Shown here: piece by piece, positions 1 to 64,000 of the stretch
How the letters are laid out: each line of letters starts with the position of its first letter
Position numbering within the stretch: position 1 is the stretch's first letter
Source: Dehalococcoidia bacterium
GTDB taxonomy: Bacteria > Chloroflexota > Dehalococcoidia > GIF9 > UBA5629
Assembly: GCA_050011565.1 (NCBI GenBank)
Contig: JBEKIW010000003.1
Coordinates: forward strand, 64,001 to 128,000
Length of the DNA: 64,000 nucleotides
Reading direction: 5' to 3'
The notes under the pieces: generated by a model
The model's input: only the letters and a program-made list of their open reading frames with translations
Databases searched by the model: none
Told to the model about the DNA's origin: nothing
Made by a program: the position numbers and the translations under genes

Positions 1-118
1 GGCACTGCTGGAGCGAAAGATAAGACAGGATGAGCACAAACCGCTAAATTTATACCGAAAATCCGCTCGCTGATTTTTGACAGGCCCGCCAAGACCGACT
101 AGCAAGAAAAGCGATACT

Positions 119-562
119 CTATCTCCAAAAGCCGCGTTTCAATTGCCTGGCTTCTTTTTCCATTGCCTCTCAATAAACCTGATATTTAATATCAGGTGGA
201 TATACCATCGCCCAGGCACAACCCTGCCTCACCATCTCAGCATTGATAAATGTATCGCCAACGAAGACGTAGCGCAGTAATCTTCCATATTTGTCTTTGT
301 CCGTAATATCGCTTTCCAGCCTGACTTCCTGGCCGCCGACCAGGTCTGTATTCATCTGCGTAGCCTCTGAATAATAGAATTCATCCGTCTCAGGCGAGTC
401 GATACCTATGTAGCGCACGTGATAACCACCCTCAATAACTATGGTATCGCCGTCGATAACTCTGACCACCGTTACGGTTTCAGAGGGCTGCTTGCAGGCT
501 AATGGCAGCAATAACAGGACTGAAAGGAACAGGACCGTTAAACTGTTTCTAAAGCTAATCAC
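119..562 (-). pseudogene. Thermonuclease (SNase-like) lipoprotein with an in-frame TGA at 172-170
   Basis: Motifs VVRVIDGDTI, VRYIGIDSPE, DKYGRLLRYV and NAEMVRQG; lipobox-like LPLAC. After TGA the same frame continues EAMEKEARQLKRGFWR-TAG(119), resembling the SNase terminal helix. Start TTG565/GTG562 inferred. Confidence 0.75.
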
Positions 563-590
563 CAAAATATATATAAGCTGCCGGTAAGTT

Positions 591-1631
591 TCACCAGAGG
601 CTTGCCTGAGGTGATTGTCCCTTCTTGTATGCCACTCCCAGATGCTCGCAGGCAAGCCGGGTAGCTACTCTACCGCGAGGTGTGCGCTCCAGGAATCCCA
701 ATTGGAGAAGATAGGGCTCGTAAACATCCATAATAGTATCCGCTTCTTCGCTGATAGACGCGGCGATGGTCTCCAGCCCGACAGGCCCGCCATCGAATTT
801 TTCAATTATAGTGCGCATAACCTTATGGTCTATCTCATCCAGTCCGATAGGGTCTATCTCCAGTTTGGAAAGCGCCTCAATGGCAACAGATTCGGTAATT
901 ACACCGTCTGCCTTTACCTGGGCATAGTCTCTCACTCGTTTAAGCAGCCTGTTAGCTACGCGCGGTGTTCCTCGTGCCCGGCAGGCAATCTGGCTGATGC
1001 CAGGCTCATCAATGACTATCTTAAGTATGGCGGCTGAACGTTTTAAGATAGCCTCTATAGCCGGCTCATCGTAGAAATCAAGGCGGTAAACGGCCCCGAA
1101 CCTGTCCCTCAGCGGCGGACTCAGCAGTGCAAAGCGTGTGGTCGCTCCAATTAAAGTGAAACGAGGCAGGCTTAAACGTAAACTCCTGGCACCCGGTCCT
1201 TTACCGAGAATAATGTCAATGGCAAAATCTTCCATGGCCGGATAAAGTATCTCTTCTACCGGGCGGCTGAGTCGGTGTATCTCGTCAATAAAAAAACCAT
1301 CGTTTTTTTGGAGATTAGTCAGTATAGATGCCAGGTCGCCGGGACGCTCTATTGCCGGGCCGGAGCTTATCCTGATGTTGACGCCCATTTCGGCGGCGAT
1401 GATGAAGGCTAATGTGGTTTTTCCTAAACCCGGCGGCCCATAAAGAAGGACATGGTCCAAAGGCTCTCCACGTTTCTTAGCTGCGGCAATCGCTATCTCG
1501 AGATTACCCTTGACCTTTTCTTGCCCGATGAAATCGCTTAGACGCCTGGGACGAAGGTTAGTATCCAGGGAAACATCGTCAACGCTGGGCTTACCTGAAA
1601 CTATCCGTGTCTTTATTTCCTTCTCTTTCAT
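591..1631 (-). CDS. ruvB: Holliday junction branch migration helicase RuvB
   Basis: [12 protein letters not shown], Walker [29 protein letters not shown]-terminal TPRGR. Confidence 0.98.
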
Positions 1632-1707
1632 CGCTCAGGAAGCCATCCAAAACTTAATTGAAATTATATCATATCGAGTTTCAGCAAACTAAAGAATGGC
1701 AACCAAT

Positions 1708-1738
1708 AAAAAAATCCTCGCCGGCCGACGAGGATTTT
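1708..1738 (-). terminator. Intrinsic terminator downstream of rpoC
   Basis: Minus strand reads AAAATCCTCGTCGGCCGGCGAGGATTTTTTT: hairpin followed by a U-tract. Confidence 0.8.
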
Positions 1739-1792
1739 CCATATAACAAGAACTGTAATTTAATTTTCGCTATGCCCGGCCTCTGGCTCAGG

Positions 1793-4700
1793 CTACGGTA
1801 CGGTTTCAGTAGCTACCGGGGACTCCGCCTCAGGCAATAGTCCGGTTTCAGTAGCTACCGGAGCCTCCATCCCCAGAGGTGCCGGTTCACCTGCCCCGAG
1901 CTCCTCAGCCGCAGGCAAATCTTGATATGGAATAAGCTTACCAATGATTACGTTTTCCTTAAGCCCGAGGAGTTTGTCTGTCCTGCCCCAAATTGAGGCT
2001 TCGGTCAGTACTCTTGTAGTCTCCTGGAACGAAGCAGCGGCCAACCAGCTGCCTGTATTTAACGAACCCCGGGTAATCCCGAGAAGTACTGTTTGAGCCG
2101 TAGCCGGTTCTCCACCTTCAGCCAAAACCTTAGCATTTATGCTCTCATACTCGAAGCGGTCGACCAGGTCACCGGAAAGAAGCTCAGTGTCACCCGGTGA
2201 TTCGACACGGACTCGCCTGAGCATCTGGCGGGCAATGATTTCAATGTGTTTATCATTAATGTTCACGCCCTGCGAGCGGTAGACTTTCTGTACCTCTTCA
2301 ACTAAATACTGCTGCACAGCCTCTCTACCCATGATGCGCAGAATATCCTGAGGATCAACGGCACCATCGATTAACTGGTCTCCGGCTTTCACTCTGTCTC
2401 CGTTCTTAATGCGTATGTGGCCTCCAGATGGAATTATGTACTCACGCTCTTCGACCTCTTCATATTTAATGTAGAGATGCCCGTCCTCAATAACTACATT
2501 GCCAGCAACTCTAGCTATCATGGGATGCTCTTCCTTCACCACCAGCTTCTTGCTTCGAGACCGCTTCTTAGGGGCGGCTACAGTAGCTAGTATCGTTCCC
2601 GCTTCAACCAATTGGCCGTTACTGACAACTATTTCCGAGCCCGATGGCAACATATACTCATCCAGATATGACTCGGAACTGGTAATTCTTATTTTTCGCA
2701 CATCTTGAGTCTCACTTACATCGGCAATGCCATCTATTTCAGAAAGTACCGCAAGCCCTTTGGGTACCCTGGCTTCAAACAATTCCTCTACCCTTGGCAA
2801 ACCACTGGTGATATCAGCCCCAACCACACCTCCGGTATGGAAGGTGCGCAACGTAAGCTGAGTGCCAGGCTCGCCAATACTTTGTGCGGCAATAATGCCT
2901 ACAGCCGTGCCATTTTCTACCAGCCCTCTTCGGCCAAGGTCACGTCCATAACAGTTTCTGCAGATACCGCGACGGGAATGGCAAGTAAGCGGCGACCTCA
3001 CAAACGCCTGAGTGATACCGGCGTCTTTAATTCGGGCTGCTTTTTCCTCATCAATTTCCTCATTTGTATGGACAATTATCTCCCCGGTTTTCGGGTCAGC
3101 GATGTCGGCAGCCGCCAGACGTCCCAGCAATCGCTCATCAAGAGACGCCAACAACCCTTTCTCCTCCGTCTCAAACAGCCAGATACCCTCTTCGGTACCG
3201 CAGTCCTCTTCAAATACAATCAAGTCCTGGGCAACATCAATAAGACGCCGGGTAAGATAACCGGCATCTGAAGTCCTTAAAGCTGTGTCAGCCAGTCCTT
3301 TTCGAGCTCCGTGGGTGGATATGAAATATTCCATTACCGAGAGCCCTTCACGGAAACTTGCCTTGATAGGGTATTCGATTATTCTCCCTGACGGGTCGGT
3401 CATCAATCCTCGCATGCCGGCCATTTGCCTTATCTGGGAAATATTACCTTTCGCACCCGAGGTCGCCATCATATAGACGCCGCCATAGCGGTCCAATGAT
3501 TGCGAAATCGTTTCCGTGATTTTATCGGTAGTCTCTGTCCAGACCTCGATGGCACTGCTATAACGTTCGTCCTCAGTTATCAACCCCCGGTTAAACTGGC
3601 TTTCGATAACAGCTATTTTTTCATCGCCCTCTTCAAGCAGCTTTGCCTTATTGCGAGGCACCTCGATATCTTTAGCGGCGATGGTAGTACCCGACTTGGT
3701 AGCATATTCAAAGCCAAGCCGTTTGAGACTATCGAGCATTTCAACAGTAGGGGCACCACCTAATGAGCGGTAGCAGTCTGCCACCAAATTCTTCAGAGCA
3801 GCTTTGTCCATTACTTTATTTAAAAATCGAAATTCAGGAGGTAATACTTCATTGAACAAAATGCGGCCAACACTTGTCTTCAACTTCTGGCCGTCACCTG
3901 CCTCGCTCCTGACGTTTATTTCAGCGCCTAAGTTGACTGCCCCTAGATCATAGGCAAGTTTAGCTTCTTCGAAATCGTAAAAAACCATCCCCTCACCCTT
4001 GGCACCGGGCCTGATATTGGTGAGATAATAGAGGCCCAGGACCATGTCCAGAGTCGGCGTCATTACCGGCTCTCCGCAACTGGGCAATAGCATGTTGTAG
4101 ACACTGAGCATCTTCTCTCTGGCTTCTCTCACTGCAGCCCGGGCAAGTGGCACATGGACGGCCATCTGGTCTCCATCGAAGTCGGCATTGAAAGCAGTAC
4201 ATACCAGAGGATGAATCTGAATGGCACTGCCGTCAATAAGTACCGGCTCAAAAGCCTGGACACTTAAGCGATGCAATGTAGGAGCCCGGTTAAGCAATAC
4301 CGGCCGCTCCTTGACCACTTCCGCCAGAATATCCCACACCTCGGGCCTCGCTTTTTCTACCTGTCTTCTGGCGCTCTTTATATTATGGGCAAAACCCTGC
4401 TCGATTAACCGGCGCATAACAAAAGGCTTGAACAATTCCAAGGCCATGTGCTTGGGCAAACCACACTGGTGGAGTTTCAATTCGGGGCCAACAACGATGA
4501 CTGAACGACCACTGTAATCCACTCGTTTGCCTAAAAGGTTCTGGCGGAAACGGCCTTGCTTACCTCTAAGCATGTCTGACAGTGATTTCAATTTATGAGC
4601 ACCGCTAACCATGGGCGCCCGCCCTTTTCGCCCGCTGTCGATAAGCGCATCAACAGCTTCTTGAAGCATGCGCTTTTCGTTGCGGATAATTATCTCCGGA

Positions 4701-5746
4701 GCTCCTAAATCAATCAGTCGCCTCAGGCGATTATTGCGATTGATGACGCGACGGTAAAGGTCGTTTAGGTCACTGGTGGCAAATCTGCCTCCGTCCAGTT
4801 GGACGATGGGTCGAAGCTCGGGAGGCAATACCGGAAGCACAGTCAAAATCATCCATTCGGGCTTGTTACCGCTGCGCCAAAAGGCTTCAACCACTCGCAG
4901 TCGTTTGCTGGCCTTCTTGCGACGCTGACCCGAGCTGGAACGGACCTCTTCAATCAGGTCATGACGCAGTTTCTCAAGGTCAATGCCTTTGAGAACGTCC
5001 AGTATGGCTTCCGCCCCCATGCTAACTGTGAAAAAGTCGCCGAACTCTTGCCTTAATGCTTGATATTGGTTTTCAGCCAGAAGCCTTAACTCGCGGACAT
5101 TCTCCAACTCCGAGATTCTATCGTGGTACTCGTTTTCAAGTTCAGCTCTTTTATCACCAACTTCGCGACGTAGTTGATTTATATTCTCAATAGCTTTCTG
5201 GTCTGGAGCTGACTCACCTTTTCCCTCTATCTTGGCAATGTTCTTCTCCAGTAGATGCTCTTGTTCCCCAACTAGCTGAGATAACCTCTCTTTGAGTCTT
5301 TTAATCTGCTCGTCACGAATTGAAGCATCGACTGTGGTAATAATATATTGTGCAAAATAAAGTACTCTTTCCAGGTTGCGAGGGGAAACATCAAGAAGCA
5401 ATGCCAGACGGCTGGGCACTCCTTTGGCAAACCAAATGTGGGCTACCGGAGCCGCTAATTCAATATGGCCCATACGCGTCCGGCGTACCCTAGAATGCTC
5501 CACCGTGACTCCGCATCTGTCACAGGTAACGCCACGATAGCGTATTTTCTTATATTTACCGCAATAACATTCGTAATTCTTAGTTGGCCCGAAGATTCTT
5601 TCGCAGAATAGCCCGTCTTTTTCTGGCTTTAGAGTTCGATAATTTATCGTCTCCGGCTCATTTACCTCACCGTATGACCAGCTTTTAACCTGTTCTGGCG
5701 AAGCCAGCGAAATCCGGATGGCATTAAAATCATTAACCTCAGTCAT
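1793..5746 (-). CDS. rpoC: DNA-directed RNA polymerase subunit beta'
   Basis: [12 protein letters not shown] catalytic motif, Zn finger CYCGKYK...[20 protein letters not shown]. Confidence 0.99.
1802..1861. repeat. 18-nt direct repeat (GGTTTCAGTAGCTACCGG x2) in the rpoC acidic tail
   Basis: Encodes PVATET twice at the RpoC C-terminus. Confidence 0.7.
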
Positions 5747-5755
5747 CTGTCTCCT

Positions 5756-8700
5756 TTAACTTAAACCTTTGAGCTTAGTCCCGATTTTCTTGCGCTCTTC
5801 GAGGAAACTTACCATTTCCTCCTCTTCGTTAAGTAGCTCAATCGCAAGACCTAAGCTACGCAATTCCATAAATAAAACCTTAAAGGACTCAGGAACACCC
5901 GGTTGGAATATATCCTCGCCTTTAACCAGCGACTCATACGCCTTAGCCCTGCCGGCTACATCGTCCGACTTAACAGTGAGCAGTTCCTGAAGCGTGTGGC
6001 TGGCGCCATAGGCTTCCAATGCCCAAACCTCCATCTCACCGAACCGCTGGCCGCCAAACTGAGCCTTTCCGCCAAGGGGTTGCTGCGTGATTAGAGAATA
6101 AGGACCGGTAGACCGGGCATGTACTTTATCCTCGACAAGATGAATAAGCTTCATCATGTAAATACTGCCTACTGTCACCGGCTGGTCGAATTGTTCGCCA
6201 GTTCGCCCATCACAAAGGATAACCTTACCGAACACCGGCGGTGATTGCTTCTGTTCGACATAAGCTTTTTCCACAAGCTCGGCCACTTGGTCATCTTTAA
6301 GACCATAAACTTTTACACCCAGTGTCTCAAGCCACAGGCGGAGACAAACTCTCTTCGCTTCGCCTGGATATCCATCATCAAATACTTTCGCCGCGTTGTA
6401 ACCATTATCGGCGAGCCATGTCTTAGCCTGGTCAAGCTTAACAGAGGTAAGGTCATCTCGACCCAGCGGATTTATTGTTCCTGCCTGCTGGACTATCCAT
6501 GCCCTAGCTAAAGCATCTTCAATATTAACATCATTAGCCCCGTCGAAAATCGGGTTTAGCACTTTAAGCCCCAGTGTTTCTGCAGCCCAACCTAAATGAG
6601 TCTCTAAGATTTGCCCGATATTCATGCGGGACGGGACACCGATAGGATTTAGAATTATATCTACCGGCCTACCATCAGGCAGATAAGGCAGGTCTTCCTC
6701 GGGCAAGATACAGGAAATTACACCTTTATTACCATGCCGGCCAGCCATTTTGTCCCCTACGGAGATTTTTCTCTTCTGAGCCACCCATACCCGCACCAGA
6801 GAATGAACCCCCGCCGGTAAATCGCTATTATTATTACGAGTAAAAATCTTAACTTCGATAACCTTCCCACACTCGCCATGTGGCACTCTTAAAGAGCTGT
6901 CTTTAACCTCGCGTGCCTTCTCACCAAAAATAGCTCGCAGCAATTTTTCTTCAGCAGTTAATTCTGTTTCACCTTTCGGACTGATTTTACCCACCAAAAT
7001 GGAGCCCGGCCCAACTTCAGCACCCACTCGGATGATACCGGTCTCATCCAAATCGCGCAAACTCTCTTCGCCTACATTGGGTATGTCTCTGGTAATCTCC
7101 TCCGTGCCCAGTTTCGTCTCGCGGGCTTCTATTTCATACTTCTCGATATGTATCGAGGTGAATCTATCATTCTTGACCAATCTGTCACTAATGATGATAG
7201 CATCCTCAAAGTTATATCCCCGCCAGCTCATGAAGGCGCACAGGATATTCTGCCCCAAGGCAAGCTCACCATGGTCTGTCGCTGAACCATCAGCGATAAC
7301 TTGTCCCTTTTTGACTTTATCGCCTTTGGACACAATGGCACGCTGATTGACACACGTCCCCTGATTAGTCCGAACGAATTTCATCAGCGGGTAGTCATGC
7401 TCATTCCCGTCCTCTTCGGCAATAGTGATTTGTTTACTGTCCACCGCAACGACTTCACCGTCGTCCCTGGCAAAAACAACCTGCCCGCTGTATTTAGCCA
7501 CTTCCTTTTCCATTCCCGTAGCTATCAATGGCGCTTCAGGACGAAGCAAAGGAACAGCCTGACGTTGCATGTTTGAGCCCATCAAGGCCCTGTTAGCATC
7601 ATCATGCTCCAAGAAAGGTATCAGAGATGTGGTAACGCTGAAAACCTGCTTCGGTGACACGTCCATGAAATCTATCTCATCTGCAGGCTCTTTGAGATAC
7701 TTACCACCCCTTATAACCCCAATCCTATCTTCAACGAATTCGTTTCTCTGGTTAAGAAGAGCGTTGGCTTGAGCAATTGTATATCGCTCTTCCTCGTCAG
7801 CAGTCAGATATTCAATCTGGTCCGAAACAAAAGGAACAACTTTTATATTGCGAGAGTGTAGAGAGGCTATCTTCTTGGCAATCTCTTTGGTGATTGGGTT
7901 TCTTTTGGAAATAATAACCTTACCGCCGGAGGTAGCTACATCCTCTAAAACAGTCCTATTAAGCAGGTTCTCAATAGTATTCGAAACCTCATGAATAACC
8001 TTGCGGTAGGGCGTCTGTATAAAGCCATAATCATTAATTGATGCATAAGTAGCTAAAGACCCGATGAGACCGATATTCGGCCCTTCCGGAGTCTCAATAG
8101 GACAGATTTTTCCGTAGTGAGAATGATGAACGTCTCGAACATCAAATCCGGCACGCTCACGTGAGAGACCACCTGGTCCCATTGCTGAAAGGCGACGTTT
8201 ATGAGTTAGTTCAGCCAGGGGATTTGTTTGGTCCATGAATTGTGAGAGCTGTGAGCCTCCGAAAAACTCCCTCATAGCAGCCACCACAGGGCGGTTGTTA
8301 ATTAAAGTAGACGGCACGGCAGCTTCCGGGCCAACAATGCTCATACGTTCCTTAATCGTTCTCTCTAAACGCAGTATGCCAATTCGAAACTGGTTTTGTA
8401 TGAGATGCCCCGCAGTCCGCACCCGCCGATTACGCAAGTGGTCGATATCATCCGGCTCTTCCCTTCCATTATTTATCTTGATAATGCGTCTCACTATTTC
8501 TATAAAATCTTCTTTGGTTAAACAGCGGCGGCTTTCATCGATACTAAGACCGAGCCTCTGGTTGAGCTTATACCGTCCCACCCTGCCCAGGTCATAGCGC
8601 CTGGGATTAAAGAAAAGGTTATTCAGGAGATTCTGCGCATTGTCAACGGTGGGAGGTTCACCGGGGCGCAATCGTTTATAGATATCCACCAGAGCCTCTT

Positions 8701-9427
8701 GCTTGGTCTTGACGGAAGGCTCTCGCTCTATTGTAGTTTGTATAAAGTTATGCTCAGACGACGTTTCCACGTCCTGGAAATAACCAAGTAGTTCATTATC
8801 ATTATCATAGCCGATGGCGCGTAGCAAAATCGCCACGGGAATTTTCCTCTTGCCATCTACTTTAACAAATATCACATCCCTGTTGGACGTCTCAAACTCC
8901 AGCCAGGCACCGTGTTCAGGTATCAACTTTGCAGCGCATAACTCGCGACCGCTAGCCGCATCCTCCTGCAGGCTAAAATAGATACCCGGGGAACGAAGCA
9001 GTTGATTAACTACTACTCTTTCCGCACCGCTGATAATAAAGGTGCCCTTATCGGTCATAAGCGGAAAATCTCCGAAAAATATCTCCTGCTCCGGAATCGG
9101 CTCCCGGGGTTCTTTGACTATCAACCTGGCTCTGACATAGAGCGGAGCTGCGTACGTCATATCACGCTGACGACATTGGTCTATGGTGTACTGAGGTTCG
9201 CGAAACTCATAGCCAACGAAGTGCAACTCTATCCGTGTACCGGTGAAGTCATGGATGGGGGAAACTTCTTCGAAAAGCTCCTTCAACCCCTCTTCCTGAA
9301 ACCAACGAAAGGAATCAAGCTGGACCTTAATTAGATTGGGAATCTCCAGGACTGTAGGTAGTTTAGCAAACGATACTCTCTGTTCCGAATCAGTGTTCTG
9401 TTTTTTAGACGCTAATGAAATAGACAT
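5756..9427 (-). CDS. rpoB: DNA-directed RNA polymerase subunit beta
   Basis: [40 protein letters not shown]. Confidence 0.99.
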
Positions 9428-9562
9428 AACTCTCCCATCAGAAAATTAAGACACATGTCTCAACAGTGGTTCTTTAACCAAGCGTTAGATTGTAATTAAG
9501 AGTAGTAATGGGGAAAAGAATTACTAAGAAGTCAATACGGCATTTCAATGCAGTAAACATAC

Positions 9563-9591
9563 AGTTTACTACTATTTCTTATTTTTGTCAA
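9563..9591 (-). promoter_or_regulatory. sigma70-type promoter of rpoBC
   Basis: TTGACA-17 nt-TAAACT on the minus strand, about 135 nt upstream of the rpoB ATG. Confidence 0.65.
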
Positions 9592-9654
9592 GGGGTTTTA
9601 AACATTTCTAACTAAAAATTAGAAATATTTTCTGTTAAAAACCTACCGGCCAAA

Positions 9655-9683
9655 TTGCTTTAGCTTCAAATATCGACTACAAT
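9655..9683 (+). promoter_or_regulatory. sigma70-type promoter of the MoxR/VWA operon
   Basis: TTGCTT-17 nt-TACAAT, followed by GGAGG before ATG 9726. Confidence 0.55.
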
Positions 9684-9725
9684 TAGCGACGCTGGATAAG
9701 CTTTAATGGAGGCTAAATAAGTATA

Positions 9726-10583
9726 ATGGATAAAGATGGATTCGACAAATTTAAAGGCTCGCCAGATTACGTTACTTCCGAAGCTCTAAGAAATGCGGTT
9801 AACGTAGCCGTTGCCTTGAAGAGGCCTTTATTAGTTAGAGGCGAACCTGGAACAGGAAAAACACTCCTGTCCCATAGCGTCGCTAAAGGTCTGGGCAAGA
9901 AGTTAATCGTCTGGAACATAAAATCAACTACCAAAGCCCAGGAAGGCCTGTATGTTTATGATACTGTCCAAAGGCTAAACGACAGCCGCTTTGGTGATAA
10001 AAATATTTCCGATATTAGTCAATATATAAAGCTGGGTAAATTGGGAGAGGCCTTTGCCTCCAAGGAAGAGCTTGTGCTCCTCATTGATGAGGTAGATAAA
10101 GCCGACCTCGAATTTCCCAATGACCTCCTCAACGAGCTCGATGAGATGAGCTTCTATATCCCGGAAACAGGTGAGACAATTGTGGCGGCACATAGACCCA
10201 TAGTAATCATAACCAGTAACGCCGAGAAGGAACTCCCCGATGCCTTTCTAAGACGCTGCATATTCCACTACATTGAATTCCCGGACCCTAATCTAATGGA
10301 GGAAATCGTAAGAGTGCATTTCCCCGACATCAGGAATAATTTACTTAGTCAGGCTTTGGCAACATTTTATTCACTGAGAAAAATCGATGATTTTCGTAAA
10401 AAACCTTCGACAAGCGAACTCATAGATTGGATTCGCGTTCTTATAGCCAGCAGCACGCCGGATAAGGTGATAGCCAACGAGATTCCTTTCGCCGGCACTC
10501 TGTTGAAGAAAGAAACTGATTATGCTTACTTTGTAAATACCTTTACGAAGAAAAAACAGACCACAAAGACTCCAGACAACTAG
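9726..10583 (+). CDS. MoxR-family AAA+ ATPase
   Basis: RPLLVRGEPGTGKT, LLIDEVDKAD..FPNDLL, ITSNAEKELPDAFLRRC, KKPSTSELIDW. Confidence 0.92.
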   Translation: MDKDGFDKFKGSPDYVTSEALRNAVNVAVALKRPLLVRGEPGTGKTLLSHSVAKGLGKKLIVWNIKSTTKAQEGLYVYDTVQRLNDSRFGDKNISDISQYIKLGKLGEAFASKEELVLLIDEVDKADLEFPNDLLNELDEMSFYIPETGETIVAAHRPIVIITSNAEKELPDAFLRRCIFHYIEFPDPNLMEEIVRVHFPDIRNNLLSQALATFYSLRKIDDFRKKPSTSELIDWIRVLIASSTPDKVIANEIPFAGTLLKKETDYAYFVNTFTKKKQTTKTPDN

Positions 10584-10613
10584 GATTCAATTCGCTGACA
10601 GGCGGTCACCTGC

Positions 10614-11783
10614 ATGTTCACCAGCTTTTTTTACACACTAAGAGAAAGAAAAGTACCGGTTTCAATCACGGAGTGGATGACCCTCATGGAGGCTCTATCC
10701 AGAGGTTATATTTCCAGTCTGAACGATTTCTATTATCTCGCACGAGCTATACTGGTCAAAAGCGAGGCTTACTTCGACCACTATGATGTTGCCTTCCAGG
10801 AGTATTTCAAAGGCATCAAAGGCCCGCTGGAAATCTCAGAGGAAATTCTCAACTGGCTCAGGGACCCTTTCAACAGGCTTCTCTTAACCGAAGAGGAGAG
10901 GGCATTGCTGGATAGAATGGATTTGGATGAATTACTTGAGGAGCTTGAGAAAAGACTTCGCGAACAGACAGAGCAACATGATGGAGGCGGCTACTGGATT
11001 GGCAGAGCGGGCACCTCACCTTTCGGACATTCCGGACAGCATCCCTCAGGTTTCAGGATTGGCGGCGGAGGTGGCGGCAGAAGTGCTATTCAAATCGCTG
11101 AGCAAAGGCAATTCCGTAACTACCGCCATGATGTCACGCTCGACATCCGCCAAATCGAAGTCGCCTTAAAAGGGCTGCGTCAATTCAATCGCACAGGACC
11201 GGAGGACGAGCTAGATTTGGACAAGACCATCGATGCTACCGCCAAGAACGCCGGTGACATAGAGATGATCTGGAGAAGAAGCAGAAAGAACAAGGTTAAA
11301 CTGCTTCTTCTTATGGATGTCGGAGGCTCGATGGACCCTTTCGCGCATTTATGCAGCCTGCTCTTCTCGGCGGCACATCGAAGTACGCACTTCAAGGATT
11401 TTCAATATTACTACTTCCACAACTGCGTCTATGACTATGTTTATAAAGACATTGAGCGCCGGGAAGCAATAACTATTGACCACTTGCTGCAGAATATGGA
11501 GCCGGATTACAAGCTGATATTGGTGGGAGATGCCTGGATGGCACCATCGGAGCTAAACAGCGTTTACGGGGCCATCTATTATTATGAACGAAATCGTAAG
11601 CCAGGAATAGTCCGGTTTAAACAAATCGCTGACCATTTCAGCCACTGCGTCTGGCTTAACCCTGAATCAACAACTTACTGGAACGAGCCTACCGTTATGA
11701 TGGTTAGAAAAATCTTCCCCATGTTTGAGCTGACCATCGAAGGTCTTCAGCAAGCCGTTAAAAAGTTAATAGTTAAGCGCTGA
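10614..11783 (+). CDS. VWA domain-containing protein (MoxR partner)
   Basis: MIDAS-like LMDVGGSM, YYFHNC, VGDAWMAP, WLNP; adjacent to the MoxR ATPase. Confidence 0.85.
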   Translation: MFTSFFYTLRERKVPVSITEWMTLMEALSRGYISSLNDFYYLARAILVKSEAYFDHYDVAFQEYFKGIKGPLEISEEILNWLRDPFNRLLLTEEERALLDRMDLDELLEELEKRLREQTEQHDGGGYWIGRAGTSPFGHSGQHPSGFRIGGGGGGRSAIQIAEQRQFRNYRHDVTLDIRQIEVALKGLRQFNRTGPEDELDLDKTIDATAKNAGDIEMIWRRSRKNKVKLLLLMDVGGSMDPFAHLCSLLFSAAHRSTHFKDFQYYYFHNCVYDYVYKDIERREAITIDHLLQNMEPDYKLILVGDAWMAPSELNSVYGAIYYYERNRKPGIVRFKQIADHFSHCVWLNPESTTYWNEPTVMMVRKIFPMFELTIEGLQQAVKKLIVKR

Positions 11784-11840
11784 TTGCCCCCGCTGCAGCA
11801 TATTTATTAACAAAAACCTTCATTACAGGCCTTTTTCTTC

Positions 11841-11869
11841 TGTCATTGCGAGCGAAGCGTGGCAATCTC
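11841..11869 (+). repeat. REP-like palindromic element (TGTCATTGCGAG...CGTGGCAATCTC family)
   Basis: TGTCATTGCGAGCGAAGCGTGGCAATCTC; same arms as 57757-57796. Confidence 0.75.
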
Positions 11870-11954
11870 TCCAAGTTTGTTCCACCCACCAATATAACGG
11901 CGACCTTATGGTTCACCTGTAGACAATAGGTAAAGTTGCGGGTATAATCACCCC

Positions 11955-12473
11955 GTGTCTCGGCAGCCCAGACTCTTGATAACCCAGGGAAGAATCAATG
12001 AGGCTATAGCCAAGCTAGCTGCTGAAATCAGGCGAGATTACCGGGGCAAGCAACCAGTTCTAATCGGTATACTTAAAGGTTCATTCGTTTTTATGGCTGA
12101 CCTGGTCCGTGAGCTTGGCCTGCCTGTGGAGGTGGACTTCGTTAAGCTTTCCAGCTACGGTGCAGGTACCAGAACTTCAGGCAAGGTAAAAGTGGTGCAC
12201 GGACTAAAGTCCCCAATAAAAGGCAGAGACGTGTTGATAGTAGAAGACATAGTTGATACCGGCCTGACCGTTTCTTTTCTAATGAGCTACTTACAGAATA
12301 AAAAGCCTGCCTCTTTAAAGCTCTGCGCCCTGGTTGACAAGCCGTCACAACATAAAGTTCCGGTGACCATCGACTACGTCGGTTTCACCGTGCCCGATAA
12401 GTTTGTAGTAGGCTACGGCATCGACTGGAATGAAAAATTTCGCCACCTTCGAGATATATGCATCATTGAGTAA
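11955..12473 (+). CDS. hpt: Hypoxanthine phosphoribosyltransferase
   Basis: ILKGSFVFMADL, PRPP motif VLIVEDIVDTGLT, FVVGYGID. Confidence 0.95.
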   Translation: MSRQPRLLITQGRINEAIAKLAAEIRRDYRGKQPVLIGILKGSFVFMADLVRELGLPVEVDFVKLSSYGAGTRTSGKVKVVHGLKSPIKGRDVLIVEDIVDTGLTVSFLMSYLQNKKPASLKLCALVDKPSQHKVPVTIDYVGFTVPDKFVVGYGIDWNEKFRHLRDICIIE

Positions 12474-12569
12474 GCATATTTGCTCACATTGGGCCAAGAG
12501 GTTTTCACCTCGCATGCAACCACTTTAATAGATAGAATTAGAATGTTATTTGCATCGGAGTAACAGAAT

Positions 12570-14276
12570 ATGAGTTTATCTAAACTGATTTCAGTTGCCC
12601 GCGGAGACGCGCCAGCAGACGTGCTGCTCAAGAACGCCAAAATAATAAATACTTTCGTCGGCATAATAGAAGAGGGCAACGTGGCTATCTACGGCGACAG
12701 AATTGCTGGAATCGGTAACTATGTTAAAGCTAAAGAGACGATAGATATAAAGGGTGGCTATCTGGCTCCGGGGCTAATTGACGGCCACACTCATATAGAA
12801 AGCTCAATGCTCCATCCTGCCCATTACGCGCACGCCGTAGTTCCCAGAGGGATTTCTACGGTAGTCACGGACCTGCACGAAATAACCAACGTAGCTGGAT
12901 TTGACGGTATTAAATTTGTAATGGACTGGGCAAAGAAGCTGCCTGTGGACATATTCCTAATGGCACCCTCATGTGTACCGGCAACACATATGGAAACTAG
13001 CGGCGCCGAAATAACCTCCGAAGGAATCAAAAAGGCTTTAAAAATGCAAAATGTCATCGGACTTGGCGAAATGATGAATTTCCCAGGCGTTATCCACAGT
13101 GACAGAGAGGTTCTAAAAAAGATATCTGCTGCCCAGGGTAAAGTCATTGACGGACATACACCTGACGTGACCAATAAACATTTGAATGCCTATATAGCCG
13201 CCGGCATCTACTCAGACCACGAATCAACTGCTACAGAAGAAGGCAGAGAAAAGCTAAGGCGCGGAATGCACCTGATGATACGGGAAGGCTCTTCTGAGAA
13301 AAATCTGGACGCCCTATTACCCTTGGTTAACGACAAGACTTATAAGCGGTGTTTTTTCGTCGTCGATGACCGCAGTTGTTCTGATTTACTTCGCGACGGC
13401 GACGTAGATGATGTTGTCAGAAAAGCAATTCAAAAAGGCCTCGAGCCTATAAGGGCCATACAAATGGCAACTCTAAATACCGCTGAATATTTCAGGCTGT
13501 ACGACCGGGGAGGCATTGCTCCCGGCTACGTGGCTAACCTGATGACCTTTGCCGACCTGCCACAACTGAATGCAGATATGGTCTTCTATAAAGGCCGCCT
13601 GGTAGCTAAAAAGGGCAAATACCTCGGACCCGTGTTAAAAACCTCGGCTGTTGAGCTAGCCGATACGGTCCGCATCAAGCCTTTCGATACAGAAGCGCTG
13701 AAATTAACCGCCAGCGGGAGAAGTCTTCCGGTTATCGAAATCATCCCCGGCCAGATACTGACCAAGAAAAGAATCGAGAGAATGAAAATCAAAGATGGCG
13801 TGGTGACACCTGACCTGGATGAAGATGTATTGAAGCTGGTAGTTGTCGAGAGGCACAAGGCAAGTGGCCGTATTGGCTTGGGGCTGGTTAAAGGATTCGG
13901 CTTAAAACGAGGTGCGATAGCCTCTTCTATCGCCCACGACTCACACAATATAGTGGCAGTCGGCACAAACGACCTGGATATTTTCAGGTCAATAAAAGAA
14001 ATAGAAAGACTAAAAGGCGGGTTGGTGGTGTGTATAGATGGCAAAATAGCGGCAGCTTTGCCTCTACCTATCGCCGGTCTACTTTCACCGGAGCCTTTGG
14101 AAGCTGTGGTGAAAAAATTTAACAATGTCGAAAAAACAGCGTCTACGCTTGGAAATGTCCCGCCGGCTGTGTTTGCGCTTCTTTCTTTCACAGCTTTGCC
14201 TGTAATACCTGAACTTAGATTAACCGATATGGGGCTGGTAGACGTAATAGAATTCAAGTTGATTAACACCTCGTGA
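12570..14276 (+). CDS. ade: Adenine deaminase
   Basis: PGLIDGHTHIESSM, GLGEMMNFPGV, DGH, DHE, IREGS, SIAHDSHN. Confidence 0.95.
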   Translation: MSLSKLISVARGDAPADVLLKNAKIINTFVGIIEEGNVAIYGDRIAGIGNYVKAKETIDIKGGYLAPGLIDGHTHIESSMLHPAHYAHAVVPRGISTVVTDLHEITNVAGFDGIKFVMDWAKKLPVDIFLMAPSCVPATHMETSGAEITSEGIKKALKMQNVIGLGEMMNFPGVIHSDREVLKKISAAQGKVIDGHTPDVTNKHLNAYIAAGIYSDHESTATEEGREKLRRGMHLMIREGSSEKNLDALLPLVNDKTYKRCFFVVDDRSCSDLLRDGDVDDVVRKAIQKGLEPIRAIQMATLNTAEYFRLYDRGGIAPGYVANLMTFADLPQLNADMVFYKGRLVAKKGKYLGPVLKTSAVELADTVRIKPFDTEALKLTASGRSLPVIEIIPGQILTKKRIERMKIKDGVVTPDLDEDVLKLVVVERHKASGRIGLGLVKGFGLKRGAIASSIAHDSHNIVAVGTNDLDIFRSIKEIERLKGGLVVCIDGKIAAALPLPIAGLLSPEPLEAVVKKFNNVEKTASTLGNVPPAVFALLSFTALPVIPELRLTDMGLVDVIEFKLINTS

Positions 14277-14335
14277 AAATCCGTAGCCATTTCATGAGTT
14301 TCGGGCTAACTTTTAAAATAACGGAGGTGCAGGCA

Positions 14336-15295
14336 ATGAAAAAAACAAGACTTTGTGAACTACTCGGCATTGAATACCCGATAATTCAGGGCGGTATGGT
14401 ATGGATTGCCAATGCTGAATTAGCTGCGGCAGTTTCCAATGCCGGCGGCTTGGGCTTAATCAGTCCCAATGCCGGTATGAGTCATAATGGCGACCAGGTG
14501 GAAAATCTAAAGAAGCAAATAGAAATAGCCAAGGGTCTAACTTCCAAACCATTCGGGGTCAATTTACCCATATTAAACAACCCCCAGATTGAGGCGCTCG
14601 TCGACGCGGTTATTAAGGCTAAAGTGAAAGTCGTGGCCACAGCCGCCGGCAATCCAGCCCTGTACACCAGCCGCTTCAAAGAAGCCGGAATAAAAGTCCT
14701 ACATCTGGTAGCGGCTGTAAGACATGCCCAGAGTGCGGAAAGACGCGGTGTAGATGCGGTTATCGCTGAAGGCTATGAGGCGGGCGGTCACAACGGCCTT
14801 GATGAGCTGACCACATTGACTCTGGTGCCGCAGGTCGCGGACGCGGTGTCAATTCCGGTAGTGGCTGCCGGAGGCATCGCCGATGCCAGGGGCCTAGTGG
14901 CCGCGCTGGCATTAGGAGCCGACGGTGTTCAGATGGGCACTCGCTTTGTGGCCACTCGTGAGTGTGCCGCCCACCAGAATTTCAAAGATGCTATAGTAAA
15001 AGCTACAGATACCGACACAGCGATTACAGGCAGGAAACTTGGACCAACCAGAATACTAAAGAACGAGATAGCCACCAAGCTGCTCGATATGGAGGCGGCT
15101 GGAGCTTCGGCTGAAGAGCTTCAAGCTTTTATCGGCAGCAGCCGGTCACGGACAGGACAATTTGAAGGCGACCTTGCCAACGGTGAAGCTTATTGTGGTT
15201 CCATAGCCGGTATGATAAAGGAAATAAAAAGCGTCGCTGAAGTAATTCAAAGCATCGTTGAGAACTACGATAAAGTATTGGCCCGCTTGAGATAA
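14336..15295 (+). CDS. Nitronate monooxygenase / enoyl-ACP reductase FabK-like flavoprotein (paralogue 1)
   Basis: YPIIQGGM, EGYEAGGH, PVVAAGGIAD, GVQMGTRF; GGAGG RBS before ATG 14336. Confidence 0.88.
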   Translation: MKKTRLCELLGIEYPIIQGGMVWIANAELAAAVSNAGGLGLISPNAGMSHNGDQVENLKKQIEIAKGLTSKPFGVNLPILNNPQIEALVDAVIKAKVKVVATAAGNPALYTSRFKEAGIKVLHLVAAVRHAQSAERRGVDAVIAEGYEAGGHNGLDELTTLTLVPQVADAVSIPVVAAGGIADARGLVAALALGADGVQMGTRFVATRECAAHQNFKDAIVKATDTDTAITGRKLGPTRILKNEIATKLLDMEAAGASAEELQAFIGSSRSRTGQFEGDLANGEAYCGSIAGMIKEIKSVAEVIQSIVENYDKVLARLR

Positions 15296-15406
15296 TAGAG
15301 ATTGTTAAAACCGGCTTTACACCAGAAACCTGGTTCAATTCTAATAGATTGCAAACTCAGACGGCACGTAGAACTACTATGGTTTTATAATTATGAATAA
15401 GCAAGC

Positions 15407-15799
15407 TCAGCCGGCTTTTTCTGCCCTGGCTCGGGTACTTCGCGCCAATACTCTGATAGCCTCCATCAAGTCCTGACGCCGGCAATCTTTGGTCAGATAC
15501 CAACTGGCACCAGCATCGAGCGCAGCCCCCACGTAATCACCATAGACCGTAAGAAACAGAATCTTAACTTCAGGTTGGCCTCGTTTTATGCGACGGGTTG
15601 CCTCTGTGCCATCTATGCCCGGCATGTGGGCGTCCATCAAAATAACATCTGGAATCAGTTTTTCCGCTTTTGCCACAGCCTCCAGGCCATCCGTAGCCTC
15701 GCCAATCACATCTATGTCAGACTGGGGCTCAAGTATACTTTTCAGCCCCTCTCTTACTACTTCATTATCATCGACTATGAGTACTCTAATCTTTTCCAT
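15407..15799 (-). CDS. Stand-alone response regulator receiver (NarL-type receiver, no HTH)
   Basis: VLIVDD, phosphoacceptor in LMDAHMP, LT and YLTK; only 130 aa. Confidence 0.85.
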   Translation of the reverse strand: MEKIRVLIVDDNEVVREGLKSILEPQSDIDVIGEATDGLEAVAKAEKLIPDVILMDAHMPGIDGTEATRRIKRGQPEVKILFLTVYGDYVGAALDAGASWYLTKDCRRQDLMEAIRVLARSTRARAEKAG

Positions 15800-15898
15800 T
15801 CTATCTCCTGTATCCGGTCGCGAATCTTCTTTATCTAGTTCTAAGTTTACCGCCTCAATTCGGTTATATAATCGGGAGTATGGCTGGTTTCAACTGGG

Positions 15899-15930
15899 CA
15901 AAAAGGTGGAGTTTAAATCTCAACCTTTTC
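15899..15930 (-). terminator. Probable intrinsic terminator after the NarL-type regulator
   Basis: Minus strand GAAAAGGTTGAGATTTAAACTCCACCTTTTT: imperfect hairpin plus U-run. Confidence 0.45.
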
Positions 15931-15960
15931 TCCGATATCCGGTAGTACTTTAGTATGACT

Positions 15961-16605
15961 CTAAAGGCGGATTATGCCCTTCTTTAAAGCTTGAGTTACG
16001 GCTTCGGTACGGTCATTCACTCCCAGTTTTTGAAAGATATTAGTAATATGCGTTTTAACCGTACTCTGGGCAATATTAAGTTCCGCGCTAATCTCTTTAT
16101 TTGCCGCACCTTTGGCCACGAGGCATAATACTTCCAGCTCTCGCTCAGAAAGCTCATCACCGGACGGCGTCCGGCGGGACAGTTGGGAGAACCGGTCAAG
16201 CAGCTTTGATGCTACTACCGGCTGGATAAGTGACTCACCCCGATAAACAGACCTTATGGCTTTAAACAAATCCTCTCTCGGGGCATCCTTAAGGAGATAA
16301 GCCCGCGCGCCAGCCTCTATGCCGCTAAATATATAGTCGTCATCGCTGTAAGTAGTCAGGATTATAAATTTGACATCAGGCATAGTCGGGCGAATCTGCC
16401 TCATAGCTTCGACGCCGTCCATCTCCGGCATTCGGAGGTCCATCAGCACCACGTCCGGGCTTAATTCCTTGGCCTTATTCACTGCTTCTACTCCGTCCTT
16501 AGCTTCACCAACCACCTTAAAGTCACCCTCCCGGCTCAGCATGGCAATCAATCCTTCTCTTACTACCGGATGGTCATCAGCAATCAAAATCTTTATAGCT
16601 TCCAC
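15961..16605 (-). CDS. NarL/FixJ-family response regulator (REC + LuxR HTH)
   Basis: IADDHPVVREG, LMDLRMP, LSERELEVL...TVKTHITNIFQKLGV.DRTEAV. Confidence 0.95.
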   Translation of the reverse strand: MEAIKILIADDHPVVREGLIAMLSREGDFKVVGEAKDGVEAVNKAKELSPDVVLMDLRMPEMDGVEAMRQIRPTMPDVKFIILTTYSDDDYIFSGIEAGARAYLLKDAPREDLFKAIRSVYRGESLIQPVVASKLLDRFSQLSRRTPSGDELSERELEVLCLVAKGAANKEISAELNIAQSTVKTHITNIFQKLGVNDRTEAVTQALKKGIIRL

Positions 16606-18761
16606 TACGAAACCTCCTTGCCGGTAGGAATAACTATCTTCACCAGCGTCCCTTTGCCTCTTTGGCTTTGCACTTCAAACGTACCCCCTAAGCCCCGGGC
16701 CCGTTCCCGCATACTTATCAAACCGAAAGTATCACGTTTCTTCTCTCCCTTATCTCCATCATCCGATACTTTATGTTTGAAGCCAACGCCGTTATCTCGA
16801 ACGGTGAGTTCCGCCGCTGATTCATTAAAAGTGAGATTTACCTCTACTTCAGTAGCTTTGGCATGCTTTCTTACATTGGTCATGGACTCCTGGAAAATGC
16901 GAAGAATGCCGGCTTCCAGCTCAGGCGGCAAGTCACGCCTGTCACCCATAATATTGAATTTCACAATCACACCTGTGCTCTGGCTGAATCTGTCTACCTC
17001 TTGTTTAATCGCATCAGCTAAGGGCCGTTGTTCTAGAGCCTCTGGGCGTAAGTTCCATACCGAGCGTCTCGCCTCAGCTAGGCTTTTTCTAGCTAGATTT
17101 CGAGCCTGGTTTAAATGGCGCTGTAACGCCGGCAAATCACTACCTAATGCTTGTTCTGCTGCCTCAAGCTGCAAAATAATGCCGCTGAACCCTTGAGCCA
17201 GCGTGTCATGAATCTCCCTGGCCATGCGGTTACGTTCTTCCATCACTGCCATTTGCCGTGTCTCATCATACAGACGTGCATTGTCGATAGCCACCGCCAG
17301 TTGGTCAGCCAGCGTCTGGGCAGTATACAAATCAGCTTCACCAAAAGCATCGACGTCGGTGCTCTCGATATCGAGAACTCCAATAACATTGTTTCCCATC
17401 TTCACCGGCACAGCAAGCTCAGACCTGGTGTCTCTTAACGCCTCGACGGCACGATACCTCGGGTTCTCACTTACATCATTGGCTAAAATAGGTTCACCTG
17501 TCTGGGCTACCCAACCAACAATGCTCTCTTCATCCACCTCCAGAGGTACTCCGACGGGTATAACGCTTTTCTGTCCGCTTAAACACAGCGCTTTAAGGGC
17601 CAGTGTACCGGAAGAGGGCTCCAATAAATATATGTTGACATTATAGAAGTGAAAGGTCTCACGGAGTAAGTTGCCCACATAAGGGAGCAGCTCATCGAGT
17701 TTAACAATAGAGCTAATCTTGCGGCTAACTTCGTTTACGGTACGCAGTTGTTCCGCTCTCTGACGCTCCTGCTTGGTTCTCTCAGCAACCTTCAGTTCCA
17801 GACCCGTGTAAGATTCTTTTAGTGCCTTAGCCATATTGTTGAATTGTTCCGCCAACTGCTGGATTTCATCTCCAGTCTCGGCCTTAATGTTATAGTCGAG
17901 TTCGCCCCTGGCTATGACTTCAGCACCCTTAGTGAGCGCCAGTATCGGTCGGGTAATGGCTCCCGATAGTAAAAATATCACCGCGGTAGCCAGAAGAATC
18001 ATGCCACCGAAAACGCCAGTGAAAATCCACTGCGTTTTCTGTACCTGCTCATTTATATAGTCATTGGTCGCCTTGATCGTGGAGTTAATATGGGACTCCA
18101 GCTCTTCGGCTGGAGCCGAGTACTCGTCGATGTAGGTAGCTGCAGCTACTACAAGATTCATGCCCTTAACGGGTATACAATGCATATATTTTGTCCTTAC
18201 GTTCCCTTTTTCATCTTTCCAGTCGTAATAGCCTGATGCTTCCCCCTTAAAGCTCCTCTCTACAATAGAGGCAAAGGATACAGGTTCACCACCCACTTTA
18301 AGCAAGTTAACGCCGAGCAGCTTGGGGTCCACATCGAAATAGACGGTGCCGGTATTATCATAGACGAATGTTGAACCAGTTTGCCCTACGGTCTGCACCG
18401 CTATCTCGCGCAATGTGTCATTCGCCTTCAGTTCGGAGGTGCTTAAGGAGGGATGATACTGCATGAAAAGCCCTATCTCATCGGCAACATATAACGCACG
18501 CCGTTGTATTAGAGTCCGGCCCAGGTCTTCCAGAGCGGAGATGCTCTGACGCGCAACTTCTTCTCCCATACTCGTACTATTCAGCTTGACTAGAGAGCTG
18601 ACCTGATATATGGTACGAAACGCCAGCAAGCTTATGACGCCCAGCGAGATTAAAGACAAGGCCAAAAAAAAGATAAGAATTTTAGATCTTATGCCGAGCC
18701 GCACCTTAATTTTACTTTCCCAACCTCCAAACGCTCTTCTGTTTTTTACTCCGCTTGCCAT
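16605..18761 (-). CDS. Membrane sensor histidine kinase (Cache-HAMP-GAF-HisKA_3-HATPase)
   Basis: Two TM segments, HAMP (PILALT...DEIQQLAEQFNNM), GAF (RSELAVPVK), ERNRMAREIHDTLAQ, DNGVGF, FGLISMRER. Confidence 0.93.
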   Translation of the reverse strand: MASGVKNRRAFGGWESKIKVRLGIRSKILIFFLALSLISLGVISLLAFRTIYQVSSLVKLNSTSMGEEVARQSISALEDLGRTLIQRRALYVADEIGLFMQYHPSLSTSELKANDTLREIAVQTVGQTGSTFVYDNTGTVYFDVDPKLLGVNLLKVGGEPVSFASIVERSFKGEASGYYDWKDEKGNVRTKYMHCIPVKGMNLVVAAATYIDEYSAPAEELESHINSTIKATNDYINEQVQKTQWIFTGVFGGMILLATAVIFLLSGAITRPILALTKGAEVIARGELDYNIKAETGDEIQQLAEQFNNMAKALKESYTGLELKVAERTKQERQRAEQLRTVNEVSRKISSIVKLDELLPYVGNLLRETFHFYNVNIYLLEPSSGTLALKALCLSGQKSVIPVGVPLEVDEESIVGWVAQTGEPILANDVSENPRYRAVEALRDTRSELAVPVKMGNNVIGVLDIESTDVDAFGEADLYTAQTLADQLAVAIDNARLYDETRQMAVMEERNRMAREIHDTLAQGFSGIILQLEAAEQALGSDLPALQRHLNQARNLARKSLAEARRSVWNLRPEALEQRPLADAIKQEVDRFSQSTGVIVKFNIMGDRRDLPPELEAGILRIFQESMTNVRKHAKATEVEVNLTFNESAAELTVRDNGVGFKHKVSDDGDKGEKKRDTFGLISMRERARGLGGTFEVQSQRGKGTLVKIVIPTGKEVS

Positions 18762-19972
18762 ATCAACTTTTCTCCATATTCAAGTAAAACTTTCTGGCGT
18801 TCATCTCGTACTTTCTTAGTATCCAGGTATCTCTTTAGAGCTTCAATGGGGCTCAATCTCTGGCTGGTCAATTCACCCAACCTGAGACGTGCCTCCTGCC
18901 TTACTTCTTTGGCAATGACGGCGCAGTGAGCTGCTTTGAGAGCCTTGTTTATCTCTACTTCCCGAACAGAAGCTTCCAGAGCGGCAGGCAAGCTTATGTG
19001 AACCCTGACTACAGCATTTTCGATAGCCGCATGCTGCTGAGCAATAGCATTCAAAACAGTACCGGTTGGGTCTGCATCTTCAATAGCTATATCCACAGCC
19101 ACAGTTACGAAGCGCCGGGCATTAACTTCATGGAACTCATAGGTTACGCGCTTTTCTTTACCTCTCATTTCCACATCAACCACATAGAAACCTTTATCTT
19201 CATCTTCGTCGCCGAAGTCGAAACGCTCCAGACTGCCGGCATAAACAACAGGTGGGTTTTGAAGTAAAACCTGGTGTCGGTGGATATGTCCCAAAGCGAC
19301 GTAGTCAAAAACAGGCAGAGCCACATTTCCCAGCAACAAAACAGGGTCCCTCCCCACCACCATACTTCTCTCCGACCCAGGTTTAGCTGTCGACACCGCT
19401 ACGTGAGCAGCCAGCAATGCCGGCAAGCCCGGGTCAAGTTCTGGAATAAGGTCTAACAGCCTGCGAGTCATTATTTCCTGAAGCCGGTCATTTGCCTGCT
19501 CTATGCTGAGATTTTTCGCTTCTTCCCGACTGAGCAATGCACTTCGCTTAAGCCAGGGCAAAGCCACTATCTGAACATTACCCTTTTTAGTCGGTATACG
19601 GTAAATATCCGGTCGGTTGCCGACATAAATATGGTTGACAGACAATATATCGAAAATCTCCACAGCGTTAGCTCGACCAATTGCGTTGGGCAGGTCATGA
19701 TTGCCTACCAATAAGAAAACGGCGATTCCGTTTTCTGATAGCCGTCTGAGCCGTTTGGCAAATTCTCGCTGTTGAGTCTGGGAAGGGTCACGATTCTTGT
19801 AAGCATCTCCACAAAACAGAACCAGGTCAACACCATTACCCACCGCATACTCCACTACCTCGTCCAGAGCGTTCAGGACATCAATCAACCTCGTCGATAA
19901 TCCCGTAGCCGGGTCAACACCACCATAAGTCTCCATGCCCAGATGGAGGTCAGCAAAATGAAGAATCTTCAT
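18746..19972 (-). CDS. sbcD: SbcD/Mre11-family nuclease subunit
   Basis: [40 protein letters not shown]. Confidence 0.9.
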
Positions 19973-21339
19973 TGTTCTACAGCATCGGACGCTCTGGTTG
20001 CCCACAAAGGCTGCGTGTCAAAAGCTTCGCCGCTTAACTTCGCCTGCAAAATTTTAACTGAGTCTTTTATCGGTAATCTAATCTGCGCCAGGCTATCGCG
20101 CTCCCGAATAGTAATCTGATTGTCCTCGAGCGACTTAAAATCCACGGTAACGCAGAAGGGAGTACCGACTTCGTCCTGACGTCGATAACGCCGACCAATG
20201 CTCTGGGCATCATCATATTGCGTCACAAAATGTCGACGAAGTTCAGCATATACCTCCCTGGCTAGCGGCGCCAGCTTCTCATTTCTGCTCAACGGCAAAA
20301 CAGCCACTTTGATTGGAGCCAGCTCACGGTGAAGACGCAAAACCACTCTCGTTTCTCCATCAGCTAAGTCCTCATCATAAGCATCCACTAGAAACGCCAG
20401 CAGTGAGCGGTCGACTCCCGCCGAAGGCTCGATAACATAGGGCACGTAGCGCTCACCGGAATCTTCATCGAAATAACTCAAATTTTTGCCGCTGTGTTTA
20501 GCATGTTGCACCAGGTCGAAGTCACCCCTGTTGGCTATACCCTCCAGCTCAGCCCACCCCATAGGGAAAAGATATTCGACGTCAAAGCAGCCCTTGGCAT
20601 AATGGGCCAGTTCTTCATCGCAGTGCCGGCGTAGACGCAGATTGTCCTGTTTGATTCCAAGCTTTAGGTACCACTCAAAGCGCTCCTTCACCCAATAATT
20701 GAACCATTCCTCGTCGGTTCCCGGCTTAACGAAGAACTCAATCTCCATCTGCTCAAACTCTCTAGTCCGGAAAATAAAATTACCGGTCGTGATTTCATTG
20801 CGGAAGGATTTGCCTATTTGAGCAATGCCAAAGGGCAGCTTTTTCCTGGAAGTAGCCAGCACATTGTCGAAGTTAACGAAAATACCCTGAGCTGTTTCCG
20901 GTCGCAGATATACGACACTGGCATCATCTTCCACCGGTCCCATGAACGTCTTGAACATTAAATTGAATTGCTTTGGCTCCGTCAGAGCGCCGCCGCAATC
21001 GGGACAAACATTTCCAATTAAGTCGGTAGCTCGCCGTCTAAGGTGACAGGACTTACATTCCACCAACGGGTCGGAAAAGTTCTCCACGTGGCCGCTGGCG
21101 ACCCACGTCTGGGGATGCATAATTATGCTGGCATCCAAACCAACCATATCATCCCGTTCTTGAACTACTGCCCGCCACCAGGTGTTTTTAACATTTCTCT
21201 TTAGTTCGGCCCCCAGCGGCCCATAATCCCAACTGCTGCCCAGGCCACCATAAATTTCGCTGCTCGGGAAAATAAAACCACGCCGCTTACACAGCGAGAC
21301 GATTTTTTCCATATCTACTTTGCTTTTTTCCTCAGGCAA
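19969..21339 (-). CDS. glyQS: Glycine--tRNA ligase (alpha2 type)
   Basis: [50 protein letters not shown]. Confidence 0.96.
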
Positions 21340-21460
21340 TTAAATATCCTCCGAAGCTTACCCAAGCTTAGCAACTTTATGTCCGAGTGTCAAAAACCCC
21401 CAAGTGATGTTTTTACGTAATTGTGTTAGAATCAAAACATACTGGCATTACATAAGCCTA

Positions 21461-23101
21461 ATGATGAAGACAATTAATAATCTCGGATTGCTGTTTGCGT
21501 TGTTTCTGGTGCTCCTGATTCCGGCAGGCAACTCGTGTCTTACTCAACCCGTAACTCCACCGTCACCTCCCCCACCCCAACAAGAGGAGCCGTCTCCGGA
21601 TATGACACCGCCGCAAGCAGTAATCACCGTGGCTCCGGCTGAAACTATTACCTCCGGCAAAGTCACTTTTGAATGGACAGGCAGTGATGACAGGACGCCA
21701 ACCAATAAACTGACCTATTCATATTATCTGGAAGGCCGCGATAACAGTTATTCTTCATTCACAGCGGACACTACTAAGACCTATACCAATTTGCCCGATG
21801 GCACTTATATGTTTTACGTCAAAGCTCATGATGAAGCTGACAATGTCGACTCCACACCGGCATCTGTCAAATTCACCGTGGCTACTCCCAAACCGGAAGG
21901 AAAAACCGAGACCGGGACCGTAACCCCGATTGTCAGTACGTTGCTTATAGTACCGAACAGCGATGTCAGCCATATCGCGGTTGGCTATGATAACACAATT
22001 TATGCACTTGATTCTCCCCATGCCAGGCTTTACAAGTCAGACCACGGCGGCTACGGTTGGACCGACATATCGAGAGGCCTTGGCGCAGCCGCACCCTGGA
22101 CCGCACTGGCTATAGCCCCGGATGACCATAGAATAGTTGCAGTAGTGACCAATGGAACTGAAGTATTCGTGTCATCCGATGGTGGCGCCAACTTCGCTGC
22201 TACCGGATTAAACGGCAAGCTGAGCGGTAGTGAGCGTGTGCAATGCCTGGCTATCTCCCCGGGTTACGGCAGCCGGGATATTGCTGTAGGCACATCCACA
22301 GGCAGCGGCAATGGCAAGGTATGGGTAAACATAATGAATGGCTTTACGGGAGGCTGGCGGGACATGAGTTCCGGCGCCACCGGCTGGTCAAATGCCGACA
22401 TCTTCGCTATCGAGTATTCACCGGGGTTTGCCGTTGATGGCACCATACTGGCCGTCGCCGCCACCGGGCCTCCTCCGAATTCCGACGGCACTTTTCTGTA
22501 CATCGGTTTCAGAGACCTCGGCGGAAATACCACAACCTGGAATAATTCCTCAGGATATCCGGTGGAAATATCTCAATCAGGGCAGGATACGCCGGGGACG
22601 CCGCTCACCTATGCTGATATAGCCTTGCCCGCAGACTATATTGGAACCTCTCCCGCAAATCGGCATGTCTACGCTTGCTGGAGCGACAACCCGCCGGGAG
22701 TAGCCGCCTCAGGCAGTCCAAATGATGATGTGTACCGTATTGACGACACTGTATGCTACAGGCTTCTGGTTCGTACTGATGTCATCTGCAGCCTGGCACA
22801 CTACGGTATGTTCAGTAGGGGTAAGCTGCTGGCTGGGGCTGTGGCGGCATCGACTGTGTCGCTTTTCCGCGGCCCTCAGGTATACTTTACCTCTAACCCA
22901 AGCTCGCCATATCCCACCTGGCAGAACAGCCAGAAGCCGCCCACCGGTCCCGCTCAGGCCCGGGTAGCCTGGTCCGCTGACGGTATAGTTGGTTACTGTG
23001 GCACCAGCTCTCCGGCCGGCGGCAGCAATGACCAGAGCGCTTTCTCGGTAAGCATTAATAACGGCTTCACCTGGAACCAGATAGGGCTGATTGACCTTTA
23101 G
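21461..23101 (+). CDS. Exported/lipoprotein with Pro linker, Ig/FN3-like domain and BNR/Asp-box beta-propeller
   Basis: Hydrophobic signal ending AGNSC; Pro-rich linker; YTNLPDGTYMFYVKAHD; Asp-boxes SDHGGYGW, SSDGGANF, SINNGFTW. Confidence 0.7.
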   Translation: MMKTINNLGLLFALFLVLLIPAGNSCLTQPVTPPSPPPPQQEEPSPDMTPPQAVITVAPAETITSGKVTFEWTGSDDRTPTNKLTYSYYLEGRDNSYSSFTADTTKTYTNLPDGTYMFYVKAHDEADNVDSTPASVKFTVATPKPEGKTETGTVTPIVSTLLIVPNSDVSHIAVGYDNTIYALDSPHARLYKSDHGGYGWTDISRGLGAAAPWTALAIAPDDHRIVAVVTNGTEVFVSSDGGANFAATGLNGKLSGSERVQCLAISPGYGSRDIAVGTSTGSGNGKVWVNIMNGFTGGWRDMSSGATGWSNADIFAIEYSPGFAVDGTILAVAATGPPPNSDGTFLYIGFRDLGGNTTTWNNSSGYPVEISQSGQDTPGTPLTYADIALPADYIGTSPANRHVYACWSDNPPGVAASGSPNDDVYRIDDTVCYRLLVRTDVICSLAHYGMFSRGKLLAGAVAASTVSLFRGPQVYFTSNPSSPYPTWQNSQKPPTGPAQARVAWSADGIVGYCGTSSPAGGSNDQSAFSVSINNGFTWNQIGLIDL

Positions 23102-23143
23102 TTTGACACCTTGACTCGCTATCTCCTACAATTTCCATTCGTT

Positions 23144-23839
23144 ATGATTAAAGCCGTCTTATTCGACTTTTACAACACCCTGGCCAGCTACTATCCACCC
23201 CGGGAGGATATCTACATTAGCAGTTGCCGTGAACTAGGCATCGACGTAGAAGCCAAAGCGCTATTCACCTCATTAACCGCCGCCGACATTTTTTACCGCA
23301 ATGAAAACTCCCGCTCGCCTATAGACAGCAAAAACCCAGAGGAAAAAATCAACTTCTACGTCGAATACGTAACCAGAATAATTGGCGGAGCCGGGGCAGA
23401 AATTAGCCGTGACGCCGCGCTTCAAATACTGGCTAAAATCAGAGAGTATAAATGGGAATTCAAAGTCTATGATGATGCATTACCCGTCCTAAAAACACTT
23501 AAAAAACGCGGCTTAATCCTCGGGCTTATTTCAAATGTTGCTCAGGACATGGAGGCCACGTATACTAAGCTGGGATTGCAGCCATACCTCACTTTCAAAG
23601 TAACCTCGGCTGAGGTTGGTTATGATAAGCCACGGCCGGAAATATTCCTGGCGGCGCTTGGGAAAGCTAAAGTCAAGCCCGGAGAAGCGCTATATGTCGG
23701 TGACCAATACCAGATAGACGTCGTCGGCGCCCGCGGTGTCGGCATTAAGGCATTGCTCATCGACCGCAACGATTACTTTCCGGACATCACTGACTGTCCC
23801 CGACTGCACAGACTCACCGAAATCAAGGAATACATCTGA
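23144..23839 (+). CDS. HAD-family hydrolase
   Basis: AVLFDFYNTL (motif I variant), ISN, KPRPEIF, YVGDQYQIDVVGA. Confidence 0.88.
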   Translation: MIKAVLFDFYNTLASYYPPREDIYISSCRELGIDVEAKALFTSLTAADIFYRNENSRSPIDSKNPEEKINFYVEYVTRIIGGAGAEISRDAALQILAKIREYKWEFKVYDDALPVLKTLKKRGLILGLISNVAQDMEATYTKLGLQPYLTFKVTSAEVGYDKPRPEIFLAALGKAKVKPGEALYVGDQYQIDVVGARGVGIKALLIDRNDYFPDITDCPRLHRLTEIKEYI

Positions 23840-23903
23840 AGACGAAAACATTCTTCTCCGGGTAGATAGGAGCATCTGCTCCAATCATACCTCAGAGATT
23901 ACA

Positions 23904-24026
23904 GAAAATCCTAATTTCCAAATACCAAACTCTAAACAAATCCAAATAACAAATACCAATGACCAAAATATAATACTTCAAAAATTGGATTTTTAAATTT
24001 GGCGATTATTCGGGATTTAGGATTTC
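23904..24026. repeat. Inverted heptamer-array element, gene-less copy A
   Basis: A/C-rich units (AAAATCC, CAAATAC, CAAACTC, AAATAAC, AAATACC) then T/G-rich units (TTGGATT, GGATTTA, GGATTTC); ends AAATCCTAA...TTAGGATTT. Confidence 0.7.
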
Positions 24027-24037
24027 CGACTGTTCTG

Positions 24038-24055
24038 GCGAGGCTAAAGCCTCGC
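24038..24055. repeat. Short palindrome GCGAGGCTAAAGCCTCGC
   Basis: 8-bp inverted arms between convergent genes; degenerate relative at 32746-32762. Confidence 0.5.
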
Positions 24056-24088
24056 TGATATAGTGGTAAACAGTTGAATAGTTGACTT

Positions 24089-24925
24089 CTATCTAAGCAC
24101 AGCGACATAGCTATTAAGTGGAACTTTGAGAGCATCGGCCACCGGCTGGCATTTTGCCCTGAGACAGTAGAAAACCTTACCTTCTACCACCAGCTCGGAT
24201 AAAGACTCGTAGTAACCCATGCCTTTGGCAAAGACAAGGTCTGCGGTATTGAACTCGCGCTTAAACTCCGCTGCCGCCTGAGAAAAATCTATACCCGGTG
24301 TTGCCGTACCGGTGGCCAATATCTCGCCCAGCGCGTCTTCAAGCCCGGCTCTTTTTATATCTTCCACGGTAATGTCGTCTTGGACCGGCGCCGACTTAAC
24401 TACATAGGCAACTGATGCCCGCCGTCTCATCCATCTGACAAGCGGTAAATCGAAAAACATCTCGCCGGCATTATCCGCCAGATATAAAATCCGTCTTGCG
24501 TGCTTGATTTTGGCTTCAAAATGCTTCGAATCGTCGATGACGAAATTCACCGGCTCTTTCATATCCTGCTGAATAATATCCAGAGACCTGAAGAAATCGA
24601 TGGTATTTCCCAGTGCGGCAAACTTGAGGCAGCTCTGAAAATTGCCAGGCTCGACTTTTATCTGCTTCGATAGCTCTCTGGCAACCGCAATCTCCTTATC
24701 TTTCATCTCCCGGTAAGGGTCAGGGTTTCCGGTTATCTTCTTCACCGCATCATGGATTTTGGTGGCAACGACAATGGACACGCAGTCCATAGAGAAATCA
24801 TCACGAAGTATTTCTAGGCTTTCGCTTAAAGCTCTGGCTTTAGCCCGTTCGTCATTTGTCGCCAGCTCTGCAGCCTGATTAGCCAGCTTTTGCAGGCATT
24901 CATAACAATTACCAGAAGCTTTCAT
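24089..24925 (-). CDS. DUF89/ARMT1-like damage-control phosphatase
   Basis: N-terminal CxxC, DPYREMK, LGNTIDF, YLADNAGE..FD, KGMGYYESL, AKC. Confidence 0.88.
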   Translation of the reverse strand: MKASGNCYECLQKLANQAAELATNDERAKARALSESLEILRDDFSMDCVSIVVATKIHDAVKKITGNPDPYREMKDKEIAVARELSKQIKVEPGNFQSCLKFAALGNTIDFFRSLDIIQQDMKEPVNFVIDDSKHFEAKIKHARRILYLADNAGEMFFDLPLVRWMRRRASVAYVVKSAPVQDDITVEDIKRAGLEDALGEILATGTATPGIDFSQAAAEFKREFNTADLVFAKGMGYYESLSELVVEGKVFYCLRAKCQPVADALKVPLNSYVAVLR

Positions 24926-24971
24926 TTCAAAAAAACGCGCTGAATAGACCGTCTTGGGTTACAGTTGCGGC

Positions 24972-25451
24972 CTATCGGTTCAACAACCATATAGACGAAT
25001 TCAGAACGACTGCAAAAGTTACCCACAGCAGATAAGGCCAGAGCAGCACACTGGAAGCTAAAGATATCCTGTAAAACTTCAGAGCTGTGAATAATATAGC
25101 CACCCACAGGACCACGATTACAATGAATCCGTACAGAGGCGACTCGAGGCCGAAAAAAACCACCGACCATAAGGCGTTTAGAACCAGCTGTATCAGAAAT
25201 ACAATTAGTGCTATTCTGACCTGTCGATTCTCCAATCCCTTACGCCACACCAGAAATGCAGCTATGCCCATCAGTATATAAAGAAGTGTCCACACCGGGG
25301 CAAAGAGCCAGTTCGGCGGACTAAAAAACGGTTTTTGCAGCGTCGCATACCAAGTCGGAATGGCGCTTCGTGTAAATACGGAGCCGATGGCGCCGGCAGC
25401 CAGGCAGGCGACAACGCTAACCACCAGCTTCGGGATATCCCTGGTATTCAT
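24972..25451 (-). CDS. tspO: TspO/MBR tryptophan-rich sensory protein
   Basis: WYATLQKPFFSPPNWLFAPVWTLLY, LNALWS, PYLLWVTFA. Confidence 0.93.
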   Translation of the reverse strand: MNTRDIPKLVVSVVACLAAGAIGSVFTRSAIPTWYATLQKPFFSPPNWLFAPVWTLLYILMGIAAFLVWRKGLENRQVRIALIVFLIQLVLNALWSVVFFGLESPLYGFIVIVVLWVAILFTALKFYRISLASSVLLWPYLLWVTFAVVLNSSIWLLNR

Positions 25452-25498
25452 ATTTCGCATTGTACCAGATGGGGCAATTATTTTACTAACTGAGTGGC

Positions 25499-25549
25499 GA
25501 GATTCTTCGCTTCGCTCAGGATAACATCGGCGAAGAGCTCAAAATAACA
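25499..25549 (-). repeat. REP-like element (TGTTATCCTGAGCGAAGCGAAGAATCTC) plus a partial second arm
   Basis: Reverse complement resembles the TGTCATT..GAG..AATCTC family. Confidence 0.65.
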
Positions 25550-25594
25550 TGTCTCTCCAGATAGATTATGCTAATAATGAGTAGAAAAAAGATC

Positions 25595-25629
25595 TTAAAG
25601 ACCATGCCGGCAAATCTACCACCGCAGTA
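25595..25629 (+). repeat. Direct repeat copy 1: dead duplicate of the GTPase 5' end
   Basis: TTAAAGACCATGCCGGCAAATCTACCACCGCAGTA is identical to 26333-26367; this copy reads MPANLPPQ-stop. Confidence 0.9.
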
Positions 25630-25709
25630 ATTTGACGCTAAAAAAAGCTACATACAGGCGAAGTAGATTCTATGAGGCAATACGTGTATGCTTGAGAACC
25701 CCATTTGTC

Positions 25710-26246
25710 TTAAATCCATACAGCAAATGGCGGCTTGTTAATAACCTTGAAATCTCTCTGTGCGGTGATAGTTTTGCATTCAACTGCAACCTCAACAAAT
25801 ACATGATACAAACCCAATCCAAGAATCTCGTCTTGCTCAAAAACCCGAACTAGCCCTTCTGCATCTTCAACTGTTGCAATTCCAAATTGGGATGGGAATA
25901 TTGATGGTGGTAAGCTTATTCTCTGGGCGGGAGCTATGCCTGCATGGGATATTAAGGATGGTACTATTTCCGCAACAGCATTGCTTCCGTCATTTCCGTT
26001 TTTAATAGAAAAACGAACTACTATGTCGTCTGCCACCATTCTGCGAATACCTACTATTTGTAACAAGCGACTTCTAATTTGTGGGTTATATAATTCGCCT
26101 TGTAATACTTTTCCGCCCTTCACTTCCCGAACACCAAAATGGATTATCAACTTCGGTTTTCCCAAAAACACTTGAAACACAGTGGGGAGAGCCATTAGTG
26201 CTACAACCAAAGCAAGGATGCTGATAATAAAGGCAGCCAGAGCCAT
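25710..26246 (-). CDS. Hypothetical protein with an N-terminal membrane anchor (AT-rich orphan)
   Basis: 178-aa ORF, hydrophobic N-terminus, TGGTAGAAT 6 nt before ATG; no recognisable family. Confidence 0.65.
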   Translation of the reverse strand: MALAAFIISILALVVALMALPTVFQVFLGKPKLIIHFGVREVKGGKVLQGELYNPQIRSRLLQIVGIRRMVADDIVVRFSIKNGNDGSNAVAEIVPSLISHAGIAPAQRISLPPSIFPSQFGIATVEDAEGLVRVFEQDEILGLGLYHVFVEVAVECKTITAQRDFKVINKPPFAVWI

Positions 26247-26332
26247 GCCTTAATTCTACCACATTGGAGTTTCGCAGCTAATTTAAACCTTAATCTGTCC
26301 ATAGCGATTATGCTAGAATTAGGAAACAGGTT

Positions 26333-26367
26333 TTAAAGACCATGCCGGCAAATCTACCACCGCAGTA
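26333..26367 (+). repeat. Direct repeat copy 2 (intact GTPase start)
   Basis: 35/35 identity with 25595-25629. Confidence 0.9.
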
Positions 26368-27319
26368 CTACGACGCTGAAAAACGCTATCGGACGGCCAA
26401 AACTCCCGAGGATAAAATTGAGGCGCTAGAGACCATGCTGGCTATCATGCCCAGGCACAAGGGCACCGATCATCTGTATGGCGACCTGAGACGAAGAATC
26501 GCCAAGCTCACCGAAGAGGCGGAACGAAAAGCCACCACCAGCCGGACCAGCTTCTACATCAGAAAAGAAGGCGCCGGCCAGGTAGCCCTGGTGGGGCTGC
26601 CAAATACCGGCAAATCACAACTGCTGGCCGCTGTCACCGACGCCTTCCCCGAAATAGGAGATTATCCCTTCACTACCAAGTCTCCCAATATAGGTATGAT
26701 GAAATTCGAAAACATTCAAATTCAATTGATAGACACTCCTCCGGTTACAGGCCGCGATTCCCGCGTCTGGCTGAATAACGTCGCCAGAAACGCCGACTTA
26801 ATAGCCATTATCGCAGATTTAAACAAAAATCCGGTGGAACAGGTTGAGACAACTCTTCAGGAGTTGGATAGTGTAGGCATCGTGCCGGCAGTAAATATGT
26901 CTCCAGAAAGCTTGATAGGCAAGCGACCCAGAAAAATGCTGATTGTGGGCAACAAAAGCGACTTAGACACTTCGGATGCCGGCTGGCTCCGATTAAAAAC
27001 GCGTTACGGTTCCCAGTTCCCTATGACAGCTGTATCAGCCACCAGCGGCAATAATCTGCAAGACCTCAAGATAAGCATTTTTCAAGCGCTGGAAATTATC
27101 AGAGTCCACACCAAGAGCCCGGGGCAGAAACCGGATTTGACCGACCCTATAATCCTCAAAACGGGCAGCACGGTAAAAAATGCCGCCGAAGACGTTCACA
27201 AGGATTTCAAAGCCAAACTGAAGTACGCCGTCGTGTGGGGCTCAGGAAAATTCGATGGGCAGAGGGTCAGTCAAGACCATTTGCTGAAGGATAACGACAT
27301 AATCGAGCTACATATCTAG
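26342..27319 (+). CDS. DRG/Obg-family GTPase with TGS domain
   Basis: [10 protein letters not shown]-terminus, PRHKGTD, G1 GLPNTGKS, G2 YPFTT, G3-like DTPP, G4 NKSD, TGS VHKDF...[12 protein letters not shown]. Confidence 0.9.
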
Positions 27320-28255
27320 GCGATGCGCCCTCGCCCAGATACCGTACAACACCGCCGCCAGCTCCTCGATATATAAGCGATTTTCCAGCTTCAGCCGCCA
27401 TTTGTTCGGCACAGCGTCTACGCCTAAATAAGCACCGGCTATAGCCCCGGCCATCGCGGCTATGGTATCAGTATCTCCGCCAAGGCTGACAGCAAATAGA
27501 ACCACATCTTCAAACGAATCCGAATGAGACAGAAACAAATATATGGCCGTCGGCACCGAGTTGAAAGCTTCCACGCCATTGCCCAGCTCGGCAACAGCTT
27601 TAGCCTTATCCGCCTCACCCAGCAGCATGGTCGCGCTCTCTAATTTTTTCTTGTACGTCTCGTGTTGAACAAGCTCACCCAGCCTGCCTAAGAATTCCTG
27701 CGATTCAAAGGCTTTGCCTGGTTCAAGTCCTACAGCTAAAGCCACTGCATATGCCTGCAAAGCCGCACCTTCTTTACCCAACACATGGCTGTGGGTAATT
27801 TGGCTCGACCTGTAAGCCACCTCTCTCAACATGGTTAAATCGTCATGATAAAAGACAGCTAGCGGCGCAATTCGCATCGCCGACCCATTACCGTAGGAGC
27901 CGCCGTGGTATAACTTTTCAGCCGCCTTGTCCCAGGCTTCACCATCCCTTATCATGCGGAATATATTCGGCGGGCCTGGCCCATAGCCGCGCCACGGTTC
28001 AATTTCGTAATTCCGAATAAAAACGCGCGCCATGTGCTCACCGTCAAAACCCTCTTTCTGCACCAATGATTCAGCCATACCAATCATCATGTGAGTGTCA
28101 TCGGTGTAGGCTAGAATTTCCCGTCTGTCTGCCGCCCACTCAATCGCCTCAACCTCAGCCGCGGGCCGCCCCTCAAACCCGGAGCCGACGGCATCCCCCA
28201 CCGCCGTGCCAACCAGCGCCCCTAAGAATTTACCCCTCAGAACCACCTCATCCAT
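27308..28255 (-). CDS. ADP-ribosylglycohydrolase (DraG/ARH family)
   Basis: [31 protein letters not shown]. Confidence 0.93.
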
Positions 28256-28320
28256 TTGACCACCGCCAAAATCAAGACTTTCGCCACGAGTTATTATATA
28301 CTAAAGGCCAATACGCCGCT

Positions 28321-29205
28321 ATGAATAGCAAAGTGCTCGAGGAAATCACTCAACTCAAGAACGACGATATACACGGCGCTAGCTGGCTATCACTGCACGC
28401 CGTCAACACGCTAATCCTGGCTATCAGCGAAAGCCAGGCTGGAACCGTCGCCGACCTTGTCCAAGAGATTAAAGAGGTAGCCGAGAAGCTGACAAGTGCC
28501 AGACCCAACATTACTCCTATAACCAACTATGCTAACCAGTTCCTGCATCAGATTATAACGAGGTCTCAAAATGAGAATAACGTGGAGGCTTTTAAAAGCT
28601 TTGCCGAAATTAAAGGAAAGGAACTCGTAAAGTCGGCGACAAAAGCCGTCTCTAAGGCTGTTGAATACGCCTGCGGAATCATCGGCGACCTCGATACGGT
28701 AATAACCTGCAGCTACAGCTCCACGGTCTGCCATGTCCTGGAGATGGCAAGGCAAAGAGAAACCAGGTTCCGAGTTATCGCTGCCGAATCTAAGGTCAAT
28801 GACAAAGCCTACGGGGAAATTACTGCCAAGCAGCTCATGAAATACGAGATTCCAGTTGAAATAGTACCCGACGCGAAAATAAATCTTCGTATATCCAAAG
28901 CCGATAAAGCTTTAGTCGGCGCTGACAGCATAACTGCCGATGGCTATCTGGTTAACGGCAAACCGACGTTACAGCTTGCCCAGGCAGCTAAAAACAAAAG
29001 GATACCCTTCTATGTGGTCTGTGAGAGTGCCAAATTCACCATCCGGGGTTACATAACAAAATCAACGGAGCTTGAGCCCAGCTTCGATAATACGCCGCTC
29101 ACTCTGGTAACCGGCATAATAACCGAAAAAGGCACTATGCAGCCAGGACTGGTCATCGCCTACATAGAGGAAAAGGCAGAGGAAATGGCACATCTCTCCG
29201 CCTAA
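28321..29205 (+). CDS. eIF-2B alpha/beta/delta-family protein (sugar-phosphate isomerase-like)
   Basis: HGAS, ARPNI, ITCSYSSTV, AES, VGADSI, NGKPT, FDNTP, IITEKG; start ATG 28321. Confidence 0.8.
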   Translation: MNSKVLEEITQLKNDDIHGASWLSLHAVNTLILAISESQAGTVADLVQEIKEVAEKLTSARPNITPITNYANQFLHQIITRSQNENNVEAFKSFAEIKGKELVKSATKAVSKAVEYACGIIGDLDTVITCSYSSTVCHVLEMARQRETRFRVIAAESKVNDKAYGEITAKQLMKYEIPVEIVPDAKINLRISKADKALVGADSITADGYLVNGKPTLQLAQAAKNKRIPFYVVCESAKFTIRGYITKSTELEPSFDNTPLTLVTGIITEKGTMQPGLVIAYIEEKAEEMAHLSA

Positions 29206-29217
29206 GAAGGAGAATAA

Positions 29218-30030
29218 GTGCTCAAGGTCATTGACACACACGCTCATCTCGACGAGCTGGAAAACCTCGAGTCCGCGCTAAATAAAGCCAAAGAAGCTGG
29301 CGTTGTCGCCATTGTCGCTGTTGGCTCCAACCACCAGTCAAACCTGAAGGTGATGACAATCAGCGATAGTCATCCCGGCTTCGTCTATCCAGCTCTCGGT
29401 TTACACCCATGGGAACTGGGCAATCTGGACCCTAACGGAATCGACCTCACCCTCAAGTTTATCGAAGAAAAAATCTTACAAATCATAGCTATGGGAGAAA
29501 TAGGGCTTGACTATGATAGAAGGGTCATCAAAGTGGCCCCGAAAGAGCTGCAAAAAGAGACCTTGAAAAGCCTATTGGCTTTAGCCAGGCGGTACGCCAA
29601 GCCGATAACCGTCCACAGCCGCTACGCCTGGAAAGATACCTTTGAACTGGTTAAAGAAGCCGGCATTGAAAAAGCTGTTTTCCACTGGTTCACCGGGTTT
29701 TCAAGTGTACTTAAAAATATACTGGAAGCAGGCTATCTCATTTCAGCTACTCCAGCCGCAGAATACCATGAGGAGCATAGACGGGCTATAAGGGAAACAC
29801 CGCCGGATAAACTACTCCTGGAGACAGATTGTCCGGTTATGTACGGCAGAGAAAACAAGTATCGCTCCCAGCCTGCAGACATCACAAGAAGTCTTAAGGC
29901 GGTGGCACCGTTGAAAGGAACTGACGAGTCCACTATTGCTCGGCAGACGACACACACTGCCATAGAATTCTTTCGCTTGAGCGCCCAGGAATGTAGACTT
30001 TGCCACGACATGGTAAATGGAGTAAAATAG
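29218..30030 (+). CDS. TatD-family hydrolase
   Basis: IDTHAHL, GLHP, GEIGLDY, VHSR, FHWF, LLETDCP. Confidence 0.93.
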   Translation: MLKVIDTHAHLDELENLESALNKAKEAGVVAIVAVGSNHQSNLKVMTISDSHPGFVYPALGLHPWELGNLDPNGIDLTLKFIEEKILQIIAMGEIGLDYDRRVIKVAPKELQKETLKSLLALARRYAKPITVHSRYAWKDTFELVKEAGIEKAVFHWFTGFSSVLKNILEAGYLISATPAAEYHEEHRRAIRETPPDKLLLETDCPVMYGRENKYRSQPADITRSLKAVAPLKGTDESTIARQTTHTAIEFFRLSAQECRLCHDMVNGVK

Positions 30031-30035
30031 CTACT

Positions 30036-30069
30036 TAAGAATTCAAGAGAAATAAGAATTCAAGAGAAA
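30036..30069 (+). repeat. Perfect 17-nt tandem duplication (TAAGAATTCAAGAGAAA x2)
   Basis: Directly visible in the tatD-nucleotidyltransferase spacer. Confidence 0.85.
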
Positions 30070-30096
30070 GCTGAGAGGAGCAAACTAAACAACTCA

Positions 30097-31119
30097 GTGA
30101 AAGCTGTGGTCCTCGTTGGTGGCGAAGGCACCAGGCTACGTCCGTTAACTTATCTTACAGTCAAAGCCATGGTGCCTGTTCTGAACAAGCCGTTCATCGA
30201 ATATATCATCCGACACCTTAGCCACCACAACATCAGCGAGATTATCTTAGCCATAGGATACCAGCCCGACCGTATTACCGAATATTTTACCGATGAAAGT
30301 CAACTTGGCACAAAGCTCGTTTACAGCATCGAAACAGACCCACTGGGCACTGCAGGGGCTGTCAAGAAAGCTGAGCCATATATAGACGATACTGTCTTTG
30401 CCATGAACGGCGATATCTTCACTGACCTGAACTTTACCGATATGTTAGTTTTCCACAAAAAGAGGGGCGCCAAAGTAACCATAGCCCTGACGCCGGTAGA
30501 AGACCCCACTCGATTCGGTGTTGTAGAAACCGACAGCAATCAGCGCGTTACCCGCTTCGTAGAAAAACCGCGTCGCGAGCAAGTAACCAGCAACATGATT
30601 AATGCCGGAGTTTATGTCATCGAGACTGAGGTCCTCAAGCGTATACCAGAAGGCAAACGCTGCATGTTTGAACATGATATCTTTCCCTCACTGGTAGCTG
30701 AACGAGAACCTGTTTTCGGTTATACTACTGATGTCTACTGGATGGATATGGGTACCCCCGAAAAATATTTACAACTGAACGGCGACTTGCTTAGCGGCAA
30801 AAGCACCCAGGTTAGCTTTAAACCAACAGACATCCGTATTGACAAACAAAGCAATGTCCATCCACAGTCCAGTTTGTTCGGACCCATACTCGTTGACAAG
30901 AACTGCAATATAGGCAAAGGGGTTCAACTCAAAGGGCCGGTAGTTATTGGCCCGGGATGCAATATTCATGACGGTGCCAGCATTGAAAACTCTGTTATAT
31001 GGCAAAATGCTACCATTGGTGAGCAAGTCGTCTTAAAAGATTGTATTGTAGCCAGCAATAGCTGCATTGATAATAATGCCCATATGCAAAGCGCCATCAT
31101 CTCACAGACAAAAAATTAA
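30097..31119 (+). CDS. NDP-sugar pyrophosphorylase (mannose-1-phosphate guanylyltransferase-like)
   Basis: GGEGTRLRPLT, PLGTAG, NGD, FVEKP, WMDMGTP, C-terminal hexapeptide repeats. Confidence 0.9.
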   Translation: MKAVVLVGGEGTRLRPLTYLTVKAMVPVLNKPFIEYIIRHLSHHNISEIILAIGYQPDRITEYFTDESQLGTKLVYSIETDPLGTAGAVKKAEPYIDDTVFAMNGDIFTDLNFTDMLVFHKKRGAKVTIALTPVEDPTRFGVVETDSNQRVTRFVEKPRREQVTSNMINAGVYVIETEVLKRIPEGKRCMFEHDIFPSLVAEREPVFGYTTDVYWMDMGTPEKYLQLNGDLLSGKSTQVSFKPTDIRIDKQSNVHPQSSLFGPILVDKNCNIGKGVQLKGPVVIGPGCNIHDGASIENSVIWQNATIGEQVVLKDCIVASNSCIDNNAHMQSAIISQTKN

Positions 31120-31160
31120 TAATATATTTCCTAAATAACCTATTCAGGAGGCTGATATCA

Positions 31161-31505
31161 ATGTCCGAAAATATAATTAACGTAGACCACAATAGCTTTG
31201 AAAAAGCTGTTTTAAATTCACAAATGCCGGTGCTGGTTGACTTCTGGGCGCCCTGGTGCGGCCCATGCAAGGCAGTTGCTCCCATCGTCGAGGAGTTAGC
31301 CAAGGAATACAAAGGAAAAATAGAATTCGCCAAGGTGAATGTAGATGAATCTCCATTCGTAGCCTCAAAATATGGGGTTATGAGCATCCCCACCATTATG
31401 GTTTTTAAAGGTGGAAAACCTATGCAGCATGCCATCGGCTACCAGCCCAAGGCACAGCTGAAGAAACTGCTCGATAACGAACTGGCGAAACAGGCCAATC
31501 AATGA
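31161..31505 (+). CDS. trxA: Thioredoxin
   Basis: DFWAPWCGPC, SIPT; AGGAGG RBS. Confidence 0.96.
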   Translation: MSENIINVDHNSFEKAVLNSQMPVLVDFWAPWCGPCKAVAPIVEELAKEYKGKIEFAKVNVDESPFVASKYGVMSIPTIMVFKGGKPMQHAIGYQPKAQLKKLLDNELAKQANQ

Positions 31506-32212
31506 ACCAGATTTCCTATATTGTGGCGTTTACCGGCGGACTGCTTTCCTTCTTTTCACCCTGCGTCCTGCCACTGGTGCCAGCCTATCTGGCCAATCTG
31601 GCTGGTATTACCGCCATAGACCCTGATAGCAGGAAAAGCTTCCTGCCGGCTTTGTTTCACTCCCTCGCCTTCGTGCTCGGCTTCTCTATAATCTTCATTG
31701 GCCTGGGCGCGTCAATCGGCTTAATAGGCAACACCATAACTGCCCATTCATTACTGCTCCGCTATATTGCCGGCGGTTTGATTATCGCCTTTGGTATTTT
31801 CCTTATTGCTGCCTATAAATTACCGTGGCTGAACTATGAAAAACGCCTCAAAACAACCGCCGGCAGCAACCCGGGCTACTTACGCTCGGTCGGTATCGGG
31901 GCTGCCTTTGCCCTGGGATGGACACCCTGCATCGGCCCAATATTGGGTGCCATTCTTATGCTGGCCTTTAACTCTCAGACTGTAGCAGAAGGTGCCCTAT
32001 TGCTCACCGTGTACTCGTTGGGTTTGGGTATTCCCTTCATCGTGCTTGGCCTCGCCTGGGGAGCTATAATGCCGTTATGGAAAAGTATAAACCGCTACCT
32101 CGGAGTTATTTCCATAGTAAGTGGTGCGCTGCTTATAGTCGTTGGTATACTAATGCTGACCGGTAATCTGGCGTGGCTAGGTCAATTCGTCCCGGTTGAA
32201 CTCGGCCAATGA
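31502..32212 (+). CDS. ccdA: CcdA/DsbD-type transmembrane electron transporter
   Basis: SFFSPCVLPLVP and GWTPCIGPILG Pro-Cys pair, multiple TM helices. Confidence 0.93.
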   Translation: MNQISYIVAFTGGLLSFFSPCVLPLVPAYLANLAGITAIDPDSRKSFLPALFHSLAFVLGFSIIFIGLGASIGLIGNTITAHSLLLRYIAGGLIIAFGIFLIAAYKLPWLNYEKRLKTTAGSNPGYLRSVGIGAAFALGWTPCIGPILGAILMLAFNSQTVAEGALLLTVYSLGLGIPFIVLGLAWGAIMPLWKSINRYLGVISIVSGALLIVVGILMLTGNLAWLGQFVPVELGQ

Positions 32213-32228
32213 AAGGAGCGTCTATTAA

Positions 32229-32732
32229 TTGCAAATAAAAACATCGATAGTACTGGCGGTCGCTGCCCTGATATTGATGGCAATGGTCGGTTGTGGCACA
32301 ACCCAGATACCCCAAGTAGGTGATAAAGCTCCCGCTTTTACTCTGGAAAGCATTGAGGGGAAAAACATAAGCTTGAGTGATTTTCAAGGTAAAACAGTAT
32401 TAATTGTGTTCACCAGTGTCAACTGCAAAGAATGTGAAACTCAAATACCTTATTTAGTTGGAGCCTACCAGCAAGAAAATGGAAAACTAGCGGTCTTAGA
32501 TATCTACCACATGATTTACGACCCCAGATTAGTCAGGGATTACGTAACCAACAAGCAGTTCACTACCTTCCCCGCTCTCCCCGACCCGAACAATACAGTT
32601 GCCAATGCTTACGGCGCCACACGCTACCCGCCAACAAATTTCATTATAGACGCAGCAGGAATAATCAAGTATAAAAAGATAGGGCGTTTCCAGAGTCAGG
32701 AGGAAATTGAGGATATACTCAAGTCCTTATAG
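32229..32732 (+). CDS. TlpA/ResA-like redoxin lipoprotein
   Basis: Lipobox MVGC, VGDKAPAFTL, CKEC, cis-Pro region YPPTNFIID. Confidence 0.85.
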   Translation: MQIKTSIVLAVAALILMAMVGCGTTQIPQVGDKAPAFTLESIEGKNISLSDFQGKTVLIVFTSVNCKECETQIPYLVGAYQQENGKLAVLDIYHMIYDPRLVRDYVTNKQFTTFPALPDPNNTVANAYGATRYPPTNFIIDAAGIIKYKKIGRFQSQEEIEDILKSL

Positions 32733-32877
32733 CAGCCGCGCTGCAGCGAGGCCAAGGCTCGCAGATAGAGCAATAAACTAAAAGACTCCTAGTTTCGTTT
32801 TTCTATAGGAGGTATAATATAAATAATTGTATAGTCTTTAATTCGGGATACAGAAGCGACTGGGAAACAGGAGCATA

Positions 32878-34593
32878 GTGCCAGGGATAATAAGATGTCC
32901 TAGTTGCGGCCAGGAAATCGATTCGAACAGTCGGTTCTGTGTACATTGCACTGCGAGAATATGTCCCGGTTGCCACGGGCCTGTCCCTCCAAGAGCGATT
33001 TACTGCCCGCACTGCGGTTTTTCGGTTGGTCCGGCAGTGCCCGGCGCCGCAGAACAGCCACCGTCTGTACCAACACCCAGACCGTTTACGCCATCACAGG
33101 GTGGCATAATTGGGCCGCAGTCCAGACAATTTCCTTCATCGCAAGGCGGCATAACTGGACCACAGCCCGGACAATTTCCTTCGTCGCAAGGTGGCATAAT
33201 CGGACCGCAGCCCGGACAACCGCCATCATATCCCGGGACAGGAGGCACCATCCCGGGCACACCAATCCCCCAACCCATACCACCCCAGCAATACGGGACT
33301 GGCGAACCGCAGCCGGGAGCTTACGGTTCACCCGGCGGTAAGCCATATGCCGGTATGCAGCAACCGCCCATTACTGATAGAAGATTTAGGGACACGGGTC
33401 CGATACGGGTAAGGCGGTTTTCTCCGGCTCTGGTTATTATCATTCTCATTGTCGCTGCAGTCGGCCTTTCAGGTTTCGCCGTCTACAAAGCTGGCTGGCT
33501 GGAAACCCCGCTTAATAACGTCCAGAAATTTGTTAGCGGAATGAAGCTACCAGGGTGGTTACCTTTCGGCAACAAAGATACTATACCTCCTACCATTCAA
33601 AAAGCCTCGGTTTCAAACGTGACCATGGCCGGCGCAGTCATAACCTGGCAAACTGATGAACCGTCTACCAGTCAGGTAATGATTTGCGAATCAAGCGGTG
33701 GCTGCACCTGGACCGAGCTTGATGAAAATTTAGTTACCGACCATTCAGTAAACGTAGCTGACCTGAAGCCCAATACGGCCTATCACTTTACCGCTACCTC
33801 AACGGACGCGGGAGCGAATCAAGGGACTGCTGAAGGCGATTTCACGACCTCAGGTCAAGCCACAACAGCATCGTTGGTTATTTCGGGAATACAAGTATCC
33901 AACATCACCGACTTAGCGGGTACCATAAGCTGGATGACTGACAAACCTGGTACCAGCCAGGTAATATATGGCACCACGAATGCCTATGGCGCAACCACAA
34001 CACTTGACCAGAATTTGGCCACCAGTCACAACGCCACATTAGCCGGCCTGACGCCAAGTACTACCTATCACTTCAAAGTTACGTCGCAAGACGGCAGCGG
34101 AAACGAAGCGACGTCTCAAGACCAGACTTTTACTACTCACAGCACTGTGCCGACTTCAACAGAGGTAGGTACCGAGATTGGCATGCACGCTCCTGAGTTC
34201 ACTTTGTCGACACTCGATGGCAAACAGGTAAGCCTTACTGAGCTTCGAGGCAAGATGGTGATACTGAACTTCTGGCAGGACATCCAGCAAAGCAGAAATG
34301 AGCTGTCCGTGATACAGGAAGTTTACGTGAAATGGCCTCGGGACAAGCTGGCGGTACTGGCTATCAGTTGGAAACAGACTCAGGCAGTCACTCAGGCCGT
34401 TGCTACTAACAAAGGGCTGACTTTACCAGTTCTTCTTGATGAAACAGGGGAAGTGGCGGCAAAATATAATGTTACTAAAAGCCCGGCCACTTTATTTATC
34501 GATGCCCAGGGAATTGTCAGGGATACGATTAACTACCCCGCCACTTTAAAAAGTCTCACGCAAGTAGAAAGCATACTTAATTCCATGCAATGA
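32878..34593 (+). CDS. Double zinc ribbon - Pro/Gly/Gln linker - TM - 2x FN3-like - redoxin-like domain lacking CxxC
   Basis: CPSC/CVHC/CPGC/CPHC; TM ALVIIILIVAAVGL; two W.TD.P..S.V...H...L.P.T.YHF units; APEFTL..GKMVILNFWQDIQQS. Confidence 0.8.
   Translation: MPGIIRCPSCGQEIDSNSRFCVHCTARICPGCHGPVPPRAIYCPHCGFSVGPAVPGAAEQPPSVPTPRPFTPSQGGIIGPQSRQFPSSQGGITGPQPGQFPSSQGGIIGPQPGQPPSYPGTGGTIPGTPIPQPIPPQQYGTGEPQPGAYGSPGGKPYAGMQQPPITDRRFRDTGPIRVRRFSPALVIIILIVAAVGLSGFAVYKAGWLETPLNNVQKFVSGMKLPGWLPFGNKDTIPPTIQKASVSNVTMAGAVITWQTDEPSTSQVMICESSGGCTWTELDENLVTDHSVNVADLKPNTAYHFTATSTDAGANQGTAEGDFTTSGQATTASLVISGIQVSNITDLAGTISWMTDKPGTSQVIYGTTNAYGATTTLDQNLATSHNATLAGLTPSTTYHFKVTSQDGSGNEATSQDQTFTTHSTVPTSTEVGTEIGMHAPEFTLSTLDGKQVSLTELRGKMVILNFWQDIQQSRNELSVIQEVYVKWPRDKLAVLAISWKQTQAVTQAVATNKGLTLPVLLDETGEVAAKYNVTKSPATLFIDAQGIVRDTINYPATLKSLTQVESILNSMQ
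33091..33222 (+). repeat. Three imperfect ~45-nt coding repeats (PSSQGGI(I/T)GPQPGQF)
   Basis: Visible in both protein and DNA. Confidence 0.8.
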
Positions 34594-34672
34594 TATACAT
34601 GACTGCCCTTAATCCATAAAATTCCGACTTAATCTCAAGAAATTCTTGCTCAACTATGACTAAAAGCTTAAG

Positions 34673-35617
34673 GTGAATAATATGTTAGAGAATGATAGTA
34701 TTGAACAGAGCGATCCTCAAGAAGCCAAACACAACGCCGACGAACCGGAAGATATAGTTAAAAAACCTCGGAAAAGACGGCGCCGGCTACCAGCTAAAAA
34801 GCAAGTTACCCTAGCCGGGTGGTGGCCAAAGATAGCTATTGCCGCCATCATCTTGTGCCTGGTACTTGCAGGGTTCAGTATCTTTATGGTTAATAGAGAT
34901 AAAACAGTTCCCGTAATTCAAAATGTATCAATTTCCGATATAGCCCAAACAAGCGCCCTTATCAACTGGCAGACTAACGAACCTGCCGCCAGCGAGGTCA
35001 CCATTTGCAGCTCCAACAATTGCACTTCGTTAAAACTAGACGAATCACTGGTTACTAATCATTCCGCTACAGTCACTGACATCGAGCCGGGTACAAGATA
35101 TCAGCTTACTGTAGTGGCGAGAAATAAACAAGGTAAAGAAGCCAGCTTTGCCTTAGAACTTGTAACACCGCACAAGCCAGCAGCCGCGGTTGAAATAGGC
35201 CCTGAAATAGGAGAACGCGCCCCTGATTTTACCTTGCCAACCATTGACGGCAAAGCAACGAGCTTGAGTCAGTTTCGCGGCAAGATAGTAATGGTGAACT
35301 TCTGGGAAACTACATGCAGTGCCTGCGCCGGCGAGATGCCAGACATACAAGCAATCTTCGACACGTGGTCAAGTGACAACCTGGAGATACTCGCCGTTAA
35401 TCATGGAGAACGAGAAGCATTTGTACAGAGCTTTATTGATAGTAAAGGACTGACTTTCCCCGTATTGGTCGATTCAGACCAAGCAATCAGCAATGTGTAC
35501 CAGGTATCCACTATCCCCACTACCTTTTTTATCGACGCCGATGGCATTATTAAGAGAATCAAGTCAGGACGCTTTACGAGTCAATTTGAGATAGAAACCA
35601 TACTCAAGTCCCTCTGA
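34673..35617 (+). CDS. Membrane-anchored FN3-like + TlpA-like redoxin protein
   Basis: Basic KKPRKRRRR, TM, WQTNEPA FN3-like unit, APDFTL, NFWETTCSAC..EMP, IPTTFFID. Confidence 0.85.
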   Translation: MNNMLENDSIEQSDPQEAKHNADEPEDIVKKPRKRRRRLPAKKQVTLAGWWPKIAIAAIILCLVLAGFSIFMVNRDKTVPVIQNVSISDIAQTSALINWQTNEPAASEVTICSSNNCTSLKLDESLVTNHSATVTDIEPGTRYQLTVVARNKQGKEASFALELVTPHKPAAAVEIGPEIGERAPDFTLPTIDGKATSLSQFRGKIVMVNFWETTCSACAGEMPDIQAIFDTWSSDNLEILAVNHGEREAFVQSFIDSKGLTFPVLVDSDQAISNVYQVSTIPTTFFIDADGIIKRIKSGRFTSQFEIETILKSL

Positions 35618-35775
35618 GCACAGCTTGGCCAAATTATTGAATTCGATCTTTTTTACAGCCTCGATTCTCTGTCTAGACACCCTGGAAAACTAGAGAAAGC
35701 GCTATACTGTAAGCTGAATTATAATTGCAATATCAGTATTTTGTAATATAAAATAGCTGGACTCCGGAGTGAGTT

Positions 35776-36726
35776 ATGAAAAGACGTAAATGGTACACGC
35801 TGCTAGTCCTGGGACTGGTTTTTATTGTATTAGGCTCGGCTGTAGCCTGCACCAAATCTGAAAAAGTCCAATATGCGCCTGATTTCACGCTGCAGAGCGT
35901 AAATGAGGCGATTGTTAATCTGAATGATTTTCGCGGCCGGCCGGTCATGCTTACCTTCTGGCGAATTAATTGCTCCGCTTGTGAATTCCAGATGCCTTTT
36001 ACACAGGAGCTTTACAATAAGTGGTCGAGCGACTCGCTGGCAGTGCTAACTATTAATGTCGGAGACAGAGCATCCGACGTTAAAGACTATATGGCTAGCC
36101 GTGGAATAACTTACCCTGTACTGCTCGACCAGCAAAGCAAAGTCGCCCAGGCCTACGGAATCGTTGGTGTGCCGACGACCTACTTCATCGATGGTAAAGG
36201 CGTACTAAAGGCATACCAGATTGGTGCCTTCCAGAGCGAAGATGCCATGGAAAGCGCTATTAAAAGCGTGTTCTCATCAATAACACTAAGTCCTAAAACT
36301 GAAACAAGTCCTGAGATTGGAAAAGTTGCCCCGGATTTCACCCTGGAAACCATTGATAGTCAAAGTATCTCATTGAATGACTTCCGAGGTAAAACTGTAT
36401 TATTGAACTTCTGGGTGAGCTCGTGCGATGCCTGTGTATCGGAATTACCTTACTTGCAAACAGCCTCTGACAACCGAACAGACCAGCAAGCGGTCATACT
36501 CACTGTCAATTGTGGGGAAAGCAGCCAGACTGTGCACAGCATAGTTGACCGCTTGAAACCTTCCTTCCCTGTGCTGCTTGACCCAGAAGGAACAATATGT
36601 ACAGCATATAAGCGCGGTGCCCCCACAGCTTTTCTTATCGATAGCAACGGCATTATCCGGGCGATAAAAGATGATGCTTTCGAAAACCCGGGCGAAGTAG
36701 AGAGCATGCTAGATTCTCTGCAATAG
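35776..36726 (+). CDS. Lipoprotein with two tandem TlpA-like redoxin domains
   Basis: Lipobox AVAC; FWRINCSAC...VPTTYFID and NFWVSSCDAC...APTAFLID. Confidence 0.87.
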   Translation: MKRRKWYTLLVLGLVFIVLGSAVACTKSEKVQYAPDFTLQSVNEAIVNLNDFRGRPVMLTFWRINCSACEFQMPFTQELYNKWSSDSLAVLTINVGDRASDVKDYMASRGITYPVLLDQQSKVAQAYGIVGVPTTYFIDGKGVLKAYQIGAFQSEDAMESAIKSVFSSITLSPKTETSPEIGKVAPDFTLETIDSQSISLNDFRGKTVLLNFWVSSCDACVSELPYLQTASDNRTDQQAVILTVNCGESSQTVHSIVDRLKPSFPVLLDPEGTICTAYKRGAPTAFLIDSNGIIRAIKDDAFENPGEVESMLDSLQ

Positions 36727-36770
36727 AAGCCGGGCAAGTTGTTCTTACCACCTTCCATAAAAGCAGGGAC

Positions 36771-37820
36771 ATGAGATTTTTAGGTGCGCTGCAGGATCTG
36801 GCCAGAGGATTAGGCGCGCTGCTCCTCGTCGTGGTTGCCGGCACCATCGGCTACAGGCTAATCGAAGGTTGGTCGTTCATGGACTCCCTGTTCATGACAA
36901 TTACAACTATAACCACGGTGGGATACGCCGAGGTACACCCTCTGTCGAAAGCCGGACAAATATTCACTGTTTTCCTGATTCTGGGCGGGGTCGGCACTGC
37001 CTTTTATATTCTCACCAGCCTAGTACAGTACATGCTTGAGGGAGAATTCGGAATTAGAATAGGGAGGCAACGTATGGAAGCCAAAATAAGAAGACTGAGT
37101 AACCATTTCATCGTCTGCGGCTACGGGCGAGTTGGACAGGCAATTGCCAATATACTCAGGCAGCAAGGGGTTAAACTTGTAACTATCGACCGAGACAGAG
37201 AAGTTGTCAACAAGGCACAACGAGCAGGTTATTTGATAATTCACGGTGATGCTACTAAAGATGAATCGTTGAAACAGTCACGGATAGACAGCGCCAGAGG
37301 TATAATTATCGCCCTGGGCGATGACGCCGATATTATTTATACCACACTTGCTGCCAAAGAGCTAAATGCGATGTTACCTATAGTCGCCCGCGCCAATAAT
37401 GAAGACGCCGAGAAAAAATTATTGCAGGCCGGTGCCCACCGTGTTGTAGCTCCAGAAATCATCGGCGGAGCACGAATGGCCAGGCTAGCCCTGCGCCCAC
37501 AAGCTGTGGAATTCATTGAGGCAGTCTTATTCGGTAAAGAGAAACAACTTCTAGTAGAGGAGATAGAGGCAGCAAAGAGCTCACCACTGGTCGGCTCTAC
37601 AATAAAAGAAATAGAAGAGCAATTTGCGGGAATAAGAATTCTGGCTTTGAAAGAGAAGAATGGAACATTGATTCCGAATCCAGGCCCGCACAGCATTGTT
37701 GAAAAAGAAAGCAGTTTAATCGCCTTCGGTACATTTGAGCAACTGCAGTCCATCGAGGGATGCTGCCAGCCGGGCAGAACAAGAACGCAGACAGTTAAAA
37801 AGCCCCGAGCCAATAGATAA
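36771..37820 (+). CDS. Potassium channel family protein with TrkA-N/C (RCK) domains
   Basis: Pore TITTVGYAE, VCGYGRVG, GDAT, IVARA, TrkA-C SPLVGSTI. Confidence 0.9.
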   Translation: MRFLGALQDLARGLGALLLVVVAGTIGYRLIEGWSFMDSLFMTITTITTVGYAEVHPLSKAGQIFTVFLILGGVGTAFYILTSLVQYMLEGEFGIRIGRQRMEAKIRRLSNHFIVCGYGRVGQAIANILRQQGVKLVTIDRDREVVNKAQRAGYLIIHGDATKDESLKQSRIDSARGIIIALGDDADIIYTTLAAKELNAMLPIVARANNEDAEKKLLQAGAHRVVAPEIIGGARMARLALRPQAVEFIEAVLFGKEKQLLVEEIEAAKSSPLVGSTIKEIEEQFAGIRILALKEKNGTLIPNPGPHSIVEKESSLIAFGTFEQLQSIEGCCQPGRTRTQTVKKPRANR

Positions 37821-37924
37821 ATTCACACTGTTGTCTTCCGACACGACCTGCAGAAAAAATCAAGCCGACTGCAGTCACAAAGCCGGTCACTTATGCTAGA
37901 ATAGGCACCAAAAGGAGAGGATAA

Positions 37925-38980
37925 ATGATAAAGACACGCATGACTGAGATATTTGGAATAAAGCATCCTATCATGCTAGCCGGGATGAACTGGATAACTG
38001 AGCCGGAGCTGGTCGCTGCAGTTTGCAATGCCGGTGGATTAGGTGTTCTGGCCACCGCCGCCACCACACCGGAGGAGACACGAAAAAGCATCAGACAAAT
38101 TAGAAAGCTTACAGATAAACCGTTCGGCGTCAACCAGGTCCTTATTGGTCCCGGAGCAAAACAGAACATAGATGTAGCCATTGAGGAAAAAGTCCCCATC
38201 ATAAACTATTCATTGGGAAAGCCATGGTTCATTGAGGAGGTCCACAAATATGGCGGGAAAGTCTTGGGCACCACAGCCATCGCCAGACACGCGGTCAGAG
38301 CAGCAGAATTAGGTTGCGATGCTATCGTAATCACCGGTCAGGAGGCGGCAGCTCATGGAGCTAATGCTACCTCGATGGTGTTAATACCTCTCGTATCCAG
38401 TCAGATAAAAGTTCCGCTTATAGCTGCCGGTGGATTCTACAACGGCAGAGGACTAGCCGCCGCTCTAGTATTAGGGGCTGACGGCATATCCATGGGGACC
38501 AGATTTATGCTGTCTAAAGAGAGTCGGGTCCACGATAATTTTAAAAAGCTATGCCTCCAGGCTACTGAACAGGATACGCTGTACAGCGACCGGTTCGATG
38601 GCATGCCCGGCAGAGCGTTGAAAACCAAAGTGACTGAGGACATGATGAAGAGCGGATTACCGTTAACGGAAGCATTTAAGGGAGCCAGGGAAATAAAGCA
38701 ATTGCTTAAGCTATCATTCTGGCAATTCGTACGCCTCAGCTTTCAGATGATGCGGTCAGATGAGGGCTCGCCTCTTATGGTTCAAGCTCGTCAGGCCGCC
38801 GGCACGAGGAGACACCTGAAAGCAATAAATGAAGGTAACGAACAGGAAGGTATTCTATTTGCCGGAGAATGTTCCGGTGCAATAAATGAATTGCTCAGCG
38901 TTAAGCAGATTATCGACGGAGTAATAGCCGAGGCCGAAGAGACACTGGAAGCAACCAGAAAAAAGATTGGGAAATCATAG
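37925..38980 (+). CDS. Nitronate monooxygenase/FabK-like flavoprotein (paralogue 2)
   Basis: HPIMLAGM, TGQEAAAHG, PLIAAGGF, GISMGTRF. Confidence 0.88.
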   Translation: MIKTRMTEIFGIKHPIMLAGMNWITEPELVAAVCNAGGLGVLATAATTPEETRKSIRQIRKLTDKPFGVNQVLIGPGAKQNIDVAIEEKVPIINYSLGKPWFIEEVHKYGGKVLGTTAIARHAVRAAELGCDAIVITGQEAAAHGANATSMVLIPLVSSQIKVPLIAAGGFYNGRGLAAALVLGADGISMGTRFMLSKESRVHDNFKKLCLQATEQDTLYSDRFDGMPGRALKTKVTEDMMKSGLPLTEAFKGAREIKQLLKLSFWQFVRLSFQMMRSDEGSPLMVQARQAAGTRRHLKAINEGNEQEGILFAGECSGAINELLSVKQIIDGVIAEAEETLEATRKKIGKS

Positions 38981-39025
38981 AGGGGCTACGGTCTCACAAT
39001 GTAGGGCAACGCCAGCCTACAGTAT

Positions 39026-40024
39026 TTAACTATCTCCACCATGGAGTCGCTGCTGTATCTGGCTTAGAATACGTTCGGCCTCCCGTACCATCGTCTCCAA
39101 CAGTTCCCGACAGCTGACGATTTCTTTAATGAGACCGATAGACTGACCGACAGCGAAGGGCGCTCCATCGACATCACCGTTTTCCCAGGCTTTCTCGGAG
39201 CGCTTGCCGGATATTAAAGGTATTATCTCCTCCAGCCCCTCATGCCGCCCCTCGACCTCCAGTACCTTGCCGACTAATTCGTTTTTAAGTGCCCGCATCT
39301 GCAAATCGATTGTCCGGCATATAAGCGTGGTATCATTTTCCTGACGGCGAACGATTTCCTCTTTGATTTTGGGATGTGCCGTACACTCCTCCGTGGCGAT
39401 AAACCGTGAAGCCATCATCACCCCTTCTGCACCGAGAACCAGGGCGGCAGCCAGGCTTCTGCCGTCAGCTATACCTCCGGCGGTAATAACCGGTATTTTC
39501 ACCGACTCGGAAATTCGCGGAGTCAGCAGCATTGTCGTTACATCGTCATTCAACGGGTGCCCCCCTTCTTCGAAACCGGCGGCAATAACTGCATCATAGC
39601 CAGCTTCTTCAGCATGCCTGGCATGCCTCACGGAACCGACTTTATGTATCAGTTTGACACCAACTTTCTTCGCCTGGCTGATAGCATCCATGCCCAGATA
39701 TCTATCTAACGGCGCACCCGAGATTTCAATTGCAGCCACCCCTTTTTCGCAGCAGGCTTGAAAATAATCCTGGTGCATTTCTTTGGTAATCCGCACCGAA
39801 GGCAGCAATGTAATATTCACGCAGAATGGCTTATCCGTGAGTTGCCGCGTTTTATCTATGGCTTTGCTAAGTTCATTTCCGGAGCCATAGTTTCCGGACG
39901 TCAAATTGCCGAGTCCGCCGGCGTTCGAAATAGCGGCACAGAGCTCAGGTTTAGCCAGCCACATCATACCGCCGCACATAACCGGGTGTTTGATACCAAG
40001 AAGTTTCGTCATTCCAGTTTTCAC
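39026..40024 (-). CDS. Nitronate monooxygenase/FabK-like flavoprotein (paralogue 3)
   Basis: HPVMCGGM, GFEEGGHP, PVITAGGIADG, MASRF; GGAGG before GTG 40024. Confidence 0.88.
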   Translation of the reverse strand: MKTGMTKLLGIKHPVMCGGMMWLAKPELCAAISNAGGLGNLTSGNYGSGNELSKAIDKTRQLTDKPFCVNITLLPSVRITKEMHQDYFQACCEKGVAAIEISGAPLDRYLGMDAISQAKKVGVKLIHKVGSVRHARHAEEAGYDAVIAAGFEEGGHPLNDDVTTMLLTPRISESVKIPVITAGGIADGRSLAAALVLGAEGVMMASRFIATEECTAHPKIKEEIVRRQENDTTLICRTIDLQMRALKNELVGKVLEVEGRHEGLEEIIPLISGKRSEKAWENGDVDGAPFAVGQSIGLIKEIVSCRELLETMVREAERILSQIQQRLHGGDS

Positions 40025-40194
40025 GGGTCGCCTCCAAACACTAAATATGCTTACCTCTACGCAGGCACAATTATAGCCCAGCGAAAGCAACGATAAAAGA
40101 ACATAAAAAAGATTTTGCTTCACTTCATCACTTCTGTTAGACTGCTAGTGGCTATTTGCGGGTAAACAAATCCTTTTGCAAAGGAGTCCTATCG

Positions 40195-41229
40195 ATGAGA
40201 ACAAGAATGACTGAATTATTCGAGATACAACATCCCATTATGTTAGCCGGCATGGCTTTCGTCAGCCTACCCAAGATTGTAGCTACTGTTTCTAACGCGG
40301 GCGGTTTGGGTATGTTCAACAGCGTGGCCAACACGCCCGACCAGATGAAAGACATCATCAAAGAGATTAAGTCACTCACCGATAAGCCGTTCGGTATAAA
40401 TGTTACGTTGCTCTTCCCCAACGCCAGAGAGAACGCAGAAGTAGCTATGGAAGAAAGAGTGCCCATCCTGAACTATGCGCTGGGGAAAGGCGATTGGCTT
40501 ATCAAAGCCGTGCACGAGTACGGCGGTAAGGTAATAGCCACAGTAGCCACAGAACGTCATGCACGGCGCGCTGAACTGGATGGAGCTGACGCAATTGTTG
40601 TCACCGGCCTAGAGGCAGCGGCACATGGTGGCGAACCTACATCACTGGTGCTTATACCTCTAATTGCCAGCCAGGTGAAAATTCCTATCATTGCCGCCGG
40701 TGGTTTCTGCGATGGCAGAGGATTGGCAGCGGCTTTGGCTCTGGGTGCCGACGGCATATCTATGGGCACCAGGTTCATGCTTACACAGGAGAGCCCGGTA
40801 GCTTTAACCGTTAAAGAGGTCGGTGTTAAAGCTACGGCCGAAGACACCTTTCGCTCAGATAAAATCGATGGCCTGCCCGGCAGGTACTGGAAGAATAAAG
40901 CTGCTACGGAGCGCGCAGAAGGAAAGGTGTCACTGACTCAAGCGGTGTCCAGCGGATGGCGAATAAAGAAAATGCTGGATGTTCCCTTCTTTAAACTTTT
41001 CCTAAGCGGTTTAAAGCAGAGAGGTGTCCAAGACCTGGCCCGTCAAGCTGTCAGCGTCGATTCTCTTAAGGCCCTACAGGAGCCCGGCGACGTGAATGAT
41101 ATAGTCGTGCCCCTGGGGCAGGTCGCCGGTAGGATAGACGATATACCTACGTGCCTGGATCTAATTGAAAAAACAGTCTCCGAAGCCGAATGGGTAATAA
41201 AAAGACTGAGAGAACAAGTCACTTCTTAA
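40195..41229 (+). CDS. Nitronate monooxygenase/FabK-like flavoprotein (paralogue 4)
   Basis: HPIMLAGM, TGLEAAAHGG, PIIAAGGF, GISMGTRF; AAGGAG before ATG 40195. Confidence 0.88.
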   Translation: MRTRMTELFEIQHPIMLAGMAFVSLPKIVATVSNAGGLGMFNSVANTPDQMKDIIKEIKSLTDKPFGINVTLLFPNARENAEVAMEERVPILNYALGKGDWLIKAVHEYGGKVIATVATERHARRAELDGADAIVVTGLEAAAHGGEPTSLVLIPLIASQVKIPIIAAGGFCDGRGLAAALALGADGISMGTRFMLTQESPVALTVKEVGVKATAEDTFRSDKIDGLPGRYWKNKAATERAEGKVSLTQAVSSGWRIKKMLDVPFFKLFLSGLKQRGVQDLARQAVSVDSLKALQEPGDVNDIVVPLGQVAGRIDDIPTCLDLIEKTVSEAEWVIKRLREQVTS

Positions 41230-41334
41230 AAACAGAATTGCTCAAGTCGGTTGCCCTACCAAAAATTAACTAATATCTACCAGACAACCGAACTTGCCTG
41301 AAGCCACCAGACAGTCAAACATCTAACAGGTCAA

Positions 41335-41409
41335 TTATTTCTTTTTAGCGCCGGCTTTCTTGGCTGGCTTCTCAGCCTTTTTGGCATGAGCCGCACAGGT
41401 CTTACACAT
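41335..41409 (-). CDS. Putative 24-aa small protein MCKTCAAHAKKAEKPAKKAGAKKK
   Basis: AAAGGGG RBS 9 nt before ATG; upstream TTGGCT...TGATATAGT promoter-like motif; strongly biased Lys/Ala composition. Confidence 0.6.
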   Translation of the reverse strand: MCKTCAAHAKKAEKPAKKAGAKKK

Positions 41410-41578
41410 AGCCTTAAACCCCTTTCTACTATTTGAGTCCTTATTTTTAACTATATCATCTACCAAAACAAACAGCCAATTTCCCCGATTTTTTACAGCA
41501 ACGGTCTTGACCACCCCTACACCAAGCAGTAGAATGCCACAAAGTATAATAGACGCGTCGGAGCTGTCGAACAGTAAC

Positions 41579-42067
41579 ATGTTAACCTGCAGGAAAGCAA
41601 CGCCGGATGATTTGGGACAAATCACCGAAATTTACAATGATGCTATACAAAAAACCACAGCTACATTTGACACTGAGCCCAAGAGTCTTGAGCAACAAGA
41701 AAGCTGGTTTGCCAACCATGATGCCAGTCATCCCGTATTAATTGCCGAAGAGGATGGACTTATCCTCGCCTGGGCATCTTTGAGCCAGTGGTCTGACAGA
41801 TGTGCCTATTGTGATACTACCGAAATATCGCTTTACGTCAAGGAAGAATACCGCAGAAAAGGAATTGGGAAACAACTTATGAAAGCGATTATCCAGGAGG
41901 GTAGGGCAGCAGGCTTACACACAGTAATTGCCAGAATAGCCGGCAGCAACAAAATAAGTGTCGACCTATGCAAATCTTTCGGGTTCCAGTATATAGGAAC
42001 CATGAGGGAAGTAGGCAAAAAATTTGGCCAGTTGTTGGACGTACATCTAATGCAGCTAATCTATTGA
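41579..42067 (+). CDS. GNAT N-acetyltransferase (phosphinothricin/YncA-like)
   Basis: IYNDAI..TTATFDTEP, EISLYV..YRRKGIG, EVGKKFG..LDV. Confidence 0.9.
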   Translation: MLTCRKATPDDLGQITEIYNDAIQKTTATFDTEPKSLEQQESWFANHDASHPVLIAEEDGLILAWASLSQWSDRCAYCDTTEISLYVKEEYRRKGIGKQLMKAIIQEGRAAGLHTVIARIAGSNKISVDLCKSFGFQYIGTMREVGKKFGQLLDVHLMQLIY

Positions 42068-42095
42068 TATTAGGCACAAACTCAATTACTAAATT

Positions 42096-43343
42096 ATGTC
42101 TCAAAATCTTTCGTCACAACTTGAAAAGTACCTGCCGCCGCCGGTTCTAGCTCTGGTAAAAATTGCCGGCAAAGAGGCCAGCGAGCTGGGGCAGGAGCTA
42201 TATCTTGTCGGCGGGGTGGTGCGCGACCTGTTTCTGGGGCGTGCTAACTTCGACTTCGATTTAGTTGTCGAGGGAGATGCCATCAGCCTAGCCCGAAGGT
42301 TCGCCAAAGACAGCCAGGCAAAGTTAAAGATTCATTCTCGGTTCGGCACTGCCAAACTTGATTATCCCGGTTTCAGTCTGGACTTAGCCACCGCCCGCAG
42401 TGAAACCTATAGCAAACCGGGAGCTCTGCCCACCGTCAAGCCGGGCAGCCTCAAAGACGACCTCATCCGCCGTGACTTCTCCATCAACGCCATGGCTCTG
42501 CACCTCAACCCCCAACGATTCGGCGAGCTAATCGACCTGTATCACGGCAAAGAAGACCTCGAACGTAGCCTCATCCGTATACTGCACCCAAAAAGCTTCA
42601 TCGACGATGCCACCCGAATCTTGAGGGCGATACGCTACGAGCAAAGGTTAGGCTTCAAGCTGGATGCGGAAACAGAAAAATTGCTCCGTCGGGATGTGGC
42701 TATGCTCCATACCATAAGCGGCGACCGCATAAGGCATGAGTTGGAGCTAATACTGAAAGAAGATGAACCGGAACGAGCCCTCAGACGAGCTGAAGAGCTG
42801 GGAGTCCTCAGTCAACTGCATCCATTGCTCAAAGGCAACGGTTGGCTGGCTAAAACATTCGCTAAAGCCCGGCAGATAGGCAAACGGACATCACTTCCAG
42901 CACTTTATCTATGCCTGCTTATCTACAACCTGACTGAAAAGGCGAACGAGCAGTTCATCTCACGCCTCAACTTCTCCAAAAACTCGTCTCAAGCCATGCG
43001 ACAGACGCTGCAACTTAAGGCACAACTTCACAACCTGGCAAATCCCAGGCTAAAGCCCAGCGACATTTACCAGTTACTTCAAGACTATTCAGCGCCAGCC
43101 ATTCAAGCCAATGCTCTGGCATTGGAATCTCCGACAGCGAGCCAGCAACTGCACTTGTATCTAACCAAATTGCGTTATGTAAAGCCAATATTGAACGGGG
43201 AAGACCTGAAAAGAACGGGCATTCCCGCCGGACCCAAAATAGGCGATATTCTAAGCGCACTTCACAGGGCGCGACTTAACAGTGAAGTGCGGACCAGAAA
43301 AGACGAGGAAAGATTGGTTCAAAATTGGCGACATGCCCAATAA
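42096..43343 (+). CDS. tRNA nucleotidyltransferase (class II, CCA/A-adding type)
   Basis: YLVGGVVRD, DFD, FGTA, ARSETY..PGALP, DDLIRRDFSINAMA, SFIDDATRILRAIRY. Confidence 0.9.
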   Translation: MSQNLSSQLEKYLPPPVLALVKIAGKEASELGQELYLVGGVVRDLFLGRANFDFDLVVEGDAISLARRFAKDSQAKLKIHSRFGTAKLDYPGFSLDLATARSETYSKPGALPTVKPGSLKDDLIRRDFSINAMALHLNPQRFGELIDLYHGKEDLERSLIRILHPKSFIDDATRILRAIRYEQRLGFKLDAETEKLLRRDVAMLHTISGDRIRHELELILKEDEPERALRRAEELGVLSQLHPLLKGNGWLAKTFAKARQIGKRTSLPALYLCLLIYNLTEKANEQFISRLNFSKNSSQAMRQTLQLKAQLHNLANPRLKPSDIYQLLQDYSAPAIQANALALESPTASQQLHLYLTKLRYVKPILNGEDLKRTGIPAGPKIGDILSALHRARLNSEVRTRKDEERLVQNWRHAQ

Positions 43344-43354
43344 AACAAGTTCGA

Positions 43355-44215
43355 TTACACCATCTGTGGGATAATAGTAGATACAGCATAAGCTTCAAGC
43401 CCCTGCCAACTAAGTAGACTGCGAATTTTCTCAGCTTCGGCTTCAGCATCTACCGAAGCAAACAGAGCCGGCCCCGAGCCAGCCAAATGTATATCCTTAG
43501 CACCAACTTCGGCAAAGCGCTCCCGGTAAGTTTTAAGTCCGGGAAAAGCATCAAAGGCTACCTTGTCAAAAACATTAAAAAACAGGCTGGAAGCAATCTG
43601 CTTATCCTTAGACCAGCTTTTCACTGCTTTGTCAACTAAATGCCCGTTGGTAAAATGCCCGGTGTCCAAACGAGTATAAAGCTCCTGTGTTTTATCAGAT
43701 ATTCTGGGCAAAGGTGGTATTAGCAAGACAAACCAACTCGTCGCCGAAACCGGCAAAGGCGTTACCTTTTCGCCTCTGCCCTCTATCAAAGCCACACCCC
43801 TATGTATAAAAAAGGGTACGTCCGAGCCCAATCTGGCCGCCAGCTGGACCAGATCCGAAGTTGTCATATTCAATTCCCAAAGACGGTTTAGAGCCAGCAA
43901 AGTAGCTGCTCCATCGCTGCTGCCACCGCCCAGACCTGCACCCCAGGGAATCCGCTTCTCTAGCTTAATCCTGGCTCCTCTCTGGCAACCGCTGACCTCT
44001 CTGAGCAGTTCAGCCGCTTGAACCACCAGGTTATCCGAAGTCTGAAGACTCGGCTCACTGCATTCCAGGGAAATCGCATCAGCAGACTCGAAAGAAATGA
44101 CATCGCACAGACTGATTGTCTGAATCAGGGTGCGAATCTCGTGGTAGCCATCGTCACGCCTGCCCAGAACTTCGAGGACAAGGTTAATTTTAGCTGGCGC
44201 CAGGTACTTCAGCAT
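43355..44215 (-). CDS. ispE: 4-diphosphocytidyl-2-C-methyl-D-erythritol kinase
   Basis: APAKINLVL...DGYHEI, KRIPWGAGLGGGSSD, LGSDVPFF, GSG. Confidence 0.95.
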   Translation of the reverse strand: MLKYLAPAKINLVLEVLGRRDDGYHEIRTLIQTISLCDVISFESADAISLECSEPSLQTSDNLVVQAAELLREVSGCQRGARIKLEKRIPWGAGLGGGSSDGAATLLALNRLWELNMTTSDLVQLAARLGSDVPFFIHRGVALIEGRGEKVTPLPVSATSWFVLLIPPLPRISDKTQELYTRLDTGHFTNGHLVDKAVKSWSKDKQIASSLFFNVFDKVAFDAFPGLKTYRERFAEVGAKDIHLAGSGPALFASVDAEAEAEKIRSLLSWQGLEAYAVSTIIPQMV

Positions 44216-45078
44216 TGCATCCCAACCTTTTTTGAAACCGCCAAAACCTCGTACAGCTTCGCCCATTCTTCCAGGCTGAGCGTCTCCGCCCGGCGTTTAG
44301 GGTCTATATCAGCCTGATTCAAAAACGGGGCAACTTCAGCCGGTTTCATGCCCAAACCATGCGCCAGCGAATTATGCAATTGTTTCCGCGGTGAACTAAA
44401 GCCACTTTTGACCACTTCGAAAAAGCCGTTCATGTCAGCCACTTTAACCGCAGGCTCGGGCAACACATCAAAACGCAGTATAACCGAATCAACTTTCGGC
44501 TGAGGATAAAAACATCGAGACGGCACATACGATATTATCCTAATCTGACTATACACCTGGAGGCTGACAGCCAGCAGAGACATCTTTCCCGGGCCGGCAA
44601 CAATGGCTTCGCCAACTTCCTTCTGCACCATCATCACCATCAAAGATGGCTTCGGCGAGGCTTCTACAAAATAACGCAGCACGGGTGAGGTAATATAGTA
44701 CGGCAGATTAGCCACCACTTTATACTTGCTTTTACCGCCTAAAAGTTGCGACAGTTTGACTTTGAGTATATCAGCATTAATGACACGTAAATTTGACAGC
44801 GAAGCTAGTCGACGCTGCAGCAGAGAAGCCAGCTCGGCATCGAGTTCCACAGCGATGACATTGCCGGCATGCCGGGCTAGCTGACCGGTCAATATGCCCA
44901 GGCCTGGCCCAACTTCAATTACGGTGTCTCTAGAGGAAAGCTCAGCAGCTTCAACGATGGTGCTTAAAACTCCCTCGTCAATAAGGAAATGCTGGCCCAG
45001 GCTTTTCCTGGCTTTGAGGCCGGACCGGCGAAGCAGATTCTTGACCTGAGCTGAAAATGATGATGTTTTATCAGGCAC
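44209..45078 (-). CDS. rsmA: 16S rRNA dimethyltransferase RsmA/KsgA
   Basis: KSLGQHFL, EVGPGLGILT, ANLPYYI, QKEV, RAETLS. Confidence 0.96.
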   Translation of the reverse strand: MPDKTSSFSAQVKNLLRRSGLKARKSLGQHFLIDEGVLSTIVEAAELSSRDTVIEVGPGLGILTGQLARHAGNVIAVELDAELASLLQRRLASLSNLRVINADILKVKLSQLLGGKSKYKVVANLPYYITSPVLRYFVEASPKPSLMVMMVQKEVGEAIVAGPGKMSLLAVSLQVYSQIRIISYVPSRCFYPQPKVDSVILRFDVLPEPAVKVADMNGFFEVVKSGFSSPRKQLHNSLAHGLGMKPAEVAPFLNQADIDPKRRAETLSLEEWAKLYEVLAVSKKVGMQC

Positions 45079-45087
45079 TTGACGCCT

Positions 45088-45951
45088 TCAAACTTTGAGC
45101 TTAAGTATTCTCCGGGCGTTCTTATACAGGACCTTCTCTATCACCTCCGGTTTATAGCCGCCGCTTTCAAATTCCTGCAACCATCGCTTCGGTGGAATTT
45201 CAGGATAATCCGAACCAAACATAAACTTATCCTGGAGGCGCCCGTTGACCTCTCTCTTTATAACTTCGGGGAAATACTTCGGCGCCCAGCCAGAGAGGTC
45301 GGCATAGACATTGCCTTTATGTAGCAAAACTGCGATTTGCTCTTCATGCCACGGCCAAGCAGGATGAATCATGATTATAGTCAGCTCAGGGAAATCCGCC
45401 GCCACATCATCGATATACGGAATAGGCATGGTGTATTTTAGACGTATCCCGTAACCGCCGGGCATGCCGGCCCCGGCTCCGGTAGTCCCGGTGTGAAAAG
45501 AGACCGGTATTTTCAGCTCAACGCACCTCTCATAAAGCGGATAAAACCGCCTGTCATTGGGGAAGAACGCCTGGAGGGCTTGCTGAAATTTTAGCCCCAT
45601 CAACCCTAGCTCCTTAACACATCTCTCCAATTCTCTTATAGCCGCCTTGCCCTTCCACGGGTCAATCATCGCCCAGCCGCCGATAAACACGTCGGGGAAT
45701 TTCTTGATTAGCCGGGCTACTTCATCATTGGTATTGCTGGTATCATAGCCGCTCACAGATTCGGCATCCCAGCCTATTAAGATAGCCTTTAAGTCCAGCT
45801 CCCTGAAATCCTGCGCCATCTCCTCATCGGTCTTGACCTTGTACTCGACTCCGTAATACTTGGAAATGTACTCCACCAGCTCCGGCCCCCACATACGCTT
45901 GCGGTCAAAGGCAGCCGTGCTGGGATGAGCATGAACATCGATAGCTTTCAT
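45088..45951 (-). CDS. Amidohydrolase_2 family protein
   Basis: IDVHAH, FHTGTTG, IHPAWPW, DLSGWAPKY, FGSDYP. Confidence 0.85.
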   Translation of the reverse strand: MKAIDVHAHPSTAAFDRKRMWGPELVEYISKYYGVEYKVKTDEEMAQDFRELDLKAILIGWDAESVSGYDTSNTNDEVARLIKKFPDVFIGGWAMIDPWKGKAAIRELERCVKELGLMGLKFQQALQAFFPNDRRFYPLYERCVELKIPVSFHTGTTGAGAGMPGGYGIRLKYTMPIPYIDDVAADFPELTIIMIHPAWPWHEEQIAVLLHKGNVYADLSGWAPKYFPEVIKREVNGRLQDKFMFGSDYPEIPPKRWLQEFESGGYKPEVIEKVLYKNARRILKLKV

Positions 45952-45965
45952 TTCAAAATCTCCTG

Positions 45966-46757
45966 TTACATCATGGTGTAGCCGCCGCTAACACTGATGG
46001 TCTGCCCCGTTATATAACTGGCCGCATCCGAAGCCAGAAAGACAACCGCATTGGCAATGTCCTCCGGTTTGCCCAGTCGGCGCAATGGGTAAGCTTTCGC
46101 TGCCTTCTCCTGCGCCTCGGGGGTGAAAACTTGAGCCATCGATCCCTTCCACATACTCAATTCGCCGGCATACTCAGGATTTTCGGGCACGGTAACTCCC
46201 GGGCAAACCACGTTAACATTTATGCCGTAGCGACCCAGCTCGCGAGCCAATGATTTAGACAGGGCAATAACACCGCCTTTACAAGCAGCATAGACTGCTT
46301 CCCTGTATTCACCCATTCTGCCGGCGTCGGAGCCGATGCTGATAATCTTGCCGTATTTTCGCTCAATCATGTGGTCAAGGACAGCTCTGGCGCAATTTAC
46401 AATACCCCAGAAATTAATATTTACTTCTTTCTCCCATTCCGACCTCGTCTTCTCCATAAACAGCCGGTCTAAAGTCCAGCCCACATTATTTACTAAAACA
46501 TCCAGTTTCCCGAATTCCTCAATTGTTCCCTTGACCATAGCCGCCACCGAATCAAAACTGGTGACGTCGGTCTTGATAGCTATAACCTTACCGCTCAGAG
46601 AAGCAGCCTCTTTAGCCACCTTTTGTGCCTGAACTTCATCTATATCGGCAATAACCACGTTCGATTTTTCTTTAGCGAAGGCCAGGACTATAGCCCGACC
46701 GATATTCGAGCCGCCTCCGGTAACAATCACCGTTTTGTCTGCCAGATTCAAATCCAT
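45966..46757 (-). CDS. SDR oxidoreductase (BadH-like acyl-CoA-level dehydrogenase)
   Basis: TGGGSNIG, NNVGW, SDAGRMG, YAACK, VCPG, GQTISVSGGYTM. Confidence 0.88.
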   Translation of the reverse strand: MDLNLADKTVIVTGGGSNIGRAIVLAFAKEKSNVVIADIDEVQAQKVAKEAASLSGKVIAIKTDVTSFDSVAAMVKGTIEEFGKLDVLVNNVGWTLDRLFMEKTRSEWEKEVNINFWGIVNCARAVLDHMIERKYGKIISIGSDAGRMGEYREAVYAACKGGVIALSKSLARELGRYGINVNVVCPGVTVPENPEYAGELSMWKGSMAQVFTPEAQEKAAKAYPLRRLGKPEDIANAVVFLASDAASYITGQTISVSGGYTMM

Positions 46758-46785
46758 TTCTCAAACCCCTGATTTTCAAAAATAT

Positions 46786-47055
46786 GGGCCGTGCACCGAC
46801 TGTCGATTTCTGCCTTTCAGCTTACTCCAGTTAGCCGGCTCCGACCAGGTAGCCTTGCGGCACCCGGAGAATACTATTTACCGCTGCTTCCTTCCGGACC
46901 TGACGGGGTTCATAGTTCTCCGCCGCGCAAGACCCAGCCCTCAACGCCACTTGACCGGAGCAGTCCTGAAAAACAAAAACCTCGAGCCGGACTTCAACCC
47001 CGCTATAGCGGATCTCGGGTACAGGGCACCGCTAGTTCCCCGTCTAGCACGACCC
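46786..47055 (-). ncRNA. ffs: Large bacterial SRP RNA (Alu + S domains)
   Basis: Minus strand begins GGGTCGTGCTAGACGGGGAACTAGCGGTGCCCTGTACCCG (Alu-like), contains helix 8 CAGGTCCGGAAGGAAGCAGC and ends GCACGGCCC, which pairs with the 5' end. Confidence 0.93.
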
Positions 47056-47061
47056 AATCCA

Positions 47062-47090
47062 ATACTACTATGGAGTCTTGGACTTTTCAA
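47062..47090 (-). promoter_or_regulatory. sigma70-type promoter of ffs
   Basis: TTGAAA-17 nt-TAGTAT, 6 nt before the RNA 5' end. Confidence 0.7.
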
Positions 47091-47091
47091 G

Positions 47092-47820
47092 CTACCGGCC
47101 GACGCTTAAACGTAAAATAAGCGGCGTGGGCAGTCCCTGCTCTGCCATCTTTTTTTGCGTAGCTGGAATATCGTATTCAACCCGGTAGTGGCGGACAGTC
47201 TGAGCCTCAGTATCATAAATAGCATAGCTGGCTCTAGGGTCGCCGTCCCTGGGCTGCCCTACGCCACCCGGATTGATAATCATGCGTTTTTCTTTCAGCT
47301 TGAGGTTGGCTTCAGTAAATTCCCTGTAGACCGCTTTATCTGCGGCAAGCTCGAAAATGAGAGGGATATGGGAATGCCCTACCAGACAATAAGCCGTTTC
47401 AAAATAAGCAAAGTTGTCTTGGGCGGCTTCGGTCGATAGTAAATATTCCCATATAGGCTCCCGCGGGCTGCCATGGGCGAGTGTAAAATCGTCCTCACGA
47501 AGTGTGAGAGGCAGGCCCAGCAAATAGTCTCTGTCTTCAGCAGTTAGCTGCTCCGAGGTCCAATGAGCAGCCGCAGCCGCCACCGGATTGAATTCAGAGG
47601 TATCCATCTTACCTATGGCTGCCCAATCGTGATTGCCGGCAATGCATACAGGTTCAAATTGACGCAGACGTTTAATGCATTCATTGGGGTCAGGACCATA
47701 GCCTACCACATCGCCCAGACACCATATCTTATCAAAGCCACCCCTGCCATCAGCATCGCTAAGCACCGCCTCAAAGGCTGCCAGATTGCTGTGAATATCA
47801 GCCAGGATTGCATAGCGCAT
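47092..47820 (-). CDS. Metallophosphoesterase (calcineurin-like)
   Basis: DIHSN, GDVVGYG, GNHD, HGSP, GHSH, NPGGVGQPRDGD. Confidence 0.92.
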   Translation of the reverse strand: MRYAILADIHSNLAAFEAVLSDADGRGGFDKIWCLGDVVGYGPDPNECIKRLRQFEPVCIAGNHDWAAIGKMDTSEFNPVAAAAAHWTSEQLTAEDRDYLLGLPLTLREDDFTLAHGSPREPIWEYLLSTEAAQDNFAYFETAYCLVGHSHIPLIFELAADKAVYREFTEANLKLKEKRMIINPGGVGQPRDGDPRASYAIYDTEAQTVRHYRVEYDIPATQKKMAEQGLPTPLILRLSVGR

Positions 47821-47947
47821 AACGCTTAACTATAACATCTGAAGGTCGATTTGTTAAGTTGACATTCTAAGGGTATAGACAAAAAAATAGAAACAGGTAA
47901 AATAGTGTTTAAAATAACGTCAGAAGTAACGTATAGGGAAAGTCGAT

Positions 47948-48346
47948 ATGTATTATTTCGCTTATGCATCCAATCTAAATCGGAAACAGATAGTAGAGCG
48001 CGCTCCGGACAGCAAGCCGAAGTGCATTGCTACCTTGCCTAATTTTAAACTGACATTCACGGCGCGGGCCGGCCGGAAAGGCGGAGTTGCTAGCATAACA
48101 CCGCATCGGGGGGAAAAGGTACTGGGCGCTGTCTACGAAATATCGGAGAGGGATTTGAAACGGCTGGATGGGTATGAAGGTTATCCTACAGTCTACGACC
48201 GACGCAAGGTAACTGTTTGGACTGAGACCAACGAACCGATAGAAGCTATCACTTATATCAAGATTGAGCAATCGACGGAACTGAAGCCGGCGCCGGATTA
48301 TCTGGCTGTTATTCAGCAAGGCTACCGGGACTGGCAATTAGTTTGA
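47948..48346 (+). CDS. Gamma-glutamylcyclotransferase (AIG2-like)
   Basis: YFAYASNL, GAVYEI, LDGYEGYP..Y. Confidence 0.85.
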   Translation: MYYFAYASNLNRKQIVERAPDSKPKCIATLPNFKLTFTARAGRKGGVASITPHRGEKVLGAVYEISERDLKRLDGYEGYPTVYDRRKVTVWTETNEPIEAITYIKIEQSTELKPAPDYLAVIQQGYRDWQLV

Positions 48347-48348
48347 GC

Positions 48349-48795
48349 TTATACTTTTGACCTGGTGTTCTTTTCTATGTCTATCAATACGTAACAAACG
48401 TCGGCAAAAGCTACTAGAAACAAGCCGGACAATATCGAAGCTATGAGACCAACTACCGCTATACCCACCGTGCCCAGACCGGCACTCAAGGGTATGAAAT
48501 CAGCCAATGCTCCTGTACCGCCGAGTGCTAACACAGCCAGAGCAATAGAAAAAAGGCTGCCGCCTATCATCACTACCCAGCCGATAATTCTATATACGGT
48601 GGCTACAGCCCTTAAAGCCCCGTATTTCCCGGACGGTGCGGTCTCTCTAACTACCGGCTTGGTGGGCGCTGCCGGCTGCGGCTCCCGAACTGGCTGCGGA
48701 ATGGCAACTGGCAATCTTTCTCCACAAGTTGTACAAAATTGTGGACCGGCACTATCCGCACCACAATGTGGACATCTAACTACCTGTTGTTGCAT
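48349..48795 (-). CDS. Zinc-ribbon membrane protein
   Basis: CPHC...CTTC, Pro linker, two TM helices, ending IDIEKNTR. Confidence 0.75.
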   Translation of the reverse strand: MQQQVVRCPHCGADSAGPQFCTTCGERLPVAIPQPVREPQPAAPTKPVVRETAPSGKYGALRAVATVYRIIGWVVMIGGSLFSIALAVLALGGTGALADFIPLSAGLGTVGIAVVGLIASILSGLFLVAFADVCYVLIDIEKNTRSKV

Positions 48796-48820
48796 GTGTA
48801 ACTATTAAACCTCGTCCCAC

Positions 48821-49303
48821 TCAAGCGACAAATGGAAGCTTGTAGTTGAAGGCAAGGACCATTACTATAACGACAATTAAGTACAGTATGCCGCCGATTA
48901 ATATGCTCAATAATAGCAGCCGCCACCACAGACCCCAAGCCAAACCCCAGGTCGGCTTGAATTCAACTTGCTGACGAGGAAAGACAGGTTTTGCTGCCTT
49001 GGCCGGTACCTGCTGCGCTGGAACAGCCGGCACTTCCTGAGTCGGCGTAGTTGATATCTGCTGAGCCGGGGCAGTTGGCGCTTGCTGAGCCGCGGTAGTG
49101 GGCATCTGATGAACCACGGCAACCAATCTGGCTCCGCAACTTCCACAAAACTGCTGCCCGGGCAGATTCATGAAGCTGCAGTTAGGACATTTGACTTTTT
49201 GCTGCTGGACCTCAGTAACGAGCTTGGCTCCACATTTCCCGCAGAACTGTTGTCCCGCAGCGTTCGCTGTGCCACAGTTAGCGCATCTGACCATCTGCTC
49301 CAT
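48821..49303 (-). CDS. Double zinc-ribbon membrane protein
   Basis: CANC..CGKC, CPNC..CGSC, (A/P)AQQ(V/A)P repeats, C-terminal TM; GGAGG RBS. Confidence 0.78.
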   Translation of the reverse strand: MEQMVRCANCGTANAAGQQFCGKCGAKLVTEVQQQKVKCPNCSFMNLPGQQFCGSCGARLVAVVHQMPTTAAQQAPTAPAQQISTTPTQEVPAVPAQQVPAKAAKPVFPRQQVEFKPTWGLAWGLWWRLLLLSILIGGILYLIVVIVMVLAFNYKLPFVA

Positions 49304-49437
49304 ATCACTGACCTCCTTAGCTATTTAAACGCATTATATAACTTGCATTTGACACATACAAGACTTCTTAAGCAAAAATGCCTGTTTTTTGACATGAAAA
49401 CGGTGTAATGATGAAATCCCAGCCTTGTCCCCCACTG

Positions 49438-49569
49438 CAAATCTCAAATCTCAATCCCCCAAATCATAAACAATACCAAAAATTTAAATCTCAAACTCGA
49501 AACAATTTTGGTAATTAATATTTGTGATTTTGGACTTATTTGGAGCTCGTGATTTCGAAATTGGATTTT
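49438..49569. repeat. Inverted heptamer-array element, gene-less copy B
   Basis: CAAATCT CAAATCT CAATCCC CCAAATC...TAAATCT CAAACTC then TTTGTGA TTTTGGA...GATTTCG AAATTGG ATTT. Confidence 0.7.
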
Positions 49570-49667
49570 TAACCATCCGGGCGAGCACGCCACCAATGAC
49601 TCGCAGGCTATTGCGGGAATCAGCAGTTTCTTTAGCCTAACAGAGGCCGTATGTTATAATCGCAGCC

Positions 49668-50678
49668 ATGAACGTATCGGAACTGGGCGAATTCGGCCTA
49701 ATCGAGCTTCTGGCCGATATCGTCGATAAAACCAAAAATCCAAAAGATGTCTCCTGGCAACGCTTGGTCATCGGTACCGGTGACGATGCCGCTGCCTGGC
49801 GGGTGGACGATGCTATACAACTGGCCACGACAGACGGCCTGGTCCAGGATACGCACTTCGACTTGAATATCGTCACCTGGGAAGAGCTGGGCTGGAAAGC
49901 CATTGCTGTGAACCTGAGTGATATCGCCGCTATGGGCGGCGTCCCCAAATATGCACTTATTTCACTGGCCTTGCCCGGTGAACTCGAAACCGATAATGTC
50001 TCCAGCCTCTATCAGGGCATGGCTCAAATAGCCAGCAGGTTCGGAGTGGCTATAGTGGGTGGCAACATCGCTTCCGCAGACAAAACCATAATTAACGTAA
50101 CCGTTTTGGGTAGCCTGGAATCCGCTTCGGCGCTTACCCGCTCAGCAGCCGTGCCGGGTGACCAGATAGCCGTTACCGGATATTTGGGGCTATCGGCCGC
50201 CGGACTCAGGACGCTCAAGCAACATCTCAAATTCGACGTTGAAACCGCCCAACTTCTGCGCCAGGCGCATCTAAAGCCGATGCCTAGAGTAGATGAGGGG
50301 CAAATTCTGCTGCACCACGGGGTTAAAGCTGCTATAGATATAAGCGATGGTCTAATCGCCGACCTGACCCATATATGCCAGGCAAGCAAAGTCAGCGCCG
50401 GGATAAACCAAGACGAGCTGTTAATCCATCCGGCACTCAAAAACAACTTCAAATCGGATTACTTGCAGCTAGCATTAAGCGGCGGCGAAGACTATGAACT
50501 GCTCTTTACCGCCAGCAATCAGGTTATCGCCCAAATAAAACAGGCCATATCTTGTCCGGTGACGGTAATCGGTGACATAACACAAGGAAAACCGGGGCAG
50601 GTAACTCTAATTGACGCTGACGGTGGAATTATCCCGTGGCAAAAAGCAGGCTGGGAGCATTTCAAATCTCAGACATGA
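49668..50678 (+). CDS. thiL: Thiamine-phosphate kinase
   Basis: GEFGLI, GDDAA, TTD, NLSDIAAMGG, DISDGL..DL, GGEDYEL. Confidence 0.96.
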   Translation: MNVSELGEFGLIELLADIVDKTKNPKDVSWQRLVIGTGDDAAAWRVDDAIQLATTDGLVQDTHFDLNIVTWEELGWKAIAVNLSDIAAMGGVPKYALISLALPGELETDNVSSLYQGMAQIASRFGVAIVGGNIASADKTIINVTVLGSLESASALTRSAAVPGDQIAVTGYLGLSAAGLRTLKQHLKFDVETAQLLRQAHLKPMPRVDEGQILLHHGVKAAIDISDGLIADLTHICQASKVSAGINQDELLIHPALKNNFKSDYLQLALSGGEDYELLFTASNQVIAQIKQAISCPVTVIGDITQGKPGQVTLIDADGGIIPWQKAGWEHFKSQT

Positions 50679-51166
50679 ACGCCAAAATGATAGAGTTAAA
50701 ACTTATCTCTCGCAGCTCAGAGCAGACACAGCACCTGGGAACGCGGCTCGGCGAGCTGGCTCAGTCCGGTGACGTATTTCTTCTCACCGGCAACCTGGGA
50801 ACTGGTAAGACCTGCCTGACACAGGGCATCGCCTGGGGACTCGGCGTCAAAGAATATGCCTTCAGCCCCTCCTTCGTTATAATAAGAGAATACCACGGCA
50901 GGCTACCCCTATACCATATAGATTTCTATCGGCTCGACCGCATCGAGGAAATAGTCGACCTGGGGCTTAACGAATATCTGTGCGGCAAAGGTGTTTGCGT
51001 CGTCGAATGGGCGGAGAAAGGCATAGCCGTGCTGCCCAAAGAGCACCTTCTGATTAATCTAAGCTATATGTCCGATACGGAGCGCTCCATTAGCCTTGAG
51101 CCTAAAGGTCATCGCTATGCCGAATTGTTAAAATCTCTTGATTCGGACCTAAAAACATGGAGCTAG
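50675..51166 (+). CDS. tsaE: tRNA t6A biosynthesis ATPase TsaE
   Basis: GNLGTGKT, SPSF, YHIDFYRL, VEWAE. Confidence 0.94.
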   Translation: MNAKMIELKLISRSSEQTQHLGTRLGELAQSGDVFLLTGNLGTGKTCLTQGIAWGLGVKEYAFSPSFVIIREYHGRLPLYHIDFYRLDRIEEIVDLGLNEYLCGKGVCVVEWAEKGIAVLPKEHLLINLSYMSDTERSISLEPKGHRYAELLKSLDSDLKTWS

Positions 51167-51834
51167 CTATAGATACTTCAACCGACTTTTGCAGCATCGG
51201 CTTATCTTGCGAGGGAGAGACGTTAGCCGAAATGGCCTGGCATTCCGGGCAGAACCATACCGTGGAACTGGCGCCAAATATAACTCGTCTACTAAATCAG
51301 GCCAAAAGCAGTCCTCAGTCGTTGGACGCCATATTCGTAGCCAAAGGCCCCGGCAGCTTCAACGGACTTAGAGTGGGCATAAGTACCGCCAAAGGTTTAG
51401 CCTTTGCCCTTGATATACCACTGGTTGGAATCAGTACCTTAGAAGTCGAGGCTTATCCTTTCGCCTTTGCTAAACTCCCTATATGCCCGATTCATAACGC
51501 CGGCCGTGGTGAGATTGCCGCCGCCGTTTATCAATTAAAAGATACCTGGCGCTGCCTTACATCGGAACATATCACCACCACCGACGCCTTATGTCGACAA
51601 ATCAAACAGAAAACGGTATTCTGCGGTGAAATCCCGCCGTCTATCATCGAGGAATTAAAAAAATGTCTGGCCGGGTACGCCATAATACCTAACGCTGCAG
51701 CCAGGTTGAGGCATGCCAGCTATCTGGCAGCATTAGGCTGGCAACGTCTGGACGGAGGACAACTTGACGATGCCGCTAGTCTCCAGCCGTTGTACCTGCG
51801 CCAGCCGCCGATTACTCAACGCAAAGTGAAATAA
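51157..51834 (+). CDS. tsaB: tRNA t6A biosynthesis protein TsaB
   Basis: LAIDTS, GPGSFNGLRVG, PLYLR. Confidence 0.94.
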   Translation: MELAIDTSTDFCSIGLSCEGETLAEMAWHSGQNHTVELAPNITRLLNQAKSSPQSLDAIFVAKGPGSFNGLRVGISTAKGLAFALDIPLVGISTLEVEAYPFAFAKLPICPIHNAGRGEIAAAVYQLKDTWRCLTSEHITTTDALCRQIKQKTVFCGEIPPSIIEELKKCLAGYAIIPNAAARLRHASYLAALGWQRLDGGQLDDAASLQPLYLRQPPITQRKVK

Positions 51835-51852
51835 CTTTATAAGGAGACTAAA

Positions 51853-52269
51853 ATGGAACGAAGCCTGGTGCTAATTAAACCCGATGCCATGCAACGAGGG
51901 CTGGCCGGAGTCATCATCTCCCGCCTGGAGAGGCGAGGTCTTAAGATGGTGGCTATGAAAATGGTGCAAATGGATAAGGCTTTAGCCCAGCGGCATTACG
52001 CAGTCCATAAAGATAAAGCCTTCTTCAACGACCTGGTGGAATTCATCATTTCCAGCCCCATTATCGCCGCCATTTTTGAGGGGGAGAAAGCCATAGAAGC
52101 GATTCGACAGACTATGGGTGCTACCGACCCGGTAAAGGCTTCCCCCGGCAGCATACGCGGTGACTTCGGGTTGGATATTCAGCAGAATCTGGTACACGGC
52201 TCTGACTCAGCAGAAAATGCCGAAAGGGAGATAAGCCTTTTCTTTAAGCCACAGGAACTTTTAAGTTAA
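51853..52269 (+). CDS. ndk: Nucleoside diphosphate kinase
   Basis: IKPDA, PGSIRGDF, NLVHGSDS. Confidence 0.97.
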   Translation: MERSLVLIKPDAMQRGLAGVIISRLERRGLKMVAMKMVQMDKALAQRHYAVHKDKAFFNDLVEFIISSPIIAAIFEGEKAIEAIRQTMGATDPVKASPGSIRGDFGLDIQQNLVHGSDSAENAEREISLFFKPQELLS

Positions 52270-52390
52270 CCAATCACCAAATCCTAATGACTAATAATCA
52301 AAAATATTAATGGACTAATAGTTTTGAATTTGGTTTTTCGAATTTTGGTATTGTTTCGGATTTGGAGCTTAGGATTTAAGATTTGAAGTT
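52270..52390. repeat. Inverted heptamer-array element, gene-less copy C
   Basis: CAATCAC CAAATCC TAATGAC TAATAAT CAAAAAT then AATTTGG TTTTTCG AATTTTG GTATTGT TTCGGAT TTGGAGC TTAGGAT TTAAGAT TTG. Confidence 0.72.
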
Positions 52391-52408
52391 ACTGGGGTGG
52401 GTATTGGT

Positions 52409-52768
52409 TTATTGTATCCTGATTACCGCTGTGGCTTCATGCCATAGATCGTCCAGCCGATAATAGTCGCGCTGTAATGGTGAGAAAATGTGGACTATAA
52501 CGTCTCCCAGGTCGAGCAGAATCCAGCCTGAATCGGCAGCCCCTTCAATATGGAAAGGAATGATATCGTCACGCTTCAGTTTTTCTCGAATCTCTTGCCG
52601 GATAGCCTCAATCTGGCGGGGGCTGTCTCCGCTACAAATAACAAAATAGTCAGCAAAGGAGCAAACTTGCTTGGTATCCAGCATGACTATATTGTCAGCC
52701 TGTTTATCCGAAGCCGCCTCCACCGCCAGCCGCGCCATGTCTATTGATTTCAGAACTCGATTTTCCAA
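52409..52768 (-). CDS. rsfS: Ribosome silencing factor
   Basis: DKQA, DYFVICSG, EG....WILLDLGDVIVHIF, RDYYRLDDLW. Confidence 0.95.
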   Translation of the reverse strand: MENRVLKSIDMARLAVEAASDKQADNIVMLDTKQVCSFADYFVICSGDSPRQIEAIRQEIREKLKRDDIIPFHIEGAADSGWILLDLGDVIVHIFSPLQRDYYRLDDLWHEATAVIRIQ

Positions 52769-52921
52769 ATCAGCTTAATAGAACCAGATATAATTATAGC
52801 ACATCTGCGTGCGCTCGCTTAATATGACGTCCTAAAACCGTGTAGCTACATACCTCGTAGTGGAAGCCAGGCGTTCTCGAAGCTCTTTTTCTATATTCAC
52901 TGGCTTTTGCTATAATAAGAT

Positions 52922-54778
52922 GTGGCTCAAAATATGAAACCGAAGTGGTGGCAAGGTAGTTTATTCTACATTCTTATTCTGGTGGCTATACTAGCTCTGG
53001 CCTTCAGCTTCCTGCCGACGACCAAAAAGCCCAAGGAAGTGGACTTTTACACATTCATCGCCCAGGTCAAGCAAGGCGTAGCCGACACTATACAACAGGA
53101 CGGAACTACCATCATCGGCTTGAAAGACGATGAGAAAAAAATCCAGTCGTCCTTTGTCGGCAGTACCAAAGAGCTTATGGATAGTCTGACAGCTGCCGGA
53201 ATACCGCTAGGAGAAAACGGAGTGAAATTTGACGTCAAATCCGGTGGCTTCGACTGGGGAGGCGTGTTAATCAGCTTTGTACCTTTGCTTCTATTCGGTG
53301 CGCTGCTTTTTTTCCTCTTCCGTTCCGCCAGAGGTGCCAATACCCAGGCTTTCAATTTTGCCAAGAGTCGGGCTCGTCTGGCATCTAACAACAAGTCTAC
53401 TATCACCTTTGCCGATGTGGCTGGAGTCGATGAGGCTAAGGGGGAACTCCAGGAAATAGTCGAGTTTCTTAAATCACCCCAAAAATTCCTGGCTTTGGGC
53501 GCCCGCATCCCACGAGGTGTTCTATTAGTTGGGCCACCCGGGTGTGGAAAGACTCTAATAGCCAAAGCTGTTGCCGGCGAGGCCGGAGTTCCCTTTTTCT
53601 CTATCAGCGGCAGCGAGTTCGTGGAGATGTTCGTCGGTGTGGGCGCTTCCCGTGTCAGAGACCTCTTTGACCAGGCCAAACACAATGCACCATGCATCGT
53701 CTTTGTCGATGAAATCGATGCCGTGGGCAGGCACCGCGGCGCCGGTCTTGGCGGAGGCCATGACGAACGAGAGCAAACCCTCAACCAGATACTGGTTGAA
53801 ATGGACGGCTTCGACAGCAGCACCAACGTTATCGTCATCTCGGCTACCAACCGGCCCGATATACTTGACCCGGCTCTGCTGCGCCCAGGCCGCTTTGACC
53901 GCCATGTTGTAATCGACCAGCCGGATATAAATGGTCGCAAAGCCATTCTTGAGGTCCATTCTAAGGGCAAGCCTCTAGCTAAAGACGCGGACCTGGAGGT
54001 GCTAGCCAAACAGACTCCCGGCTTCAGCGGCGCTGATTTAGCCAACCTGCTCAATGAGGGAGCCATTCTGGCAGCTAGACGTGACCGCAAAGATGTCGGC
54101 ATGAAAGAGCTGGAGGACTCAATCGACCGCGTTATCGCCGGTCCGGAAAAGAAGGGCCGGATTATTAGCCAGAAGGAAAAAGAAATAATAGCTTACCATG
54201 AAACAGGCCATGCCCTGGTTGCCAAAATGCTGCCCAATGCCGACCCGGTACACAAGATATCTGTCGTGGCTCGAGGTATGATTGGCGGCTGGACTCGCTT
54301 TCTGCCCACCGAAGACCGCCATTTGTGGACACATTCTCAGTTCGAAGATAGGCTGACCGTGAGTATGGCGGGACGGGCGGCTGAAGAGATTATATTCGGC
54401 GAAGTAACCACCGGCGCCCAGAATGATTTGGAACAATCGACAAACCTCGCCCGAAAGATGGTTACCGAATACGGAATGAGCGACAAGCTTGGGCCTCGCA
54501 CCTTCGGCAAGCGTGAGGAACTCATTTTCCTCGGCCGTGAGATACATGAGCAGCGCAATTACGGTGACAAGGTGGCCGATGAAATTGATGAAGAGGTTAA
54601 TGCACTTATTCAGAATGCTCACAATACTGCCAAGAAAATTCTGAATGGAAACAAAGAACGGCTGAAGCTGGTCGCCGAACGCCTGATGGTCGAGGAGACC
54701 ATAGAAGAAGCCGAGTTCGAGTCGCTGATCAAAGAACCACTGCCTTCACCCGAATTGCAGCCTACACCAGCCTCGTAA
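52922..54778 (+). CDS. ftsH: ATP-dependent zinc metalloprotease FtsH
   Basis: Two TM helices, [30 protein letters not shown]. Confidence 0.98.
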
Positions 54779-54782
54779 GAGG

Positions 54783-54884
54783 CAAATCCTAATTATCAAA
54801 ATCCAAAGGTCAAAACACATGTTTGGTTTTTAATGATTTGAATTTAGATATTGTTTGGGATTTGATGCATGGGATTTAGTGCCT
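54783..54884. repeat. Inverted heptamer-array element, gene-less copy D
   Basis: CAAATCC TAATTAT CAAAATC CAAAGGT CAAAAC then GATTTGA ATTTAGA TATTGTT TGGGATT TG...GGGATTTAG. Confidence 0.7.
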
Positions 54885-54931
54885 GACCGCGATGGGCTTT
54901 AAAATTTAACTTTTTGTCTTTAATTTTTAAT

Positions 54932-55894
54932 CTATTTCCGTCTTTCTACAATATAAGCTGCCAAATCAATCAGCGACTTTCGGGCGCTGTTATCAGGCAG
55001 CTTTTCCGCCGCTCTGCGAGCTTTGGAGCAAAATTCAGATGCCAGGGTCAGGCAATCGGCAATAACCCGAGAATCACGAATTTTTGCCACAGCCTGTGAT
55101 ACATCTTCCGCATCTTTCTTTCCAAAAAAGTTTTTTATCAACTTATCTTCCGGATAGGACTCGGCAAAAAGTATAGTTGGCAAAGTCAGCGTGCCTTCAC
55201 GTAAATCAGAGCCTACCGGCTTACCCAGCTCATCTTCTTCACCGACGAAGTCCAGAACATCATCCACAATCTGGAAGGCCATACCGAGATTGCGTCCGTA
55301 GTCCCCTATGGCCTCAATAGCCTCTTCCGGCGCCTGACTTAAAATAGCACCCGACTCGGTTGATGTCGAAAAAAGGCAGGCTGTCTTGGCGCCTATCCAG
55401 GCAAAGTAATAATCACGAAGTTTTGCCGTATCGGAAGTAACACCGGTCTGCTTCAATTCGCCGGCGGAAATAGTCATCAGCGTTTGAGAAAAAAGCTTTA
55501 CGGCCCTCAAGTTTCCGGTGCCGGCCACCAGGCTGCCAGCTTTGGCAAACAGGTAATCGCCAAGCAGCAGGGCACTGTTTTCACCCCAGGCGCGGCTGAC
55601 CGTCGGTTTGCCGCGGCGCACGGGAGAATTATCCACGATGTCGTCATGGACCAGTGTGGCCGTATGGAGAAGCTCTATCGCCGCCCCCATCGGTACCAGC
55701 AGATGAGGTTCATAATTATAAAACTTGCCTGAAAGCAGGGTAAGTGCCGGCCGGACCCGTTTCCCGCCGGTCTTCAAGGTGTATGCCAGCAAATGCGCCA
55801 GCAAAGAAAATTCAACATCTGTTATCTCTTCCAGGCTTTGCTCGACCTTTTTCAGGTCTTTTTGGACGGGTTTGTAAATATCACTTAGATTCAT
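54932..55894 (-). CDS. Polyprenyl diphosphate synthase
   Basis: GGKRVRP, LVHDDIVD...RRG, AKT, FQIVDDVLD, GKPVGSDL. Confidence 0.93.
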   Translation of the reverse strand: MNLSDIYKPVQKDLKKVEQSLEEITDVEFSLLAHLLAYTLKTGGKRVRPALTLLSGKFYNYEPHLLVPMGAAIELLHTATLVHDDIVDNSPVRRGKPTVSRAWGENSALLLGDYLFAKAGSLVAGTGNLRAVKLFSQTLMTISAGELKQTGVTSDTAKLRDYYFAWIGAKTACLFSTSTESGAILSQAPEEAIEAIGDYGRNLGMAFQIVDDVLDFVGEEDELGKPVGSDLREGTLTLPTILFAESYPEDKLIKNFFGKKDAEDVSQAVAKIRDSRVIADCLTLASEFCSKARRAAEKLPDNSARKSLIDLAAYIVERRK

Positions 55895-55895
55895 T

Positions 55896-57563
55896 TTAGC
55901 TGCCGGACCCCAACCGGCTGGTTTCCTCATCGACAATGCTGTCATCCAGTTTGCGGAACAGCGGCTCCGGCGACAGCAGCTTCTGCCCCGCCATCACCGA
56001 CTGGACCTGCCAGCCGTTTGTCTCAATGCTGCCGTCGAATCCTAAAAACTTATGAAGCTTCTCCGAGCTGAAAGGCAGATACGGGTAAAGAATTGTTTTC
56101 AAAGCCGCTAGCACCGATATGGCTACGTAAGTAGCTGTAGCCGAGGCCTGCTTATCCTTCTTAATCGCCTTCCATGGAGCTTTATCGTCCAGGTACCGGT
56201 TAGCCTCCTGACACAATGCCATAGCCGCCTTAATTCCCTCTTTGAAGTGGCAGCCATTAATTAGTCTATCAACGTCGCCAAGCGTTTCCTGAGCTTTAGC
56301 TAGAAGCCCTTGTCCCTGGCTGTCAATCTCCCCGGGCAACGGCACCGCCCCATCGAAATTGCGGTAGGCAAACGTCAGCACTCGATGGGCCAAATTGCCG
56401 TAGGTCGCTACCAACTCATCGTTATTGCGGCGGAGAAATTCGCGCCATGAGAAATCCGTGTCACCGGTTTCCGGCATGTTAGCCGACAGCAGATAACGTA
56501 ACGGGTCGGGGTCGTAACGTTCCAGATAATCGGGCAGCCAGACCGCCCAGTTGCGACTGGTAGACAGCCGCTTGCCTTCGATCGTCAGAAACTCGTTAGC
56601 CGGCACATCATAGGGCAGGTTAAGCCCGCCATAGCCCATCAGCATCGTTGGCCAGATAAGCGTATGGAACGGTATGTTATCCTTGCCGATGAAGTAATAA
56701 CTTTTGGCATCGCCGCTCCAGAATTGATGCCAAGCGTCTACGTCACCGTGCGATTTCGCCCACTCCTTGCTGGCTGAAAAATAACCGATGACGGCTTCAA
56801 ACCAGACATAGATACGCTTATTCTCGAATCCCGGCTGAGGTACGGTTACGCCCCAGGATATATCGCGGGTAATCGCCCGATCTTTGAGGCCGCCTTCCAG
56901 AAAGCCGATGGTGAAATTAAGTACGTTTTGACGCCAGTAAGTCTTGTCCCCTAACCATGATTTCAGCCTGTCCTCGAAAGCGCTGAGGCGGAGAAAGAAA
57001 TGCTCCGAGACCTCGAAGCGCGGCTCGGCACCACAAATCCGGCAGCGCAAATCAAGCAGGTCGCTGGGGTTCATGGTCCTGCCGCACTCATCGCACTGGT
57101 CGCCCCTTGCCTGTGGGAACTGACAGTAAGGACAGGTGCCTTCAACATAGCGGTCGGGCAGGAAGCGCTGGCACTGCGGGCAATAGGCTTGAGGCACGGC
57201 GTTCTTATATATGAAGCCTTCATCCAGCAGCTTGAGGAAAATATCATGAGTGGTCTGGGCGTGGTTCTCAGTGCCGGTGGTGGTAAACAGGTCCCAGGAT
57301 ATGCCCAATTTCTGCCAGCAATCAAGAAAGTCCTGGTGATACCTGGACACTATCTCCTGCGGCGACTTATTTTCCTGCTCGGCGCGCAGTGTTATGGGCG
57401 TACCGTGCTGGTCGCTGCCGGAAACCATCAACACCTTATTGCCCTTGAGACGGTGATACCGGGCGAAGATATCCGCCGGCAGATAGGCGCCGGCGATATG
57501 CCCTAGGTGCAGCGGACCATTGGCATAAGGCCAGGCAACACCGATAAAGATAGTCTCAGCCAA
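55896..57563 (-). CDS. metG: Methionine--tRNA ligase
   Basis: PYANGPLHLGH, Zn knuckle CxxC pairs, YVWFEA, GKDNIPFH, KMSKS-like KRLSTS. Confidence 0.97.
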   Translation of the reverse strand: MAETIFIGVAWPYANGPLHLGHIAGAYLPADIFARYHRLKGNKVLMVSGSDQHGTPITLRAEQENKSPQEIVSRYHQDFLDCWQKLGISWDLFTTTGTENHAQTTHDIFLKLLDEGFIYKNAVPQAYCPQCQRFLPDRYVEGTCPYCQFPQARGDQCDECGRTMNPSDLLDLRCRICGAEPRFEVSEHFFLRLSAFEDRLKSWLGDKTYWRQNVLNFTIGFLEGGLKDRAITRDISWGVTVPQPGFENKRIYVWFEAVIGYFSASKEWAKSHGDVDAWHQFWSGDAKSYYFIGKDNIPFHTLIWPTMLMGYGGLNLPYDVPANEFLTIEGKRLSTSRNWAVWLPDYLERYDPDPLRYLLSANMPETGDTDFSWREFLRRNNDELVATYGNLAHRVLTFAYRNFDGAVPLPGEIDSQGQGLLAKAQETLGDVDRLINGCHFKEGIKAAMALCQEANRYLDDKAPWKAIKKDKQASATATYVAISVLAALKTILYPYLPFSSEKLHKFLGFDGSIETNGWQVQSVMAGQKLLSPEPLFRKLDDSIVDEETSRLGSGS

Positions 57564-57593
57564 TTTTGTAACTCTTCGCTATTATTACTTCCA

Positions 57594-57796
57594 TGTCATT
57601 GCAGGTCCTTCGCTATATATCATTCTGAGTCTGCAGCCCGCTTCTTCTAAGACTTATCTCGCGCTCATTCTGAGCTTGTCGAAGAATCTGCGCTGGGTAC
57701 CCTGGAGCATTCGCTCCAGGGTCTGGTTACATTTCCCAATCCATGCACTATTTCTCTGTCATTGCGAGTCCTTCCACTGAAGGACGTGGCAATCTC
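57594..57796 (+). repeat. Cluster of REP-like palindromes
   Basis: TGTCATTGC (57594), TCATTCTGAG (~57620), TCATTCTGAGCTTGTCGAAGAATCT (~57665-57689), 10-bp hairpin 57699-57722, TGTCATTGCGAG-TCCTTCCACTGAAGGA-CGTGGCAATCTC (57757-57796). Confidence 0.75.
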
Positions 57797-57837
57797 TACT
57801 CTCTGAGGGCACATTTTAAACATTTAGCCCCGGGATG

Positions 57838-58074
57838 TCAGGCTCGGATATCTGCCCCTGAATCGATATTTATCGGAAAGAAGGTCAGCACCTCTTCACC
57901 TTTTTCCTTCACATAAGCGGCGTAGCCTTTGGCCACAGAGCACTCGACGCAGAATTGCGACTTCTCGCCCTCTTTCTTTTCCACAACCAGATACCTCTGT
58001 CCCGCCTCGATAAGTCGCTGACAATTATCACATTTGATTTCGCCTACGGCAACGCATCCACGATTCATTGTCAA
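57838..58074 (-). CDS. Small putative zinc-binding protein
   Basis: CDNC...CVEC; overlaps the rsmI stop; GGAG RBS. Confidence 0.7.
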   Translation of the reverse strand: MTMNRGCVAVGEIKCDNCQRLIEAGQRYLVVEKKEGEKSQFCVECSVAKGYAAYVKEKGEEVLTFFPINIDSGADIRA

Positions 58075-58892
58075 TCTCCTTTAGTGGCCTTTAACCACGC
58101 TTGATAAAGTTTCTTCTTCGATATACCGCTCGATTCGGACAGTCGGGCTACTGCTTCCTTAGCGCCGGCCCCCTGCCGATAAAGTTTACGCAGTTCGGTT
58201 TCAATTCGCCGGCTAATCTCAGGTTCCTGCTCAGCCTTGCCCTGGATGACCAGCGTGAACTCGCCCCTGGGCTGAGTGAAATGCTCTATTGCCTGGCTCA
58301 CTCTGCCCCTGAAAACTTCCTCATAAACCTTGGTAAGCTCGCGGCAGACCGCAGCCCTTCTATCCCCGAAAATTTCCAGAGCATCGTTCAACGTCTCGAT
58401 AAGCCGGTGCGGCGCTTCGAAAGCTACCATAGTCCGTGGTTCATCAGCCTCGGACTTGAACAAGCGTCGCCTGGCTCCCTGCCGGCGGGGCAAAAAGCCG
58501 AGATAAAGGAACTGATCAGCCGGCAGCCCCGATACAACCAGAGCCGTAATCACCGCCGAGGCGCCGGGGACGGGGACAACGGGAATGTCGCGCTCGATGG
58601 CAGCAGCGATAAGCTCATAGCCCGGGTCGCTCAATCCCGGCATACCCGCTTCGGAGACCAGAGCTACATCTTTTTCCTTAAGGCAGTCCAGCAGATAGTC
58701 GAGCTTAGCTCGCTTGTTGTGCTCGTGGTAGCTGGTCAGCGGTGTCTTTATGTCGTAAAAATTAAGCAGTCGGCGTGCAGTACGCGTATCTTCGGCAGCG
58801 ATCAACTTCACCTGTTTCAACAAACGCAAAGCCCGCAGAGAGATATCTTCCAAATTGCCAATCGGTGTAGCTACGACGTAAAGTGACGGCAC
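58071..58892 (-). CDS. rsmI: 16S rRNA (C1402) 2'-O-methyltransferase
   Basis: LYVVATPIGNLEDIS, AEDTR, SEAGMP..SDPG, FEAPHR, RELTK, RGEF. Confidence 0.97.
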   Translation of the reverse strand: MPSLYVVATPIGNLEDISLRALRLLKQVKLIAAEDTRTARRLLNFYDIKTPLTSYHEHNKRAKLDYLLDCLKEKDVALVSEAGMPGLSDPGYELIAAAIERDIPVVPVPGASAVITALVVSGLPADQFLYLGFLPRRQGARRRLFKSEADEPRTMVAFEAPHRLIETLNDALEIFGDRRAAVCRELTKVYEEVFRGRVSQAIEHFTQPRGEFTLVIQGKAEQEPEISRRIETELRKLYRQGAGAKEAVARLSESSGISKKKLYQAWLKATKGD

Positions 58893-59019
58893 AACTTAAT
58901 CGCCCTAATTATAGCCCACATGCGTTAGCTGGTCTAGCCCGTCACTAGAGAAACTTTTCCTTGACTTGAAGTCCTCATCTTTGCTATAGTCTGCAAAATA
59001 ACCTGCGGACTACTAAAAC

Positions 59020-60165
59020 ATGGCGGCACCAAAAATCAAAAACATGGAACGCGCTTACGGCTTCGAAGAAGTCGCCATTGTCCCAGGTGACGTAACCATC
59101 AACCCCGACCAGACAAACACAGATTTCAAAATCGGAGACTTCACTTTCTCCATCCCTATCCTGGCTGCTGCCATGGACGCTGCAGTCGATGCAAACTTCG
59201 CCATTCTGCTGCATAAGCTCGGCGGGCTCGCCGTTCTCAACCTCGACGGTGTACAGGCGAGATATAAAAATCCTGAAGAGATTCTGGCTCAAATCGTTCA
59301 AGCCCCTGATAAAGAAGTTACTGCACTGCTGCAGAAAGTCTACTCAGAACCCGTCAAAGACGAGCTTATCGGTGAGCGCGTCCAGACCATAAAGCGTGCC
59401 GGAGCTACCTGCGCCGTCTCTCTGATTCCAGCCAATACCAAGCGGCTGGCACAGGTGGCTAAAGAAGCCGGCGCCGATATAATCTTCGTTCAGTCCACGG
59501 TTACTACTGCCCGCCATGTCTCCAAAAGCTACCGCGGTCTCATATTCTCCGATCTATGTCAGACCCTGGGGCTGCCCATCGTAGTCGGCAACTGCGTTAC
59601 TTACAGCGCCGCCCTAGAACTAATGAGAACGGGCATCGCCGGCTTACTGGTCGGCGTCGGCCCCGGTGCCGCCTGTACCACCAGAGAGGTCCTCGGCGTC
59701 GGCGTACCTCAAGTAACCGCCACTATGAACTGCGCCGCTGCCCGCGCCGCTTACTTTAACGAAACAGGCAAATACGTAACGGTGATTACCGATGGCGGCA
59801 TGCGCACCGGCAGCGACCTGTGCAAGGCATTTGCTTCGGGGGCGGACGCAGTAATGCTTGGGTCGATAATGGCTCAGGCTGAAGAAGCTCCGGGGAAGGG
59901 CTATCACTGGGGCATGTCTCACCCACACCCATCATTACCCAGAGGTACCAGAATTAAGGCGGGCATTCGAGCACCGCTACAACGCCTCCTTTTCGGTCCC
60001 ACCTCAGCTACCGACGGCACGGAAAACTTCGTCGGTGCGCTGCACACAGCCATGGGCGTATGCGGTGCCCGCAACATAAAGGACATGCACAAAGCCAAAA
60101 TGGTGATCGCTCCATCGATCAAGACCGAGGGCAAGTATTTCCAGGCGATGCAGCGGATATGCTAG
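59020..60165 (+). CDS. GuaB3-family IMP dehydrogenase-related protein
   Basis: YGFEEVAIVP, VGVGPGAACTTREVLGVGVPQ, ITDGG, AVMLGS; no CBS domains. Confidence 0.9.
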   Translation: MAAPKIKNMERAYGFEEVAIVPGDVTINPDQTNTDFKIGDFTFSIPILAAAMDAAVDANFAILLHKLGGLAVLNLDGVQARYKNPEEILAQIVQAPDKEVTALLQKVYSEPVKDELIGERVQTIKRAGATCAVSLIPANTKRLAQVAKEAGADIIFVQSTVTTARHVSKSYRGLIFSDLCQTLGLPIVVGNCVTYSAALELMRTGIAGLLVGVGPGAACTTREVLGVGVPQVTATMNCAAARAAYFNETGKYVTVITDGGMRTGSDLCKAFASGADAVMLGSIMAQAEEAPGKGYHWGMSHPHPSLPRGTRIKAGIRAPLQRLLFGPTSATDGTENFVGALHTAMGVCGARNIKDMHKAKMVIAPSIKTEGKYFQAMQRIC

Positions 60166-60172
60166 CGCCCCG

Positions 60173-60787
60173 CTAGATAAAGACCGAAACGCAGAACCAG
60201 ATACCGAAACCGACCAGAGCCGCAGCACAGATACCGAAGACGACACGTTGAACCGTTTGCGTCCACAGATGCTTGGTCCTGAAAACGCTGACTGAAACGA
60301 CCTGTTCCCAGACCAGATCACATGACCAGTGCACAACGGCGAAAATGAGCAAACCCCAGATGCCGAACTGAGCCGCGGTGACTATCAGGGCTATGCCGAT
60401 GGTCGCCCACCACAGAAAGAAATAGGGATTGGCGCCGGTCAACATAATTCCGGTTACCAGCGAGTTATACGGCAGGTCAGCAGTTTCCGCCATGTTTTTT
60501 CTAAAGCCTCTCAATACCATCAGACCCATAAAAACCAGCATCAAGCCGCCGGCCAGACCGACGATCTTTTTAACTTCGGGAGAGGTGAAGAAATGGGCAA
60601 AACCGAAATAGATGAGCGCCATCAAAGGCAGTTCAACAACGGCATGGCCGAGAGCAATGAAAATGCCAGCGTTTTGCTCTCGGTAACCTTTAGCTATGGT
60701 AGCTGCAGTAAGCGGTCCGGGCATCATAACGCCGGAAAGTGATATTCCAGCAGCAGAAAGCAGAAATAGACCGAAGCTGGCATCCAT
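60173..60787 (-). CDS. LysE-family translocator
   Basis: SGVMMPGPL, LGHAVVE, ANPYFFLWW, multiple TM helices. Confidence 0.88.
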   Translation of the reverse strand: MDASFGLFLLSAAGISLSGVMMPGPLTAATIAKGYREQNAGIFIALGHAVVELPLMALIYFGFAHFFTSPEVKKIVGLAGGLMLVFMGLMVLRGFRKNMAETADLPYNSLVTGIMLTGANPYFFLWWATIGIALIVTAAQFGIWGLLIFAVVHWSCDLVWEQVVSVSVFRTKHLWTQTVQRVVFGICAAALVGFGIWFCVSVFI

Positions 60788-60798
60788 AAGCGGGATGT

Positions 60799-61560
60799 CT
60801 AAATATCCTCTTCCTCTTCTTCCTCGGCCTCAGTCTCCAGCTCACCGCTCACCCGAGGCAAAATCGCCGCCCTGGTTTTACGTTTAACAGTACGGGATAG
60901 ACCAGCCGCCGATTTCTTCAGGTTGGCGAATACCTCCGCCGAGAGCGCTTCAGGCAGCACCAGCCCATTAACACCGGCTTTGAATAAGCCACTGAGTTCG
61001 TCGGCGGTGACAGTGGAACTCAGAGTTATTAACAGGGGCTTGTTCAGGAGTTCCGTGAGACGCTGATAAATAAGCAAACGTTCGATGGTAATAGCCGGCT
61101 CGTCACCGGTTACCAGCACGCCGTCAATTTCCAGCGGCAGCCCATTTATGGCCCTGACCAAGCCCGGCTCCAGCGAAGGCTCTAGCTTAAGCACCCTGCC
61201 CAGTCCCTCCTTATTCACTGCCTCGAGCGGAGTTTTCAGTCCAAAAACCACGAAATCGCAGCCCAGGTCGATAGACTTGGCAATCGCCTCTTTCTCGGTG
61301 CTTTCCAGTGAGAACCCAAGTGGAACATCACCTATAGCCTTGGTCAACTCTCCAAAGCTCTTGGCGCTGATACCTTTAGCGCTGATAATGCCAGCATCGA
61401 TGCCGGCAGCGACTAAGGCACTAGCCTCCGTTGTACCCGTTTTCGTCAGACTGGCAATGATTAATAGCGGAGCGCTTTCGGCTTCATCGGACTTACGGAA
61501 GCCCATAGCCGGCGCCGAGCCCCGATAGACACGCTGCAGCTTTTCAGCAAACTTGCTCAT
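60799..61560 (-). CDS. Hypothetical protein (possible degenerate TIM-barrel/aldolase-like fold) with an acidic tail
   Basis: 253-aa ORF; APAMGF N-terminus; GCDFVVF; poly-Glu C-terminus. Confidence 0.65.
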   Translation of the reverse strand: MSKFAEKLQRVYRGSAPAMGFRKSDEAESAPLLIIASLTKTGTTEASALVAAGIDAGIISAKGISAKSFGELTKAIGDVPLGFSLESTEKEAIAKSIDLGCDFVVFGLKTPLEAVNKEGLGRVLKLEPSLEPGLVRAINGLPLEIDGVLVTGDEPAITIERLLIYQRLTELLNKPLLITLSSTVTADELSGLFKAGVNGLVLPEALSAEVFANLKKSAAGLSRTVKRKTRAAILPRVSGELETEAEEEEEEDI

Positions 61561-61624
61561 GTTATTAATAATCGGATGTAATATTTTAAGCAAAACGTTC
61601 ATTAAAAGCAAAACAACAGCCCCA

Positions 61625-61682
61625 GTTTAGGAAATTGGAATTTGTTTGGGATTTGGGATTTGTAATTTGTGATTTGAAATTT
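61625..61682. repeat. Heptamer-array half element E (T/G-rich arm only)
   Basis: AAATTGG AATTTGT TTGG GATTTGG GATTTGT AATTTGT GATTTGA AATTT. Confidence 0.7.
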
Positions 61683-61737
61683 CCCCCAGGGAGTTGTTTG
61701 AATTATGGTCAATGTAATGTTAATATGACCCGATTAG

Positions 61738-62565
61738 ATGGCAGGCGAGAATAACATAAAGATGCGGATTGAAAAGCTCTGCCTTTCCTTCGGCGGAGTT
61801 AGAGCCCTTATAGATGTAAGTCTCGACGTAAAAGATAAGGCAATTCTAGCTGTTATCGGCCCAAATGGCGCCGGCAAGACCTGCATACTCAACTGCATAA
61901 ACGGCTTCTACAAGCCGCAAGAGGGTGAAATATACTACGAAGGCAAGAAAATCACCCGTCTCCGACCGGATAAGATAGCCAGAATGGGTATAGCCAGGAC
62001 TTTCCAGAACATCGAGCTGTATTCCGGCCTGACAGCCTTAGATAATCTCATGGCTGCCAGGCATGTGTTGATGAAGCAGAGCACAGCCGCGAGCGCTCTA
62101 TATTTCGGTCCCGCCCATAAGGAAGAAATCGAACATCGCCGAGCGGTCGAGGACATCATCGACTTCCTGGAGATAGAGCCGATTAGAAAAAAAGTGGTCG
62201 GCACACTGCCCTACGGAATGCGCAAACGTGTTGAGCTTGGCCGCGCTCTGGCTCTGGAACCGAAAATACTGCTGCTCGACGAACCGATGGCCGGCATGAA
62301 CCTGGAGGAGAAAGAGGACATCGCCCGGTTCATCATAGACATATTCGAGGGGCAGGGAGAAACTTATCCCGAAACACCAGTCCTCAGAGACGGAGTTAGC
62401 TGCATTATTCTGGTGGAGCATGACATGGGAGTGGTGATGGACATAGCCGATAGGATTGCCGTTCTTGATTTCGGGCGCAAGATTGCCGAGGGCACACCGG
62501 AAGAAATCAAAAACAACCCGCAGGTCATATCGGCGTACTTAGGCACAGAAAAAGTTAAAAGTTAA
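61738..62565 (+). CDS. Branched-chain-type ABC transporter ATP-binding protein (LivG-like)
   Basis: GPNGAGKT, RTFQN, LPYGMRKRVEL, LLLDEP, VEHDM. Confidence 0.93.
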   Translation: MAGENNIKMRIEKLCLSFGGVRALIDVSLDVKDKAILAVIGPNGAGKTCILNCINGFYKPQEGEIYYEGKKITRLRPDKIARMGIARTFQNIELYSGLTALDNLMAARHVLMKQSTAASALYFGPAHKEEIEHRRAVEDIIDFLEIEPIRKKVVGTLPYGMRKRVELGRALALEPKILLLDEPMAGMNLEEKEDIARFIIDIFEGQGETYPETPVLRDGVSCIILVEHDMGVVMDIADRIAVLDFGRKIAEGTPEEIKNNPQVISAYLGTEKVKS

Positions 62566-63084
62566 AAACCAAAAGTCAAAAGTACAAATAAAAAATTAAA
62601 AATTATTTCATGCCTTTTAGAGTCATAATATCAGCATAAATTAAATATTAAAAGTTAAAATGCAAAATGATAAGCCAAGATTTAGAGATATGCTCAAAAC
62701 GCGAGTTTACAGTTTTGCGTTGGATATAATCACATTTGTTGACCAATTACCTAAAGGGCAAGTTTCAAGCGTTATCGGTGAGCAATTATTACGGAGTGCC
62801 ACCAGCATTGGAGCCAATGTTGTTGAGTCTCAAGGTGCCGCTTCAAGAAAAGACTATGCTAATTTCTTTCGTCATGCCTTGAAATCAGCTAATGAGACAA
62901 AATTCTGGTTAGGTCTCCTGCGGGATTCAGGTAAAGCGGACAAGATGACAACTGATAAGCTTTTAAAAGAGTCAAATGAATTGGCCAAAATACTGGCTAC
63001 CAGCATCATCACCCTAAAGGGGCGGGGATAATTTTTTAAACTTTTAACTTGAATTTTTGATATTTGAGTTTTGATTTTTGACTT
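62549..63084. mobile_element. Putative cassette: four-helix-bundle gene bracketed by inverted heptamer arrays
   Basis: Left AAAAGTT AAAAGTT AAAAACC AAAAGTC AAAAGTA..AAAAATT AAAAATT; right TTTTAAC..TTTTTGA TATTTGA GTTTTGA TTTTTGA CTT. Mobility is inferred only. Confidence 0.55.
62660..63031 (+). CDS. Four helix bundle protein (TIGR02436/23S rRNA IVP-like)
   Basis: QLLRSATSIGANVVESQGAASRKDY...ALKSANETKFWL...ELAKILATSI. Confidence 0.92.
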   Translation: MQNDKPRFRDMLKTRVYSFALDIITFVDQLPKGQVSSVIGEQLLRSATSIGANVVESQGAASRKDYANFFRHALKSANETKFWLGLLRDSGKADKMTTDKLLKESNELAKILATSIITLKGRG

Positions 63085-63088
63085 ACGT

Positions 63089-63880
63089 TTATAGCCATCG
63101 CTTGCGCCGCTTGTAATGCTTGACTGACCGGTAGCTCTTCTTGGTGCCGACCGCCGATAGGCCCATGTAAAATTCCTTTACGTCTTCGTTATTCCTCAGG
63201 AAATCGGCGGTACCATCGAGCACCACCCGCCCGTTTTCCATGACATAGCCGTAATGGGCGATCTTGAGCGCAATTCTGACATTCTGTTCCACCAGCAAAA
63301 TGGACGTTTTCTTCTCAGTATTGAATCGCTGTATGATGGCATAAATCTCTTCCACCAGCATCGGCGCCAGACCAAGCGACGGCTCATCCAGCATCATAAG
63401 CTTGGGCGCCGACATCATTGCCCGGCCGATGACCAGCATCTGCTGCTCGCCGCCGGAAAGATAGCCGGCAATGTTATGGCGCAGATTTTTAAGCCGCGGA
63501 AAATAGCCATAAACCATGCCCAGGTCTTCTCTAATAGCATGACCGTCTCGTCGGTTATGAGCGCCCACCATAAGGTTCTCCTCAGCAGTCAGATGCCCAA
63601 AGACGCGCCGGCCTTCCAGCGCCTGAACAATACCCAGCTTGCCTATCTCAACCGCACTCTTTTTGTCGATTCTCTGTCCGTCCCACTCAATGCTGCCGTC
63701 AACCACATCCCCCTCTTCAACTTGAAGCAGGCCGGATATGGCTTTGAGCGTGGTGGTTTTGCCGGCACCGTTGGCGCCCAGCAGAGCCACCACAGTGCAG
63801 TCCTCGACAGCCAAAGAGATGCCGTGTAAAACTCTTATCACGTTCAGATAGGCAACTTCGATGCTGTTCAGTCTAAGCAT
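63089..63880 (-). CDS. Branched-chain-type ABC transporter ATP-binding protein (LivF-like)
   Basis: GANGAGKTT, EGRRVF, LSGGEQQML, LDEPSLGLAP, VEQN, C-terminal KHYKRRKRWL. Confidence 0.94.
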   Translation of the reverse strand: MLRLNSIEVAYLNVIRVLHGISLAVEDCTVVALLGANGAGKTTTLKAISGLLQVEEGDVVDGSIEWDGQRIDKKSAVEIGKLGIVQALEGRRVFGHLTAEENLMVGAHNRRDGHAIREDLGMVYGYFPRLKNLRHNIAGYLSGGEQQMLVIGRAMMSAPKLMMLDEPSLGLAPMLVEEIYAIIQRFNTEKKTSILLVEQNVRIALKIAHYGYVMENGRVVLDGTADFLRNNEDVKEFYMGLSAVGTKKSYRSVKHYKRRKRWL

Positions 63881-63894
63881 ATGGCCTGCTCTGG

Positions 63895-63927
63895 GCAGGG
63901 TCTCCCCCTTTCCGGGGGAGACCCTGC
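63895..63927. other. Perfect 14-bp GC-rich hairpin between the upstream gene and the LivF-like gene
   Basis: GCAGGGTCTCCCCC-TTTCC-GGGGGAGACCCTGC; no U-tract. Confidence 0.7.
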
Positions 63928-63942
63928 TAGAATCAACAATCG

Positions 63943-64000
63943 TTACTTTCCAAACCAGTCGTACGTTTCATACTTAATCAGGGGCGCTTCCACCCAGTCA
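63943..64000 (-). CDS. 3' end of a gene running off the window (possibly the ABC substrate-binding protein)
   Basis: Reads ...DWVEAPLIKYETYDWFGK-TAA; product guessed from its position upstream of the LivF-like gene. Confidence 0.45.
   Translation of the reverse strand, partial: DWVEAPLIKYETYDWFGK

Follow-up and report, generated by a model that had tools for sequence, protein, structure and literature searches.

A four-helix-bundle gene between inverted heptamer arrays in a Dehalococcoidia genome: a cassette resembling 23S rRNA intervening sequences

To our knowledge, no function has been assigned to the very large IVS-protein/Avd-like family in the approximately 30 years since the first rRNA intervening sequences (IVS). 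For this family, the motif R-x3-S-x3-N-x2-E has been given and IVS-type genes have been reported among cas genes (PMC3936711), and PMC10053308 treats it as homologous to Avd, the DGR protein. An ORF-bearing IVS of Leptospira is attributed to Ralph and McClelland 1993, as cited in PMC4990558. That paper describes the Coxiella burnetii IVS in helix 45 as carrying tandem heptamers upstream of the ORF, the number of which varies between strains, reports that RNase III cuts the stem at the first repeat, and contains the authors' argument that the ORF is decaying. Tandem heptamers of another kind, the TAACTGA repeats of Beggiatoaceae, Cyanobacteria and Bacteroidetes, are presented with their function unexplained in PMC4679880, in which a term search gave no match for 23S, intervening, S23 or helix bundle.

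Here, we describe a locus that ties the IVS-protein/Avd-like family to dispersed heptamer repeats, both so far unexplained. It lies in the window, by which we mean the whole 64,000-nucleotide stretch of DNA analysed, and its features are listed in Table 1. Searches of main article texts brought up no paper that connects free-standing genes of PF05635 with heptamer arrays in their flanks. We consider it fairly probable that the locus is a free-standing cassette of the 23S-IVS type, which would be transcribed by read-through, processed by RNase III at its arm stem and spread without a transposase by homology of its arms.

Table 1. Features of the cassette and its neighbours, in positions of the window
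Feature	Position	Strand	Remarks
livG-like ABC ATPase gene	61738..62565	+	last codons (..EKVKS) and stop supplied by the left array
Outer left arm, ~8 A-rich heptamer units, A-type	62549..62605	+	period 7; one member of a dispersed module of ~55 nt
Fossil: last 10 codons and stop of an older four-helix-bundle gene	62598..62640	-	reads ..ADIMTLKGMK*
Inner left array (current gene copy)	62641..62659	+	direct repeat; inverted pair with 63035-63047
Four-helix-bundle gene (PF05635/TIGR02436)	62660..63031	+	123 aa, intact
Motif in the protein encoded at 62660..63031			R45-x3-S49-x3-N53-x2-E56
Inner right arm (current gene copy)	63032..63050	+	two inverted pairs
Outer right arm, built of T-rich heptamers and directly adjoining the livF stop	63050..63084	+	period 7; lag-7; junction comparison
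livF-like ABC ATPase gene	63089..63880	-	convergent with livG; C-terminus unaltered by the cassette

The cassette protein and its heptamer arms

In profile searches, the ORF of the cassette matched PF05635 (E 4.3e-21, 75.6 bits compared to a cut-off of 33.8) and TIGR02436 (E 2.4e-25, 88.8 bits compared to a cut-off of 24). The AF2 model of the protein consists of four helices with a mean pLDDT of 93.2, and its best Foldseek matches were 2RLD (TM 0.80-0.82) and then 2GSC, followed by the Avd structures 4DWL (TM 0.73) and 8UB7 (TM 0.74). A preliminary description of this DNA had proposed an AT-rich gene for a 123-aa four-helix bundle with structural kinship to Avd, and both proposals are borne out by these searches and models. 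The sequence profile of the cassette protein found 2RLD and 2GSC, but not Avd. A HEPN-type RNase identity was dropped, as no HEPN protein was among the Foldseek matches listed, and PADLOC matched no defence family.

The family motif is present in the cassette protein; over 22 sequences, S49, N53 and E56 were invariant and R45 nearly so. Values of dN/dS between the cassette gene and its relatives ranged from 0.07 to 0.17 in 6 of 15 pairs, namely those with unsaturated dS, and the protein is under purifying selection. Putative binding of the cassette's own repeat RNA or DNA is our leading guess for its role. The sole hint of a pentamer comes from the five chains in the deposited structures 2RLD and 2GSC.

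Inverted heptamer arrays around the gene had likewise been proposed, and both were recovered. Tandem Repeats Finder assigned period 7 to 62550-62605 (8.1 copies) and to 63053-63081 (4.1 copies), and the two arms (62552-62602 and 63034-63084) form an inverted repeat of 51 nt with 75% complementarity, the local inverted-repeat score being 41 compared to 17.1 +/- 2.5 (maximum 30) in 500 shuffles. Lag-7 identity was 0.76 in the left flank (62549-62605) and 0.70 in the right (63034-63084). As neither value was reached in 10,000 composition-preserving shuffles (0/10,000 each), the periodicity clearly exceeds that of shuffled AT-rich sequence. Within the 64-kb window, lag-7 identity of at least 0.70 was restricted to three stretches, both arms plus an additional array at 61628-61676. 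The inner left array forms a further inverted pair with 63035-63047 (13 nt, 92% complementary), and its heptamer units extend into the first codons of the gene (MQND..), a start motif that recurs in relatives. The left arm is up to 90% identical to arms elsewhere in the genome and is closer to these than to its own partner; this, like the complementarity of only 75% between the window's arms, speaks against the IVS-type reading. In the junction comparison described below, the outer right arm is the orthologue of the arm that relatives carry next to livF.

The livG-like and livF-like genes converge, and the cassette occupies the gap between them and replaces the final codons of livG, confirming that the end of this gene (EKVKS*) derives from the left array, as had been noticed before. 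At virgin orthologous sites, the livG-like C-terminus reads ..YLGEEA*, ..YLGKEA* or ..KHSQ*; the livF tail ..KRRKRWL* is conserved in 13 out of 13 junctions. Since both genes score under the NCBIfam equivalog cut-offs, they are referred to as Liv-like ABC ATPases and not as proven LivG and LivF.

Rfam searches of 61500-64000 yielded no rRNA, and no family reached the gathering score; the only hits at the E-value threshold, mir-208 (E 0.062) and psbNH (E 0.25), scored far under their gathering cut-offs and were not located at the arms. A reverse transcriptase (PF00078) was not found in the genome, which is 99.2% complete, in line with its reported absence from the window. The gene might be the leftover of a DGR accessory protein (Avd), with the repeats as unrelated low-complexity spacer or terminator sequence, and the Avd-like fold would fit this idea. 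However, a role as DGR/Avd was rejected on the basis of the missing PF00078 match, sequence and fold are nearer to 2RLD/2GSC than to Avd, and periodicity and inverted symmetry lie far above those of shuffles and recur at relatives. We regard this explanation as extremely improbable.

Recurrence in relatives and the predicted stem

A survey of the same order yielded 30 copies of the cassette gene from 22 out of 41 genomes, all of them outside rRNA and between protein-coding genes. Lag-7 periodicity was above the 95th percentile of same-locus controls upstream of 26 and downstream of 25 of these 30 copies, with both flanks exceeding it in 23. Moreover, lag 7 scored higher than any other lag in 23/30 flanks on the upstream side and in 26/30 on the downstream side, and the inverted-repeat score was above the maximum of 28 controls in 17 of the 30 loci. 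The 7-nt autocorrelation in the flanks of homologues, suggested earlier as a check, is therefore evident, and the recurrence of period-7 arrays on both sides supports the view that gene and arrays form one unit.

The heptamer sequence itself varies by locus while period 7 stays, across loci and phyla. Sampling beyond the order was performed by tblastn on plasmids and with a single-protein query for further loci; examined by eye, inverted heptamer arms were present in 6 of 10 named plasmid loci and in all three loci from further phyla. Direct rather than inverted arrays were found on the two sides in Pseudanabaena, Gemmatirosa and L015, an array on one side only in Nostoc PCC 7120, and weak arrays or none in L010, L023 and Calothrix. 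Since some copies carry direct or one-sided arrays, the stem is not obligatory. Members of subfamilies A and B have an array that overlaps the start codon. In the two cyanobacterial plasmid cas loci that were fetched, the gene is a cassette wedged between cas genes; cassette insertion would offer an ordinary explanation for the cas neighbours reported in PMC3936711, as it may also apply to the published cases.

For the window, both the MFE and the centroid folds of 62540-63095 paired the arms (-132.3 kcal/mol, z -2.84, equalled by 2 out of 100 shuffles). Nine B-type cassettes yielded a 22-pair long-range stem with 94.4% of 196 cells paired, compared to 25-57% with a slid partner. In four columns spaced 7 apart, this stem has 16 double-change cells, a number reached in none of 500 shuffles, although the double changes may possibly represent one event between two clades and kinship inflates the counts. 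For seven A-type cassettes, RNAalifold predicted a 15-pair long-range stem. A stem with the gene in its loop is hence the predicted structure, and it appears to co-vary in relatives. A crude wobble test on 20 loci gave 52 G-U-type versus 47 A-C-type mismatches plus 147 transversions and showed no sense-strand bias; the better-registered B-type alignment leans weakly to RNA (13 versus 5).

According to crude ORF calls, the upstream neighbour is co-directional with the cassette gene in 27 of 30 loci and the downstream neighbour in 16 of 28, the former count overstating the independent cases because several loci are orthologous to each other. No promoter-like site was detected in 62300-63300, and the one terminator-like site, located inside the ORF on the minus strand, is no more than shuffles give. 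RNase III is encoded in the genome. We propose that the cassette lacks its own promoter and would rely on read-through transcription that starts at the upstream gene, which points the same way. In the resulting transcript, the arms would zip into an AU-rich stem of ~50 bp around the ORF, and RNase III could cut this stem and thereby free an ORF-bearing RNA, as in rRNA intervening sequences.

Dispersed arms and turnover at the livG/livF junction

The genome of the window (G000) contains ~44 dispersed arm copies, mostly gene-less, comprising 21 A-type and 23 B-type places, and 42 of the 44 are intergenic. The dispersed types are exactly the two that flank the two gene copies of this genome. At 75-90% identity across 32-55 nt, the outer left arm matches 21 other genomic stretches, corresponding to ~17 separate sites. 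Several dispersed arms retain remnants of the start or stop of the ORF, and gene-less copies with such remnants, of which there are many, are therefore taken as decayed cassettes. Overlapping 21-nt pattern matches demonstrated that heptamer types are confined to genomes whose cassette has matching arms. GGGGACT was matched 12 times in G027 and not in the others, CAGTCGG four times in G008 and twice in G015, GTTCTAG 20 times in G010, nine times in G027 and once in G015, and AGTCAAT 11 times in G015 and once in G008; reversed-pattern controls gave 0-6 matches per genome.

These arrays might primarily be putative binding sites for the cassette's own protein, with one 7-nt unit of single-stranded RNA or DNA per subunit. 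Period 7 would then be a protein ruler and not a by-product of the stem, and the bound protein would control its own translation, shield the transcript or favour copying of the cassette. Several observations are consistent with this possibility: the period is the same in different loci and phyla despite differing unit sequences, direct or one-sided arrays still accompany the gene, the array overlaps the start codon in both subfamilies, the gene-less arrays of each genome match the arm type of its gene copies, and the protein is under purifying selection. In addition, the structural relatives 2RLD and 2GSC have five chains, and Avd occurs in an RNA-protein complex according to the title of 8UB7. 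Nevertheless, matching of arm types is equally expected if the gene-less arms are decayed cassettes, and the B-type gene in G000 is interrupted by an in-frame TAG, yet the 23 B-type places remain. We treat binding by the own protein as the primary purpose of the arrays as a tentative possibility. A bolder version, in which a pentamer and its 7-nt arrays would constitute a new transposase-free class of mobile element, the protein reading tandem heptamers of hairpin RNA or DNA with one unit for each subunit and promoting or protecting copying into hairpins of the same type, seems to us rather unlikely. If it were true, rRNA intervening sequences would be one landing site among many, and such an element would have left the dispersed heptamers of cyanobacteria, Bacteroidota, Beggiatoaceae and Chloroflexota as its footprints.

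To return to the IVS-type cassette, the orthologous livG/livF site was compared in 13 genomes. Three junctions are filled, the gene being co-directional with livG in G000 and with livF, i.e., in opposite orientation, in G013 and G022. Gene-less hairpins are present in two, arms plus another repeat in two, a single retained arm in one and a two-unit footprint in two junctions, and the remaining three are virgin. Gain and loss of the unit at this site had been anticipated, and in agreement with this the site is not always occupied: besides the three virgin junctions, seven of the 13 are scarred, partial or reduced to a footprint. In the window, the fossil listed in Table 1 aligns in position with the 3' ends of the opposite genes in G013 (..ATSILTLKGKK*) and G022 (..ATSIPTLKGKK*). 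Because these 11 codons are left from an earlier copy that faced the other way, the present gene is a replacement. The window copy is thus a second arrival nested in the remains of the older opposite copy, namely its 3' fossil and outer arms, and the comparison as a whole shows gain, loss and replacement of the cassette over evolutionary time. No target-site duplication was seen at the junction by eye in comparison with the virgin sites. The junction represents a natural experiment with virgin, filled (in both orientations), broken, scarred and re-colonised states, in a genome whose hairpins match its two gene types.

Metagenome contigs of a related population included variants of the right arm (63050..63084) shortened by 7 or 14 nt (one contig each), one contig joining both arms across the gene and two with opposite-strand joints, all of which count as weak because the contigs are short and were matched at 85% likeness. 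Metagenome depth was lower over the cassette gene than over its flanks, a difference that is uninformative because the conserved ABC genes in the flanks recruit reads of other organisms. The opposite-strand joints and the two orientations at the junction could suggest a simple invertible switch, in which the gene is turned round by recombination between the inverted arms and each orientation is one state of the switch. However, flipping the segment could not leave the 3' end of the old, opposite gene as a fossil next to a complete new gene, and simple inversion was rejected for this reason. Furthermore, no recombinase lies nearby, and the opposite-strand contig X4 is only ~85% identical, so that its joint probably comes from another species. 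A switch of this kind is very unlikely.

Among the window ORFs, no transposase or recombinase adjoins the cassette. The genome-wide search, which covered two transposase-type families only, gave no match to the Y1 transposase family PF01797, and RAYT-type mobilisation was rejected on this basis. With no reverse transcriptase in the genome either, the initial characterization of the cassette as one with no transposase stands for the families searched. As a model for the IVS-type cassette, we suggest that it spreads without a dedicated transposase through recombination or gene conversion between dispersed homologous arms. Such recombination would copy the cassette into hairpin sites, where insertion in either orientation would be possible because the arms are inverted copies of each other, and the gene would be lost again through deletion between the arms; neither an intermediate of such recombination nor a recent transfer was observed.

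Comparison with known systems

In the REPIN-RAYT system, a single-copy Y1 transposase gene is flanked by hairpin repeats of a kind scattered across the genome. The cassette is similar in that the gene lies between inverted copies of a repeat that also occurs without the gene at scattered intergenic places of the same genome, and in that two gene types are paired with two repeat types. It differs in the flanked gene, a PF05635 four-helix bundle and not a Y1 transposase, in its repeats, which are tandem 7-nt arrays, and in the many gene-less copies with ORF remnants that represent decayed cassettes. As with MITEs and their autonomous parents, one copy bears the gene and many hairpin copies are internally deleted, but here no transposase was found next to the cassette and, by eye, no target-site duplication at the junction. 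Avd (4DWL, 8UB7) has the four-helix-bundle fold in common with the cassette protein, whereas the reverse transcriptase and the template or variable repeat of a DGR are lacking.

The STRR repeats of cyanobacteria are dispersed heptamer repeats. Like these and like the TAACTGA repeats, the arrays described here are intergenic tandem 7-nt repeats, often located just 5' of start codons and patchy across phyla; unlike them, arrays of the window type form the arms of a gene cassette or mark the scars it left.

The 23S rRNA IVS with an ORF carries a gene of the same family, and its ORF is likewise enclosed by terminal inverted repeats, the corresponding stem being predicted in our case. Consistent with this relationship, a plasmid copy of Azospirillum located inside a 23S gene has the same inverted heptamer arms as the free-standing cassettes. 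The 23S rRNA gene of the genome studied here lies on another contig (C1:199610-202568) and is without a large insert. In contrast to the IVS of 23S rRNA, the cassette of the window is found between two protein-coding genes and not in rRNA, and in contrast to the Coxiella ORF, for which the authors argue decay, its protein is under purifying selection. The cassette behaves like the rRNA intervening sequences but sits among ordinary genes.

A family gene between period-7 arrays

The 523-nt gap between the convergent Liv-like ABC ATPase genes of the window holds one ORF, which is clearly a member of the PF05635/TIGR02436 family (E 4.3e-21 and 2.4e-25, respectively). The protein carries the motif R-x3-S-x3-N-x2-E, printed as the family motif in PMC3936711, and was modelled as a four-helix bundle (pLDDT 93.2). 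Foldseek placed the model nearest to 2RLD (TM 0.80-0.82) and 2GSC, with Avd more distant (4DWL 0.73, 8UB7 0.74). With dN/dS values of 0.07-0.17 (six of 15 pairs with unsaturated dS), the protein is under purifying selection and therefore does something. LivG and LivF were the top models for the two flanking genes, which are named Liv-like because their scores fall below the equivalog cut-offs.

Tandem Repeats Finder reported period 7 on both sides of the ORF, and the top inverted repeat joins arms of 51 nt that are 75% complementary. Lag-7 identity was 0.76 in the left and 0.70 in the right array, values matched by none of 10,000 composition-preserving shuffles; within the 64-kb window, three stretches reached at least 0.70, namely both arms and one further array. 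As seen in the window sequence, the left array provides livG with its terminal ..EKVKS and stop codon. The arrays noticed in the preliminary description are thereby confirmed.

Features of the window cassette and related places (window coordinates)
Feature	Position	Strand	Remark
Gene-less B-type place	23905-24030		retains B-type ORF start remnant
Gene-less B-type place	49439-49529		
Gene-less B-type place	52275-52385		retains stop and downstream arm
Gene-less B-type place	54822-54879		
Gene-less B-type place	61626-61684		
Further period-7 array	61628-61676		lag-7 identity at least 0.70
livG-like gene	61738-62565	+	
Arms of top inverted repeat	62552-62602 / 63034-63084		
Minus-strand reading ..ADIMTLKGMK*	62598-62640	-	
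Short inner arms	62641-62659 / 63032-63050		
Four-helix-bundle ORF	62660-63031	+	123 aa
livF-like gene	63089-63880	-	converges on livG-like gene

Recurrence of the cassette and dispersed arms

PF05635 was matched by 22 of the 41 same-order genomes searched, including G000, the genome holding the window, and 30 of the 40 matching loci were examined. Arrays of ~7-nt units upstream and their reverse complement downstream were visible at nearly all of them, the unit varying by locus (GGGGACT, CAGTCGG, AGTCAAT, GTTCTAG, GTGAAGT, TTGCAAG and AT-rich types). Lag-7 identity lay above the 95th percentile of same-locus control segments in 26/30 upstream flanks, 25/30 downstream flanks and, on both sides at once, 23/30 loci; homologous genes do have periodic flanks. 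Among lags 5-9, lag 7 ranked first in 23/30 flanks upstream and 26/30 downstream, and the inverted-repeat score surpassed the maximum of 28 controls in 17/30 loci. Exceptions were L010 and L023, with weak or absent arrays, and L015, whose downstream array is direct instead of inverted. All 30 loci are located outside rRNA.

Outside the order, ten of 32 matching plasmid records were picked for taxonomic spread and their arms judged by eye. Inverted heptamer arms were found at six of the ten loci (Nostoc punctiforme, Picosynechococcus, Geminocystis, Riemerella, Leptolyngbya and Azospirillum), same-polarity arrays on both sides at two (Pseudanabaena, Gemmatirosa), a one-sided array at one (Nostoc PCC 7120) and weak arrays at one (Calothrix). 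Since the Azospirillum copy sits within 23S rRNA (Rfam LSU match of 402 bits), this anatomy is shared by a true intervening sequence. A single-protein search added three loci, all with inverted heptamer arms (Phycisphaerae, Prevotella and a Clostridia MAG), of which the Phycisphaerae copy has 50% protein identity and an AAAAGT-type unit in common with the window; its remaining two matches, L012 and L015, were already among the 30 loci. The plasmid cassettes L062 (Pseudanabaena galeata) and L064 (Picosynechococcus sp. PCC 7003) are wedged between cas6 and cas4, and between cas10/cmr2 and cmr3, respectively, L062 with ~16 AAAAGCT units upstream and same-polarity arrays downstream. Judging from these two loci, cassette insertion could account for the reported family presence in cas loci.

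Two gene copies are present in G000: the A-type copy of the window and one of B-type, located behind a valS-like gene. The B-type cassette (C1:60046-60512; L002 1424-1890) has a gene broken by an in-frame TAG; orthologues at the same valS-like site in G004 and G011 are intact. Arms are dispersed through the genome. The left arm (57 nt) has matches of 75-90% identity to 21 further stretches of G000 at ~17 separate sites, and 21 arm copies, including the window cassette's own two arms, align as an ordered ~55-nt module. The B-type hairpin matches ~23 places. With genes called crudely from ORFs, 42 of 44 merged A- and B-type places are intergenic, and nine of the 23 B-type places lie at convergent junctions compared to 252 of 1742 junctions genome-wide. 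Several gene-less hairpins still carry traces of the ORF start or stop and are therefore regarded as internally deleted cassettes; the five gene-less hairpins or single arms in the window, with AAATCC-type units, look like such deletions. Outside G000, genomes contain a given heptamer type only if one of their cassettes bears such arms, and the type then also occurs at places lacking a gene. One A-type arm of G000 (C1:202778-202830) is not part of the mature 23S rRNA but precedes its gene (minus strand, C1:199610-202568) by ~210 nt.

States of the livG/livF junction

Searching the same 41 genomes with the livF-like protein gave 17 loci at ≥79% identity. Thirteen with both gene ends in convergent order were compared; G011 (contig ends), G032 and G003 (no adjoining livG orthologue) and G026 (1.3-kb gap) were excluded. 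At L012 (G001:C6), an A-type cassette adjoins a livG-like gene end with no livF on the opposite side, and the top livF match of G001 (69% identity) lies elsewhere; this rearranged or paralogous site is not in the comparison.

The livG/livF junction in 13 genomes
State	Genomes
Filled, gene in livG direction	G000
Filled, gene in livF direction	G013 (broken by frameshift and stop); G022 (open, 117 aa)
Both arms as hairpin, no gene	G008 (90 nt); G007 (125 nt, retains reverse complement of ORF start)
Arms enclosing unrelated repeat element	G010 (434 nt); G006 (286 nt)
Right arm only	G009 (L038; livG extended by Cys-rich tail)
Two-unit footprint	G004 (livG/livF stops overlap, livG end still ..EKVKS*); G023
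Virgin without array, 19-33 nt, livG end ..EEA*, ..KEA* or ..KHSQ*	G015, G024, G021 (other genera)

The site is thus not always occupied, being virgin in three of 13 genomes, and it follows that the cassette was gained after these genera split. It took over the last livG codons and has been decaying or lost since then in most lineages. This one junction displays the whole life cycle of the cassette. That gene and arrays are gained and lost as one unit, as had been proposed, is supported by these states.

The livG tail of G009 comprises ~45 extra codons with two Cys-x2-Cys pairs (zinc-ribbon-like) where the left arm would be. The other small repeat element, found between or beside heptamer arms at L036 (G010), L037 (G006) and G000:C2:410500-410545, consists of 21-nt units containing TCACCC plus a motif of type GTCATCCTGAGCG..GAAGGATC; TCACCC arrays occur at five places in G000.

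In the stretch that separates the outer left arm from the present window gene, a minus-strand reading matches in position and sequence the 3′ ends of the opposite-orientation genes of G013 and G022 (..TLKGKK*). The present gene has a complete 3′ end of its own and short inner arms (a 13-nt pair, 92% complementary). A flip between arms was rejected, as it cannot yield a complete gene and a fossil end together; the older copy was therefore replaced, not flipped. The window copy is a second arrival, in opposite orientation and nested inside the outer arms of the older copy.

Contigs of four peat and sediment metagenomes, compared at 85% likeness, are short and may derive from other species. They comprise right-arm variants lacking 7 or 14 nt (one contig each, same run), one contig bridging the gene (62570 joined to 63038), two opposite-strand joints and, in two runs, a variant with 62551-62656 replaced by 25 other letters. 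With this reservation, they fit unit slippage and variation in occupancy and orientation.

Predicted stem, proposed movement and relation to known systems

In 27/30 loci, the closest ORF upstream runs in the direction of the gene, as does the downstream one in 16/28 (crude ORFs; several loci are mutual orthologues), and no promoter-like site was found in the window cassette. Both point to read-through transcription, in which the cassette would be transcribed from the upstream gene. RNA folding predicts pairing of the arms in both the MFE and the centroid structure (z -2.84). Nine B-type cassettes have a 22-pair long-range stem with 94.4% paired compared to 25-57% for slid partners; four columns at 7-nt spacing change jointly from C-G to U-A (16 cells, 0/500 shuffles), which may represent a single event between two clades. 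For seven A-type cassettes, a 15-pair stem is predicted. Nevertheless, a strict RNA stem agrees poorly with window arms that are just 75% complementary, with a neutral crude wobble count (52 vs 47) and with the existence of direct-orientation arrays; a better alignment leans only weakly toward RNA (13 vs 5). Coxiella RNase III cuts the intervening sequence stem at the first heptamer (PMC4990558). G000 has an RNase III gene and, by analogy, its product might process the cassette stem.

Consistent with the claim that no transposase is involved, neither a Y1 transposase nor a reverse transcriptase was found in the G000 genome, and no recombinase adjoins the window cassette. The dozens of homologous arms, both orientations and the nested replacement fit arm-to-arm copying, in which recombination between arms, or their gene conversion, would copy the cassette, possibly triggered by hairpin breakage.

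Known repeat systems include REPIN-RAYT and the STRR repeats of cyanobacteria. In print are the PF05635/TIGR02436 family, the rRNA intervening sequences that belong to it with their inverted repeats, and the heptamers of Coxiella (PMC4990558), the homology to Avd (PMC10053308), family genes inside cas loci (PMC3936711) and dispersed TAACTGA heptamers (PMC4679880), the last in a paper in which the terms 23S, intervening, S23 and helix bundle were looked for and not found. No description of free-standing heptamer-armed cassettes was found in the main texts of the papers searched. The window cassette and the ORF-bearing intervening sequences are of the same kind, and that of the Azospirillum 23S gene has inverted heptamer arms like the window cassette. 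At its one site, the window documents gain, replacement and loss with unusual completeness. In comparison with ORF-bearing intervening sequences, what is new in the window cassette is that it lies outside rRNA, is heptamer-armed and has matched gene-less scars.
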